Source: Harriotta raleighana (lineage: Eukaryota). From it: 64,000 bases of DNA. The notes under the pieces were generated by a model, which ran no database searches, was not told where the DNA came from, and worked only from the letters and a program-made list of their open reading frames with translations. Shown here in pieces: positions 1 through 64,000 of the stretch. The stretch lies in contig JBNZDD010013669.1 of the NCBI GenBank assembly GCA_050575255.1, positions 1,074,116 to 1,138,115 of the forward strand, in the 5' to 3' direction. The position numbers and the translations under genes were made by a program. Within the stretch, counting starts at the first letter, position 1. Each line of letters begins with the position of its first letter.

Positions 1-265
1 AACAAGTAATGGGAAAAGGGGGGTTAGGGGAATCCAGCCACAGGCTACCTACCTCAAGCCTCCAGGCAAATCCACACCCGACCAATGCAAGGTACCTACT
101 GAGGTGGGCTACAGCCAGCTGGCCCACTCTCCCCCTTCTCCCTGCTCTTGTCTCCCCTATCACCCGGGAAGTGGGCAAATTGTGGGGAGCTTGGGAGGGA
201 GGCAGAGAGCAACCAGGGAGAAGGGCAGCTGGAGATGGGAGAGAGCAGCCGGGAGAGGAGAGGGC
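1..265. mobile_element. Partial copy of the Tigger-like MITE at 43481-44292, in opposite orientation
   Basis: Reverse complement of about 43950-44216 (ccacacccgaccaatgcaaggtac; cgggaagtgggcaaat; gggagggaggcagagagcaac). Confidence 0.85.
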
Positions 266-919
266 TCATAACTAGGATCATCCAAACGGTAATATTGCAG
301 CAGCCACAGTATAACATGTATATTCCCTATCATTAGGGCTTTGTATGCTTTCATAAACATATTTGTTGTCCTGCCTAGGAGACCTCACTGATTTGTAGAT
401 CAAGTGATTTGCTTCTGTTTACAGTAATTGTAGTTTTCAGACTCTGGTTTTAACAATTTCTTTTGATCATAAACAAGAACAAATTGTTTAAGGATATGTG
501 CAGCAATATCTTTTGCAGTGATTCCTGCAATGCAAACTATGTTACAAAAATCAATAATTATTCTACTAAGATGACAGGAAATTTACGACTTCCTTTTGAG
601 TAGTGATTCTTCAGGCTTATTTTTAATTAGTTTAACCTCTGAAACTATACTAACTGTCTTGGAAGTCATAGCTTTCACACAATAAATAAGGAAGAATTGC
701 AGCAGAAGATTAATTGACGGTAACCAAAAATTGTGGATCAGAATCAATCTTGTATGAATGTGAAGGAACAATCCAAAACTGATGGGGAGTTGCAGTAGAA
801 GAGCCATAGTAAAGTACAGTGGTATTAATGTTTGATGTAACTGTCAATGAAGAAGTGCAGTAAAGATAAGATTTTAAAAAAAAAGTCAAATAACGGATAG
901 AATTATAATCTTTCCCTCT

Positions 920-1670
920 GGTAAAGCACCATTCACATCAGGAGGATGTCTTGAAGGGCTTCATAGTACATGCTGTAAAGTAGTTATTATTTATTTTGAA
1001 GGCAAACATGACAGCTACTTTGCACACAAACAGTCATGATCTGAAGGACCAATTTCATTTGGGGATTGTTGGCTAAGACATCATAAGAAACTTCCTTCGC
1101 TTTTCCTGTAATACCGTGGGATTTTTAATGTTTACCAAAACAGGCAGGTGGGACCTAGGTTTTACATTTTGTGTCAGCCTGGCATAATGGTAGAACTCTT
1201 GGGGTGGATAGGCGGGGGGGACGAGGAGTTGCATTGTTAGAGGGGTTACTGTCTTTCGAATGAGATGTTAAACGGAAGTCCTGCCTGTCCGATCAGGTAA
1301 AATTTAAAGATCCCATGGCACTGTTCAAAAAGTGAAGGGAGTTTCTTTCTCCTGGTGTCCTGTCCAACAAATCTCCCAAAGTAAAATTGGTCACTCACTC
1401 CTGGCTGTTTGTGGGATTTTGTTGTGCATAACTGGCTGCTGTGTTTCACCCAGAAAACACAGTCAATTAACTTTACAGTTTTTCTATGAAGCACTTGATA
1501 AGGCATGATATCAAATGTAAAGATTATTGTTATTATCTTGTCTGAAGGACGGAAGCCCTTCCTCCCCAACACTTCATTGAAGTGTAGACAATATGAGTTC
1601 CAATTACTGATGTGCGGCTTGAACCCATAACCTTCTGATTCAAGGGATACAAGTGTCACACACTAAGCCT
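920..1670. mobile_element. Nested DeuSINE-type SINEs: + copy (about 1171-1535) inserted into a - copy
   Basis: + copy has a tRNA-like head, aaagatcccatggcactgttc, the Deu core ctgtttgtggga...gtgcataactggctgctg and an L2 tail. Minus-strand pieces lie on both sides (gtgggatttttaatg; ggcttgaacccataaccttctg). Confidence 0.65.
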
Positions 1671-1769
1671 GGCATGGTCAAAAAAGCACCAAAAATTCAG
1701 CAATCTGAAATTATTTGTGTGCATGTTGGGAAAGAGAAGGAGAGTGTTTTCCTCACATTAGAAATTATC

Positions 1770-2775
1770 TAGACTTGGGTATAGGGAGTACCATTTCGAA
1801 GTTTGCAGATGACACAAAGTTAGGAAAAATAGTAAATAGTGAGGAGGATAGAAGCCATTTGCAAGAAGATATAGACCGAATGGTAAAATGGGCAGACATG
1901 TAACAGATGAAGTTTAATGTAGAGAAATGTGAGGTGATGCATTTTGGGAGGAGAAATGAGGGGAGGCAATATAGGCTAGGTAGTACAATTTTAAGGGATA
2001 TGAAGGAACAGAGAGACCTAGGGGTTTGTGTGAGAGATTCTTTGAAGGTGGCAGGATAAATAGACAAGGCTGTCAAAAAAGCATACGGGTTACTAGGCTT
2101 TATCAATAGGGGCATAGAGTACAAAAGTCAGGANTAAATAGACGAGGCTGTCAAAAAAGCGTACGGGTTACTAGGCTTTATCAATAGGGGCATAGAGTAC
2201 AAAAGTCAGGAAGTTCTGAATAATCTCTTAAAAAAAAACTTTGGTTAGGCCTCAGCTAGAATACTGTGTACAATTCTGGTCACCACACTTAAGGATGGAT
2301 ATTAAGGCATTAAAAGGGCAGAGGAGATTTACTAGGATGGTATCAGGGATGAGGGACTTCAGCTATGAGGAAAGGCTAGAGAGGCTAGGTTTATTCGCAT
2401 CGGAACAGAGAAGGTTCCGAGGAGACCTAATAGAGGTTTTTATGGGACTTCGACAAAGTAGATAGGGAAAAACTGTTTCCAGTGGTGATTCGTGGTCACA
2501 GATTTAAAATAGTTTCCAAAAGAAGCAGAGAGGAGGTGAGGAGAATTTTTTTCACTCAGCGAGTTGTTCGAATCTGGAATGCATTGTCTGAAAAGATGGT
2601 GAAGGCCGATCGATAACAACTTTTAAAAGAGAGGTAGACATTTATTTTGAGAAGATGGGTTTGCGAGGTTGTGGGGAGAGATCTGGGGAGTGGGATTAAA
2701 ATGCTCTTTTAAAGAGCCGGCATAGACTCGATGGGCCGAATGGCCTCCTTTTGTGCGTAAGATTCTATGCTTCTA
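1770..2775 (+). mobile_element. CR1 LINE 3' fragment (degenerate RT C-terminus and 3' UTR)
   Basis: ISKFADDTKLG and VRPQLEYCVQFWSP motifs; 3' end gggccgaatggcctcct...gattctatgcttcta; stops and frameshifts present. Confidence 0.92.
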
Positions 2776-5015
2776 GAAGACAACTACTCCTACAGGATAG
2801 AATCTTTCTTTTTCTCTCTTCTTCCCCCGCCCCCACTCCCATGAAGATTTGTCATTCTTTACGCCAACTCACAAGGGAGTTCATTTTTCAACCTGGATGT
2901 TAAATCTGGTTTACAAGAATTGGCCATTCAAAGCAGTAAATCTGTCATAATTGAAACTCGAGAGGCATTAGAATTACAGCTAGGACAAATAATGATGTCA
3001 ACCTTGACTTGGAGGATTTATTTTGTGTTATAGGAATTCGATATTAGCTCATTGTGTTTCATAGTTAGCTCTTTTGGTGGGACATGATTCTTCAGCAATT
3101 ATAGTCTGGATAATCCTGGTCACAGACATTTCTGTGTTGCCTGATAGGAGATGAGCTTTTGTGCTTTATGATGTGGGATTGATTCCTCTTTCTTATTTTT
3201 GTCTCTCTTCAGAAGTAATACTCTTCTGGTAGTAATTTTTTCGCCCACAAATACACAATCACTACACTTTACAGTATATTCTGTGAAGCACTTTTAAGAC
3301 GTGTTAAAGATGTGATAAGGCACTTTATAAAATACAAGGATTATTATTATTAATATTATTACTTTCCTAGACTGCATGAAAATTCTAGTTCATTTCAAGG
3401 ATGGGATTAGTATTTTGATCCTATAAGACTAACATTGAGGAGAGTTGTTGTATTCCCCTTATTTAACAGTAAGCATGGTTCAAATACTCCTACAAAATAG
3501 AATGTTTACTTGTTACTGATTCTGCTCATGTGCTATTCACTCTCAGGGTTAATTTAGTTCGATTTTTAAGATGCTTTTATAGAGTGCTGATCCCCAAACC
3601 ATCTTGCGATGTATATACAGTACTTGTATATTATAGGTCACTTTCACTATGAGGAGGGTATACATTGGGCCTAAAAATATTTATACAGTATCCAGGTGGA
3701 ATTTCTCCTCAACAGTGTCAATTGGGACTGATTAAATGCAAATGTGTATTGATATTGTAAATGAACCACAAACCTAATGACTATGGCCATTTATCATAGG
3801 AACTCCAATGTAAGATATGCCTTGAGGAATAGAGTCTCATATTCTATGCAAATGGAATTCCAAGTGTTGGTTTTATATCTACTGTATCTATATTATATAT
3901 ATATATATAGTACATATTTATTAGACCACATTGCATAATAAGGCAGCACACCCTTTTAATTTAAGGGGATTTTAATTTAATGTGTGCATTATGAGTAATT
4001 TTTCTTGACTGCATTATTATCATGACGGAGCAAATACAATTTGTCAGACACAAGGTGTAAGCCAATTTAATGTGATACTGTATCCATTTCCATGAGGAAC
4101 AGAATGATAAACATTTGTTAATCGTTAAGAAGTATTTGTTTAATAAAAATGAAGCCAATTCAGTTACTTAGGATTGTTCAATGATCTCTGAATTACATTG
4201 TATTGCCAGTTGGCAATAAAATCTTCATTTGACTATAAAATCTGCTTGAGAGAACCATAGAACAAACCCAAGCAAGACTTCATTGGACGAAGGCTGAAGT
4301 AGTGCACTCAAGAAGTCTTGAAAGAACTATTTTTGTATTTTCATACTAATTCTCTAAAACTTTGGCATTCCTTTTGCCAAAGAAAAATCAAAATACAGAT
4401 GAAACTATTCTGAATCATAACCTTGTTCTCTGCACTAAAACGTGTGGAAGACACTCAGAGGTAAAGCGAGTTCTCAAGCCCAGATTCCAGTGTGTTATAT
4501 GCTTCATTTTAGATCATGGGTCATTGGAAATTACAGCACAGAAGGAGGTGATTTGGAAGTCTTCTGTTAGGATCTCATTTTAACCTTTTCTGTTTCAATG
4601 AAAATAGCTTAATTTAGCAAGCCTCTCATCTTACCTATAAAGCCCTCAACCCTGGAATCCTCCCCTGACCTACAATTTCGGTAATGCATCTCTTACCCGT
4701 TGAGCTCAGTTAGATTAACCCACTCAGGTGATTGGATACCAGAGAAATGTGCTGGGAGTTGATTGCAGACAAATAACTAAAGCAGTATACACTTATTCAA
4801 TTTTTACAGGGATGATTACACTTTTAACATATTTTGCCCACTGCTTAATGTTGAAAGCCATGAGCTTAGTAATATGGTGTATTATTCAATGGTTGCTAGT
4901 TTGTAAAATCATGGAAATTGCATTTATAGAGCTTAATGCATAATTATATGCTTAAAAATAACATGTAAGCACTGCTTAAGGACTTTTTGATCTTATACAT
5001 ATTTGTCATTTTCAG

Positions 5016-5091
5016 ATAAACCTACTTGGGCATTGCTGGTAAATCAGCTGAATATTTATCAACATGAACCGTGCTTTTAGTAGGAAAAAAG
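5016..5091 (+). CDS. GULP1: GULP1 first coding exon (5' UTR 5016-5063; ATG at 5064; MNRAFSRKK+G)
   Basis: Acceptor ttttcag|, aacATGaaccgtgcttttagtaggaaaaaag|gtaagt, phase 1. The exon is preceded by an acceptor, so non-coding upstream exons and the promoter probably lie outside the window. Confidence 0.93.
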
Positions 5092-8000
5092 GTAAGTAAA
5101 CATCTTATCGATCCTTACATATGAATGAACCGTTCCTGGGATTAATACAGTAGTTTTAATGTGTTAATCTTGTGAATTGTTTTAGTTCAGTGATTTACAT
5201 TAGCATCTGCTGCAAAATCCAACAGATTTATTTGAATGGAAAGGTGCAACAAGTAATCAGATCTATTCCCAAATGCTGCTTTGCACAAGAAATGTTCAAA
5301 TTATTTACCTGTTGCACTTCAACCCATTGGGGCTATATTGACTTCACCATTAAGCAACTACTGTTGAGAATCCATTTGTTCAGTCGCTGAAACCATTTGC
5401 TCAATCTCTAAACCCCAGAAGCTGTTTTTTATTTTTAATATTTTTTTCTGTGTTCTTCCATTTGTGTATTGAGATTTTTTTTTGAAAGGTGCGTGTTTAT
5501 GCTTTTCCTGCTTGGCTGCATCCAGTTGGATCCACCCTGGATATCTTTTGGTTTATGTTATTAGTGCAATCCTGACAAGCAGGTGTAGTGAGTAGATGTA
5601 CTGCTTAGGAACCTGGAATTTGCGTGCTGAGCTTGTTGGTCTCAGTCAATGTATATGGGAATGCTAAACTGTCTCCAGGTTTCCCAAGGTTAGAGAAGGG
5701 AAAACCAGCCAGGCTTCTTCCTGCTGTTCTCTGTAATACCCTCTGCTGGTTTTGTTTGTGTGTGTTTAGCTGTCAGGGTGAGCAGAGATTAGGCTTGGCT
5801 GTGGGACCCTCTAAAGTCACGTGGCCTGCCAGCACTCACTGCCAAGCCTCACACAGAAACAATGATCAATTGAGCTGAGCAACAGAAGGCAACCCGCATC
5901 AATGGCACTTATCCTTAGGAAGAAGAGGCCAGACTAGAAGCACAGAAGCATATAGAGAGAAACTTCCAAACATAATTGCATGCACTATCTTTTATATTAA
6001 AGAAAATTTAACACAACAATAATATAGATTTTACTGATTCAGGCTCGACTACAGGAACTCTCTCTTGTCAGCCTTCCCAGCTCCTCCATTCACAGGCTGC
6101 AGATCATTCAGCTCGTGTACTCTCCCTCACTGGGCTCCGCGACCACATCACTCCCACCCTCGCCCGTCTCCACTGGCTTCCCATCCCCCGGAGGATCGAA
6201 TTCAAGATCCTCATCCTCACTTTCAAGGCCATTCACGGCCTTACCCCCGCCTATCTCTCTGACCTGCTATCTCCCTATCAGCCTGTCCGCCCCTGCCGCT
6301 CAGCACACACTGGCCTGCTCCGCGTCCACCGCCCTAACCGCCCAATCATCAGTAGCCGAGCTTTCAGCCTCTCTGCCCACACACTCTGTAACTCCATCCT
6401 GCAATCCCTTTACCTCACTTCCTCCCTTTCCTCCTTCAAGGTCGATCTCAAGACCTTCCTCTTTGACCATGCCTTTGGCTCCCCTTCTAACTCTTCCCTT
6501 TCTCCTACTCTTCTTCCCCTTTCCCTTACTCCAACCCAACCCCCTCCCCCCTGCTCGGGTCCTGACCTGATTATTCAGCACCTTGGGACGTCCTCCCGAC
6601 ATAAAAGTGTAATTTTGTTGTTGGTTGTAATAATAATTCTTGCATTATATATAGCACTATATCAAGTTTTTGAGGTGTCTCAAAGTATTTCACAGTATAT
6701 ACTATCAAGTGAATTAATTGTATATCTTCTGAGCAAAACCTGGCTGCCAATTGCGAACAGCAGTGTCCCTCAAACATTCTGCATTCCGTCATTGAATGAT
6801 CGATCTCCTTCTATAATTAGCAAGATCAACCTTGAAGAGTCTTTTTTTCAGCTGTTAATTGGTGAAAGGAAGTCCTTGATCTCAATATCTATTTTATGAT
6901 CTAGTACAAGTGGAATAAATCAAAGGGAACATAATCCATCAAGATTGTCCTACGTGGGCCGATCTAATCCATTATCCTTAGGTTCCTTTGCTTTCCCAGA
7001 ACTGCAAGACTAGCATTTCCTCACCTTTCCTTGGATTTAAGGATACCTCCACTTATTCTGTTCTTGCAAAAGTAATGTCCCACAATTGGTCTGTAGACAC
7101 AGGATTCACTTTGCCATCTTCTCTGGTTTATTTTGTAAATTGAGGATCCAATGCGGATATTAATTCATTCTCAAAACTCATTTCATTGTTGGCTTAATAC
7201 AAAGCTAAATAATCCTTACCATTGATATATACGATAATGTAAGCGGCTCCCAAGCGCTTGATAAGACTTTGATGTCGAGTGCACTCACCTTTTTTTTGTC
7301 GGGAACTGCAGCAGCCAAAAAGACAGCCCTTAGTGAATGTCGAATTTAGCTGAAAGATTATTGACGATGGTATTGGGAGATATTGCCTTCTCTTTTTGAA
7401 TTAAGGATCTGTAACCTGTACTTGCCAGGACCTCAGATTAATCTTGAAGGATGGCACGCCTGACATTCCTGGCCCTCCGTGCCCTCCCCCACCCCGCCTT
7501 GGACCATGTGGGGCTTGAACTCACAACCTTTTGACCCAGATGTTCACATGCTACTAAATAGTTTTCAAAGTATTTAACCGCATCAGTTTCATTGAAAACA
7601 TGACAATGTTTTGCTATTTTTCCCTCACAAACGTTTTATCAGATTTTGATTTTATTTAATCTTAGTTCTTTCACAATGTCTTCCTACACCTTGATTTACA
7701 TCCAGGAATCACATTTACTTCTTTCCTCTACATTTTTAGGGAAATAATGCTTGAATATGAATATTATATTTTAAGTGTGCTCTCTTTTTTATAAAGAGTT
7801 CTATTCTGCATGTATAGCACTTTATAAGTGCAAGTTGTTGTTGGATTCAGTGCCTAGTAGAACGCAATCACCTGTTAGCTGGACAAACAAGCATGGTTAG
7901 CAGGATCTACTGTTTGTATTTGTTAATTTCTTTATCAAATGAATAACCGAAAGCACATTGCTGATAAATATCCTTTTTTTTAACCTTCACTGTTGTTAAT

Positions 8001-11000
8001 CTTCTCAAAAACAAGTACTGCGTTAATAAGAATACAGTAATATGACTTTGCAGTCATTATGTATCTCTCCAGATTTCAATGAGCTTCTAGAATATTTTAG
8101 ATATATTTGAGAGCTCCCCTGCTGTTGAATTTACTTACCCAAGCTCTACTCTTCTGTGACTAATCTGTCAGGCTCCCTGTTTTCAAAACTAAACTTGTCA
8201 GATGGTTTGCCTGGATGATTTCTTTTCATCTTCCCCAATGGCCTTGACTCTTTGTTTAGGTATTATCCCTGTGAATGTATCTTTCCAATTAAACTTTTGT
8301 AGTTAATCCTTGAAAACCATTAACACTTTCTGTTTCCAAGTGCATGATAATTATAATTATAATCATCCAAAATTTGATACAGTGCTTTTAATGTCCTCAA
8401 AGTGCTTCACAGAATCTACTGTAATTCACAGAATTTGTGGGCAAAATGGGGCAGCCAATTGCACGCAGAGTGTCCCACAAACAGTCTTAGATTAGAATGA
8501 ACAATTCATTACTGTATTGTTTTTTTCTTACGGGATTAGTATCAGGCATGTAGAGTAAGGAAAGCCCAAGGCTTTACCCTGGCCAGGAATCAAACCCAGG
8601 TCTCTAGGGTGCCATACAAGTGTTATAACCACTGAGCTACAGGACGCCATGGGACTAATTTATTATGGTTGCCTCCAGGGCTTCTTCTATTGCAATGCTT
8701 TGGATGTAAATATTTCCCAATTTGGTTTACTGATGATTTCTGAGGTGATGCTCATTCATAATGGAATCTGTTTGGTGTTGAAACCAGTGTGGCATCTGTT
8801 TTAGCTGCTGCGGTTCGGATAAAGAATCAAAAAGCAGTCCCTAACAACATGAATAAATGCATCTCTCTCTCATGAAGGTGACCTGCTTCCACCCACTGTA
8901 TTCCAAGATAATTGAAATCATCCATGATCTCGGATCTTACCTTTTATTTTAGGCAGTATCTTTTATTCATGCAAACTGTTCAATGTCAGGTTGCTCACTT
9001 TGTGCCGGCTCTTTGGGACGGTTGCCCATTGCAATTTCCATGCTTCTTGTTGTCATTAAACTAAATCCAAATGAATTCTGACAGTGCAACCTATACTTAA
9101 AGGTCTTCTCTCAGACATGATAATTCCTTACAACCCAGTAAAGCCGCACATCTATCTTATCAAATTGTGTATGCCTTTCTGACCATTGAAACCACACAAA
9201 TTCCTTTCCCCACACTCTGTCCAAGTCTCATTTATTGTTATATTAATGAGTAGAAAGTAAAGATGTGATTCTCATTTCTCCTTGCGTTTGTGCAAAAAAA
9301 ATGCTGACCTATCATCAAACTGTCATCCATCATTAGCAACCACTCAATAACTGAAGACATCATGAAGTGGTCATTTGATTAATGTCAATTGCAATTTAGT
9401 CCTAATACATTTTCTGTATTTGTGATTAAAATATTCTTGCATTTGATGCAGAGGCTTTCATGTCAGAAAGATATCTCAAAGCGCTTCACAACATATACTG
9501 GTTGTTAGTCGAATGGCAGATCACTTTTCCGGGGGTAATATTTTCTTCAAATCTTTTACATTAAAAAATTTGGTCACTCAAATCACCACTGTTTGTGGTT
9601 ATACTGCTATCGCAATTGGCTGCTGCATTTCTCACAGAAAATATACAGTCAATTCACTTTACAATATATTCTGCGAAGCATTTTGAGAAGTCTCAAAGAC
9701 ATGAAAAGATTCTTATCAAATGCAAGGATTATTTTTCTTAATACTAAATAATACCGATGGTGTATTTTGCAGGCAAATGTGGCAGCCATTTTGTAAAAAA
9801 ATTACAAAATAATGACACACAAACAGCTATTGCATTTAGTTAGGTATTTGCTATCCAGGTATTCTTGCATTATTATTATTATTATTTTAAATCCTGAAAA
9901 ATACCCAGGGTTTTTGTGGTGGCGGTAGGGAGGGTGAGGCATTAAAATTTAATTTAGCTTGGGAGTCAGAATCCTCCATTGTCAAGTTCTATGGGATATT
10001 AGCCTTCGTGATTTGTGCTATATAACTGCAGGTTTGTGGAGTCCTGTAGCTCAGTGGTTAGAGCACTCACCTTACAAGTGAGAAACTTGAGTTTGATTCC
10101 GGCCAGGGCAAAACCTTGGGCAAGTTTCATTCCTAATAATAATCCCTCAAAAATAAATTGGACAATTCTATCCATGACTTTTGTTCATTGGTCATTTCAA
10201 TCCTCCTGATGTGAAAGGCGCTCTATAAATGTTATTTTGTTGTTGTTGTTGTTTGTGAAACACTGCCATGCGCAATTGGCTGCTGCATTTGCCCACAAAT
10301 ATACAGTCATTTCACTTTATCGTATATTCTGTGAGGTGCTTTGAGACGTCTAGAAGACGTGAAAAGCACTGTATCAAAATGCAAGGATTAAGTTGTTGTT
10401 TTAAGGGAATTGGAGAAAACATTATTTGTTCTATGTATAATATCCGGGAATGGGAAGCACATGTGGCTGATAAAGTTGTGGTTTGATTGATATTTAGATG
10501 AGTGAGCTCACATAATAAATAGGACAAACAATTTGAAAGTGGATGTTATATCCGACACAGTGTGCGCTAGCCTGCACTGGTATTTCTGCTACAGTACAGC
10601 ACTTCTGTGATAAAGTAGCACTGTCGTACCCTTTATAAGAGCATATTGGGTATGCACTACCTCAGTCTGACAAGTATGAAGTGCTACTTTTATTGCTTCG
10701 CTGCACCATATGTGATTTGACAGCCGATTAATCCTGAGAGTGCCAACAGAAGACATTTTGAGCTTGTGTAATATTGAAAGACTTGTTAATAGTACTAAAG
10801 TTACTCCAAACTGGATATTGAAAGTTTTGTGGCCACCATTTTTCTTTTCGGCCTTTATTGTGACTGAAAAATAGATTGAAAAGTTTGAGGGGAGAGGGTA
10901 TGGAGAGAGGGTTGAATCTTTGAATTACAAACTTATGAATTACAACTAAAGCAACAGATGTGTTTTGAGGGATAGTGTTTGATGGACCCTATTGTCTGAC

Positions 11001-14000
11001 AAGGAAGTGGGATTGACTTTTAATAAATAATGCACTGCAGGGAAACTGTGAGGAAATAGGAGTTCCTAACTTTATTTTAGAAGCTGCAAGGATTGAAGAA
11101 ACAAAAATGGTTATCATCTCAGATCAAATGTAATGCTGTGACGCAATTGCTAATTGCTGTAACATGGTTCATGGTTTACCAATGACGTTGAACAGTTCTC
11201 AGGAAGTCATTTTTGATCTGATTTAAACCAGTCTTCAGGGAATAGACTTTTGACTTGTTAACAATAGAAAGTACTCCATCATTCAGTCTGGTCTAGCTAT
11301 CTCACCATTGGTTCTGTGCTTTCAATTTACAGCATTCCCGTATATATTTTTCAAAAAAAAACTGCTGTTGCACTGAAGTACAGTATTTATTTTGTGCTGT
11401 TCATTTATTTCATTTATTCTTGTGTTATTTTACTTTCAGTTAAAATTTCGATTGAAAACCAAGACTCCTGAGATGCCAATTTTCAGTTGTGCGATTACGA
11501 TAGTACAGTATTTGGAATCACTAAAAAGTGTGGAGAATTCTTTTTGCTTTAAAAATTGCAGGAGTAAAGAGGAAGTGTGATAGGAATAGTAGTTGAAAGT
11601 GTATGTGGATTATTCTGTGCGTGTTACACAATAAAATAATAATCCTTGCGTTTGATATAGTGCTTTTTTCATGTCTTCCAGACACCTCAAAGCTCTTCAC
11701 AGAATATACTGTAAAGTGAATTGATTATATTTGTGGGCGAAATAGCATCTGTAGTTCCTTTTGGAATCTGTTTGGAACTTTAGAAGTAGATGAGAATACT
11801 TTTTGTTTTGCCTTTGTACCCCCATCACCTCTGTTGCTACTTTCGGTAAAACAAAGTTCATTTTTTTTGGTGATACTGTATTATTAGACATCAATCAATC
11901 AATCAATCAATCAAGATACCATTTATATGGAGTCTTTCATGTCAGGAGGATGTCCCAAGGCACTGTACAGTCAAGTAGGGATCAGAGTAGGCGAGGGAGG
12001 GATCGGTGGAAGGAAAATAGGAAAAATTGACTGTATATTTGCGGACGAAAACACGACTGTATATTTGTGGGTGACATAGTTCCTTATTGCTCATTCCATC
12101 TATTGGACTTGGGACTGTCTCTCCCCATGCCACTGCCTGCAGGACTCAAGATCGAAATAACCAATATTTCCTTTGGATGGATTGTAAAAAAAATGCTGTT
12201 ATAGGGGGGAAAAAAAGCCCCAACAAACATTGCACAGAGGCAAGATTGTTGAGAATTCTCTCAGACTGTTTAACAGCAGATTCAAGGAGCAGTTCAAACA
12301 AATGAGCTGCTGCTGCAGCAATCAGTACCTTGGACAAATATCGCTCTATAACTGAACACACTGAAGAAAATGGATCTCTAACCCATCTTTTCAGAACCAG
12401 GCAAGGACTGGAATGAATGGCATTTGGCCAGACATCTGTTCTAACCCCTTCTGCTACAAGTTATCTTTGATGCGCAGGCTGCATTAGCTCTTCATTTGCT
12501 GTCCTCTTTGTGAGAACAAGATAGGAATGGCATTGTGCTCGGTCTCTCACCTAATGATTTGAGAAAATAATCCTATCAAGGGGCTCAAAGACAAGTGTTA
12601 TTGGTTTGTCTCAGACAAAGACTGCCTATCATTGGGATGTTTACAGATCATTCTGTAAAATAGTTTGGTTGAACGACGTCACAGGATGTGGATTTGTTTA
12701 ATTTATCATTGATTCTTCATTGAGCAAACTCTTTGTCAATGGAGCTACCAGTTCACAAAGACAACAACAACAAAATTGCATTCACATAATAATAATCCTT
12801 GCTATTGATATAGCACCTTATCACATCTTCAAGACATTTCAGATTGGTTCACCGAGTATACTGTAAAGTGAATTGACTGTATATTTTGGAAAAAGATGAG
12901 TAGTCAGATCACGTAGCAGAATTTTGGAGAATTTAACAAAAACATTTAATAGAAGCAAAAACTTGTCACTGTGCTCTTGGAAATTGTGGAAGGGATCAAT
13001 TTAATGGGCTAAGTGATGTTTCCCAAATCCATCGTTTATGTTCTTTGATCGATCTGTGGCAGCATATTCTATAGCACAGAATCAAATAGGCAGCTTGTCT
13101 CCATCAATAAAACACTGTTCTGCGGCATGGATGATATTATACAAGACTAAGCAATCGTTTTTGCATGTAAGAACTGTTTGAAAATCGTGCAGTGTCCAGC
13201 AGTGTTGTTAAAAGAGAAATTATCATGCGACTCGCTTTCATTTTTAGTTTTGAATCTCCAAACTATGTCAAGGTTTCACAGAAGTAGGTGGTCATAAATA
13301 GTATGGGTGGCTGAGGCTCTCATCTCTGAGTCAGAGAGTTGCGGATTCAAGTCTATGACAAGACCTCAAGTCCTCAATCCAAAATCTTGAGCTCCCAGTC
13401 TAGGTTTTCACTCGATCCGTTCTCCTCTGATGTCCTAGCCAACAATCATTTCAATAAATGGATCATTTGCTTTGTGGCTGTTTGTAAAACGTTGTTGTGT
13501 GCAAGTCGGCCACCAAACCTGCCTACAAATGAACAGTGGGTACACTCGACAGTATTTAACTTTGTAGCGGTTTGGAATGTTTCAATGTTATAGGTACTAT
13601 AACATTATCAAAGGATTTAAAGGATTTAGAAGGATTTAATATAGTTCTTTTAAAGTGACTCCCAGGATCAGTGGTGCTCAATACACCGATGAATGAATTA
13701 TTTGCAATGAAGAGGAACAGTAAAGTAGAAAAGGGTAGAACAACAACACTTTGGATATATATAGTGCCCCTCATCCAGGGTAGCGTCTCAGAGCACCTGA
13801 CAGTGGTGGAGCACAATGCTGAGCCAGGGAGATGGGGAGGTGACCTTAGACATGCTCGAATAGGAAGAACTTCAGGAGTGATCTAAAATGGGTAGTAAGA
13901 TTTTCCAAAGTTGAGGCTGTTTATGTGTTTTTGCTGAAGAAAGCCCAACCAGTTCAGGGTCATATGATGTCTGGTACTTTGATATAAATCCTGTTAACCT

Positions 14001-17000
14001 TTATTGGTGAGATGCTCACTCATGCAAATATTACAGGAAACAGATGAACAGTTGTTCGATTTCTGTGTGATTGATGAACATCTCTGACTATATGTTCCAT
14101 GTGACTAGAATTTGTGTGGCTGTTTCTGCGCTTTGCAGCAAAGAGGATAGGCATCCAGCGACATCAATCTCACTCCAAAAGTAGTACGGTTGACACATGG
14201 TTCTCTAATAGTTGCCATGAACTAAGACTGACCAAGGCATCTTCTTATTCTCAAACATTTGTACCACTTGCTTATTTTTATGTGTTGCAGCATGCTTGCA
14301 ATGCAGACGTGCTTCATTTGTTTTGAAAAAACCTTGAAGAATATGTGCTGGACTGATGACTGCAACATACATTGGTAGACAGCAAGCACATCCATCTTGC
14401 TTTGACTTCAAATCTATCTTGCATTGACAGCTTGTTCAGACTTAGTTTGCTTTAAGCAACTTAGTCTTTTGTAAAAGCTTTCAAGCTATCGTAAGGAATA
14501 CGGCTGTTCTGCTTCTTACCGTTCTTCCACTCTCATGAGTCGGTTATTGCATATGATACTGGACATCCTTGGCCATAAACTGATGGACACAGAATAAATG
14601 AAGCATTATCAGGCTTTGGTAATCTATTGATCCCACTGTACATGTAGTCTATGGAGTTGAACGGACAGTCCAATTGAAATGATATTAGAAGTGAAGTGGT
14701 CTTGGTCAGAATGATACTTGATTTCTGTTTTAATTCTGCCTTTGAGTAGTCACAATGGGAAGTGTAGTGCTGGAATCCCATTGATAATGGAATGTCACTT
14801 TAGCTGCAATTACTCTTATCGTTACCTGAGTTTATATTCTCATCACGGTTTCCGAGAGCCTTCAGTGCACCTCGAGCTGTATTCAGACCAATCATATTTG
14901 GATCTGCTTTGATCAGTAAATATTGGGGGTACTGAAATCCCCATCAATAAATTGCTCAAAACCCAAAAGTTAATTATAACCTTAAGTTACAAAATATGGC
15001 ATTTATCACAGAAAATGGTGAGGATGTTCGCTTCACAAGCGAGAGAGAGGCCCAGGCTTGCTTCTTGGCAGTGGGAGGGGAGGTGGGGGTGAGGGCTGGG
15101 GAAACCTTAGGCACATTTCCTTACTCTTTTCACCTCTGTTTACTTAGGAGTAAGTAAGAACATAGTTGTTAGTCGATTGGTGGATCGCTTTCTGGGGTAA
15201 AATAAATAAATACTTTGGTCACACAATCTGACTGCTTGTGGGACACTGATAAGCGCAATATATTCTGCAAAACCCTTTGAAACATCTCAATGACATGATA
15301 AAGCACAATATCAGAGCAAGAATGATTATATATTATTATGACTGGTGATATTTATCTAATTGGCAAAAATTCCACCACTGACAATGGCCCCATCAATGTC
15401 TCCTATCCCTCCCCCTATCTCAACTTCTCTCACACAGCGTCGGTAGCTGGCCCTCAGCCACCATTGAACATGCCNGAAACCCTTTGAAACATCTCAATGA
15501 CATGATAAAGCACAATATCAGATGCAAGAATGATTATATATTATTATGACTGATGATATTTATCTAATTGGCAAAAATTCCACCACTGACAATGGCCCCA
15601 TCAATGTCTCCTATCCCTCCCCCTATCTCAACTTCTCTCACACAGCGTCTGTAGCTGGCCCTCAGCCACCATTGAACATGCCACCAAGTGATTGGCGAAT
15701 CACTTTCTCAGGAATAATAATTCCTAAAATAAAAATAATTTGGTGATTTAGGTTATTTTTCGCAGAAGACGTTTTGTAATGTTCATCATGTTGTCCTTTT
15801 GCTATTTGGCGCAAAAGGATTTAGTCTGTATCTACTCAGCCCCGATTCCCTTGGAGATCTAAAGCATACAGAAAGAAACTCACAGACTATGAATCTCTGT
15901 GGGATACTGCCACATGCAATTGCCATCTGTGTTTTGCCCACAAAGTATAGTCAATGCACTTTACAGTATATTCAGTGAAGTGCTTTGAGACATCTCGAAG
16001 ACGTGATGGGATGCTATACCAAATGCAAGGATTATTATTATTATTACTTCAATGCCGGTTTCAAGACTAACTGCCTAACTCTCAGTCACCTATGTATTTA
16101 TCAACTGGTATTGTAAGTGTGTTATGTACTCCCTCCTGAGTGAAGAGCAAATATTTAGATAAGATCTTTAAATTGTTCACTTTAAGTTGGGAAAAAGCAG
16201 CCCTCCAGTGTGCAATCTAAAATTAATTCTAGTTTTCACTTTTTACAGTGTTGGGTTGAAACTGTATGTAGCTATTTCCATCTCGGGTATGTTTTATCTG
16301 TGTTGAATTTACTTTGCTGTGCACTATTTCCTGCCATCGTGAAAGTTTTATTATTTAATATCAGATTGCATTGAGTTGTTGTTTACATCTCTTGGGTTTT
16401 AGCAGCATTGAACAAAGGTAGTGGTGATGAAAAGCTGCAACCAAATGCATTTTGTGCATGGACATGCATTAAGTATCACAAATAGTGACAGGAAGTGCTT
16501 ATATTTAATTAATAGTGCGGCGAATATAAATGCTCTGCTTCATAGCATTGATGTTCAAAACAAAGCTCCCTATTTCTTCATCTCAGACAGACTGCATGAT
16601 TTGACTCTTACGTACCAGAGCTGTAAAAGCTTATGTACAGTAATTGGCTTTTTTGTGAGAAATTTATTCAGATTATACACAGATGACAAATTTACATTGA
16701 TAATTTGCTCAGATCATCCAGTCAAAACCAGAGGCATCTTTAATGTTGGTGCAATGCACCGATGGGCCCCTCGTATTACGGGACCCCAAAGTAATCCAAA
16801 AAATCATCAAAATGGGAGGATTTGAGTGTGCTGTACTCTTGTCTTTTGTTAAGTACCTGTATGAAGCTCTCTGAGACGCCATCCGGCGTGGAGAGCGCTA
16901 TATAAATCAAAGTTGTTGTTGTTGTATAGCGAAAACCAGAGCTCTCCCCAGTCTGGCGGAGCAGGCGGTCTGCCTAAAGTGGCATCGCACCTGTCGAAAG

Positions 17001-20000
17001 TTAATTTTGGATTAAAATAAAATTGCGTATGTGCGCGCACTTATTAAACGTGACGTCAGCGATGGACCCCCTAAGAAAATTGACCGAGTAGTTTGAAGTG
17101 TTGAAAACACCTCTGGTCGAAACACATGAAGACTTCTTTAACCCGTCTGCTTTTACCCTTTAAAGATTACTTCATAATAATAATCCTTGCATTTGATATA
17201 GACCATAGAATTTGATGCAAAGTGAATTGACTGTATAGTTTATGGGCAAAAACGTGGCATCCAGTTGTGCACAGCAATGTCCAAAAACATAGATTGACGT
17301 TAAGTATTTTGCACAAATCTTGTGCAATTTGGATTCCTTGTGGAGTCCTGAAGCTCAATGGCTAGAACATTTGCCTCATAAGCAAGAGACCTGGGTTCGA
17401 TTCCCAGCGGAATGAAATGTTGGGCAATTTTCCATGTGTCTGTTTTCTTAACAGTAAGTAGGAACCTGATTGTTAGTCGATTGGCGGATTACTTTTCCAG
17501 AAGTAATAATTCCTTAATAAAAAATTGATCACTTCAATCCACAACTGTTTGTGGGACACTGTTGTGCACAATTGGCTGCCGCTTTTTGCCCACAAAATAC
17601 ACAGTTGATTTACAGTATATTCTGTGAAGCGTTTACAGATGCCTCGAAGATGTACAGATGCTGTATCAAATGCAAGGATTATTTTCTTTTTTCTGAAGCA
17701 TTTATTGTAACTTGGATAAGGTGCATATTTCATACATGTGGGCACAGTTGTTGGATTCTGCACTGTGCTAAGACAGCTTTCTGCAAAATACCACAATAAC
17801 ATTTTCATTGTTCTTACTTATTTTGGCAAATCCAAAATATATCAGCTGAAATTATCTTTTATAATGTAAATATACATATATACCCTCCATCCCAATCTAA
17901 CCATAATCCCCGCCACACACACACAACACATACTCTCAGACACTCACAACAATAGATAGAGTAGATCGGGACCATATTTTAAAAGATTGATAGCAATGTG
18001 CTATCTGGATGAGATTTCTTTCTTTCTTTCTTTTATTTATTTTTATTTATATAGCGCCTTTCACGTCGGGAGGACATCCCAAGGCGCTGTACAGTCAAGT
18101 GGGGGGAGGGGGAGGAGGAAGAAAAGTAGGAAAAGTTGACTGTATATTTGTGGGCGAAACGGGGCAGCCAAATTGCGCACAGCAGTGTCCCACAAGCAGT
18201 CATCAAAGCGAGGGGGCCAGGGATGAAAGAGGGAAAGAGGATAAGGTGAGTGGTCGGGGTAGGGGGAAGAAAGCAGGAAAACCAGGTGTATATTTGGGGG
18301 CGAAATGCGGCAGCCAAATTGCGCACAGCAGTGTCCCACAAACACACGCGGAAATGGGGCCGGGGGAGAAAGGGGGAAAAGATGGCAAGGGGGGAGGCGT
18401 AGGGAAAAGCGGGTGGGGCAAAATCAGGAGGAAAAAGGGGGGAGAAAGGGGGACAAGGGGGAAATCAGGGAGGACAAGGAGGGAGAAATGGTGGCAAGCG
18501 GGAAGAGGGAGGGAAAGGTGGTGGGAGGCAAACCAGGGAGAAAGGGGTTTAAGAGGGAAGAGGGAGGGAAGGAGGGAAAGGGAGAGAGGGAAGAAGAAAA
18601 AAGAGGGAAAAAAGTCAGGAGCCGGGGTCTTAAACAACAACAACAAACAACATCAACAATAATAAACAAAAGCAACAACAATAGAAACAACAACAACAAC
18701 AATTAATAAGAGTCCAGCCACCGCTCCCTGTCCTCACCGCCCGCCTGGACCATCTTCAAAAAGGCGGGAACCAGGCCATCGATGGGTTCGTTCCCCGCAG
18801 ATGCCATCCGCTGATCCACCTCCTCTTTAATGGGATGCTGGGTGAGCTCCCGGCCCTCCTCCTCCCGCTCCACCGCATACACCCGGCATCCGCTCAGGCC
18901 CGTGTCCTCGACTCTCAGGTCAATGTCCCCACCACTCAGGCCCGTGTCCTCGACTCTCAGGTCAATGTCCCCACCGCTCAGGCCCGTGTCCCCGCCGCTC
19001 CAGCTCCATGGCCGCCGGTCCTTGGGTCGAGTCGCTGGGTTTGTGCGGCTCCGGCCACAGTCCGAGCCCGACTCCCATCTCCAGCCCCAGGCCAGGCCGA
19101 GCCAGCCCCCTGCTCCCATCCGGGGAGTGGGAGTCAGACGGCAATTCCCGAGGCGTGTGGAAGGAGCTAACCGACCTCTGAGCTCCCCGCAGACGCACGG
19201 GATGCAGCCCAGCACGGTTACGGTTTCAGTTTTGATCGTGATCGTGGTTACGGTAGCGGCCGCGGTATATTGGATGAGACTTAAGTCAAGGTCATATTTG
19301 CATGTTCAAGTGGACAGTAAAGATCCCATGGCACCAAATGAAAAGAGAAGGAAGTTTCTTGCAGTTTCACGCTTAAGCATCTTCCAAATAAAATCAGTCG
19401 TTCTGGGACATTGTTTTGCGCACATTGGCTGTCGCACTCACCTGGGAAATACACAGTCGGTACACTTTACTGTGAATTTCATGCAGTGTATCAAATGCAA
19501 AGTTTATTTTATGAGTGTATTTTACATTGTGTAACATCAGAAGTTAATGAGGCGAGTTCGAAGGAGATGTTTCTTTCTGTATGCTTTAGATCTCCAAGGG
19601 AATCAGGGCTGAGTAGACACAGAGTAAATCCTTTTGCACCAAATAGCGAAAGGACAACATTATGAACATTACAAAACGTGTTCTGCAAAAAATAGACTAG
19701 AGCACTGCCTAGTCTCAAAGTCTAAAAACCAAATTTGACCTTGATTTGCCTTACTTTCTAAGATATAACATTTGAAGTCTGGAATCACAATGTGCTGCTA
19801 GAAATGTCCTATTGATGTCTGACAACTGGTTGAATTTAGCCTTTTGTTTTAGAAACAATTCACAATGCACTCCACATGCCTGAAAATAATCCCTCAACAA
19901 ACAATAATAGATTGGTCTCTTCAATCCACAGCTGTTTGTGGGACACTGCTGTGCACAATTGGCTGCCGCGTTTCGCCCACATAGAAAGAGCTAATTCACT

Positions 20001-23000
20001 TTTTAGTATATTTTGTGAAGCACTTTGAGACATCTAGAAGATGTGAAAAGCGTTACATCAAAAATGAAAAGGTTATTATTATTATTATTAGGTAATCCAT
20101 ATAATGCAGGAGGCTATACGCACACTGCACACATATGCAGCAAATGAAATGTACCCAGAAAAATATCTGAGCACCTTAAATCTTGAAATCTTGGATGATT
20201 GGGGATGGTGGGGTGGGGGAAGAAGGCCGGGGCAAGTAGTTCATGAAAACAGACAGTTGTGTTTGCACAGGAGCTGTGGGGCATGTTTTCAGTTACTGTT
20301 ACTCTCCAGAGGGTTTGGTTCCAAGTACTGTGTAAAGTTGTTTTCTTTTGTGTCGTTGACCTCACTGGCAGGAGCTTTTTTCATTATCTCCTAGATGGGC
20401 AAAATTTGCTCTTTGATCGAGCAGACTGCTGTGCCAGTGGTTGCATTCCAATGTTAATGATCTAACATTGGTGGTTTGATCATGTCCAATCTGTGTCATC
20501 TGACATCTGTGTTTTCTTCTGCCTTTTTGTTCTTTGGCTTTGAAGCTATAGCCCCAAGTAAACTGTGCGTTCAGCGGGGAAATGAAATTTTGTTAGCCGC
20601 AGTTCAGTGCTCCACATTAGGATGAATTTGTACAAAAGGCAAACCTCTGAGTCAGTCCTGTAAACTATCCGACGATTTAAAGTAACGTTAAGTGAATCAA
20701 GTCGAAATTTAAAACCAAACCATCTTATGTTGAATTGCGGTTCTGATTCATCTCTTTGATATTTGAGTGATTCTAGTTTCCAGTGAACGCTGTTCATTGA
20801 TTAATGGACCTACGGATTAAACAGATTTGCTTTGTCAGATTAAAACAAATGCAAGCATCTGAAGTATTTATCCCGATTGAAACAGAGTATGTGGCGTGGT
20901 GTGGTGCAGCCTATTGATGATTCAATGTGCAGGATAATAGTGTTGTCGCAGATGCAGTTTGTTTCCAATTTACTGCAGAATGTGTCCAAATTCTTGATCT
21001 TAGATGTCCCCCAACCTCTCTGCTCCACCATCAGTGGCTGTTCCTTGATTTGCCATGCTCCTAACCTCTGGGACTTCCTAATTCAACAACGACACAATTA
21101 CACTTGTATAGCACCTTTCACGTCGGGAGGACGTCCCAAAGTGCTGAACAGTCAGGTCGGGACCTGAGCAGGGAGGGATAATTTGGGATAGGGGGAGGGG
21201 GAAGGACAGTGGGAGAGATGGAAGAGTTAGGGGGGGACCTGAAGAAGCGAATTCAACCCATCTGCCTTGCCCTATTCTTTACCTTTAAATCCCACTCAAA
21301 GATTTACCTTTCAACTATGCTTACGGTCACTTCCTCTCCCTTCTCCACCACTTGCGGTCCAACCCTTCCACTGTACAGTACTCCGAGACACTTTCCTGAG
21401 TGAAACATGTTCTATAAATGCAAGTTCTTTTGTTATCATAGGGTGGCTGCAAACTAAGATTACATGTTTCAGCAAAAGAATGGAACAAAGTGAGGTGAAT
21501 ATACCAGAGTTTCTTGCGGGTGATGTTGCTGGTTCAATTGAGAAGATAAGTTGTTATTACTGTTTTAATGTACTGGGGCAGTTCCTAAAGGCAGTTTATT
21601 AAACAAGGTTTATTGCCTTTAGTGTCAGAAATAATCCTGCAATCTCAAAAGTGTTCATCGGTGCAGGCTGATGGTGTCAAAATTCACCCTTTCCAAGAGA
21701 AGAAGAATTATAGCCTCATTGGAATACGATACTCCAGCTATCTTATACGTGCAGATATACTGTACTGCACAAGCAAGGACGTTCACTTATCTTTCTGGCA
21801 GTCCATATAGCAGTTTTATAAGTTGAACACAAGCTGTTGCCAGAACTTTCAGAATGAAGTCACCTAGAATGTGATCCCCCATCCTTGTCAGTTGATGTCC
21901 GTTCAGAATCTACAAATGATTCAAGCAAACTTTCCAAACTTCCGTTTGAGGGCCTTGAGGTCGGTCTTGAAGGGGGCAAAGGATGGGGCAAGGTAGAGAG
22001 ACTGCGGGATGGAGTTCCACAGGTTGAGGGCAGAGTGGCTGAAGGCTTGCCCACGAATGGTGAACATGAAGGAAGCTGGAGCCCACTGAGCAGAGTGAGC
22101 GGACAGGTTGGTAGAAGGTTAGGAGGTCACATAGCTGGGGATAAAGTACAACTCAAGAGTGATAACAATGCGTTATAGCCGCCTGCTACACAGTCAGCAC
22201 CAGGACTGAGGGCAGCCCTTCACACCCAATTAAGTGGTATTAACTATTCTGTAAAAAATAGAAAGTTAAGAATAATAATAATCTTTGCATTTGATTCAGT
22301 GCCTCAATCACGTCATTGAAATGTACCCAATGTCTTCACAGTATAAACTGTAAAATGAATTCATTATATTTTGTGGGCAAAACCCCTCAGCTAATTGTGC
22401 CCAGCGGTATCGCACAAACAGGCGCGGGTGGTAAAGTTTTACTGGGCACTTTGGCAAGTGGGAAGATCCACAAGTTAGTACCTACTGTTTTTCTATATTA
22501 AAAAGTGTCTCAGATCAGTTATTTTGAAGATGTGCACTGTTAATGCACATTAATGTATCTGCTTCTATAGCTTCCTTCTATTGAAAGAATGTCAACTTTG
22601 TGCATGTGTAGAACTGCATGCTTTTTATGTCGATACAAGCAAGTGTTGAAGTCAGGGTAGGCAATTATCTGCTCCTTGCTTCTGTTCTCCCAAGTAATTG
22701 TTAAAGACATACTCATAGGTGGGAAGTAACTAAGAATTCAACATCTCAGCAGTAACATCCCAATCAATCCTCTTATGTCAATGTTTGGCGAGTGCTTTGG
22801 CTTCTGCTGTGGCAGCCAAATGTAGGGATACAAATCCCATGTAACAACAACAAAAAACTTGGATTTATATAGCGCCCTCAGTGTTAGAAAGTGTCTCAGA
22901 GCACCTCACAATAGCGGAGGCCGAAGAAGGGGGAAGGTGATCGGAGGTGCGGTTGAACAGAAAGGTCTTCAGGCAGAGGGAATGAGGGAGGGAGTTCCAG

Positions 23001-26000
23001 AGTGTCAGGGTGAAGTGATTCAAAAGTGGGGTGGAGTGGAGAATTCGGGGGACAAGGAGGAGGTCAGATCCAGTAGAGCGGAGGCAACTGCTGTGAGGAA
23101 AGAGGAGTTTTAGAGAGCATGGACGTGCAGTCAGGGTAGGCAGGGTGGGGGGTGCCTATCCTATGAAAATAAAAACTTTAAATTGTATATGATTATTTAA
23201 TTTTTACAATGCACATTTTACATAATGCAAATGATTTTTAGTAGAAACTACCAAAATTATTTAACTGCGATTTGATATGCCTCGCATAAAAGCAACAGAA
23301 AGGCAGTGAGATGCTGTGCCTTTTTTACTGATTGAGTTGAATGTAGTTCTGATGTGCATGCGCGTTCCTTTCTGAGTGTCCCAGTTGTGGGCGAAATAGG
23401 CACAAGCTATCGCTGCCTTTCCTCTTTCTATCAATTACAATCAGATAACATTGAAATGCCATCTCTGCGCATGCATATTTGCGGAAATTATGACTGCCTT
23501 TGGGCTTGATGACGAGCCCTCAAAAGTTAGTAATGGACTGAGGGAAGTGCCTACCCTTCATTTTACCCACCGCACGTCACTGTTGGAGAGGCCAGAAGTT
23601 GGTGGACTGTTTGAATAATAATAAAAGTGAGGGCCAATGTCAAGACAGTAAACTAATCTTTGGATCCCAATGAAATTTAGAAGTCATTTTGAGCTTCTCT
23701 TTGGGACTTTTATGAAGGCGACTCAAGCTCCTTGTTGAGATGAACACCTATCACTCCCAGTTATTCATTATTCGCACTTCAGAGGAAATCCTTAATAAAT
23801 TAAGGTTTTTAATATTTGAGCTTCACTGAGCAGTTTAGGATTCCCCAATTCTCATTAGGATCCTCAATGACCCACTTTTGCAGATTTATTTTTGCTTGAT
23901 AGTTCCTAGTTGCCTCTTGTTTACATTGTTGCACCTTTTAATTTGTTCTTTCAGATAAGACCTGGATGCATTCACCCGAGGCTTTAACAAAACACTTTAT
24001 TCCCTACAACGTAAAGGTATGTAATTACTTGTGATAAAGCTGTCTGCTAGAAGAAGAATAAATGCAATAAGGGGGTAAACCTACTGTGATCCTATAATAG
24101 ACAATGTAAATATTATCCAGACTATTTGTCTTTGCTGGGAAACCACACTGATCCGTTTTACATTTATCTTCAATTCAGGCAAAACTCCACAGATAGTTAG
24201 TTCTTATCACTGAGCAAATCTATGAAGAAATTATATTATTAATGTCATTTGGCAATTTTCAAATCGAGGTTTTGAGAACGTTTGCAATCCAATGCAGTGC
24301 TGGCACTAAAAGTGAGCACTGCTTTATTGAAGGACCTACAAGAGCGTTCCCTATACTTAATAACCACCTGACAAGTTTTCAATCTTAATTATTTATCAGG
24401 GGAACAGTGTACAACGATCAGATGTTTCCCCACAGTAATGTTTTGCAGGATGAGCCACTGTACAGCACTTTTGTCTACCATTCTGCCCCCAACCTTTAGA
24501 ATTCCATCCCGCAGTCCCTCCGCCTCGCCCTTTTCCTAGCCTCTTCAAGTCCCGCCTCAAGTCCCTCCTCTTCCACTGCCATCCGTTAACCCCTTCCCTG
24601 CCCTCCACCCTCCCCAATCCCGATCTCAGCTCGGATTCAAAGCACTGACTATCCAGCATCTTTGGGACATCCTCCAGACACGAAAGGCGCTATACAAATG
24701 TAATTTTTGTGGTTGTTGTTGTTGTTGTTGTCTGTTTTTCTATCTGTCAATGTATATGTGTAGCAACTATAAAAGAGGATTGTATGCAAGTAAAAATGAA
24801 AAGCAGTACAGGTTATGTCTTCACAACCTTGTTATTCTAATGTACTGTTTAAACATCTTTCTTCTCCCTTTGTTTGAAACTTGAGGGCATTTGAAGAAAA
24901 AATACAGATCACTGCAATCCATAGGTTTTGATTCCAGTTGATGGACTATTCCTAATGGGAACATTCATTGGAATGACATAACATATGCTGCATCGGTTTT
25001 TCATTTCAATGAAGTTCACAAATCAATTGTTTTATTCCACCCGGAGCAGTTTCTGCCTCATCTCCAGTCTCCATTGCAGACTATTAATTGGATCAAAAGG
25101 ACAGCTTTTGTGGAGCATTCTGTACAATGCGGCTAGTCTAAGTGCGCATCTAGCAATTTCTCTTAGTTTGCTCCAGCAGAGAATTGTGGCTGCTGCTTAC
25201 AGCTGCATTATTGATCTATGAAACCTTAGACACCTTGCGGATTATGTCGGCGTCCAAAGGGCAAAAAAGTCAAACGTCCTGTGTGGGGGTAATTTGGTCA
25301 AAGTGAAGTTTCAAGGTGAACCGGACATGTTGACGAGGAACAGTATACAAATACAAATACAGTAAAAGCCCGTTTATCCGGCACCCGCGGGATCTTGCCA
25401 GTGCCAGTTAAATGGTCGGATCCAACGTCAAAAGCCCAACACAAAAAAAATTAACTTATTTTAACACATACCATATTAATAATAGACTAAATAATAAATA
25501 ATAACAGAATATTATATGGGTTCTTTATTGCAAATATTCTACACTGTACCATATAAATAATAGACTAAATATAATAACAGATACTGTAAAAACAGAATAT
25601 TGTATTGGTACTTCATTATTTATACTTAACTTCTGCAATGGTGGATGCCACGCAAGGGGAAAAAACGGGAGCACGACTTTAAGTCTCTACTAGTGGCAAG
25701 CCCAAATACCTGTACAGTAATCTCGTGCAACAATCGATTAATTAAATGCGCCACCGCTATTGTGCCAGATAACTTCCGGTTAATCGGATGGGGACTGTTT
25801 TTTGGGACGTGCCGGTTATACAGAAGTTCCGGTTCATAGAGTCACGGATAAATGAGCTTTTATCTTATACTATCCACAAATACACAGTCGATTCACTNAA
25901 TGGGGACTGTTTTTTTGGATGTGCCGGTTATACGGAAGTTCCGGTTCATAGAGTCACGGATAAATGAGCTTTTATCTTATACTANGTTTTTTGGGACGTG

Positions 26001-29000
26001 CCGGTTATACAGAAGTTCCGGTTCATAGAGTCACGGATAAATGAGCTTTTATCTTATACTATCCACAAATACACAGTCGATTCACTTTAAAGTATATTTT
26101 GTGAAGCGCTTTGAGACATCGATAAGATGTGAAAAGCACTATATCAAATGCAAGGATTACTATTATTGGTATGTAGTACATTTTCTATCATGAGCTTTCA
26201 TTTCAGCACTGAGGTAATGCAGCCACAATGTGGAAAAGCTTCCTGTTCAGGCAGACACTTGCTGTTGAGTGCCAACACCACAAGCACTTTCAAAAAGTGT
26301 GAAATGTTTCACTTGCCACATGGCACATCAGCCTGTCGGACAGATCAATATTGTAGCACAATAATGTCATTGTATCTGATCCTTCCTCTGCCATTCTTTC
26401 ACCTTGGAGATCACGAGTTCAGTCAGACAGCATAGGCTGGGGAAAACAAACTTGTTTCACGACATCTTTTTGTGGGGGGGATCACATTTCCGAAAACTTG
26501 GAAGAAGTGTTCCCATCTGCAAGTCTGCTTCTCCTTGATCCAGGTCATTTTTCTTCCATACATATTTATGCACTGTGGGATGTTGTGTCTTATTTTTCCA
26601 TCTGGAATGCCAGCCGTTTGAGGATTCATAGATTTCAGTCTCCTGTTGCTGTGCCAACACTTAGCTATTTTTCTTTCAACAAAGCCTCATTCATTGGAGC
26701 CCTGGGTTCTTGCCCTGACAAACCATTTGAATTGAGCATTTTTGATGTCTTGCTATTTTCCGTGCCTTTTCCTTTTTAATGCTGGGTTTTCATTTTCACT
26801 GCATTCTTTCATCAGTTTGTTGCATTCTGATCTATGACACTTAGGATTGGGATCTCTGTCGCTTGTTTCATATGGTGATGGTGAAACAGCGGAGGAAGGG
26901 AAATGCCTGGTTACATCTTCCAACTGCTCGTTATACATCTCTAAAATGTGTTCACTTGCAGACTCTTATTATGAAGCCACTATTTGAAGAAAGATGTGGG
27001 GTTTCTATTTGTAGAACGTGTAGCTTTCCCACAATGTGCAGTGTTCTGAATTTGGATGGTCAGTGTTCCAGGATTCTTGCTATGTATCCTCCGCACCACT
27101 AGATTCAGTTACTATGTCCCGAACCCCTGGAACTGCCTCCCTCTAACCATCCTTCTAGATCCCCTCTATCTGTATAAATCCTACCTCATCATCAGTTCCT
27201 ATGCTAACCTTCCCTTCTTTGCTCGGCATCTGATTCCTGTCTTCATAACATGCTCCCAAGACATTATCCTACGTGAAGGATGCTGTCTAAATGCATTTTC
27301 TTATTATGTGTACAGTACTGCTGTTTTATTCAGTACATGTAGGTCTGGGCAGTGAATTATAGAAGGTTGAGACATTCCACCGAAATCCGGTCTATCTTGT
27401 TTGAAGATACCATGAGACTGTTCGAAAAGGAAAGGGAGTTTCTCCCAATGTCCTGGTCAACAATCCTAATAAAATTGGTTATTCGTTTATTGGCTGTTTG
27501 TGAGACATTACTCAATTGTGCTGCTGCATTTGCCCATAAATACAGTCACCTAATTTCACAGTGAATCCTGCGAAGGCTTTGGGACTCTCTACCCGATGTG
27601 AAAGGTGCTAAACCAAAATGCAAGAATTATTATTATTTATGATTCCTATTGCAAGCAACAAGCACTTAAATCATTTTAGATTGTGAGTAGGTTCATTGAT
27701 CAAAACCTGCATAGTTTAAGAACAAGGGAATACAGAGTACCATGGACTGGATATATTTTAAGGCGTGAAAATTTGTCAGATGTGTCGGATTTTAAGAAGT
27801 TTGCCTTAATAAATTGGTCAGATATTAGGGATGTCAGTGATGTTTAATATTGGAGTGCACCTGAGGGCTGGAGGATGACAAATCATTTCCCCTTGTTCAA
27901 GCAAAGAAGACAACAAAAACCTGGAAATTATAGATTTAGCTGCTCACAAATTCACTGGAATTACTTTCAGAAGGGAAGAATAATAGAAAGTAGGTAAGAT
28001 AGTCATGCAAATTTGGGTCCAATTATTAATGCGTTATTGAAGGCATCCTGCCAATGCAATCTGCTGTCAACAACATGAATTGAATACAAGTTGCATGGTG
28101 AAGACTGCTTATAGCACAAATAGCCGTCGGAATTTTTGCTCCTCTGTCAGAAGATGACGAGGAGAGATAGTGAAGTGAGTGCATGAAAATTATACTTGGT
28201 AAACATCTATTTTTGCAAAATATTCCACTATAAGAAAAAAATGCGCAGCCTGGATTGTTCCAAAAAAGATAATAAAATAAATTATTTTGGCCACAAAATA
28301 CATGAAGTATGAGCCTCTTAGGCTCTCAACGGTGTGATAAGGCACTGAATGAAATGCAAGGATAATTATTATTTTTGCACAGAATAAATATTTATTGAAG
28401 AATTATATGTTGCATACTAAATTAATGCTATGTTACCTTTACATATTAAAAATGTTTACATTTAATTGTTAAATGCTTTTATTTTTTATGTGAACGGTTT
28501 TAAGAAGCTTACATGCAAAATTAAAATTTCAAGTCCAGAAATAAATCTTGTTGTTTAATTTAGAGCTGTCTTGATCTCAACAGATGCCACTGAGATAGGG
28601 AGGAAAATATTCACGCAAATTGATCCTTAATGGTGTATTAAAAACTGTTCAGTATATTAAAGATCCCCCATTAGATTATCTTATGTATGCTGGTTCATTA
28701 TCTACTGATCATAACTTCTGCTTCATGTGGTTCAAACATTGATTAGTTCTCTATGGTTGTGATTTTACCTTTCAGTTTCTGGGCAATGCTGAGGTTGAAC
28801 AACCAAAAGGTACTGAAGTGGTGAAGGATGCTGTGCGTAAACTGAAGGTATAGGTTGCAATTTTTATGAAGTATTTTTGTTCACTTTGTAAAGGAATTAA
28901 AACATGAATATTAAACAAGTGTAGTGTAAGCACCATCTGTATCTAGTTAAGTACAATATTTTCTCCAACTAAAATCACTAAAATGTCATGCAAATACATG

Positions 29001-32000
29001 ATGTTTGTTTTATCAGTTCATTAGCCATTCACCATTTAACTTCTCTCTGTCTTTACCTTCTTTACCTTTGTGTCGCATGCATTGCTTCTCAATGGAGAGT
29101 CTGTCACTGACGTGTTTTGTAGCTTTCCGCTGCTCTTAAATAAAGATTTCACCAGAGGAAACCACAACTTAATTTGTGCAACTTTCTGTTTGTATGAATG
29201 CCTAACTGTAATTTAGTGATTGTAGTTGATCTCATTTTGACATGACTGAAATACAATGAGTCTAATGAATGAAAGTAACAAAAAATGGTCTTGAATTAAG
29301 TGGTCCTTATTTACTAGATGAATAATTAATTAAATGCAAGTTCAGGGAAATAGTTTATTAAACAGATTTAAATAGAATCAGTTTATTAGAAAGGATATTT
29401 AAGGATGAATTATTTATTGGTAGTGAGGAGGAGTTTATGTCATTAATATCCTGAAGGATAGCTGTTAGTTGTTACTTGGTGAAAGAACATTGTGTGTAGA
29501 TTGTATAGACTGTTTCTGAGCTCATAAATCCCCAAGTGAAGGAGAAACACTTAATATACGGTGACTAGTGAGTCTCAATGTAACAGTGCAATCTGCAATA
29601 GAGCAGCAGCAAAGCTCAGTGCATTGATTCCAGAGGTGTTATAGCAGACTGGGTATAAGCGGAAATTCGGGATCAACAATGTTCAGGGCTTAAAATGATG
29701 ATAGCTGGCACCTGGTCGAACGCAATGGGTAGATGGGAATGAATAGAGGTCAATGAAAGTGCACCGTGGGTCTGTCAGCATCTGAAGCTCTTATTCTGGC
29801 CTCTTGTACTGTCTCATCTCAGCTCCAACTCAGCACATCCTTGAGCCTTGAGGTCTGCAGGGTCATTGTGGAATTGCTTTCTAGCTTCCTCTTCCAGTTG
29901 CTGATTGACATGCTGTGCATTTTCAACAGTGGCTTTTTTTAATCTCATCTCATCTGCCCCTGTTCCTTTTGAAAAGAATATTGTGACGAGATGCTTTCTT
30001 GTCTCCAATCACTGTCTTCACTGGGCTGAAGTGCAATGTTCTAAATCTATTGCAACCACTTTAAAAATATACATCTCAGTGACCTTACACTTTCTGGAAG
30101 CATAAAACACAGCCTCATGAGACACCCAGAACAATATCATCTTTACTAAGTGACTCAGTTGTCATGTCATTTGGATGAAAGTAGAAATGCAGCGAAAACA
30201 ATGCTTTTCTTAGATTGCCAATTACATTTTTTTTTACTCAAACCCATATCTTCAAATGAGTGTTTTCTTACCTTCTGCTTTTGTGTGGGCAAACTGGCAA
30301 CATCTGGCGTCTTGTTTTTCTCTTGTTTTCCGTCAGATTGATTGCTGCAATTGAAATCTGAATTGACTGCTTTTCTAGTTCTTGGTGGAACGCATTTTGT
30401 TGCTAAATTAGATTTTCCTGACGATGTTGCCTTTTGAGATGTAGTTTGTAATCTGCACATTTTTAAGCAAAATAATTTCTTGATCAATTATTCAATACTG
30501 GATGTGGCAGGTTCTCGGAAATAAACATAGCTGGAATTTAAGCAACGGAATAATACACAAAAAGTGTTTGAAATGAGCATTACACCAGGAAGCTGGAAGA
30601 TTCTGCTGATGTGCCATGATTATATTATCATGAAAAAGGCATTGTTGATGTGGAAGGCACTTTTGTTCAATCCTATTTTGTTCATGGGTTTCACAAAATT
30701 TGACAGGGGATATGATGCAGATATAAATGGAAATTTGTACAGAATTGGAGAGAAGAATATGCTGTTGATTAACTTATCACTAAATAGAAGAAACCCAATG
30801 AACATTTTAGTTTTCACCAACAAACATTATTTTCATTTCCATGCCATACAGGTAACATAAAATTTCCAAAATATCATGTCACAATTAAGAGCAGATGACA
30901 TTGAAAGATGGTATGGATTAACTGTAAATTTTTATTTGTGTTTGACTGCTATTTTGACTGTTTAACCACTAAAATCATTAAAGACAAAATATACAAGGTA
31001 TGATTTGTGTTCTCCAGCTGGTTGTTCTGCTCTCCAGTTTCCTGCCATGTGTTCTTCGGCTCTTTTAAACATTTTTCGCCACTGAGTTTCAGTATGGTTT
31101 TATTGGAAATCCAACTGAAAGCATTTATTTAAAACATGCGAGGAGGGCTTGGTAATTCAATGGGGATCCCCATTAGCATGGGAGAAAACTGCTCAATATT
31201 TACTCTCAATAGAAGAAGAACAAGAAAGAATTGAAAATGGCTACCAGAAAAAAGTACAAGGGCTCCCTCTGCCAGTATCCTGTCACTTTGCATTAGTAGT
31301 GCCTCCTTTATTTCTTCCAAAAGTAAGCAGGCTGCACAGATCAACAGCTTTATTGGAATTCACTCTTTTTGTTCCCACTGGGCAAAGAACCAAATTATGA
31401 CCCATTTTGTTTTCTCTTGGCAATCCCAGCACTAGTGCCCTTACCATCGAGCTCAGTCAGAATTGGCCATTTTCTACAGTTCTCTTTGGATATGCCTGAC
31501 ATTCTGTATCATAAGGTTGTTTGCTATTCCATTTTGAATAATAAGCTTCTGTGCTGTAGATCTCCCCCATACTGTGTTCTTCAGTTATACGAATGCAACA
31601 ACCTTGGTTTGGTGAGACTGATAATGTCACCTAGAACTGAGTGTAATAGTGCATTTTATTGAACAGGAAAGTACAATCTTCAGGTCCCAATAGGCCTGAA
31701 ATTCCATCTCTTCTGCATTCATAAGATCATTTTGTCTTGAATTGTGGAACATTCTCTATTTAGAAATAATTTGGAAGCTATTTCCCTATATAATTACATT
31801 TACAACACTGTTACCAGTTGGATTTTATTACCTTTCATGTCAGGAGGGCAAAACAAACTAGCATCTAAATTAACACTGAATTCACAAATATTTTCAGAAT
31901 TTCACAATTTATCACAATTCAGCCAAATCTTAAAAAGTTTAAGACATGGTCGTGGTGTTTAAGTGTAGGTGCAATTTCAGGCCTCAGATTAACAACACAG

Positions 32001-35000
32001 TAACAACAAAATTACATTTTTATAGCGCCTTTCACATCAGAAGGACATCCCAAGGTGCTGGAGTTGTGAGATCAGGTGTAATCATCCCTTTTCAGATTGT
32101 ATGCAATTGTGTAGTTAATGTAACACAAACTAATGCAAGAAAGTAATAGCATTTCATCTTAAATGCTGAATAAATCAGGCTTTTAAATCCTGACATTCCA
32201 TTTCTTTGTCAGGACTTGTTTGGACTGATTTGGTAACAGTGTGACACTGGGCCAAATTCACTTGTGAAAGTCTGTAAAATAGCCAACAGTATGGAATGAG
32301 AAGGTCATAGATGTTTACATGTTTTGGAATGTGTTCTGGTTTTAAAACCACTTCCTCTTGCCTAGAATCAATTATTTATGTTATTATTTAAATATTTTTA
32401 GCAAATCCTAACTCTGTACTTTGAAGAAACTCACTGTGCAGGAAAGCTGCCGTCACCTTGACATGCTGGCTCATAATTTGGACAACACCAGTTATTAGAT
32501 ATTGATCTTTCATTCAGAGGCCAGAGTCCACATAGGAATGACTTTCCCAACTCCAGTATATAACCCCCATCTGTAGATTGGAATACAGTGAAACCTTGTT
32601 TATCCGGCACGCTCGGGGGATCGACTAATTGACTCTGCCGGATAAACGGGGGTCAAGTCGCCGAAAACCCAACATAAAATATTAACTTATTTTAAAATAT
32701 ACCATGTTAATAATAGACTACATAGAAACAGAATATTGTGTGGATACTTACCAATAAAACATTCCAGCACAGTCAGGAAAAAATCGGTAAAACAGCATTT
32801 TTTACCGATCGGTGAAAACCCAAGTGCGTAACTTTACTAAGTACGCATGAGCACACATTGCACGCATGCGCAAAGTGAGCAAACTCACGATTTTGCAATG
32901 GGGAATTGCCCCGGGAGGGAGTTGAGCAATTGAATCGGGTTACGGTTGATCGGGTCACGGATGAACGAGGTTTTATTGTATCTTAATGCAGAAACCATTG
33001 TCTTGGAGTGGGGATAATTGCCCTGAAACCCTATGTGCTACTTTCAGCCAATGCAATTGGTACTGAAATTTAATTTCACTCTACAATTTTAATTGACATT
33101 TTTATAGTGCATTTCACATCAAGCAAATGTCCCTAGGTGCAAAACTCGAGTTTTGCAAAAGGAATGGAAATTAAGGAGGGAGAGTTTTCCCAATGTTGTT
33201 ATGCAGCAAAATTTAGTAAAAGATTATACAGTAAAAGCCTGTTTATCCGGCATCCACGTGATCTGGCCAGTGCCGGTTAAACAGCTTTCCGATTGAACTA
33301 TTTTTAAAATTAAAAATGATTTGAACACATACCATGTTAATAATAGACTAAATAATAACAGATAATAACAATATTGTATGGATATTTTATTGTAAATGTT
33401 GTACACTGTACAATATAAATAAAAGCGTAAATACAGTAATAATAGCTACTGTAATAACAGAATATTGTATGGCTACTTTATTGTAAATGTTGAAGAATAC
33501 TATAGAAATAATAGAGTAAATACACTAATAACAGATACTATAATAACAGAATATTGTATTAGCACTTTATTATTTATACTTAACTTCTGCAATGGCCACC
33601 ACGGGAAGAAAACAAAACGGCAGCGCAACTTTAAAAAAAAACGGCTGTAGGCTCTTTAGGCTCAACCAGTGGCCAGCCGAAATACCTGCACAGTACTCGT
33701 GTGCAACAATCGATTCATTAAATGCGTCATCGGTATTCTGCCGGAAAACTTCCGGTTTATCGAATCGGGACTTTTTTTTGAGGTGCCGGTTCAACGGATT
33801 TTCCAGTTCATCGAGTCATGGATAAATGGGCTTTTACTGTATTTATATATTCATCATCCCATTGAAGATTGATAGTGAAGTATGCTCCAAAGTATACAAA
33901 TTTCTGTTTTACTAAGTAATATTTCAAATCACTTTGTTGCTTTGTTACCCTCATTGGGAAAGGGGGTTGGGAAAGCAAACAAGTCACATTTCAGTTTATT
34001 AACTTTTTTTTTAAAAAAAATCCTTTCTTAGATTGCCCTAAACTTTAACCTGTTTCAATTACAGAAGAACACCAGTCCACGAACAGCTCCAAACAAAAGC
34101 GTGAGCATTACCAGAACAATAATCAAATAATAAATAATAATCCTTGCATTTGATATAGTGCCTTATCACATCAATGTGACTTCTCAAAGCGCTTCACATA
34201 ATATATTGTAAAATTAATTGATTGTATACTTTGTGGGCAAATCGCAACAACCAGTTGTGCACAGCAGTGTCCCACAAACTGTCATGGATTGAGTGACCAA
34301 CTGAATTTTTTTGTTTTTGAAGGGATTATCACCCCTGGAAAAGTGATCTGCCAATCAATTTAACAATTAGATTCCTCTTATCATTAGGTGAACAGGGGTA
34401 TAAGGAAATTTGGCCAACATTTCACCTTACTCGGGAATCAAACCCAAGTCCTCTCGCTTGCGAGGCGAGTGCTCTAACCACTGAACTATAGGACTCTACG
34501 CTACAGAACAGCCACTAGATAGTATGGCATCTAACTAGCTCCTTTGTGACAAGCCTAGCCAAGGGATAGCAGAATTGAGTCAGCTCTGTAAACTGCTAAT
34601 CCAATCCCTCAGCCTAACTGCTCCACAGGGAACCCTTGACGATTGCCCAACCTGCCTGGTTCATCAATGGGGCTCAGAGGGGTGAGTGTGTCCCTTGTGG
34701 ATGGGAAGTTTCCCACACAGCTTCTGATAATGTTGCAAAACATAGCTCAGAATGGGTAGGCAAATCCTTATAGGATAACCAAGGGAAATCTTCATGTTGA
34801 TAACTTCAAGGTTGGTAGCTTTAAGGTTCAAATGAAGTAGAGCTCCAATGTACTGACACGAATGCCTTCGCTTGTAGCAATTGGGCAGAGACAAATAAGG
34901 TGTGTCCTTTAATACATGAAAATATTTTATTTTGCTCTCTTTGGAGTATAGCTGCTCCTTTATTTATGGGGCCAGTTGTATGACAGCCACTGAGTTGATG

Positions 35001-38000
35001 CACTGAAGGCAGAACCGCAATTTGAAGTTGAAAAGCAATTATATTAGCTGATCTGAATGCCGTTGGCTATATTCAAGGAACAAAAAGCTCTCGTGTGTTT
35101 GTTTAGAGATAAATGCCTGTTCAATGCTCAACTAACTGACTCTGTATACCATACATTTGTTGGCGGGAGGTTGTTAATGAACTAGTAGAATATGCTGATC
35201 TTCTGGCAATGTATAAATAAATAGACTAAAGGTATTTTTGTACATTTAAACTGGTGGCAGTAAAATCTACTGGGATTGATTTCGGGAATGGGATTCAAAC
35301 TCTAGAACTCTAAAACTATATACTTAAGATGGGGAATTAGATTACTGTGGCACTTTGACCACTCAGAATTATGGATAAATTGTGGAATGAGAGTTTGACT
35401 TGCATGCAGAGCCCAGTGAACATTCTGTAACTATTAATGTTCTGAGCTGTTCTGCAGCTGAAGGTAGAGAGTTTTATTACTATGGTTTTCCTTCCTCTGT
35501 GTCTGCCGAAAACACAAAGACGGTTCCATTCTGGAGCCTGTAGTTGAAGACACATGGGAGTCATCTCAAAATCCTAGTGATTTCATGAATTATGTGACGT
35601 AAAGAAACTGGTTATTTTAGGGTGATTAACATTAGGATTGATAGAGAGAAACAACAGGACCAGATAAAACCCATTTACTTATCTAAACTTTGCACTTGTG
35701 GTAAAACGCATTGCAGAGAGATGCACAAAGCTTCTGTTCCTGTTCTCACTTCATTTTTAGTTGCAATTGCGCTTTACAAAAACATAATTCAAATATTTAC
35801 GTGTTCTTTAAAAGGTTTGACTTTGAATGTTTATGGATTTTAATACTTTTCCCGCATTTTTAATGGTTATTTCTTCATATTTTGAAGAAGCACAATTTTA
35901 ATATTAAAAAGCAAGATGTGTGAAATAAAGAAACTTTCAATGCATTGTGTGTTTTACAGTTTGCAAGGCATATAAAAAAATCTGAAGGTCAAAAAACACC
36001 CAAAGTTGAATTGCAGATTTCCATCTATGGGGTCAAAGTTCTGGACTCTAAGTCAAAGGTAATAATATTAACCCTTCATTTGATACATAGCACCTTATCT
36101 AATTGTCAAAACTTCTTAGTGAGATTCATAAGAATTATGGCAAATTTACTGACTATATTTTGTAGGTGAAATTCAACTTGGGTCCAGATTATTTTCATTA
36201 CTCTTAATAGTGTCCAGGATTTGGCAAGTTTTTAACAGTCTTAATTTTGAAGCTGTTTCTGTTGTGAAGGATTAAAGTTTCTAATTTTTCCTTTCGATTG
36301 CAGGAAATTCTGCATAACTGCCAGTTGCATCGAATATCCTTCTGTGCTGACGACAAAACAGACAAGAGGATATTCACTTTTATTTGCAAAGATGCCGAGT
36401 CAAATAAACATATGTGTTATGTGTTTGATAGTGAAAAGTGTGTAAGTAAACCATAAATCCTCTAAGCTTCCATGGCTTGCTCACCACTTTTTCAGTATTC
36501 ACTAGCGAGGGGAGCAACAAAGATAATAATCATGGTTAGAGGCATGATCCACAAGTTACAATTCTTTAAATTCAAAGAGAGACTTCCCAGATGTGATCTT
36601 ATAAAGGTGTATGAAATTTTAAATGCGATTGAGAAAATAAACGAGAGGGCTCAAGTTTAGGGTAGCAAAAGTTCAGGATAGATACTAGAAAACAGTATTT
36701 CTTATCCCAGAGGGTAAATAACAATAATAACATGTTTCCAGGAAACACTATTGACAACAAATCACTTAAGAACAGCTTGAGGTTGTGAAGGAAGGAAGGT
36801 AGGGTGAGTTCTCAGGAAGAATGAGCACAAGTTGGTCGATTAGTCTTCATCAACAGACCCAATCTTGGAAACTTATCAAGCAGTGATCAACATTTTGATC
36901 TAAAGCACCAACCTCTAAAGCAGTGGTTCCCAACCTCGGTCCCAACCCAAATCAGCGTCTGGGGTTCTTCAGTTGGGTCCCAAAGGATCATCTGAATTTT
37001 TTGTTGTTGCTTTTTTTAAATGCTGAAAATACTTTCTTTATTGCTGAAAAGTGCCCAAGGTGACACCACCGACCGACCAATTTGTATGAAAGACCATACT
37101 TACAAATTGCGTTGAGTCCACAAAAGAGACGGCGATATCGTCTTGGCTGAGCTTTGTTTCAGTCATGATGTCGCCCCTTAAGGGTGAGAGAACTTGTTGG
37201 AGGCCAATTTAGAGTCGCAGTGAAAAAAGGTTGGAAACCACTGCTTTAAAGCTTCCATTAGAGGCAGGTTTGGGTTCAATTGTGAACGCATTGCAGTACA
37301 AGCTACAAACCTGGCCCATTAATCTGATCTATTTGCAATTGCCATAAGGTGTCCCCATTTGTACAACTCTGAATCCTTTCAAAGGTCTGGTCATGAATCC
37401 CTTAAGAATGGAGTTGCACTCTATTTTCTAAATGCCTTCAATCTTTTCCAGGCTGAAGAAATAACTTTAACTATCGGACAAGCTTTTGATTTGGCCTACA
37501 AGAAGTTCCTGGAATCTGGAGGAAAAGATGTTGAAACAAGAAAACAGATTGCCAATTTGCAAAAGAGAGTAAGTTGAAATAGTAATGCAAACCGTAAGGG
37601 GGCTTCAAAAATGATTTTTGATATTTAAGTTTTGGATGTGATTTGTCAAAAGTCTTGTACTATAGACTGCTCTCAAGCACTTTGAGATGTCCTTCCTACT
37701 TGAAAAGTGCTGTATAAATATAAATTGCATTGCATTATATTTTTTTTTTACTTCCCATCTTGTCAAACTCATTTCTGTAATATATATTCAATATAGACCA
37801 TTATATCTTTTTTTTTTAAAAAAAGATTCGGAGACCATGACTTATTTTCCCTACAGTAAACTCCGGATTGAACTCTTATTTTAATATTTCCTGCAACAAA
37901 ATTTTCATGCGTTAGTTTACCACTTTCCATGCCAATTTTGAAATATTTTGTAATTGTATCAATTTAATTTTGACTATGCAGTGATCGTGTCTGCAAGCTT

Positions 38001-41000
38001 TGTGTTACCACCAGCATATATTTACATTTATGCTAATAGTACATTCTGTGCTATCGTGCACACTATCCATTACTACATAATTCACTAGTGAAACAGAGAT
38101 ACATTATCAACAAGCATTGGGATCCATCCCTATTTATGTACTATATAGTTCAATTTGCTTTTCCTTTGAAATCTACTGAATGTTTAAACAGTTGTACCAA
38201 TAAACCCAAGCTGTTTTTGTTTTATGGCATGTTAAATAGTTCAGCGTCCACATTGGACAAATTTTCCCTCCTTGTTGGGAGTGAGGGAGAATGAAGTGCA
38301 AATGACTACAGTTTGTGTTAATTGTAATACTCCTTCAGGATCAGTGAGTTCTGAGACCTTCTGTTACCTGCAGTCGCTGTGCATTTGTGGGTGAGTGCAG
38401 CTGCCTATTTGCGTAGAACAATGTCCCGCAAACAGTCAGGCAGTGAATAATCAGGATTAACTGGAAGATTGCTTGCCAGGATAGGCCCCTCTCCTTGTCT
38501 TGAGTAACGTCATGGGTTCTTCAGAGGATAGAATTCAAAATCAACGTCCTCACTTTCAAGGCATTCCATGGCCTTGCCCTCCCGCCACGATACCCCCACT
38601 TCTCTGACCTGCTGAACCCCCTATCAACCAGTCCGCTCCCTCCGTTCAGCAGGCTCTGGCCTGCTCCGTGTCTCCCGCCCGACCTACCCTACCATCAGCG
38701 GCCAGGCATTCAGCTTCTCTGTCCCCACCCTTTGCAATTCCATCCGTCAATCCCTTCGCCTTACTCCCTCACTTTCCTCCTTCAAGACCCGACTCAAGAC
38801 TCTCCTTTTCGACCAAGCGATCAGCTGTCCTCCTATCTTTTTGCCCTACCTCATCCTAACCCTGCCCCCACCACCCCCACATCTACTGCCACATGCTTGT
38901 GTCCTAACTCCCGACTGTTCAGTGCTTTGAGACATCCTCCCGATGTGAGAGACACTTTACAAATGTAATTATGTTGTTGTTGGTATACAACTGAACAGGC
39001 AAACAGACCTTGGTTTAAAGTCTCAACCAAGGATGACACTTCAAATACTCAGTGCTTCCCCCAGCGCTGCATTGGAACATCAGCATACACCGTAAACTCC
39101 ACATGGTGGTTTTTGAACTCACAAACTTCTGACCCAGAATGAGCCAGACAGCATCGAGCTGGTTTCTTAGACAACTTTATAACGTGGCTTAACCTACAAG
39201 AGGATGCCCACACATTTATTATCGTGCAATGAGTTTTCACTTTTTTTCCTTTAAACGTGCACAAAAGTTAAACCTTAAGATCTTTGGCCACTGCAGTTGG
39301 GCAGTTTTTAACAGATTAAGGTTATTTTGCAGATTCAGGAGCTGGAAACCGAAAACAGTGAATTGAAAAAGAAAGTTCAGGAACTGGAGGATAAAGTCAA
39401 GGCTACTCAATCTCCTCAATCACCAGTAAGTGCACAGAAACCAAAGTTAAGTTGCCTTGTTCCATTTTGCTACTGATGATGTTAAACTGTGCAAAATAGA
39501 AAAGTCGGCATTTCACTGCAGAGGAGACCTCCGCACAGTAGATCGTGCAACTCTGCTCTCTATCTCTCCCATCTCCACACATTCTGTCATTACCTTAAAT
39601 GCAGTTTTGAACCTGCATTGATCATTAAGATGAGCAGTTTGTTTTTGCACTCCATGTGATGGATTAAAATGTAGAGCATTTGTTTTTCCCTCAAGCAATC
39701 AGAACAAAAATCTATGTTTATCCGATGCTGTATGAGAGTTTCGTTTTTGATCCATACTTTTGGGTTTAATAATCTCAAAGACCTGTTTAGGCTTTAGTGA
39801 TGTGTTTTCCCTACCAGTTAATAGAAATGGTTCTAAGAAAAAGACTTGCTCGTTCTCTGATTCATTTCTAGTACAGGCAGTCCTCTAGTTACGACGTTTC
39901 GAGGTACGACAATTCGAAGTTACGACACTTAAAATCAGTAAAATTACGTCCGAGTTACATCCAAGTTCTCGAAGTTACGACACTACTATGTAAATACTTT
40001 AGTTGCCCCACGCGCGATAGAAAACTGGAGTCGCCGCTCTCAACACTTACGGGACCACGATACGCGTTCAGGACAGGAACAGGATGGAGGCGAGACGCGA
40101 GTGTGTACTGTACAGGTACTGTGTGAGTCTGTGAGCTCGGCGGGACAGTACTCTCCAGCCTTTAGACTGCGCTACGTCACGTGTGATCTGCGTTGCGCTA
40201 CGTCACGCGTGATCTGCGTTGCGCTACGTCACATGTGATCTCCTGCGTTGCGCTACATCGCGTGTGATCTCCTGTGTTGCGCTACATCGAGTGCCAGACT
40301 CACAATGAAGCCATGTAAGTATAGTAATATTTTATTTTATTTACAGTACTGTACATATTAGGAGGGGTGCAGGGGAGAGAAGGCAGCCCACTATATACTA
40401 CAACTAATCACTGTATGTTACTGTAAGCATTATAGGGGGGTGACTCAACTTATATACAAATTCGACTTACACCACATCTTAGGAACCTAACCCTGACGTA
40501 ACTTGAGGACTGCCTGTACCTTGAATAAGACCATTAATTTGCAGGATTTTGTGTAATACAGTAAAAACTTGTTTATCTGGCATCCACGGGACCTGGCCCG
40601 TGGCGGTTAAAGGTTTGCCGGTTGAACATTTAAAAAAAAATTTTTTTTAGACGGAAATAATTACAAAATAAATACATAAATAATTTACATTTTAAATTAT
40701 TTTAACACATACCATATTAATAATAGATTAAATAATAACAGATAATAACAATATTGTATGGGTATTTTATTGTAAATGTTGTACCAAAAAATAATAGAGT
40801 AAATATAGTAATGACAGATACTGTAATAACAGAATATTGTATGGCTACTTTATTGTAAATGTTGAACAATACTATACAAATAATAGACTAAATACACTAA
40901 TAACAGATACTATAATAACAGAATATTGTATTTGTACTTTATTATTTATAATTAACTTCTGCAATGGCAGCCATGGGAGAAAAACTAAGCGGCATCAGCG

Positions 41001-44000
41001 TGACTTCTTTTTAAAAAAAGGCAGTATCGCGACTTTTAAAAAAAAACGGCAGTAGTGTGACTTTAGGCTCGACTAGCAGCCAGCTGAGTACCTGCACCAG
41101 TACTCGCGTGCGACAGTTGATTCATTAAATGCGTCATCACTATTCTGTCGAATAACTTCCGGGTTATTGAATCAGGACTTTTTTCTTGAGGTTCCGGTTC
41201 AGTGGGGTTTCCGGTTCATCGAGTCACAGATAAACAGGGTTTTACTATATTATGGAACAACCTGATAACCAGTCCATTGTGCTGAGGCCTTCTTTCCTTT
41301 AGTAAAGATTTTAATCGTTTTGCAGTTAAGCATGTGCATTACAAGTGATAATTTGAGTTTACTTGGATGAGACAGATCTGCCAATACAGTCAAGGATTAA
41401 AGCTTCTGGTTATCAACATTATCTATAAATATTTAGGGCTGTTTGTTCTGATCGATTGATCTCAGAATCAAATCACCAAAGAGCATTATAGATTACATTG
41501 TAAGAGTGCAATGCTACTGATTTTATAAACTTTCTGTATTCATGTACCGCCACAAATTGTCACTTGTGTATAGCTGTGAGTTACACAGTTAATCTGTCTT
41601 TACCAAACTGCAAAACTTCATGTGTCTTCAGAATTAACTGGAGGTTGTTTACTGACACTCCAACCACTTACCAGATAGAGTGTAATGTTTACTGATACAT
41701 AACAGAGCACTAAGAATGAAATGGATAGAACATATGCCAATACTATATTTTCCATAAATATAATGGATCAATTTCTAAACAGAACAGGTTTTGCTACAAT
41801 TTTTTCCAAAGTTCAGGAAATTTGATGCTCTATGTAAGTTTACTCTTCTACATAATCAAGCTGCTGCTCTTTAAGATGTAGCTCAGTTGGTAGTACTCTT
41901 GGCTTTTGAGTCAGAAGGCTCTGGGTTCAAGTTCCATGATGGGACTTTCAACTCAACTCGTATAGATTGACATTCCATTCTAATTCTGGAGGTGTGCTGC
42001 ATCCTTCAAATGAAATGTGCTCTTTAATATCCACCTGAACAGGCAGTTGGGACCTCAGTTTAATGTCTCTTCCAAAGGATGCCACCTCTGAAAATGCAAC
42101 ACACCACTAAACACTGTATTGGAACATCTGCTAGATTATGTGAGTTTGAATTCCAATGTGGGGCTTGAACCAAGAATATTCTGATTTCGGCAAGAGTGCT
42201 AACAACAGGCTGATGAAAATTAGCAGCTAGTTCATCTAACAGAGTTTTAGGGCAAGTGTACAACAACAACAAAAAAATGATATTTGTATAACGCCTTTCA
42301 CATCAGGTGGACATCCCAAGGAGCCAGACAGTCAATGTTTCAGACCCGAGCTGGGGTCAGGATCGGAGAGGTTGGAGGGAAAGGAGGGGATTTGGGGTGC
42401 CAATAGAACCGATGAATAGGAGGGTCATGAGGCGGGACGTGAAAGAGGCCAGAGAAGGGGCAAGGCGGAAGGACCGCGGGAATGAATTCCAGACGTTGGG
42501 GGCAGAGTAGCTGAAGACTCGTCTTCCAATGATGGGTCGGGGAACACGGAGCCCACTGAGCATAGGGAGTGGGCAGGTTGGTAGGGATTTGGACGCTGCA
42601 AAAGTAGGGTGAGGAAAGGAGGAGTGCTTTAAAGGTGAGGACCAAGATCTTGAAATGAATACTCTTGGTGTCGGGCGAGAATGGTCGAGATGGGGTCGCG
42701 GAGCTTGCAGCAGTAGAGGACACAGGACGTAGGGTAGTATTTACTGCTAAGGATTATTAATATTATTATTGATGTGGTTCCATGAGCAGCTATGAAGAGT
42801 AAATAAGATGATTCAGAAGGAAATATTTTTGAATGAAATAGCTTCCTATTCTCATGCCATTTTGAACATATTTTATAATTTTCCTTATGCACTTTCACTT
42901 TTTTTGCAAAATATTAATCCTCATATACGAACAGATAATAATAATCCTTGTATTTGATATAGCGCTTTTCACATCTTCTAGATTCTCAAAGCGCATCACA
43001 GAATATACTGTAAAGTGAATTGCCAATTGTGCAGAGCAGTATCCCACAAACAACCGTGGATTGAAATGACCAATTTTTTTTAAGGGATTATTATTTAGGA
43101 TTGATATATGGCTATGAACTTGTCATTAATAGTATTTAGTTGTGGAGATTAGTTTAATGTCAATTGGAAACAAATTGTGAGTTTTGCTAGGTATTTAATG
43201 TCTGGCATTTTGTGATTTATGCACCAGTATCGATAAATTACTTTCTAATGAGCAAGTGCAATCCATGCAGAAAATATGAAAGTAAACTTCATCATTATCT
43301 TTCGCAAATCCAGCTAATAATTACAAACTGCAAATTTGTACCAAGGATTTGGGTCGAATAACAGGCAGCATATCATAGTTTAGTTGCCTTACATTCTCGG
43401 CATGTTTTTCTCATGGTGTACATGCATTTTTTCCTCATGATTTCTAGTCTTATCTAGGAGGAATGATCATTTTAGTGATACAGTTAACACTCGCCGAACG
43501 TGACTTTCTCGATTGCGAATTCAACTATGTGCTTCACTTTTTTGAGTAAAACGCACGTAAAACTTGCGTGTGTGCGCTGGCATGCAAGGACGCCGGCCAC
43601 GCATGATGCACTCTTGGGAAATCACTTCCTTCTTTCAACCTGCCAGTTTGTCTCAGCAGTCATCCACTGAAAACTTACCTGCTGCTGCATCTTCTCCCTC
43701 TGCCCTGGAGGGGGGAAGCTGTCTGTCTGTGTCTATTATTAAACTTACCTTGGGTTTGTACAGCCATTTGCGGAACCTATTCATGGTGACAGCTTCTGTG
43801 TTGGGTCTGGCTTCGTCGCCTCGCTGGGCGGCTGCCTGCTGGGCTGAAGCGGCTTTACAGGCATTGGTGGTTCTCTGCCCTCTCCTCTCCCCTCCCCAGC
43901 GGTTCTCTGCTCTCTCCTTTCCACTCCCCTCCCTTCCCCGGTGGCTCTCTGCCCTCTCCTCTCCCTGGCTGCCCTCTCCCCTCTCCAGCTGCCCTCTCTC

Positions 44001-47000
44001 CAGTTGCTCTCTGCCTCCCTCCCGGGCTCCCTCTGATTTGCCCACTTCCCGAGTGATAGGGGAGATGAGAGCAGGGAGAGCAGCGAGAGTGGGCCAGCCA
44101 GCTGAAGTCCGACTTAGTACGTACCTTGCATTGGTCGGGTGTGGATACGCCTGGAGGCTTGAGGTTGGTGGCCTGTTGCTGGATTCCCCTAACCCCCACT
44201 TTTCTCATTATTTGTTAAGCTTACCCAACGCGATTTTACTGAGTGCGAGGTTTTCTAGGAACGTAACCCCCGTGATTAACGAGGGTTAACTGTAACTATT
44301 GATAATGGAATCATAACTCAACTATTTACCATTGCCTTCAGGCGATACGGGACAATGAGAAAAGAGTGAAATGAAAGAAGTGGAGCTTACAGGAAGCAAA
44401 AGATACATTAGTCAATATTGTAATCATATCTTGCTTTTTTATTGATACCATCCATAATACATTGTCCACTGAATTAAGCTTTCATAGTCAATTATAGAGC
44501 GTGTCTCGTTACTTTGATTTATTCTGATAAGTAAGCGTAGGGTCACCCACCAACTTGTTAATTGTTTATCGTTAAAGCTGAGCATGATTAGAAACAATTT
44601 AAAACCTGAATAATACAGAAGAAAATAGAATGAAAATACTGTATCAAGATATTTGTGAAAGGATAATGTATCCCTGTGGGATCATGCAATCAAAATTCCA
44701 CTAAAGACGGGAGCTTAACTTGATTCTGTTTTACAAACTCAATTTGCAAAGAACCTACATGTTGTATAGTCAACCAATCATATGCAAATATTTCCTCCAA
44801 ATTTACATCTTTCCCAATTAGGTAACTTCTGCATCGTACTTCTTCCCATCCCCCAACAGTTTATACAAAGAGAAGTAAGGCCTTTGGTGTTCTCACCAGC
44901 TCACGCTGGGGTTAGTGACCTTGCCCAAGTGGCTGTTCTTTCTGTGTGAAGAGTCCCATCTAGTGGACAAGGAATTAACTGTAAAACTCCATCACACCAG
45001 TTCCAGCCAAGCTCCACTTGCTCTCTATTGCTGAATGGATCGCTTTCAAGATCCTCAAACTCATTTTCAGATCCCTTCATGCCCTTGCACCTCCTTACCC
45101 AGTGATAAGCTAATGTTAATAGTAAAACTTCATATCAGTAATTATCAATGAAAGTAATGGTAATAGTTATACATTTATTGTCACCTACCCCTCCCCTTGG
45201 CTCGGTGTAACACTGTTAAGGGTTGTGGGACACTGCCCTGCGTGAGAGCCGATATCAATTTATATGCAAGTTGTTGTTGTGAAAGTGGGTCTGAATGTCA
45301 AATTGAAACTTCGCTTGTTTATTGATTTGTTTTCCACTGATAGGAGTTGCTGATGCATGAACCAGCAATGATTTAGCCTAAAATGTAGCACTGAGCCATG
45401 GAAAAATAACACAAATCTGAAGGCCTCAGATTTTAGACCTCTATCTTGTATATGATTGCCATTGATCTTAAAAGTTTACGGTGTGAGCTCACAAGTATGT
45501 TTATATCAGCAGGAAGATAGACTAAAGACAATTTGTCATACACCACAAACTAAAGATCAAAGCTCCTTTCTCTCTATTGCTTATCTTTTTTAGATGGAGG
45601 ACTTCCCACATAAGGAACAGGCCTCCAGGCAAGATCCCCTCATTCCAGCATCAGTTGATGTTTTTTTGCCATGGGAAAGGCCAAAAGGCTGCTCTATGGT
45701 ACAGAATCGTTCAATGATGCTCTATATGAAGGGTAGGAAGAAGCAGTGTCAAGTACAATAGTTATGTATAACTGCCAATTTAAAGAGGATTTTTTCTATA
45801 CAACAACAAAATTACATTTATAGAGCGCCTTTTTTATGTCTGTCTTGAGATGCCCTCACTTCGGGAGGGCGTCTTAAGGTTTTGAACACTCAGGTCGGGA
45901 CCCGAACAAGGGAGAGGGGTAGGAGGGAGGGACGGGAGAGAGTTAGGAGGAGAGAGGGGGAGAGTTAGGAGGGCAGCAGAAGGCACAATCGAAGAGGAGA
46001 GTCTTGAGACTGGCCTTGAAGAAGGCAAGGGAGGGAGTGAGGCTAATGCACTGTGGGATGGAGTTCCAGAGTGTAGGGGCAGCGAGGCTGAAAGCCTGTC
46101 CACTGATGGTTGGGCAGGTCAGGCAGAGGACATGGAGCAGACCAGAGCCTGCTGAACGGAGGGGGAGGTTCATAGGGGGACAGCAGATCAGAGAGATAGT
46201 GGGGCCGGCAAGGTGTGAATGACCTTGAAGGTGAGGACTAGGATCTTGAATTTGGTCCTCTGGGGGATGGGGAGCCATTGAATGGGGAGCCATGCAATAG
46301 TAGGAGTGATGTGGTTGCGGAGCTTTGTGTGGGTGAGGCTATGAACTGCAGAGTTCTGGATGATCTGCAGCTTGTGGAGGGAAGAGCCAATAAGGCCGAC
46401 GAGGAGGGAATTTCCATAGTAGAGCCTTGATGTGACGAATGCGTGGATTAGGGTTTCGGCAGCTTGAGGGGTGGGCAGTGGCGGAGTCTGGCGACGTTGT
46501 GAAGGTGGTGGTGCCAGAATTGACCTCAAGGAGACATGAATCATCAGGTCTGCAAGCCTGGGATCAAGGTAAACTCAAATTCAAGCAGGCTGCAGGACTG
46601 TAAAATTAATAGGAGTAAAGCAAGATTTTACTGGTAGGTACATGAAAAGGACATCAGAAGGAGTTAATAATGCAGCTCTTCCTGCAACTCTGCACAACCT
46701 TGTATGGTCTTGAACTCAGGCTCCCTTGATGGCTGCTGGAAATAAATATGCATGTCAGGTGAGTACAGGGTCAGGATCAGCTAGACTGACCGTACAGTTA
46801 AATAGCCTTGTGCATGTAGAGTGGCTGCTTGGGATGAATGGACCTGGGCAGGCCTGACAATGGCTGTAATGTACGAATAGTGTTCATAAAAAGTCATTTT
46901 TTACAAATGCGGTTTCTTTCTCGATGATTTATCTGTGGTTTTTCACCTGATTGAATACAATGATTAAACGTGGCACCTAGAGAGCACTTTATCTTTACAC

Positions 47001-50000
47001 TTTCCAATGTCTAGCCTTTTTTATGTTTCTTTAAAATGATGTCAATGCTCATCCATCCACAAAACTCGCAGTCACTGAACTTTACAGTAAAATTCTGTGA
47101 AGAGCTTTGGGGTGTCTTCCCATTGTGAAAAGCACTACACTTACTGTATGAATTATTATTTGTGTATTGATCTTTGGACATTGATTTATATCAGTGCCTC
47201 GAAGGATTGTGTTGGTAAAGTTTTTTATCCAAATGCTATTGTTCCGCTTGTTTCCTTTTGGAAACTGACTCTATGGACCACAATGGACTATTAATATTTA
47301 GTGTTCATTAAAAACAGTGAAATACTGATGGGAACAAGCTTCTAGTAAACTGTAATGTGTGCTCTCTTGTTTAATCTAGAGTATGCAACTGTTAGTTTAC
47401 TTTGTGTGATGTGCGAATGATATGTGAATAACATGATTTTATATTCCAGGCTTTTAACAATTTAATTCTATCTTCTGTTATTTTATGTGTGAACAAATCA
47501 CTGTCACATGGTTTAGTCTGGCTTACATTTAAAATTGTACCACCATGTGTCATCCAGTGTGTTGGCATGACCGCTGTTGATCAAAGAATCACGGAGAAAG
47601 AGAGGAAAGGACAAAGAAGCATTGCAGCCATCTCAAAGCGCTTCACAAGAGAAACTGTAAAGTGGATTTGTTTTACATTTTGTGTGCAAAATGTGCAGAA
47701 CAATTTTTAAACCGGGTGGAAAATGAATTGAGAAACAAAATTCTTACCTTAAAATTATCCCAAGTAAATATGTAAATGCAGATATTTTGAAGGTGTTTCT
47801 GTGAACCAACTCTTCGTATCCTTTGAAGATTGTGTTTCTCTTTGTGTGGTTTTCTTTCCAGCTGTTGCACATCAATTCAAGTAACCAACAGCAATTGCAC
47901 CAAAGGCCGTCAACTCTCTTCTGGTCCCATAATATGGAGACTGTTTCATTTCCTGAAATAGCTTCTTTTACGCTTACCCCAACAAGTCCCTCTGGCACCA
48001 GTATAACGGGACTGCTAACACCACCTCCACCCAAAACCACTCTACAGAGAGCAATCAATGGATTCAGTATTCCAAGACCTCGTGTAATTTCTGCATGCAT
48101 GTTTCCTGTTGTATATTATATTTGTGGGATTGCTATGCATATCTTGTGTATGAAGAAGAAATGCAGGGTTTCTATCATAGCTGACTGATCAGTTTCCTTT
48201 GAGAGGCTGTGGATATCATTTTCATTCAAAATCAGAACATTTTCATTTGAAAAATGGCATTGAAATGGGTGCGAGGACACAAAGGACCAGAAAAACAGAA
48301 TTTTTAGGGATATCGTGAATGCAGTGAATAATGCAATTTGACTAGTTAATTGACTCAACCAGACATTGTTCTGTGAGATTCTGTGTCCCATGTAACACAT
48401 CTAGTTAGCAACTTGATCATAGATTAATCTATCTTTTGCCAGTGTACACAATCTGATTAAAGTATAATGAATTTATTTCTGCAAGACAAAAAAGTTACTT
48501 CATTGCTTCTGAATTTAAGAATTTTCCAAAATCCGCATTAATTTATATTTCAAAAGTAGTGAGTTCAAAAATAAAATCATGTGGAAACACTGAAGACTTG
48601 AAAGCCCCTTTCTGGTATTTGCACGTGGTGCAAAATTAGATTTGACAATAAAATTTATATTTATATAATTTATATTTATATAGCGTTTTTCACATCGGTA
48701 AGTCTCAAAGTATCTTTTCTTAAATGTTACTTTTACTTTTGAGACAAAATACGCCCATCTCTTACCTTGGAACTAGTCGCTACAACGAATGAATATCCTG
48801 AAGCTTTTACCATTTGCTACCAGATCTCAAATGGGTCACTACCGCCTAACGGGGGGAAAGTCTCTTAAATTTGGGCCATCTCAGTAATTTGGCTTCTAGC
48901 TCAAAAATAACAACTTTGGTGAGGCTTCCTCGGAATATTCCTTGGAGACAGAATGAGCAGATTTTGAACAGGAAATGTGCAATCCTTTGAAGGATTTTGA
49001 CAACCTTTTTTAAACATACTCAACACTGCATTACTTCTATGCATTGTTAGGTCATCGATTGTGCAAAATGTATTGTGCCTCTGTTTTGAAGTTGTGTGGT
49101 AAACCTCGTATTGCTGACCGCATGCACTGTTTGCAATGAATGATTACCGTCCGCTCCCTATTCACCTTGTATTGTTGGCTGGACTTGTTTTAGAATTAGT
49201 GTTAATTTTGCGGGATTTCTAGACTGAATGACTTCATTTAAACATCTGAAAAAGAACTCCTGTTGAGAAGTACATTACATGGACTTGAGGGAATCCCACT
49301 CTGAAAATAGATTGAGATGGAGCTGAATCTTCTGGATTTCTTAAGCATACTAAGAAACATACTTTCTAAGTAAGAAATCTAATAAACAAATCCCTTTCCA
49401 GAAGTACCACAAAATTCACTCCAAAAACATTGCTTCTTAATGCATTTCCACTAATTTATTCTTCTCTTTACTTCCTAGGGAGGGAGTGTGACAGTTAGAT
49501 CTCCAAGTACAGACCTTTTTGATATGGTTCCATTTTCACCTGCGTCCCCTCTTTCACCAACTCCATCCAGCAATGGCACAGAGCTGCCTCCATTACCTGT
49601 CAGAGCAGCAGAACTCAGTGAGTGTTTGTACTGTTCCACTATGATACTTGATGTGATGATGTTTGTAGATTATTTTAATGGCAGGTTTATTTTTCATGTT
49701 TCACATGCTCAGCTCAATCAGCTCAAATGTTCATCAATAATACATACACTGTAAGTAACATTCTAGGTCATTTCATGGATAAAAAAAATGTAATCTCAGA
49801 GATAGTATACATAAGTATCTGAGTTCATTTATATACGTGTTGTAGATGATGCATATATTGTAGGTAATGATCGTGATAATAGATTACACTGCGTACATCA
49901 AAAGTGTGACACACAATACATCAACAATATCATAATATGTCAGTTGTCTTGGGGAGCACAAGATCATTTTCTCTGCTGGCCTTCCGATACAACTTTAAAT

Positions 50001-52438
50001 TGAATAACTTTTGGTTTGTAATTGTAATTGTTCCACTTTCGGGCTGGTTCTGCGTGTAAAATGTATAACTATAACATTTATCTTTTATGGTTTAAGTCAA
50101 GGTAATATTCAAAAAGTAATTTAATTCATCATTACAGCTCCTCTGTACACAAAAAAACAAACACATTTTTCTGAAGTTAGAATCTGTGGTTATCTACTGT
50201 ACTGTACTGTATTAAAATAAAATGTCATTTGAAATGAAACAAAATAAGGGTGGTTAGGAGTTTTCTGTGTTCCTCAGTCAGCTATTTGTTTTTTTCAAAG
50301 AGAACAAATGTTTTTTGATACTCGTTTCAGGAAGAGACGTCTTTGGAGCTGAACCATTTGATCCTTTTATCTCAGGCGGAGGAGACTTCCCACCAGACAT
50401 CCAGTCCAAATTGGATGAAATGCAGGTGAATATTTAGAATTAGTGGTTTATATTTCTCCAATTTTTCTGAAACATGAACAAAAACAAAGTTTTGCAGTGT
50501 GATCTTAAGGGAACTAAAGAATGGTGGATGCAGCGCATACTCAAATCCATTCACCTGCTCAGTATGTGATGGGTGTAAATCAGTCACAATAGGTAAAAGG
50601 ATCTAAATCTGCGATATTTAAGGTGCAGGAGAGCCTTCAAAAGAATTCTGCCTGACTAACTGCATGCATCTACTGTGTACCCAAGCTAACATAACATAAC
50701 ATAAGGGTTGTGGCGCTGCTCGGAAATGGCTCTTTTGTTTGTCAGCATAGTGCTGACTGCAGCACTAGAAGCAAATCCACATTAAAGGCGGGTATTTACA
50801 AGGTATTTGCTATGGCCATTTGATTAGAATTGTATCCAGTAACCTAAGGAATGGACATGATCTTGCTGGCTGACTTTGTAATACTTTATCCTCTTTTTCT
50901 TTGCTTACCCTATGTTCCTGGCAGCGTCAGCGATGGTTGGTACTTTCTATTTCTCATCATTTGTGGCTATTGTGTGAACTGGACATAATGTATAATGTGT
51001 GTGTATGATTCTAGTTGTGTCCTGTCTATATGTTTAATATCTTTACTGTGAAGACGCTGCAGAAGCTTTGATAATCTTCTAAGTACTGAAAATATTGTGG
51101 GCTAATTTTAAGAGGACCTCACAGAAAGAATTTTGTATAATGTCCTGTTTGTTTGCCACAAAGAACTACTATTTGTTGCAGCAGTATACTTTCACTTCAT
51201 TGTGATAACTGCTGTAAATAAAATGTCCTATGAAATTGGGAGCATTGTCCTTTACATCTGATAGTTCCTCTAAAGGAAAAGGAGTGGACAAAGAAAATGG
51301 TAACACTGTAAAACTGTGTAACACTGGAACATTCAGACTATTCTGTTTGGAAACCCATTGGAACTTTACATGGGTGTGAAGTAAACCGTATTCCATGCTC
51401 ACTATTATGTACTATACTTAAAATAATGAATGAAGTGATGTTTATTACAGTGAACTTTGAGCCAGACTATTTGATGGCTTCCTTTATGGAGCCACAAGAT
51501 GGCACTGCACAAAGAGTAAGGATTTATAGACCTTGTAGCTTGGTCCATTTAAATTTTGCTTCTAGACTTAAACTGACTGATCCTAAGATATTTGCCAAAG
51601 GTAGAATTTGTAAGTGGCTGACATTGAATATATTCTGTAGATTATACCAATCGTATTTCTTCTCACTCAAGGAACTAAACCAATGATCAATGGCCAAATT
51701 AATGGCCAAATTAGATCCTCCTAGCTTTGACTCATCTTGTCTTCTTTTGTCATTGAAAATCTTCCTTTGCACATTCACTGTATGTTCTGATATTGACACA
51801 ATTTGTAATAAAATGTATTTAGATGCACATCTATTGTCAACTCAAGTGTACAAGCAGCATAGTTGAAGATTAGCTTGTAAAGAAGCAATATCATAAACTA
51901 ACAATTGATTCATACACAAAAAAATTCTAAATAAGTACTACATTACATTTCATACAGCACAACTAAGGTTGATTGATATTTCCTGAACCATAGAAAAATC
52001 ATGTAAATCCCTCCGCTCTTAGCACATTAGTTGCTAATATCTCCACTGAACATGGTCTCCTAAACAAGTATGATAATAAAGGTACAGAAGATACTGAATG
52101 AATGAATTGTGTTATTCTTCCTTTATTTGCTGTTCATATTTAGATTCTCATGTCTTTTGTTCTCGAGAATAGGTCTTTTCAGAGACGGGATGCATAAGTT
52201 TGACAGACCGAAACATTTCTCCCACTGTAAACCATCGCTTATAGTGAAACATGTGGCTTCTCTGCCGTTTTGAAGTGTTGTCTGCATGCATGTGCCTTCA
52301 TGTGAAAGAACCCAGGTACTGTTTATGTTGTTATTTTAATGCGTCTTCTTACTTTCCATTCCCCAGGAGGGGTTCAAAATGGGACTAACTCTAGAAGGCA
52401 CTGTGTTCTCTCTTGACCCTCTGGACAGCAGATGCTGA
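5064..52438 (+). CDS. GULP1: GULP1 / CED-6 PTB-domain engulfment adaptor, spliced CDS (10 constitutive coding exons, 915 nt incl. stop, 304 aa)
   Basis: Exons 5064-5091, 23955-24016, 28776-28847, 35960-36058, 36304-36441, 37452-37568, 39333-39425, 49479-49617, 50331-50425, 52367-52438 join in frame with GT-AG sites to give [42 protein letters not shown]...[27 protein letters not shown], which matches vertebrate GULP1 as recalled. Confidence 0.97.
6040..6625 (+). mobile_element. L2 LINE 3' fragment
   Basis: aggctcgactac..., ctccactggcttccc...gatcgaattcaagatcctc (LHWLP..RIEFKIL), tail gggacgtcctcccgac...ttgttgttg. Confidence 0.88.
8355..8648 (-). mobile_element. tRNA-head/Deu-core/L2-tail SINE
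   Basis: Reverse complement of the consensus seen at 63621-63955. Confidence 0.75.
10038..10392 (+). mobile_element. tRNA-head/Deu-core SINE interrupted by a short L2 tail (about 10190-10252)
   Basis: Box A tagctcagtggttagagc, box B gtttgattcc, core gcgcaattggctgctgc, tail aaatgcaaggatta. Confidence 0.85.
11890..12075 (-). mobile_element. 5'-truncated copy of the composite retroposon at 18015-19270
   Basis: Same junction of L2 tail (cccaaggcactgtacagtcaag), purine spacer (aaaataggaaaa) and SINE core (ttgactgtatatttg); (atca)n tail. Confidence 0.7.
16729..17115. mobile_element. hAT-type MITE containing an L2/SINE tail piece
   Basis: Ends cagaggcatcttt / aaaacacctctg; 8-bp TSD gtcaaaac / gtcgaaac. 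Confidence 0.6.
17342..17683 (+). mobile_element. Full-length tRNA-head/Deu-core/L2-tail SINE
   Basis: ggagtcctgaagctcaatgg... box B gggttcgattcc... ctgtttgtgggacactgttgtgcacaattggctgccgc... aaatgcaaggattatt. Confidence 0.88.
18015..19270 (-). mobile_element. Composite non-autonomous retroposon (GC-rich ORF/VNTR + microsatellite + two SINE cores + L2 3' tail)
   Basis: 9-bp TSD tggatgaga at 18006-18014 and 19271-19279. The flanks rejoin into an older DeuSINE (gtgctatctggatgagacttaagtcaagg...aaagatcccatggcac). Confidence 0.8.
18890..18995. repeat. 42-bp tandem repeat x about 2.5, made of two diverged 21-bp subunits
   Basis: ccgctcaggcccgtgtcctcgactctcaggtcaatgtcccca repeated; encodes ([14 protein letters not shown])n on the - strand. 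Confidence 0.9.
23118..23582. mobile_element. hAT (Tip100-like) non-autonomous element inserted in an L2 fragment
   Basis: Ends catggacgtgcag...gggtaggca / tgcctaccc...gcacgtcactg; 8-bp TSD ttagagag / ttggagag; L2 pieces on both sides. Confidence 0.7.
23955..24016 (+). CDS. GULP1: GULP1 coding exon 2 ([21 protein letters not shown])
   Basis: ctttcag|ataagacc...gtaaag|gtatgt, 62 nt. Confidence 0.95.
25360..25866. mobile_element. Tigger/pogo-like MITE family A, copy 1 (its 3' end is triplicated by assembly joins to about 26056)
   Basis: ta|cagtaaaagcccgtttatccg ... cggataaatgagctttta; AT-rich internal repeats shared with other copies. Confidence 0.85.
26390..26940 (-). pseudogene. Degenerate Tigger/pogo transposase fragment (CENP-B-type HTH region)
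   Basis: Minus-strand frameshifted peptides [32 protein letters not shown] and RHNI resemble the ASxGWxxRWKxRHNI motif of pogo/Tigger. Confidence 0.65.
28776..28847 (+). CDS. GULP1: GULP1 coding exon 3 ([24 protein letters not shown]), PTB domain
   Basis: ctttcag|tttctg...ctgaag|gtatag, 72 nt. Confidence 0.95.
32586..32978. mobile_element. Tigger/pogo-like MITE related to family A
   Basis: ta|cagtgaaaccttgtttatccg ... cggatgaacgaggttttattg|ta. Confidence 0.8.
33229..33839. mobile_element. Tigger/pogo-like MITE family A, copy 2
   Basis: ta|cagtaaaagcctgtttatccgg ... ggataaatgggcttttactg|ta; TA TSD. Confidence 0.9.
34133..34497 (-). mobile_element. Full-length tRNA-head/Deu-core/L2-tail SINE
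   Basis: aataatccttgcatttgatatag ... gtgctctaaccactgaactataggactc. Confidence 0.88.
35960..36058 (+). CDS. GULP1: GULP1 coding exon 4 ([33 protein letters not shown])
   Basis: ttttacag|tttgca...tcaaag|gtaata, 99 nt. Confidence 0.96.
36304..36441 (+). CDS. GULP1: GULP1 coding exon 5 ([46 protein letters not shown])
   Basis: gattgcag|gaaatt...aagtgt|gtaagt, 138 nt. Confidence 0.96.
36921..37243. mobile_element. hAT-Charlie-like MITE
   Basis: TIR cagtggttcccaacct / aggttggaaaccactg; 8-bp TSD ctctaaag / ctttaaag. Confidence 0.85.
37452..37568 (+). CDS. GULP1: GULP1 coding exon 6 ([39 protein letters not shown])
   Basis: ttttccag|gctgaa...aagaga|gtaagt, 117 nt; end of PTB domain (LTIGQAF motif). 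Confidence 0.96.
38525..38980 (+). mobile_element. L2 LINE 3' fragment
   Basis: gaattcaaaatcaacgtcctcactttcaagg ... gagacatcctcccgatgtgagag ... ttgttgttg tail. Confidence 0.85.
39333..39425 (+). CDS. GULP1: GULP1 coding exon 7, leucine zipper/coiled coil ([31 protein letters not shown])
   Basis: ttttgcag|attcag...tcacca|gtaagt, 93 nt. Confidence 0.95.
39874..40516. mobile_element. Tigger/pogo-like MITE family B with an internal 26-29-bp tandem array
   Basis: ta|caggcagtcctctagttacg ... cgtaacttgaggactgcctg|ta; CpG-rich. Confidence 0.9.
40559..41247. mobile_element. Tigger/pogo-like MITE family A, copy 3
   Basis: ta|cagtaaaaacttgtttatctgg ... cagataaacagggttttacta|ta. Confidence 0.88.
42262..42720 (-). 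mobile_element. L2 LINE 3' fragment
   Basis: Minus-strand [13 protein letters not shown] and [15 protein letters not shown]; (caa)n tail. Confidence 0.85.
43481..44292. mobile_element. Tc1/mariner (Tigger-like) MITE carrying a captured host exon (Pack-TIR)
   Basis: ta|cagttaacactcg ... cgagggttaactg|ta; TA TSD; GC-rich interior. Confidence 0.88.
43749..43784 (-). pseudogene. ZFYVE28: Captured copy of the ZFYVE28 (LST2) first coding exon, [12 protein letters not shown], with Kozak context and splice donor
   Basis: Minus strand gctgtcaccATGAATAGGTTCCGCAAATGGCTGTACAAACCCAAG|gtaagt; the peptide equals the recalled conserved ZFYVE28 N-terminus. Confidence 0.8.
45800..46500 (-). mobile_element. 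L2 LINE 3' fragment
   Basis: Minus-strand [45 protein letters not shown]. Confidence 0.92.
47862..48083 (+). CDS. GULP1: GULP1 alternative in-frame cassette exon (74 aa, Pro/Ser/Thr-rich: LLHINSSNQ...GLLTPPPPK...FSIPRPR)
   Basis: Strong acceptor ttttctttccag|, 222 nt stop-free, phase 0-0 like the flanking exons, donor cgt|gtaatt followed by tandem TGCATG. Confidence 0.78.
49479..49617 (+). CDS. GULP1: GULP1 coding exon 8 ([21 protein letters not shown]...PVRAAEL+A)
   Basis: cttcctag|ggaggg...gaactca|gtgagt, 139 nt. Confidence 0.95.
50331..50425 (+). CDS. GULP1: GULP1 coding exon 9 ([32 protein letters not shown])
   Basis: gtttcag|gaagag...atgcag|gtgaat, 95 nt; DPF/EPF adaptor-binding motifs. 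Confidence 0.95.
50925..50935 (+). CDS. GULP1: GULP1 11-nt alternative micro-exon CGTCAGCGATG giving the frameshifted C-terminus RQRWRGSKWD* (stop at 52386-52388)
   Basis: Long pyrimidine tract then ggcag|cgtcagcgatg|gttggt. Splicing to 52367 reads CGT CAG CGA TGG AGG GGT TCA AAA TGG GAC TAA. Confidence 0.8.
52367..52438 (+). CDS. GULP1: GULP1 last coding exon ([23 protein letters not shown])
   Basis: ttccattccccag|gagggg...tgctga. Confidence 0.96.
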
Positions 52439-54760
52439 TATTAAGGAACTTTTTTTTCTTTTCACATTTGGATCACAAAATCACTTTGGAACAAAAAATA
52501 GAACCAGTGAAGTGCCAAAAAAAACAACAAAAAACAAATTCTCTATGTTATTTCGTAATGCCTTTCTCATATGGGATTTGCTTGGACTTGATACTGCTTG
52601 CATTTTATTGCTACACGCTTTTGGAAGATGAAGGAGAATGTGCAGAATGGATTGAAGATTCAAGAAATCACACAATTTTGGATTGCACTTCACCATCTAA
52701 AGAGGGCAGTACATTATCTATCCCATCTGTTAATGCATTTTTAAAAAAAAAAGTGTTCATGTTTGCTTACCTGCAAAAACGTGGCAGCACTGCAACACAC
52801 CGTGCTTCAATTTCAAATAAGGTTTTGGCTGAGTATTTTCATCTGTTCGTGCATTGTTTTAATGAATTTATTCACAGTGTAAGAACCTCTACTCATAGTG
52901 ACGTAACCCAGTTTTCTCAAATATCAAACATCTCCTCCTGCAACAATGTAAAATACTAAAGACAATTTTACAATTTTTTTTATGAGTGCCACCCAAAAGA
53001 AATGCAATTTGATGGCAAAAATATCCCACTGGTATTGCCGTAAGGTGAAACTCTTATTTTTAGGTATCTATACCTCCCTCACTGACTCCACGGGTTTAAT
53101 TTTTAAATATATTTTTTCAGTATTGTACTGAATATGGTACTTGCGTGTGAAATTATTTTGATTAAAAAAAAATTCCTGTGGCTATATTTCATGCTCTGCT
53201 TGTTCGAATGATATAACTGGATTATATGTTGCTGCTAAAAAAAAAACACACTAGAAAGAGACTAGTTATGTTTACTCATTGATGTATGGGAATGTTAACT
53301 GTTTCTTGGAATCCTATAAGTTTATTATCAGCAAGAGGAAGCATGACTTGCCGGTTGTTTTAAAAACAATGTCTTTTCAATCAGTGTTTAGAAAGAGGAA
53401 ATCCCACAATCAACATGGAACTGAAAGGTGGCTGGTTTAAGTGATTGGTGCATGTCAAATCCTCCACATTGGTGTTTTGATTTTGTGGGAAAGGTTACCT
53501 AGAATTTGGGGAACAGCTTCCACATAAATTGCTTCCAGTGGCAACATTTATCTAACCATTCATTCACTGGTTATCAAACACGCCGAATACAACGTCACAG
53601 GTCAATTCCAAATATTGGAAGATGTCTTGTGAGGAGCTCTGGTGGTAATTGCAATTACTCATTGCCCTTCCGGGTGGTATACTTTATCAATAAAATGTAT
53701 CTTAAGTGTACTTCATCCGAAATGTAATGCAGATCTCTATATTGCTCGCTCTTGAGCCCTGCGTAAGAGAATGTTTTAACTCAAGAGAGGCAGAATGAAG
53801 TGTGAATCACTCCTAAATCAGGCATTACTCACTGAAGAAGAAAGAGCCTTTCCACAATAAGAGAACAGTATGTAGCTCTCGCTTCCACAAATGATTGTAA
53901 GCAAATATCTGCATGCTTTACCAGTATTTCATATAACTCTCTTTGCAATGTGGAGAATCTAACAAGTCTTCCTATTTCTAACTGAACATATATCAAATAG
54001 CATTTTTATTTGAAGATTAGTCACTCTATGGTACACCTTAACGCTTTAAAACAAAGTATTTATCAGTAACACTTTTCCTTTATATTTAGCAGTATTTGAC
54101 TTATGCAATTTATATATTGAGGGTGGTATAGGTAACCACATTTATGTTATACGTGACTTTTTATTCGTCTGTTTCTTAATTCTGTCTGTTTTTAATCGTA
54201 AAATAAATTGTATTTCTGAATAAGCAACTAAATTGTCACCGTTTGTCTTAGATTTTAACACCATATACAGAGTTACTTTTACATGAATAAAGCTGGCGTG
54301 TAAACAAATGTGTTCTTTCCTTTCACTGCAACTGCATCTAAACAATCCAAATAGCAATGAATATATGTTTATCTCAGATAAATGTTGGATCTACAAAGTT
54401 TGCAAACATACATTATGCTTCTATTAACCCACTCCTCACACAAAAAAAAGTGTAGGTTTACAATTAATCCAGTATTTGCACCAGCATCTGGTACATTTAA
54501 AGACAGATTTAAAAATGTGCTGGACCTTAAAAGTATTATTATTCAGACACAAAAATTACTTGCTTTGTTTTGAAAGATGAAGGAACACAGACCTTTATAA
54601 TACTGTATTTGTATAGCTCTGCAATGTCTACTGGTTGTAAAATTTGCATTTCATTCATTTTAAATGTAGACCATTCTGTTTATTCACCTTCAGAGGCTTT
54701 GTCTGATCACTTTTATTTGTGAGTTCAAAAATAAAATGTAGTTTTCAAATATATCTTCTG
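52439..54760 (+). other. GULP1: GULP1 3' UTR (extent approximate) with candidate poly(A) signals
   Basis: AT-rich and free of recognisable repeats. AATAAA at 53689, 54202, 54286 and 54730, the last followed by T/GT-rich sequence; SINE remnants resume after about 54.9 kb. Confidence 0.55.
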
Positions 54761-55755
54761 AATGATATTGAATCTTTTTCTACATAGTTTGTTGCTGTGG
54801 GTAATACGGTCTAGCATAGGAGTGGAATTAATTAAGGCGTTTAAACCCAAGTGATAAACTATGCCAAACATTGAATAGTACGTGGAAGAATTGGCATTGT
54901 TTCGTACCGAAGGGAGTCATTCCAATCTGAACCTGTTAATTTGGGATCAGGCCGACAGGCACTTAAATATTAAATTACAGTAAATTATGAAGCACTTTGA
55001 AAGAATTCAACAAACTGAGAAGGGCATTTATTAAATCCAAGGATTATTTGTTATTGTTACCATTACTAGCAGATGGCTTTCGAGTAATGTACTGTTTAGA
55101 GACACAAGTAAAACTGAAGAGAAGGTGCCAGGTGTCAGTTTGACTCAATTGGTAGCACTCTCGCCTTTTGTGAGTTCAAGGCCCCAGATTGGGACTTTGA
55201 CAGTGCACTACTGGGAGTGGACTTTATTGTTGTCCTTTGCGTCAGACAATAAATAAAGGTCCTGCCTTCCTGTTTAGATGGACATTAATGATTCTGGGGC
55301 ATGATTGAAAAGAGAAGGCAGATTCTCCCTATAAACTTGGCAACAATCTGACAATTATATTGGTGATTTATTCATTAATTTGTTTGTGGGACATTGTTAT
55401 AAGCAAATTGGCTGCTGTAAATTGTTTGACTACAAATTACACAGTCACTGCATTTTACAGTAATATTGTATTGTGCACTTGATGAAATAATAAGGCATAT
55501 ATAAAACACATGGGTTATTACTAATATCATAAAGTAGCTGTACTGGAGAATGTGAGTGTTCAGTGAACCTAGATTTTCAGTTGCATAATCAGATGGTAGC
55601 ATGAATAAGGAATTTGTACTGAATGCATCTAAAATTAATCACATATGCCTATGCAGCATAAAGCTTGAGCAGCATATTGCCATATCAAAAGTAATTACTG
55701 TTGCAAAAACCCATAATGCCAAATAGCATTTTGTTCAATTTCCCTTCCTGTAGAC

Positions 55756-55968
55756 CAGTGGTGACCAAGCTGCGGCCCAAGGGCCAGAAGATGATCCCCC
55801 CCCCCACCCGCCCAACGTTCGCATGAGTCGAGGTAAGTCTGTCTTGGATTGGTAATGTTTTTCACTTTTTTTTCTTGATTAAATTTACCTTGATTTATGA
55901 CAAAAATCAAGAAATATTTCATCAAGAAAATTGATTGTGTTGGCTAACCACAAGGATTGCCACAACTG
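55756..55968. mobile_element. hAT-Charlie-like MITE
   Basis: cagtggtgaccaa ... ttgccacaactg; perfect 8-bp TSD ctgtagac. Confidence 0.75.
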
Positions 55969-57714
55969 CTGTAGACCATGATTTTTACAATGGTTCCATT
56001 TTATTGTTAATGTTGTTGGCAGACTTCCAGTGTCTAATTTTTCAGAATCTTTTCATGTAAGAACTCGAGTTATCTGATTATGGAGATCTCGTAGGTGGTC
56101 GTAATTCCTCTCTTTGCTGCACACTTCTTATGTGTAGGAACACGTTTATTAACAAGAAGTCGGTTTCCTTAGCATATGACTGCAAGGGCTGACAGTCATA
56201 TCCTCGTGACCTAACCAGTGATGACTGTCAATAACGCATCTAGCGATTGTCCATTTCATCATTAAAAACTTGATTATATAATCCGAGATGCGTTCTTTTG
56301 ACAACATTTTCGGACCCAAAACCCACTAAAAAATAACCCTTTGCAACAAAGAATTTAATGATAATGAGACATAATGAATTTGATTAATGATTTAATAGCA
56401 CAGCGAACGGGTCCCGTGGCTCTCGATCGCAGTCGAACTTGTCGCATACCATGAACAGATCCAGCCTCTAGGATCCAACGTAAGCCCCGAGGCCTTGGGG
56501 ATCACCTGCTCACCTCATCCAATCGGCAACCGTCATGTAAACAATGAGGAGCGACAAGCTACTGGCCAGTTCAACATGTTTACATGACGTCAAGTGGCTG
56601 CTGGATTGGATGAGGTGATCAGATGATCCCCAAGGCTTTGGGAATATACTGAATATACACTTCTGCCTGGGCCACTGTTTGGCGCATTTTTCTCAACATC
56701 TACATGCATTTCAGGTTGGTATACAAAGTATACTAGATATACTGCGTATTTCGATTTTTCTACCCCCAAAAATATCAAGTATAATTTTAAAATGTCATTA
56801 AAACAAAACTAAATATTGGACATCGATAAAAATTTATTTAAAAATTGTTTGCTAAATCTAAATCATGTAACTAGAGACAGCACAAATCGGGGGATACCTG
56901 TACACTGTAAAGTGAATTGACTATATTTTGTGGGTGAAATGTGGCAGCCAGTNAAAATATTGGACATCGATAAAAATGTATTAAAAAATTGTTTGCTAAA
57001 TCTAAATCATGTAAATAGAGACAGCGCAAATCGGGGGATACCTGTACACTGTAAAGTGAATTGACTATATTTTGTGGGTGAAATGTGGCAGCCAGTGTCC
57101 CCATGAACAGTGGTGGATTGAGTGACCAATTTATTTTTTATTTTTTGAAGGGATTATTACCCAGGAAAAATGATCTGCCAATCGACTAAAAAATAAGTTC
57201 ATATTTACTGTGAGATAAACAGAGGCATGTAAAGTAAGGAAACCTTTACAACATTTTGCCCTGCCAGGAATCGAACCAGGAATGCGATAAACTTTAATGG
57301 ATTAATTTATATTCCATAGTCATAACAACTATGTTGGAAACCACCAAATGAAATAGGGTAAGGAGGACGATCCTTAATGAAATGTGCCCATTTCACTCAT
57401 TGCGGTTATTTCCTTTAAAATTCTTGTTTGACCAAAAAATTAAGTTGATAATAATAATCCTTGCATTTGGAATAGTGGTGTTCACGTCTTCTAGACCTCT
57501 CAAAGCGCTTCACAGAATAATNGATGTTGGAAACCACCAAATGAAATAGGGTAAGGAGGACGATCCTTAATGAAATGTGCCCATTTCATTCAAAGCACCT
57601 CATTGCGGTTATTTCCTTTAAAATTCTTGTTTGACCAAAAAATTAAGTTGCTAATAATAATCCTTGCATTTGGAATAGTGGTGTTCACGTCTTCTAGACC
57701 TCTCAAAGCGCTTC

Positions 57715-58020
57715 ACAGAATAATCCTTGCATTTTGATAAAGTGCTTTTCACATTTTATCGACGTCTCAAAGCGCTTCACAGAATATACTGTAAACCAAA
57801 TTGATTGTACATTTGTGGGCGAACTGTGGCAGCCAATTGCACCCAGCAGTGTCCCACAAACAGTCGGGGATTGAAATAACCAATTAATTTTCTTTTCTTG
57901 AGGGATTATTATCAGGCGTGTGGAGTAAGGAGACTTAACCCAAGGTTTTACCTTGCCGGAAATCAAACCCAGGTCTCTCTCTTGCGAGGCCAGTGCTCTA
58001 ATCACCGAGTTACAAGTCTC
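57715..58020 (-). mobile_element. tRNA-head/Deu-core/L2-tail SINE (another - copy at about 57040-57280)
   Basis: taatccttgcattttgata ... ggcagccaattgcacccagcagtgtcccacaaacag ... gtgctctaatcaccgag. Confidence 0.85.
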
Positions 58021-59465
58021 ATTTGGATAATGCCAATGAATGACAACCTTAGATTTCCTGCAGTGAATATAGTACATATTTACATGGAAAGTGATTAGGT
58101 TAAGATACGTTTGGAAATCCAAATCCCTTTCACCCCGATCGGTAAATTATCTGAGGTAATCATATGAAATAGGTTTTGGCAACAACCTTAGATTTGGCTC
58201 GGTATGTTCCACTTTCAACAACAGTGAGCCTGGAAAATAGCCTCAAATAGCAACGATTCGATAAACAATTTGGAAACTGTTCCGGGTCAGAAGAAAACAG
58301 CATGTTGGCCTGTGCCATTTTATCAACCCATTTTGCTCACGTACATATGAAACGTTACTGCTGATGGAAGCTTTTCAAAACTGTTTTGATCTTAAGAAAG
58401 CCATGTGTGGAGAATGCCTTTGGGTGTGCCATTCACCAATAGATTTGTAATTTCTGGCACATTATTTTTAACGCATGGATCCATCCAAATTAATATACTG
58501 GCGCAATGTAATCAGACACACATTTATTTTGAGTGAAGTATGTGGGTGGAAATAGAGGCTACTCCAAATATGAGCCCTCGTGCACGTCCCCCTTTCCACC
58601 ACCCCCGGCCAGAATCGAGCTCCACCACTGTTAAGTACCAGAGATGCTACCCTGCATGTTGGGCACTATATAAGTGCATGTTGTTGTTGCATGTATGTGC
58701 CATTTGTCATCAGTTTCCCCCTGATTTGGTGTTGAGTACAATTGTTGATGATATTGCTCGTATGCTTGTGCTTAAATCATTTCACATATGTGGCAGATAC
58801 GATGCCTCCCAACACAATCGCCTGACACTTGCAAGAGCTGTGTCTTACTGATTTGAGATGATGTTATATCTCTTTATTCTTTGTTCTTCAGCCCACCTTT
58901 ATCTCTAATACCACAAGCATTATTCTTCAGAACAAGCCTCTTAAATGCCACCTTGTTTTTGCATGTTTGCTAGTTTGTGCTGCTCTTAATTTTTCTATGT
59001 TGTTGCTAACACTATTCAGCGAACACAATCCAGCTTCAGGTCACCATATTTTCCCCCAATCCGCCCCACCATGTGTGGGTGAACTTTTAGCTGTGTTGCC
59101 CCCGCTCTCTGGGATTTCAGCCTCAGAGTGCCTTCACCTCATCCCCGCTCTCACTTTTAAACCACACCTCAAGACCTCCTTCTTTGACCATGCTTTCTGT
59201 CATCTATCTCAACCCTCGATTAGATGCCTAATGTGTGAGGCGTTTTCAGACATCCTTACGATGACAAAAAGCATTGTGTAAACTTGGAATGTAAATTATA
59301 CCTTGTTTTTAATTTCAATTACATGTCCATTAATGTACCTCTGTGGTTTTGTTTTCATGTTTTCTCCATAACTCTATACTTCCATGTCTTTCTGTTTGTA
59401 CATTCGCCAGTTAAGCACCCACTCTGCAATATCAAAATGTATGATGGACAATATTTTACAAATGT

Positions 59466-59622
59466 ATAAACACAGAAGTCACTGGGAATACACAGCAGGT
59501 CAGGCACCATCCATGGAAAGAGGAAATATTAGTAATGTTTCAAGTGTATGACCTCTCGTCAGAACTGAAATCTGTGTTTATACCAGATTTTTTTAGCATC
59601 TTTAGTACTTTGCCTTTTATTC
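59466..59622 (-). mobile_element. Penelope-like element terminal repeat remnant with hammerhead-like core
   Basis: cagcaggtcaggcaccatccatgg; the minus strand reads agttCTGACGAgaggtcatacacttGAAACatt. Confidence 0.55.
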
Positions 59623-60885
59623 TACAAATGTATGTTGCCAAAACAAGTCACATTAATCATTTTGTTCAGCAACATTTAAAAAAGAGATGCATGCAATAAG
59701 TGTAAGCAGCTAAATCTGTGTTCTTTTGGCCTCATAATTCATCCCTCCACAGAGATTCAGTCACTGTCTTCCACATGCACATGGCAGATTTCTTTTATCT
59801 GCTTCCAACCTTTTCAAAATCCGCAGCAAACCACCATTTTATCTTCGTGCAACATGTGAAATGAACATGAAAGGCTTTTAATCTGCATTCTTTATCATGC
59901 CTCTTTGTACCGAAAGAATCAATTTCAAGATCCTCACTCCCTGAGCTCTCCCTGCCTCTTCAACCTACTCATACAGCACTTTTCAAACCTTCCCCTTCAC
60001 CAACAAACAAAGGCCTGCCACANACTCACACAGCACTTTTCAAACCTTCCCCTTCACCAACAAACAAAGGCCTGCCACACATCCTCTGGCCCCCACTCTG
60101 CACCATAGCAGTTGTGGTTGCGCCTTGACCCATGACCTCCCTAACCTCTGGAAATTGCTGTCTCAATCGTTCATCTTTATCACTTCTTAAATCTCACTTT
60201 AAGAAGTAGCTTTTCAACCTTGCTATGGTCACATCCCTCTCTTGTATTTCACTTGCTTAGCCGTACAGCGCCTCAGGATGTCCTCCCGAGATAAAAGGCG
60301 CTCTATAAATGTAATTTTGTTGTGTTTTACAGCATTCATTCCAAGACTATTTTCCTACAGGTATGAACGAGCAGCAGATGCAAATAACCTCAAATATTAA
60401 TTTGCCTTACTGGCATAAATGTCAAATCATCTGGAACATTTCAATTTGTCTTTTCTTTATTCGTAGAAAAAACAACATTGGAGACAAGTTTAGACGGATA
60501 TTCTGAACTTTTGAAAGGAAAAAATTACAGGACTTTGAAGAAGTCTTGGCTCATGTGAACCTTTCAAAAATGAATAATCCATTTGCACAAGCTCTTTAAC
60601 ATTACTTTTTATGGTGAACTGAGTATTCAAACAGAACATATGTGTTCTTTTGCTAAAACAGTATCACTCTATTAGTTCGCAAAAGAATAATATTCAGGAG
60701 CCTTAAATTCCATCCAGGTCTAGATTTACTTTATTAACATAGCATTTCAGAGCATGCAAGTTTTTGCACCCCATGTGACATGCATTGACTTGAACTACAT
60801 GTAGTAAGGAATGGTGCTGTTGCAGGAATTACAGAACTGTGGGCTGGTTTTGTGGAACTTGAATGAGATAAAAAATTGTGAGATA

Positions 60886-61393
60886 CAGTAAAAGCCCATT
60901 TATCCCGCACCCGCGAGACATGGCCAATGCTGGTTAAACAGCCAGATCCAAAGCCAAAAACCCAACACAAAAAAAAACTTATTTATTTTAACACTAACCA
61001 TATTAATAATAGACTAAATAATAAATAATAACAGAATATTGTATGGGTACTTTAAATGTTGTACACTACTTTAACAGACTACTGTATATACACTAATAAC
61101 AGATGCTCTAATAATAGAATATTGTATTAGTGCTTTATTATTTATACTTAACTTCTGTAATGGTGGCCGCCACGGGAGGAGAAAAAACAGCAGTGTGACT
61201 TTAAAAAAAAAGCTAGGCTCTGCTAGCGGTAAGCTGAAATATCTGTACAGTACTCTCATGTAATCGATTCATTACATGCTCCACCACTATTCTGCCGGAA
61301 AACTTCTGGTTAATCAGATGGGGACTTTTTTAAAAAATGCCGGTTATACAGATGTTCCGGTTCATCGAGTCATGGATAAATGGGCTTTCACTA
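60886..61393. mobile_element. Tigger/pogo-like MITE family A, copy 4
   Basis: ta|cagtaaaagcccatttatcc ... ggataaatgggctttcacta. Confidence 0.88.
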
Positions 61394-61954
61394 TTTATGT
61401 TTTTGTAGAAGGGCAGAAAAGGTAGAGTATTAATAGTGGTGGGCGCTGGAAAACAGCATAAATTGACTGGATGGCTTCCTCTGTGCTGAAAACATTCAAT
61501 AATTCTTCGACTCTTTTGCTCCATAATGAGGATGCATACCTCACCTCCTCTGGGATGCCAGGTCAATGATGCAATCCAGAGACAACAAAATTTCCTTTGG
61601 AGAAAATAGTTTGAGAACAGTAATGAGATCTCTGAGTGACACATGCAGAGCAGATACTTTGGGAGTTGTTCACCTGCCTGTGAGGAATTCTAGTGTCCCT
61701 TATGTTTTGGGATGTTTATATCTACATGATGTGGCTGACAGCACAGAAGCGTGTTTTACACATCTACACATAATTTAATGGAATTTAATGTCGCATTTTA
61801 TTGCGGAAAATGAGGATGAGAGGAGGTAGATGTTATTGGGGTCCTAATCAGCCATGCTTTGTGTGAATGAAGTGGGGTTTGAACCCATAACCTTAACCGA
61901 TAACCTTCTGTCTTGGAGGCGAGAGTGCTACCAACTAAGCCAGGCTGACACTTG

Positions 61955-62055
61955 TATTTCTCATCGAAGGGTTGTGGACCCGAAATGTTGACTCGCTTTC
62001 CTTTCTCCATGGATGCTGCCTGACCTGCTCAGTTTCCCCACCAACTTCTGTTTAC
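61955..62055 (+). mobile_element. Penelope-like terminal repeat remnant
   Basis: tctcatcgaagggttgtggacccgaaatgttg...ccatggatgctgcctgacctgctcag; inverse homolog of 59466-59570. Confidence 0.55.
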
Positions 62056-63620
62056 TCTGTCATGCAACAAACAAAACGTACTGCGTATCTGCACATGATT
62101 CTATCAAGCTTAGGAGACCAGAACAAGAAACATGTAACCCACATACACTAGGTAGTCTTACCTAAAATGTGCTTCCTCATTACTAAAGCTTTATCGCTTT
62201 GCCTTGGCTTCTCGCAGGTTTGAGGTTCAATTATTGATGGGAAATGGGAAAACTTTAATGCTTCCCACATCAACTTTTTGTGAAATATCATTGTTATCCT
62301 CTTGTCTCACTCTTTTTCTTCTCTCCTTGTCTGTATGCTGGAAACTTGTGTATCCTGATGGTCGCTGATGATAAGATCCTGTCCCTTTTTCAATATGGGT
62401 ATGGTTTGGTAAACATGATACTTGATTAAAGAAGAATAATTGTACTTATGGGAAAGTAGCTTTGCGGTTAATCGCAATTTTATTATTCAGCTTTCAGCTA
62501 AAAATAGCCACCAGCAGAGACAATAATTCCAGAGCTATTTCCTCCTTTGATATAAAATATTACAAAAGTACAGAAAAAAACCACTGAAGCATCTTCAAAG
62601 TTTGTTTACATCAAAACTGTGGTTGTACTGAGTGTGACCAGTTAAAGATATTTGCATTGTAGCGAACGGATTATTTCATCTTCCACTATTTTATTTTCCA
62701 ACTCAAATTTGCACAAGTGCCCAGAGTACAATACGAGAGGCAAGCTCCTGAATTTAATGTTTTATGAATTTGAATTTTACTCTCTGTATAACAGGGGTCA
62801 TGGTATATTTTATTCAGTAATGAATGCCACTGATATTATGGACCTACCCAGGTTATTTTGAGTTTGGATCAGATTCATCCTTTGAGGAAGCATCTCTTGA
62901 TGACAAAGGAGCAAGACTGTGTCCGCTTTTCCCCTTTGCTCAGCATCCAACCACTTGTATTGCTGCCGCACTCTGACGCTATCCTGTGGGAAGGGTACTA
63001 TGTAAATGCAACATGTCATTGCCTCACTTGAATAAATAATTCTACCCTTGTTTTCTATTTGCTGTGAAAGCAGATGGGTTTGGAATGTGTGTTCTGTAAC
63101 AGAAATATTTTAATGAACATTTAGAGCTGTGAATGACAAATAGCCTTAAGAAAAACAGTCACATGCTTGTAAATCAAATAACAGTGGATATAAACAGCAG
63201 TGGTTTGAATCTGCCATCTTGAGTAAACATGAATTCAATTTTATTTGGAAATATTACTGCATCAGGCAGCCTCTTTACAATGAAATAATTTTCATCATAA
63301 TTCAGTGTATGGATTTAGACTGGGAAAATATATTTATTTAATGGGAATAGTAAATCCAGAAGCTTTGTATGACTTGGAATTGAGGAGAAAACAGGCAATT
63401 ATTTTTACTGTTTTAGACAAACTATTCACCAAATTTATTGACCTGCCAAAGAACATCTCAGATTTTCTACTGACTTGTCATTTCATTCACTGACGCCCAG
63501 GAACTTTAGTCAGAAAATTGACCAACTGAATTCTGACAAGAGATGAACTTATTAAATAGTTTATAATAACAATAATCCTAATAATCCTAATAATAACTAA
63601 TAATCCTTGCATTTGATATC

Positions 63621-63955
63621 GGAGCTCCTGTGGCTCAGTGGTTAGAGCACTCGCCTTACATGCCTTACAAGCATGAGACCTGTGTTCAAATCCAGGCAGA
63701 TCAGGGCGAAACCTTGGGCAAGTTTCCTTACTCCACATGCCTAATAATAATCCCTCCAAAAAAACCACAATAATAAAATTGGTCATTTCAATCTATGACT
63801 GTTTGTGGGACGCTGCTGTGCGCAATTGGCTGCCGCGTTCCGCCCACAAATATACAGTCAATTCACTTTACAGTATATTCTGTGAAGCGCTTTGGGACGT
63901 TGATAAAATGTGAAAAGCGCTATATCAAATGCAAGGATTATTATTATTATTATTA
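63621..63955 (+). mobile_element. Young full-length tRNA-head/Deu-core/L2-tail SINE (best-preserved copy of the dominant family, which has dozens of fragments across the window)
   Basis: Box A tggctcagtggttagagc, box B gttcaaatcc, Deu core ctgtttgtgggacgctgctgtgcgcaattggctgccgcg, L2-type tail gtgaagcgctttgggacg...aaatgcaaggattattatt. Confidence 0.92.
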
Positions 63956-64000
63956 TATTGTGAGCTACTTTAAAGTGTGGTTGCCATTTTGCGCATACTA

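What the first reader, a model, noticed from the sequence alone, without database searches (positions are those of the whole stretch)
43481..44292. DNA transposon that captured the start exon of an unrelated gene (ZFYVE28/LST2): a Pack-TIR-like exon-shuttling element
Seen: an 812-bp element with TIRs (cagttaac[a/c]ctcg) and a TA TSD. On its minus strand it carries a CpG-rich 5'-UTR-like leader, a Kozak-like gtcaccATG, 12 intact codons [12 protein letters not shown] (43784-43749), a consensus donor AAG|gtaagt and intron-like sequence. A second strong donor (gcagcag|gtaagt) lies at about 43673-43680. Knowledge: [12 protein letters not shown] is the recalled conserved N-terminus of ZFYVE28, whose first coding exon ends after this K; gene capture by TIR elements is known (Pack-MULEs, animal Pack-TIRs). 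Inference: the retained donor and intron imply DNA-level capture, not retrotransposition. The element is a mobile start-codon plus splice-donor cassette, here antisense to GULP1, that could seed new first exons or antisense/small RNAs against ZFYVE28.
Basis: partly seen in the sequence, partly recalled or inferred. Interest (0 to 1): 0.88.

Follow-up and report, generated by a model that had tools for sequence, protein, structure and literature searches.

The report
Transposon mass-copied a gene's first exon
A small jumping DNA element in a chimaera-like fish carries the start of the ZFYVE28 gene, likely picked up once in a DNA-repair slip, and spread it to at least 92 places (a piece of it to about 1,300); the copies look like decaying passengers and no use by the host is shown.

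Summary
The 812-bp element (13-bp TIRs, TA on both sides) is a non-autonomous pogo/Tigger-type MITE in a GULP1 intron. The donor is in the same genome: single-copy ZFYVE28/LST2 exon 1, without transposon arms, ending at K12 (AAG|GT), with exon 2 starting RSDPQLL. The founder took donor bases -761 to +168 (from the ATG) into a short repeat of an empty parent MITE. 92 exon-bearing copies were verified, and a 5'-UTR 25-mer occurs at 1,323 places. Corrections: the 'second donor' is the antisense of the transposase tail, not captured DNA; the leader's CpGs have largely decayed; splice donor and ATG mutate at background rate. A weak deficit of amino-acid changes is borderline. Nothing shows chimeric or antisense transcripts. 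It is a Pack-TIR, but far more amplified than the 3-5-copy cases I saw in the animal survey. Bat Helitrons did the same with NUBPL exon 1.

The parts
43479..43480 (.). TA target-site duplication, left
   Evidence: TA on both sides in 44 of 55 exon-bearing places with both TIRs
43481..43493 (+). TIR at the transposon's 5' end (CAGTTAACACTCG)
   Evidence: exact TA+TIR 15-mer at 3,950 places in the genome, control 1
43494..43618 (+). 5' subterminal arm of the parent pogo/Tigger-type element (with deletions)
   Evidence: matches the 5' ends of transposase-bearing relics and empty MITEs
43619..43696 (+). Transposase C-terminal tail fragment; its reverse strand holds the 'second donor' (GTAAGT at 43678-43673)
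   Evidence: 77/78 nt to L129, a 613-residue frame with CENP-B_N, HTH_Tnp_Tc5 and DDE_1
43697..43748 (-). Captured ZFYVE28 intron 1 start with donor GTAAGT (matches donor to about +75; the last ~10 nt fall where the donor assembly has a poly-C run and an N)
43749..43784 (-). Captured ZFYVE28 coding exon 1, [12 protein letters not shown]
   Evidence: 34/36 nt to donor; donor exon maps to residues 1-12 of C. milii LST2
43785..44068 (-). Captured ZFYVE28 5' leader: proximal part = donor -150..-1, distal part = donor -761..-600; the GA-rich minisatellite between is shortened
   Evidence: local alignments 178/209 and 140/151 identical aligned bases; same -761 start across copies
44069..44279 (+). 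3' subterminal arm of the parent element, starting with its short GA-rich repeat
   Evidence: 75-84% to the 3' ends of transposase relics and empty MITEs
44280..44292 (-). TIR at the transposon's 3' end
44293..44294 (.). TA target-site duplication, right
39426..49478 (+). Host GULP1 intron that holds the element (captured exon antisense to GULP1)
   Evidence: PTB exon at 36298-36438 matches GULP1 in PDB 6ITU, E 1e-25; flanking exons 39333-39425 and from 49479 read from sequence, placed in GULP1 partly by recalled motifs

Best explanation
This is a non-autonomous pogo/Tigger-type transposon carrying the 5' leader, first coding exon and intron start of ZFYVE28, likely taken up once by template-switch repair and then copied widely as a passenger that now appears to decay without function. 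Steps: (1, shown) a ~2-kb transposase element gave deletion derivatives that keep the two arms and the transposase tail. (2, shown) In one of these, donor bases -761 to +168 sit in antisense inside the parent's short CT/GA tandem repeat. (3, inferred) The repeat broke or stalled a fork, and repair switched to the ZFYVE28 CpG island and back, helped by about 7 nt and 2-4 nt of shared sequence at the two joints. (4, spread shown, enzyme inferred) Transposase from related autonomous copies cut and pasted the founder into TA sites. Later internal deletions gave the short form in this window. (5, inferred) A more numerous sister group kept only the distal leader. (6, mostly shown) The copies were CpG-eroded and their ATG and donor are not protected.
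For: Donor: of 19 places coding the 12 residues, 18 have transposon arms; one (L070) has none and lies in CpG-rich sequence. Its upstream 266 nt are single-copy. C. milii LST2 maps onto it exon by exon, exon 1 ending at K12; 84 of 120 homologues contain the peptide. Copies: 92 exon-bearing places besides the donor; 80 have both arms, 11 have one, and 1 has only a TIR remnant. TA on both sides in 44 of 55; only two pairs share flanks. Single founder: similarity to the donor starts at -761 in 18 of 28 full copies and between -758 and -730 in the other 10. 18 of 92 keep the far joint, donor +160..+168 fused to the parent repeat. The copy majority differs from the donor by 4/74, 7/100, 0/36 and 2/26 along the captured block. 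The -761 segment is in none of 33 transposase-hit loci tested. Empty parents exist. Decay: donor core 11 changes vs 12.7 expected; ATG 13 vs 12.0; CpG columns 27% vs 8% elsewhere; the CpG in codon 5 is changed 41 times in 179. A related organism's DNA contigs pile on the distal leader at depth 1,800-8,900, against 46.6 on the single-copy promoter, so the family is likely older than that split.
Against: Amino-acid changes are somewhat fewer than a neutral model expects: ratio 0.58-0.64, p 0.002-0.035; 3.7-5.6% of control windows are as low. With a narrower background the GT showed 17 changes vs 9.2 expected, which did not hold with the wider one. 54 of 85 full-span copies still have ATG, open frame and GT, so use by some copies is not excluded. 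Contigs of a more distant organism fit the donor only to -788 and then run on unlike it, so host ancestry of the -761..-130 block is not shown by an outgroup. The sister group's arms are more diverged from their majority (median 8.7%) than those of the exon group (5.9%), which does not fit a simple exon-first order. The repair mechanism rests on joints only.
Confidence: 0.8

Rival explanations
1. Two-step origin: the GA-rich block in the ZFYVE28 leader came from an older element of the sister group, and that shared sequence later guided a switch that captured the exon and intron start.
For: The sister group is more numerous (21 of 30 sampled) and more diverged in its arms. Contigs of organism A leave the donor at -788.
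Against: The donor has no arm sequence, and its match starts exactly where the element stops matching the transposase-bearing parent. Divergence from the donor is even along the block. The sister majority carries the exon group's differences from the donor plus two more (that sample was picked by a 25-mer covering two of those sites). Five of seven long exon copies are collinear with the donor from -761 to about -490 at 82-87%.
Confidence: 0.15
2. Working exon shuttle: some copies act as first exons that add the 12 residues to host proteins, or give antisense or small RNAs that act on ZFYVE28.
For: 50 of 92 copies keep AAG|GTAAGT exactly; 54 of 85 keep ATG, frame and GT; borderline deficit of amino-acid changes. 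In bats a Helitron-borne NUBPL exon 1 supplies a splice site to an SGSM3 transcript (PMC4224331, passage).
Against: The capture starts inside the leader, downstream of the single-copy promoter region. No copy stands out for kept CpGs (best 31 of 47, range 25-66%). Donor and ATG change at background rate. In this window the cassette is antisense to GULP1.
Confidence: 0.12
3. RNA-mediated copy, segmental duplication or chance likeness.
For: None found.
Against: Intron sequence to +168 is carried with the exon. Flanks are unrelated and end at TA-TIR. The match to the donor covers several hundred bases.
Confidence: 0.02

Closest known systems
Animal Pack-TIRs (Tan et al. 2021, PMC8277862; read: abstract, sections 7, 9, 10, 14, passages, supplement searches)
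   Same: Host sequence inside a TIR element, armless parental copy, short shared sequence at joints, TcMariner host element (115 of 370 cases), multicopy by later transposition.
   Different: There only four (1.4%) were multicopy; the examples I saw had three and five transposition events, and elephant shark had 0 Pack-TIRs. Here there are at least 92 exon copies and 1,323 leader hits. Their filter (90% identity, unique top hit) would likely miss an old high-copy family (inference).
[quoted passage not shown]
   Same: Same kind of cargo and a similar scale (a thousand copies); 5'-end captures amplified most in bats.
   Different: Rolling-circle element, not cut-and-paste. It includes the promoter, and fusion transcripts were reported. 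Neither is shown here.
MER6 MITE with captured V-SINE domain (PMC6887750; abstract and results part 1)
   Same: Tc1/mariner-group MITE made of parent ends plus foreign DNA, amplified to hundreds of copies per genome.
   Different: Its cargo is a SINE, not the first exon of a protein-coding gene.
Plant Pack-TYPE elements, including Pack-Mariner (PMC8903248; passages only)
   Same: Non-autonomous TIR families that carry gene fragments and split into subgroups with different interiors.
   Different: Plants; most Pack-Mariner elements are low copy number.
pogo superfamily, Tigger/pogoR families (PMC7386202; passages only)
   Same: TA target site, TIR under 40 bp, CENP-B_N + HTH_Tnp_Tc5 + DDE_1 transposase in the parent.
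   Different: This element keeps only 78 nt of transposase; Tigger versus pogoR was not tested by tree.

Membership tests
Pack-TIR | Internal sequence flanked by both ends of one TIR element | tested here: met
Pack-TIR | Parental copy identifiable, unique and not flanked by the transposon | tested here: met
   L070: no arms within 1.5 kb, none in the 140 kb held; upstream single-copy; gene structure
Pack-TIR | DNA-level, not retroposed (intron kept) | tested here: met
   intron to +75 in this copy, to +168 in 18 of 92 copies
Pack-TIR | Distinct target sites for multicopy members | tested here: met
   55 places with both TIRs, TA both sides in 44, two pairs share flanks
Pack-TIR | Short shared sequence at breakpoints beyond chance | tested here: inconclusive
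   about 7 nt and 2-4 nt read by eye; low-complexity context, no simulation run
Pack-TIR (survey's 'young' cut-off) | At least 90% identity and 80-120% length against the parent | tested here: not met
   BLAST pieces 74-76% to the donor and minisatellite shortened; this is a search filter, not a biological definition
pogo superfamily (parent) | TA target site and TIR of at most 40 bp | tested here: met
   criterion
pogo superfamily (parent) | CENP-B_N / HTH_Tnp_Tc5 / DDE_1 transposase, DDxD spacing 29-56 | tested here: met
   L129 has all three above cut-off; spacing 30 in L129, 35 in L130, whose first D is N
Tigger family | Placement in the Tigger clade | not tested
   no tree with reference transposases was built; 'Tigger-type' rests on domains and recalled end motifs
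Functional exon shuttle | Chimeric spliced transcript from a copy | not testable with these tools
   no RNA run holding the host's sequence was offered
Functional exon shuttle | Constraint on ATG, frame and donor | tested here: inconclusive
   ATG and donor at background rate; codon test borderline

The most novel reading that the evidence does not exclude
One gene capture founded a major transposon lineage of chimaera genomes, which planted more than fifty intact 'ATG + 12 codons + splice donor' cassettes and over a thousand pieces of the ZFYVE28 leader; some now serve as new first exons on host genes or feed small RNAs that tune ZFYVE28.
Probability: 0.12. Interest if true: 0.78.

Novelty: new variant of a known kind. 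Interest (0 to 1): 0.52.

Why it matters
The one broad survey of animal Pack-TIRs found them nearly always single-copy. This family shows that a vertebrate cut-and-paste element can capture a coding first exon and still spread to roughly a hundred copies, with a fragment of the leader at over a thousand places. Donor, empty parent, founder joints and later deletion forms all survive in one genome, so the capture route can be read directly. Old families like this would probably be masked as plain repeats, so such captures may be undercounted. It also gives about 90 natural replicates for asking whether a ready-made start codon and splice donor are tolerated, purged or used.

Tried and rejected
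RNA: no RNA holder of the host's own sequence was listed (9 runs), so expression and chimeric splicing are untested. In three RNA-like runs of organism A, no contig was laid on donor -761 to about -680; this blank is no evidence on whether that organism has the family. No genomic ZFYVE28 5' sequence of a named outgroup could be read, which leaves the origin of the GA-rich block open. No protein search for fusions of the 12 residues was made; C. milii was the only holocephalan among the 120 listed homologues. Selection against the donor site: suggested, rejected with a wider background and the tail pseudo-donor as control (11 vs 12.7 and 14 vs 11.4). CpG-island-like survivors: none stood out among 48 copies. 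Second donor as a second captured gene: rejected. Parent element beside the donor: no arm match in 140 kb. Orientation bias of copies in host introns: not run, no gene annotation at hand. The source of the sister group's other interior was not searched. Literature: nine searches listed nothing on this family; judged from listings and abstract starts. ZFYVE28 and LST2 had 0 hits in the 12 supplements of PMC8277862. Repbase and Dfam were not available, so the family may already have a name there. The scan's earlier notes gave one unrelated hit.
Full report
Observation. The element is as described: TIRs at 43481-43493 and 44280-44292 with TA outside each, and on the minus strand gtcaccATG, twelve codons and AAG|GTAAGT. 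A TA-anchored inverted pair this good was found once in the region and in none of 60 resamples. The leader is GC-rich but its CpGs are mostly gone (observed/expected 0.44 against 0.73 in the donor). The element lies in a 10-kb GULP1 intron, 39426-49478, with the captured exon antisense (the downstream exons were located partly with recalled motifs).

The donor. A codon pattern for the peptide found 19 places in the genome. Eighteen have transposon arms; L070 (C13645:545417) has none and lies in CpG-rich sequence. A FYVE exon lies 98 kb downstream on the same strand. The large exon of that gene is 87% identical to Callorhinchus milii LST2, so the host is chimaera-like. That protein maps onto the locus exon by exon: residues 1-12 end at AAG|GTAAGA and residue 13 starts after AG. 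84 of 120 homologues contain [12 protein letters not shown]. The 266 nt upstream of the captured block are single-copy.

The family. A 25-mer across the exon-intron joint occurs at 86 places including the donor, control 1. Among all loci held, 92 places besides the donor carry the exon: 80 with both arms, 11 with one, and one with only a TIR remnant. Of 55 with both TIRs, 44 have TA on both sides and only two pairs share flanks. A 25-mer from the distal leader occurs at 1,323 places, control 0. In the first 30 exact hits, 5 were of the exon type, 21 belonged to a sister group with another interior and 4 were unassigned. The exact TA+TIR word occurs 3,950 times. All counts are lower bounds.

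The parent. Five of 30 DDE_1 loci matched parts of the element. L129 encodes CENP-B_N, HTH_Tnp_Tc5 and DDE_1, the layout given for pogoR and Tigger transposases, with TA sites and short TIRs (PMC7386202, passages). Window 43619-43696 is 77/78 nt identical to its last codons, so the 'second donor' is the antisense of the transposase tail. Broken relics of about 2 kb with both TIRs, and empty MITEs with arms plus tail, are present. None of 33 transposase-hit loci has the donor's -761 segment.

The capture. Similarity to the donor starts at -761 in 18 of 28 full copies and between -758 and -730 in the other 10. Eighteen of 92 copies keep the far joint, where donor +160..+168 is fused to the parent's short repeat. 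Both joints fall in the same tandem unit of the parent, so the founder was an insertion of about 930 donor bases into that repeat, and the window copy is a later deletion form. About 7 nt at one joint and 2-4 nt at the other are shared by both templates (by eye, chance not simulated). I infer template-switch repair at a fragile repeat followed by transposition, the route Tan et al. propose for multicopy Pack-TIRs (PMC8277862, section 9). The copy majority differs from the donor by 4/74 in the distal leader, 7/100 in the proximal leader, 0/36 in the codons and 2/26 in the intron, as one event would give.

What counts against this. Contigs of a more distant organism A fit the donor from about -923 to -788 and then run on unlike it. 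Their first 30 loose letters partly resemble the donor up to the joint, but the block beyond is not shown to be ancestral. The sister group is more numerous and its arms are more diverged (median 8.7% against 5.9%). A two-step origin is kept at 0.15.

Age and fate. In 48 distinct TIR-to-TIR copies (of 92; the others lacked a TIR, did not fit the cut or were near-duplicates), non-CpG divergence from the column majority averages 8.0% (3-23%; this copy 5.9%) and CpG columns 27%. DNA contigs of a closer organism B pile onto the distal leader at 40-190 times the depth of the single-copy promoter, so the family likely predates that split (contig depth is no exact copy number). Of 85 copies spanning the exon, 73 keep ATG, 70 keep GT, 54 keep ATG, frame and GT, and 6 have a stop (the sample was partly found by exon patterns, which favours intact copies). 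ATG changes match expectation (13 vs 12.0). The donor core showed an excess with a narrow background (GT 17 vs 9.2) but not with a wider one (11 vs 12.7). Amino-acid changes are fewer than expected (ratio 0.58-0.64), but 3.7-5.6% of control windows are as low, and the CpG in codon 5 is changed 41 times in 179. I read this as roughly neutral decay with a weak unexplained signal. Expression could not be tested.

Comparison. It works like, and by the tested features is, a Pack-TIR. Tan et al. found four multicopy cases (1.4%), with examples of three and five events, and none in elephant shark. Their filter asks for 90% identity and a unique top hit, which this family would likely fail. The nearest match in cargo and scale is a bat Helitron that amplified the NUBPL promoter, 5' UTR, first exon and partial intron to a thousand copies (PMC4224331, passages). 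MER6 is a MITE with a captured SINE domain (PMC6887750). Nine paper searches listed no report of this family; repeat databases and most subscription papers were not searchable.

Verdict. A real, well-resolved gene capture by a pogo-type MITE, unusual for its copy number in a vertebrate cut-and-paste element and for keeping donor, empty parent and founder joints in one genome. New variant of a known kind; no function shown. Interest 0.52.

Noticed in passing
L129 (G000:C13693:2452841-2456383) and L130 (G000:C13631:1748773-1752330): Two pogo-type transposase frames are still open (613 and 642 residues) while their relatives are broken. L129's termini have drifted from the family TIR; L130 has a CpG-rich upstream region, no arm match and N at the first catalytic D. 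Possible domesticated genes.
   Followed up: partly
L183-L212, L098, L113, L115, L120: A more numerous sister group (21 of 30 sampled) shares the -761 joint but has another interior with an A-rich and a CT-rich stretch. It was not found in 33 transposase-hit loci and could be a second capture.
   Followed up: partly
window 43870-44052, + strand: On the GULP1 sense strand the reversed minisatellite gives a pyrimidine tract with AG at 43898-43899 and an open stretch to a GT near 44053, so exonisation from this strand is conceivable.
   Followed up: no
G000:C13645:589600-594400: ZFYVE28 exon 2 appears twice inside a 1,891-bp 100% identical duplicate around an N gap; likely an assembly artefact.
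   Followed up: partly
L070:1014-1405: The ZFYVE28 leader holds a ~390-bp GA-rich minisatellite (period about 22) whose length varies widely among element copies.
   Followed up: partly
L070:1605-1659: Element copies keep a short stretch between the C-run and the +160 motif that the donor assembly lacks at its N, so they may preserve intron sequence missing from the assembly.
   Followed up: partly
L123-L152: The genome has 127 DDE_1 matches, many in open frames of 500-700 residues, with several different CAGT/CAGG-ended TIR families.
   Followed up: no
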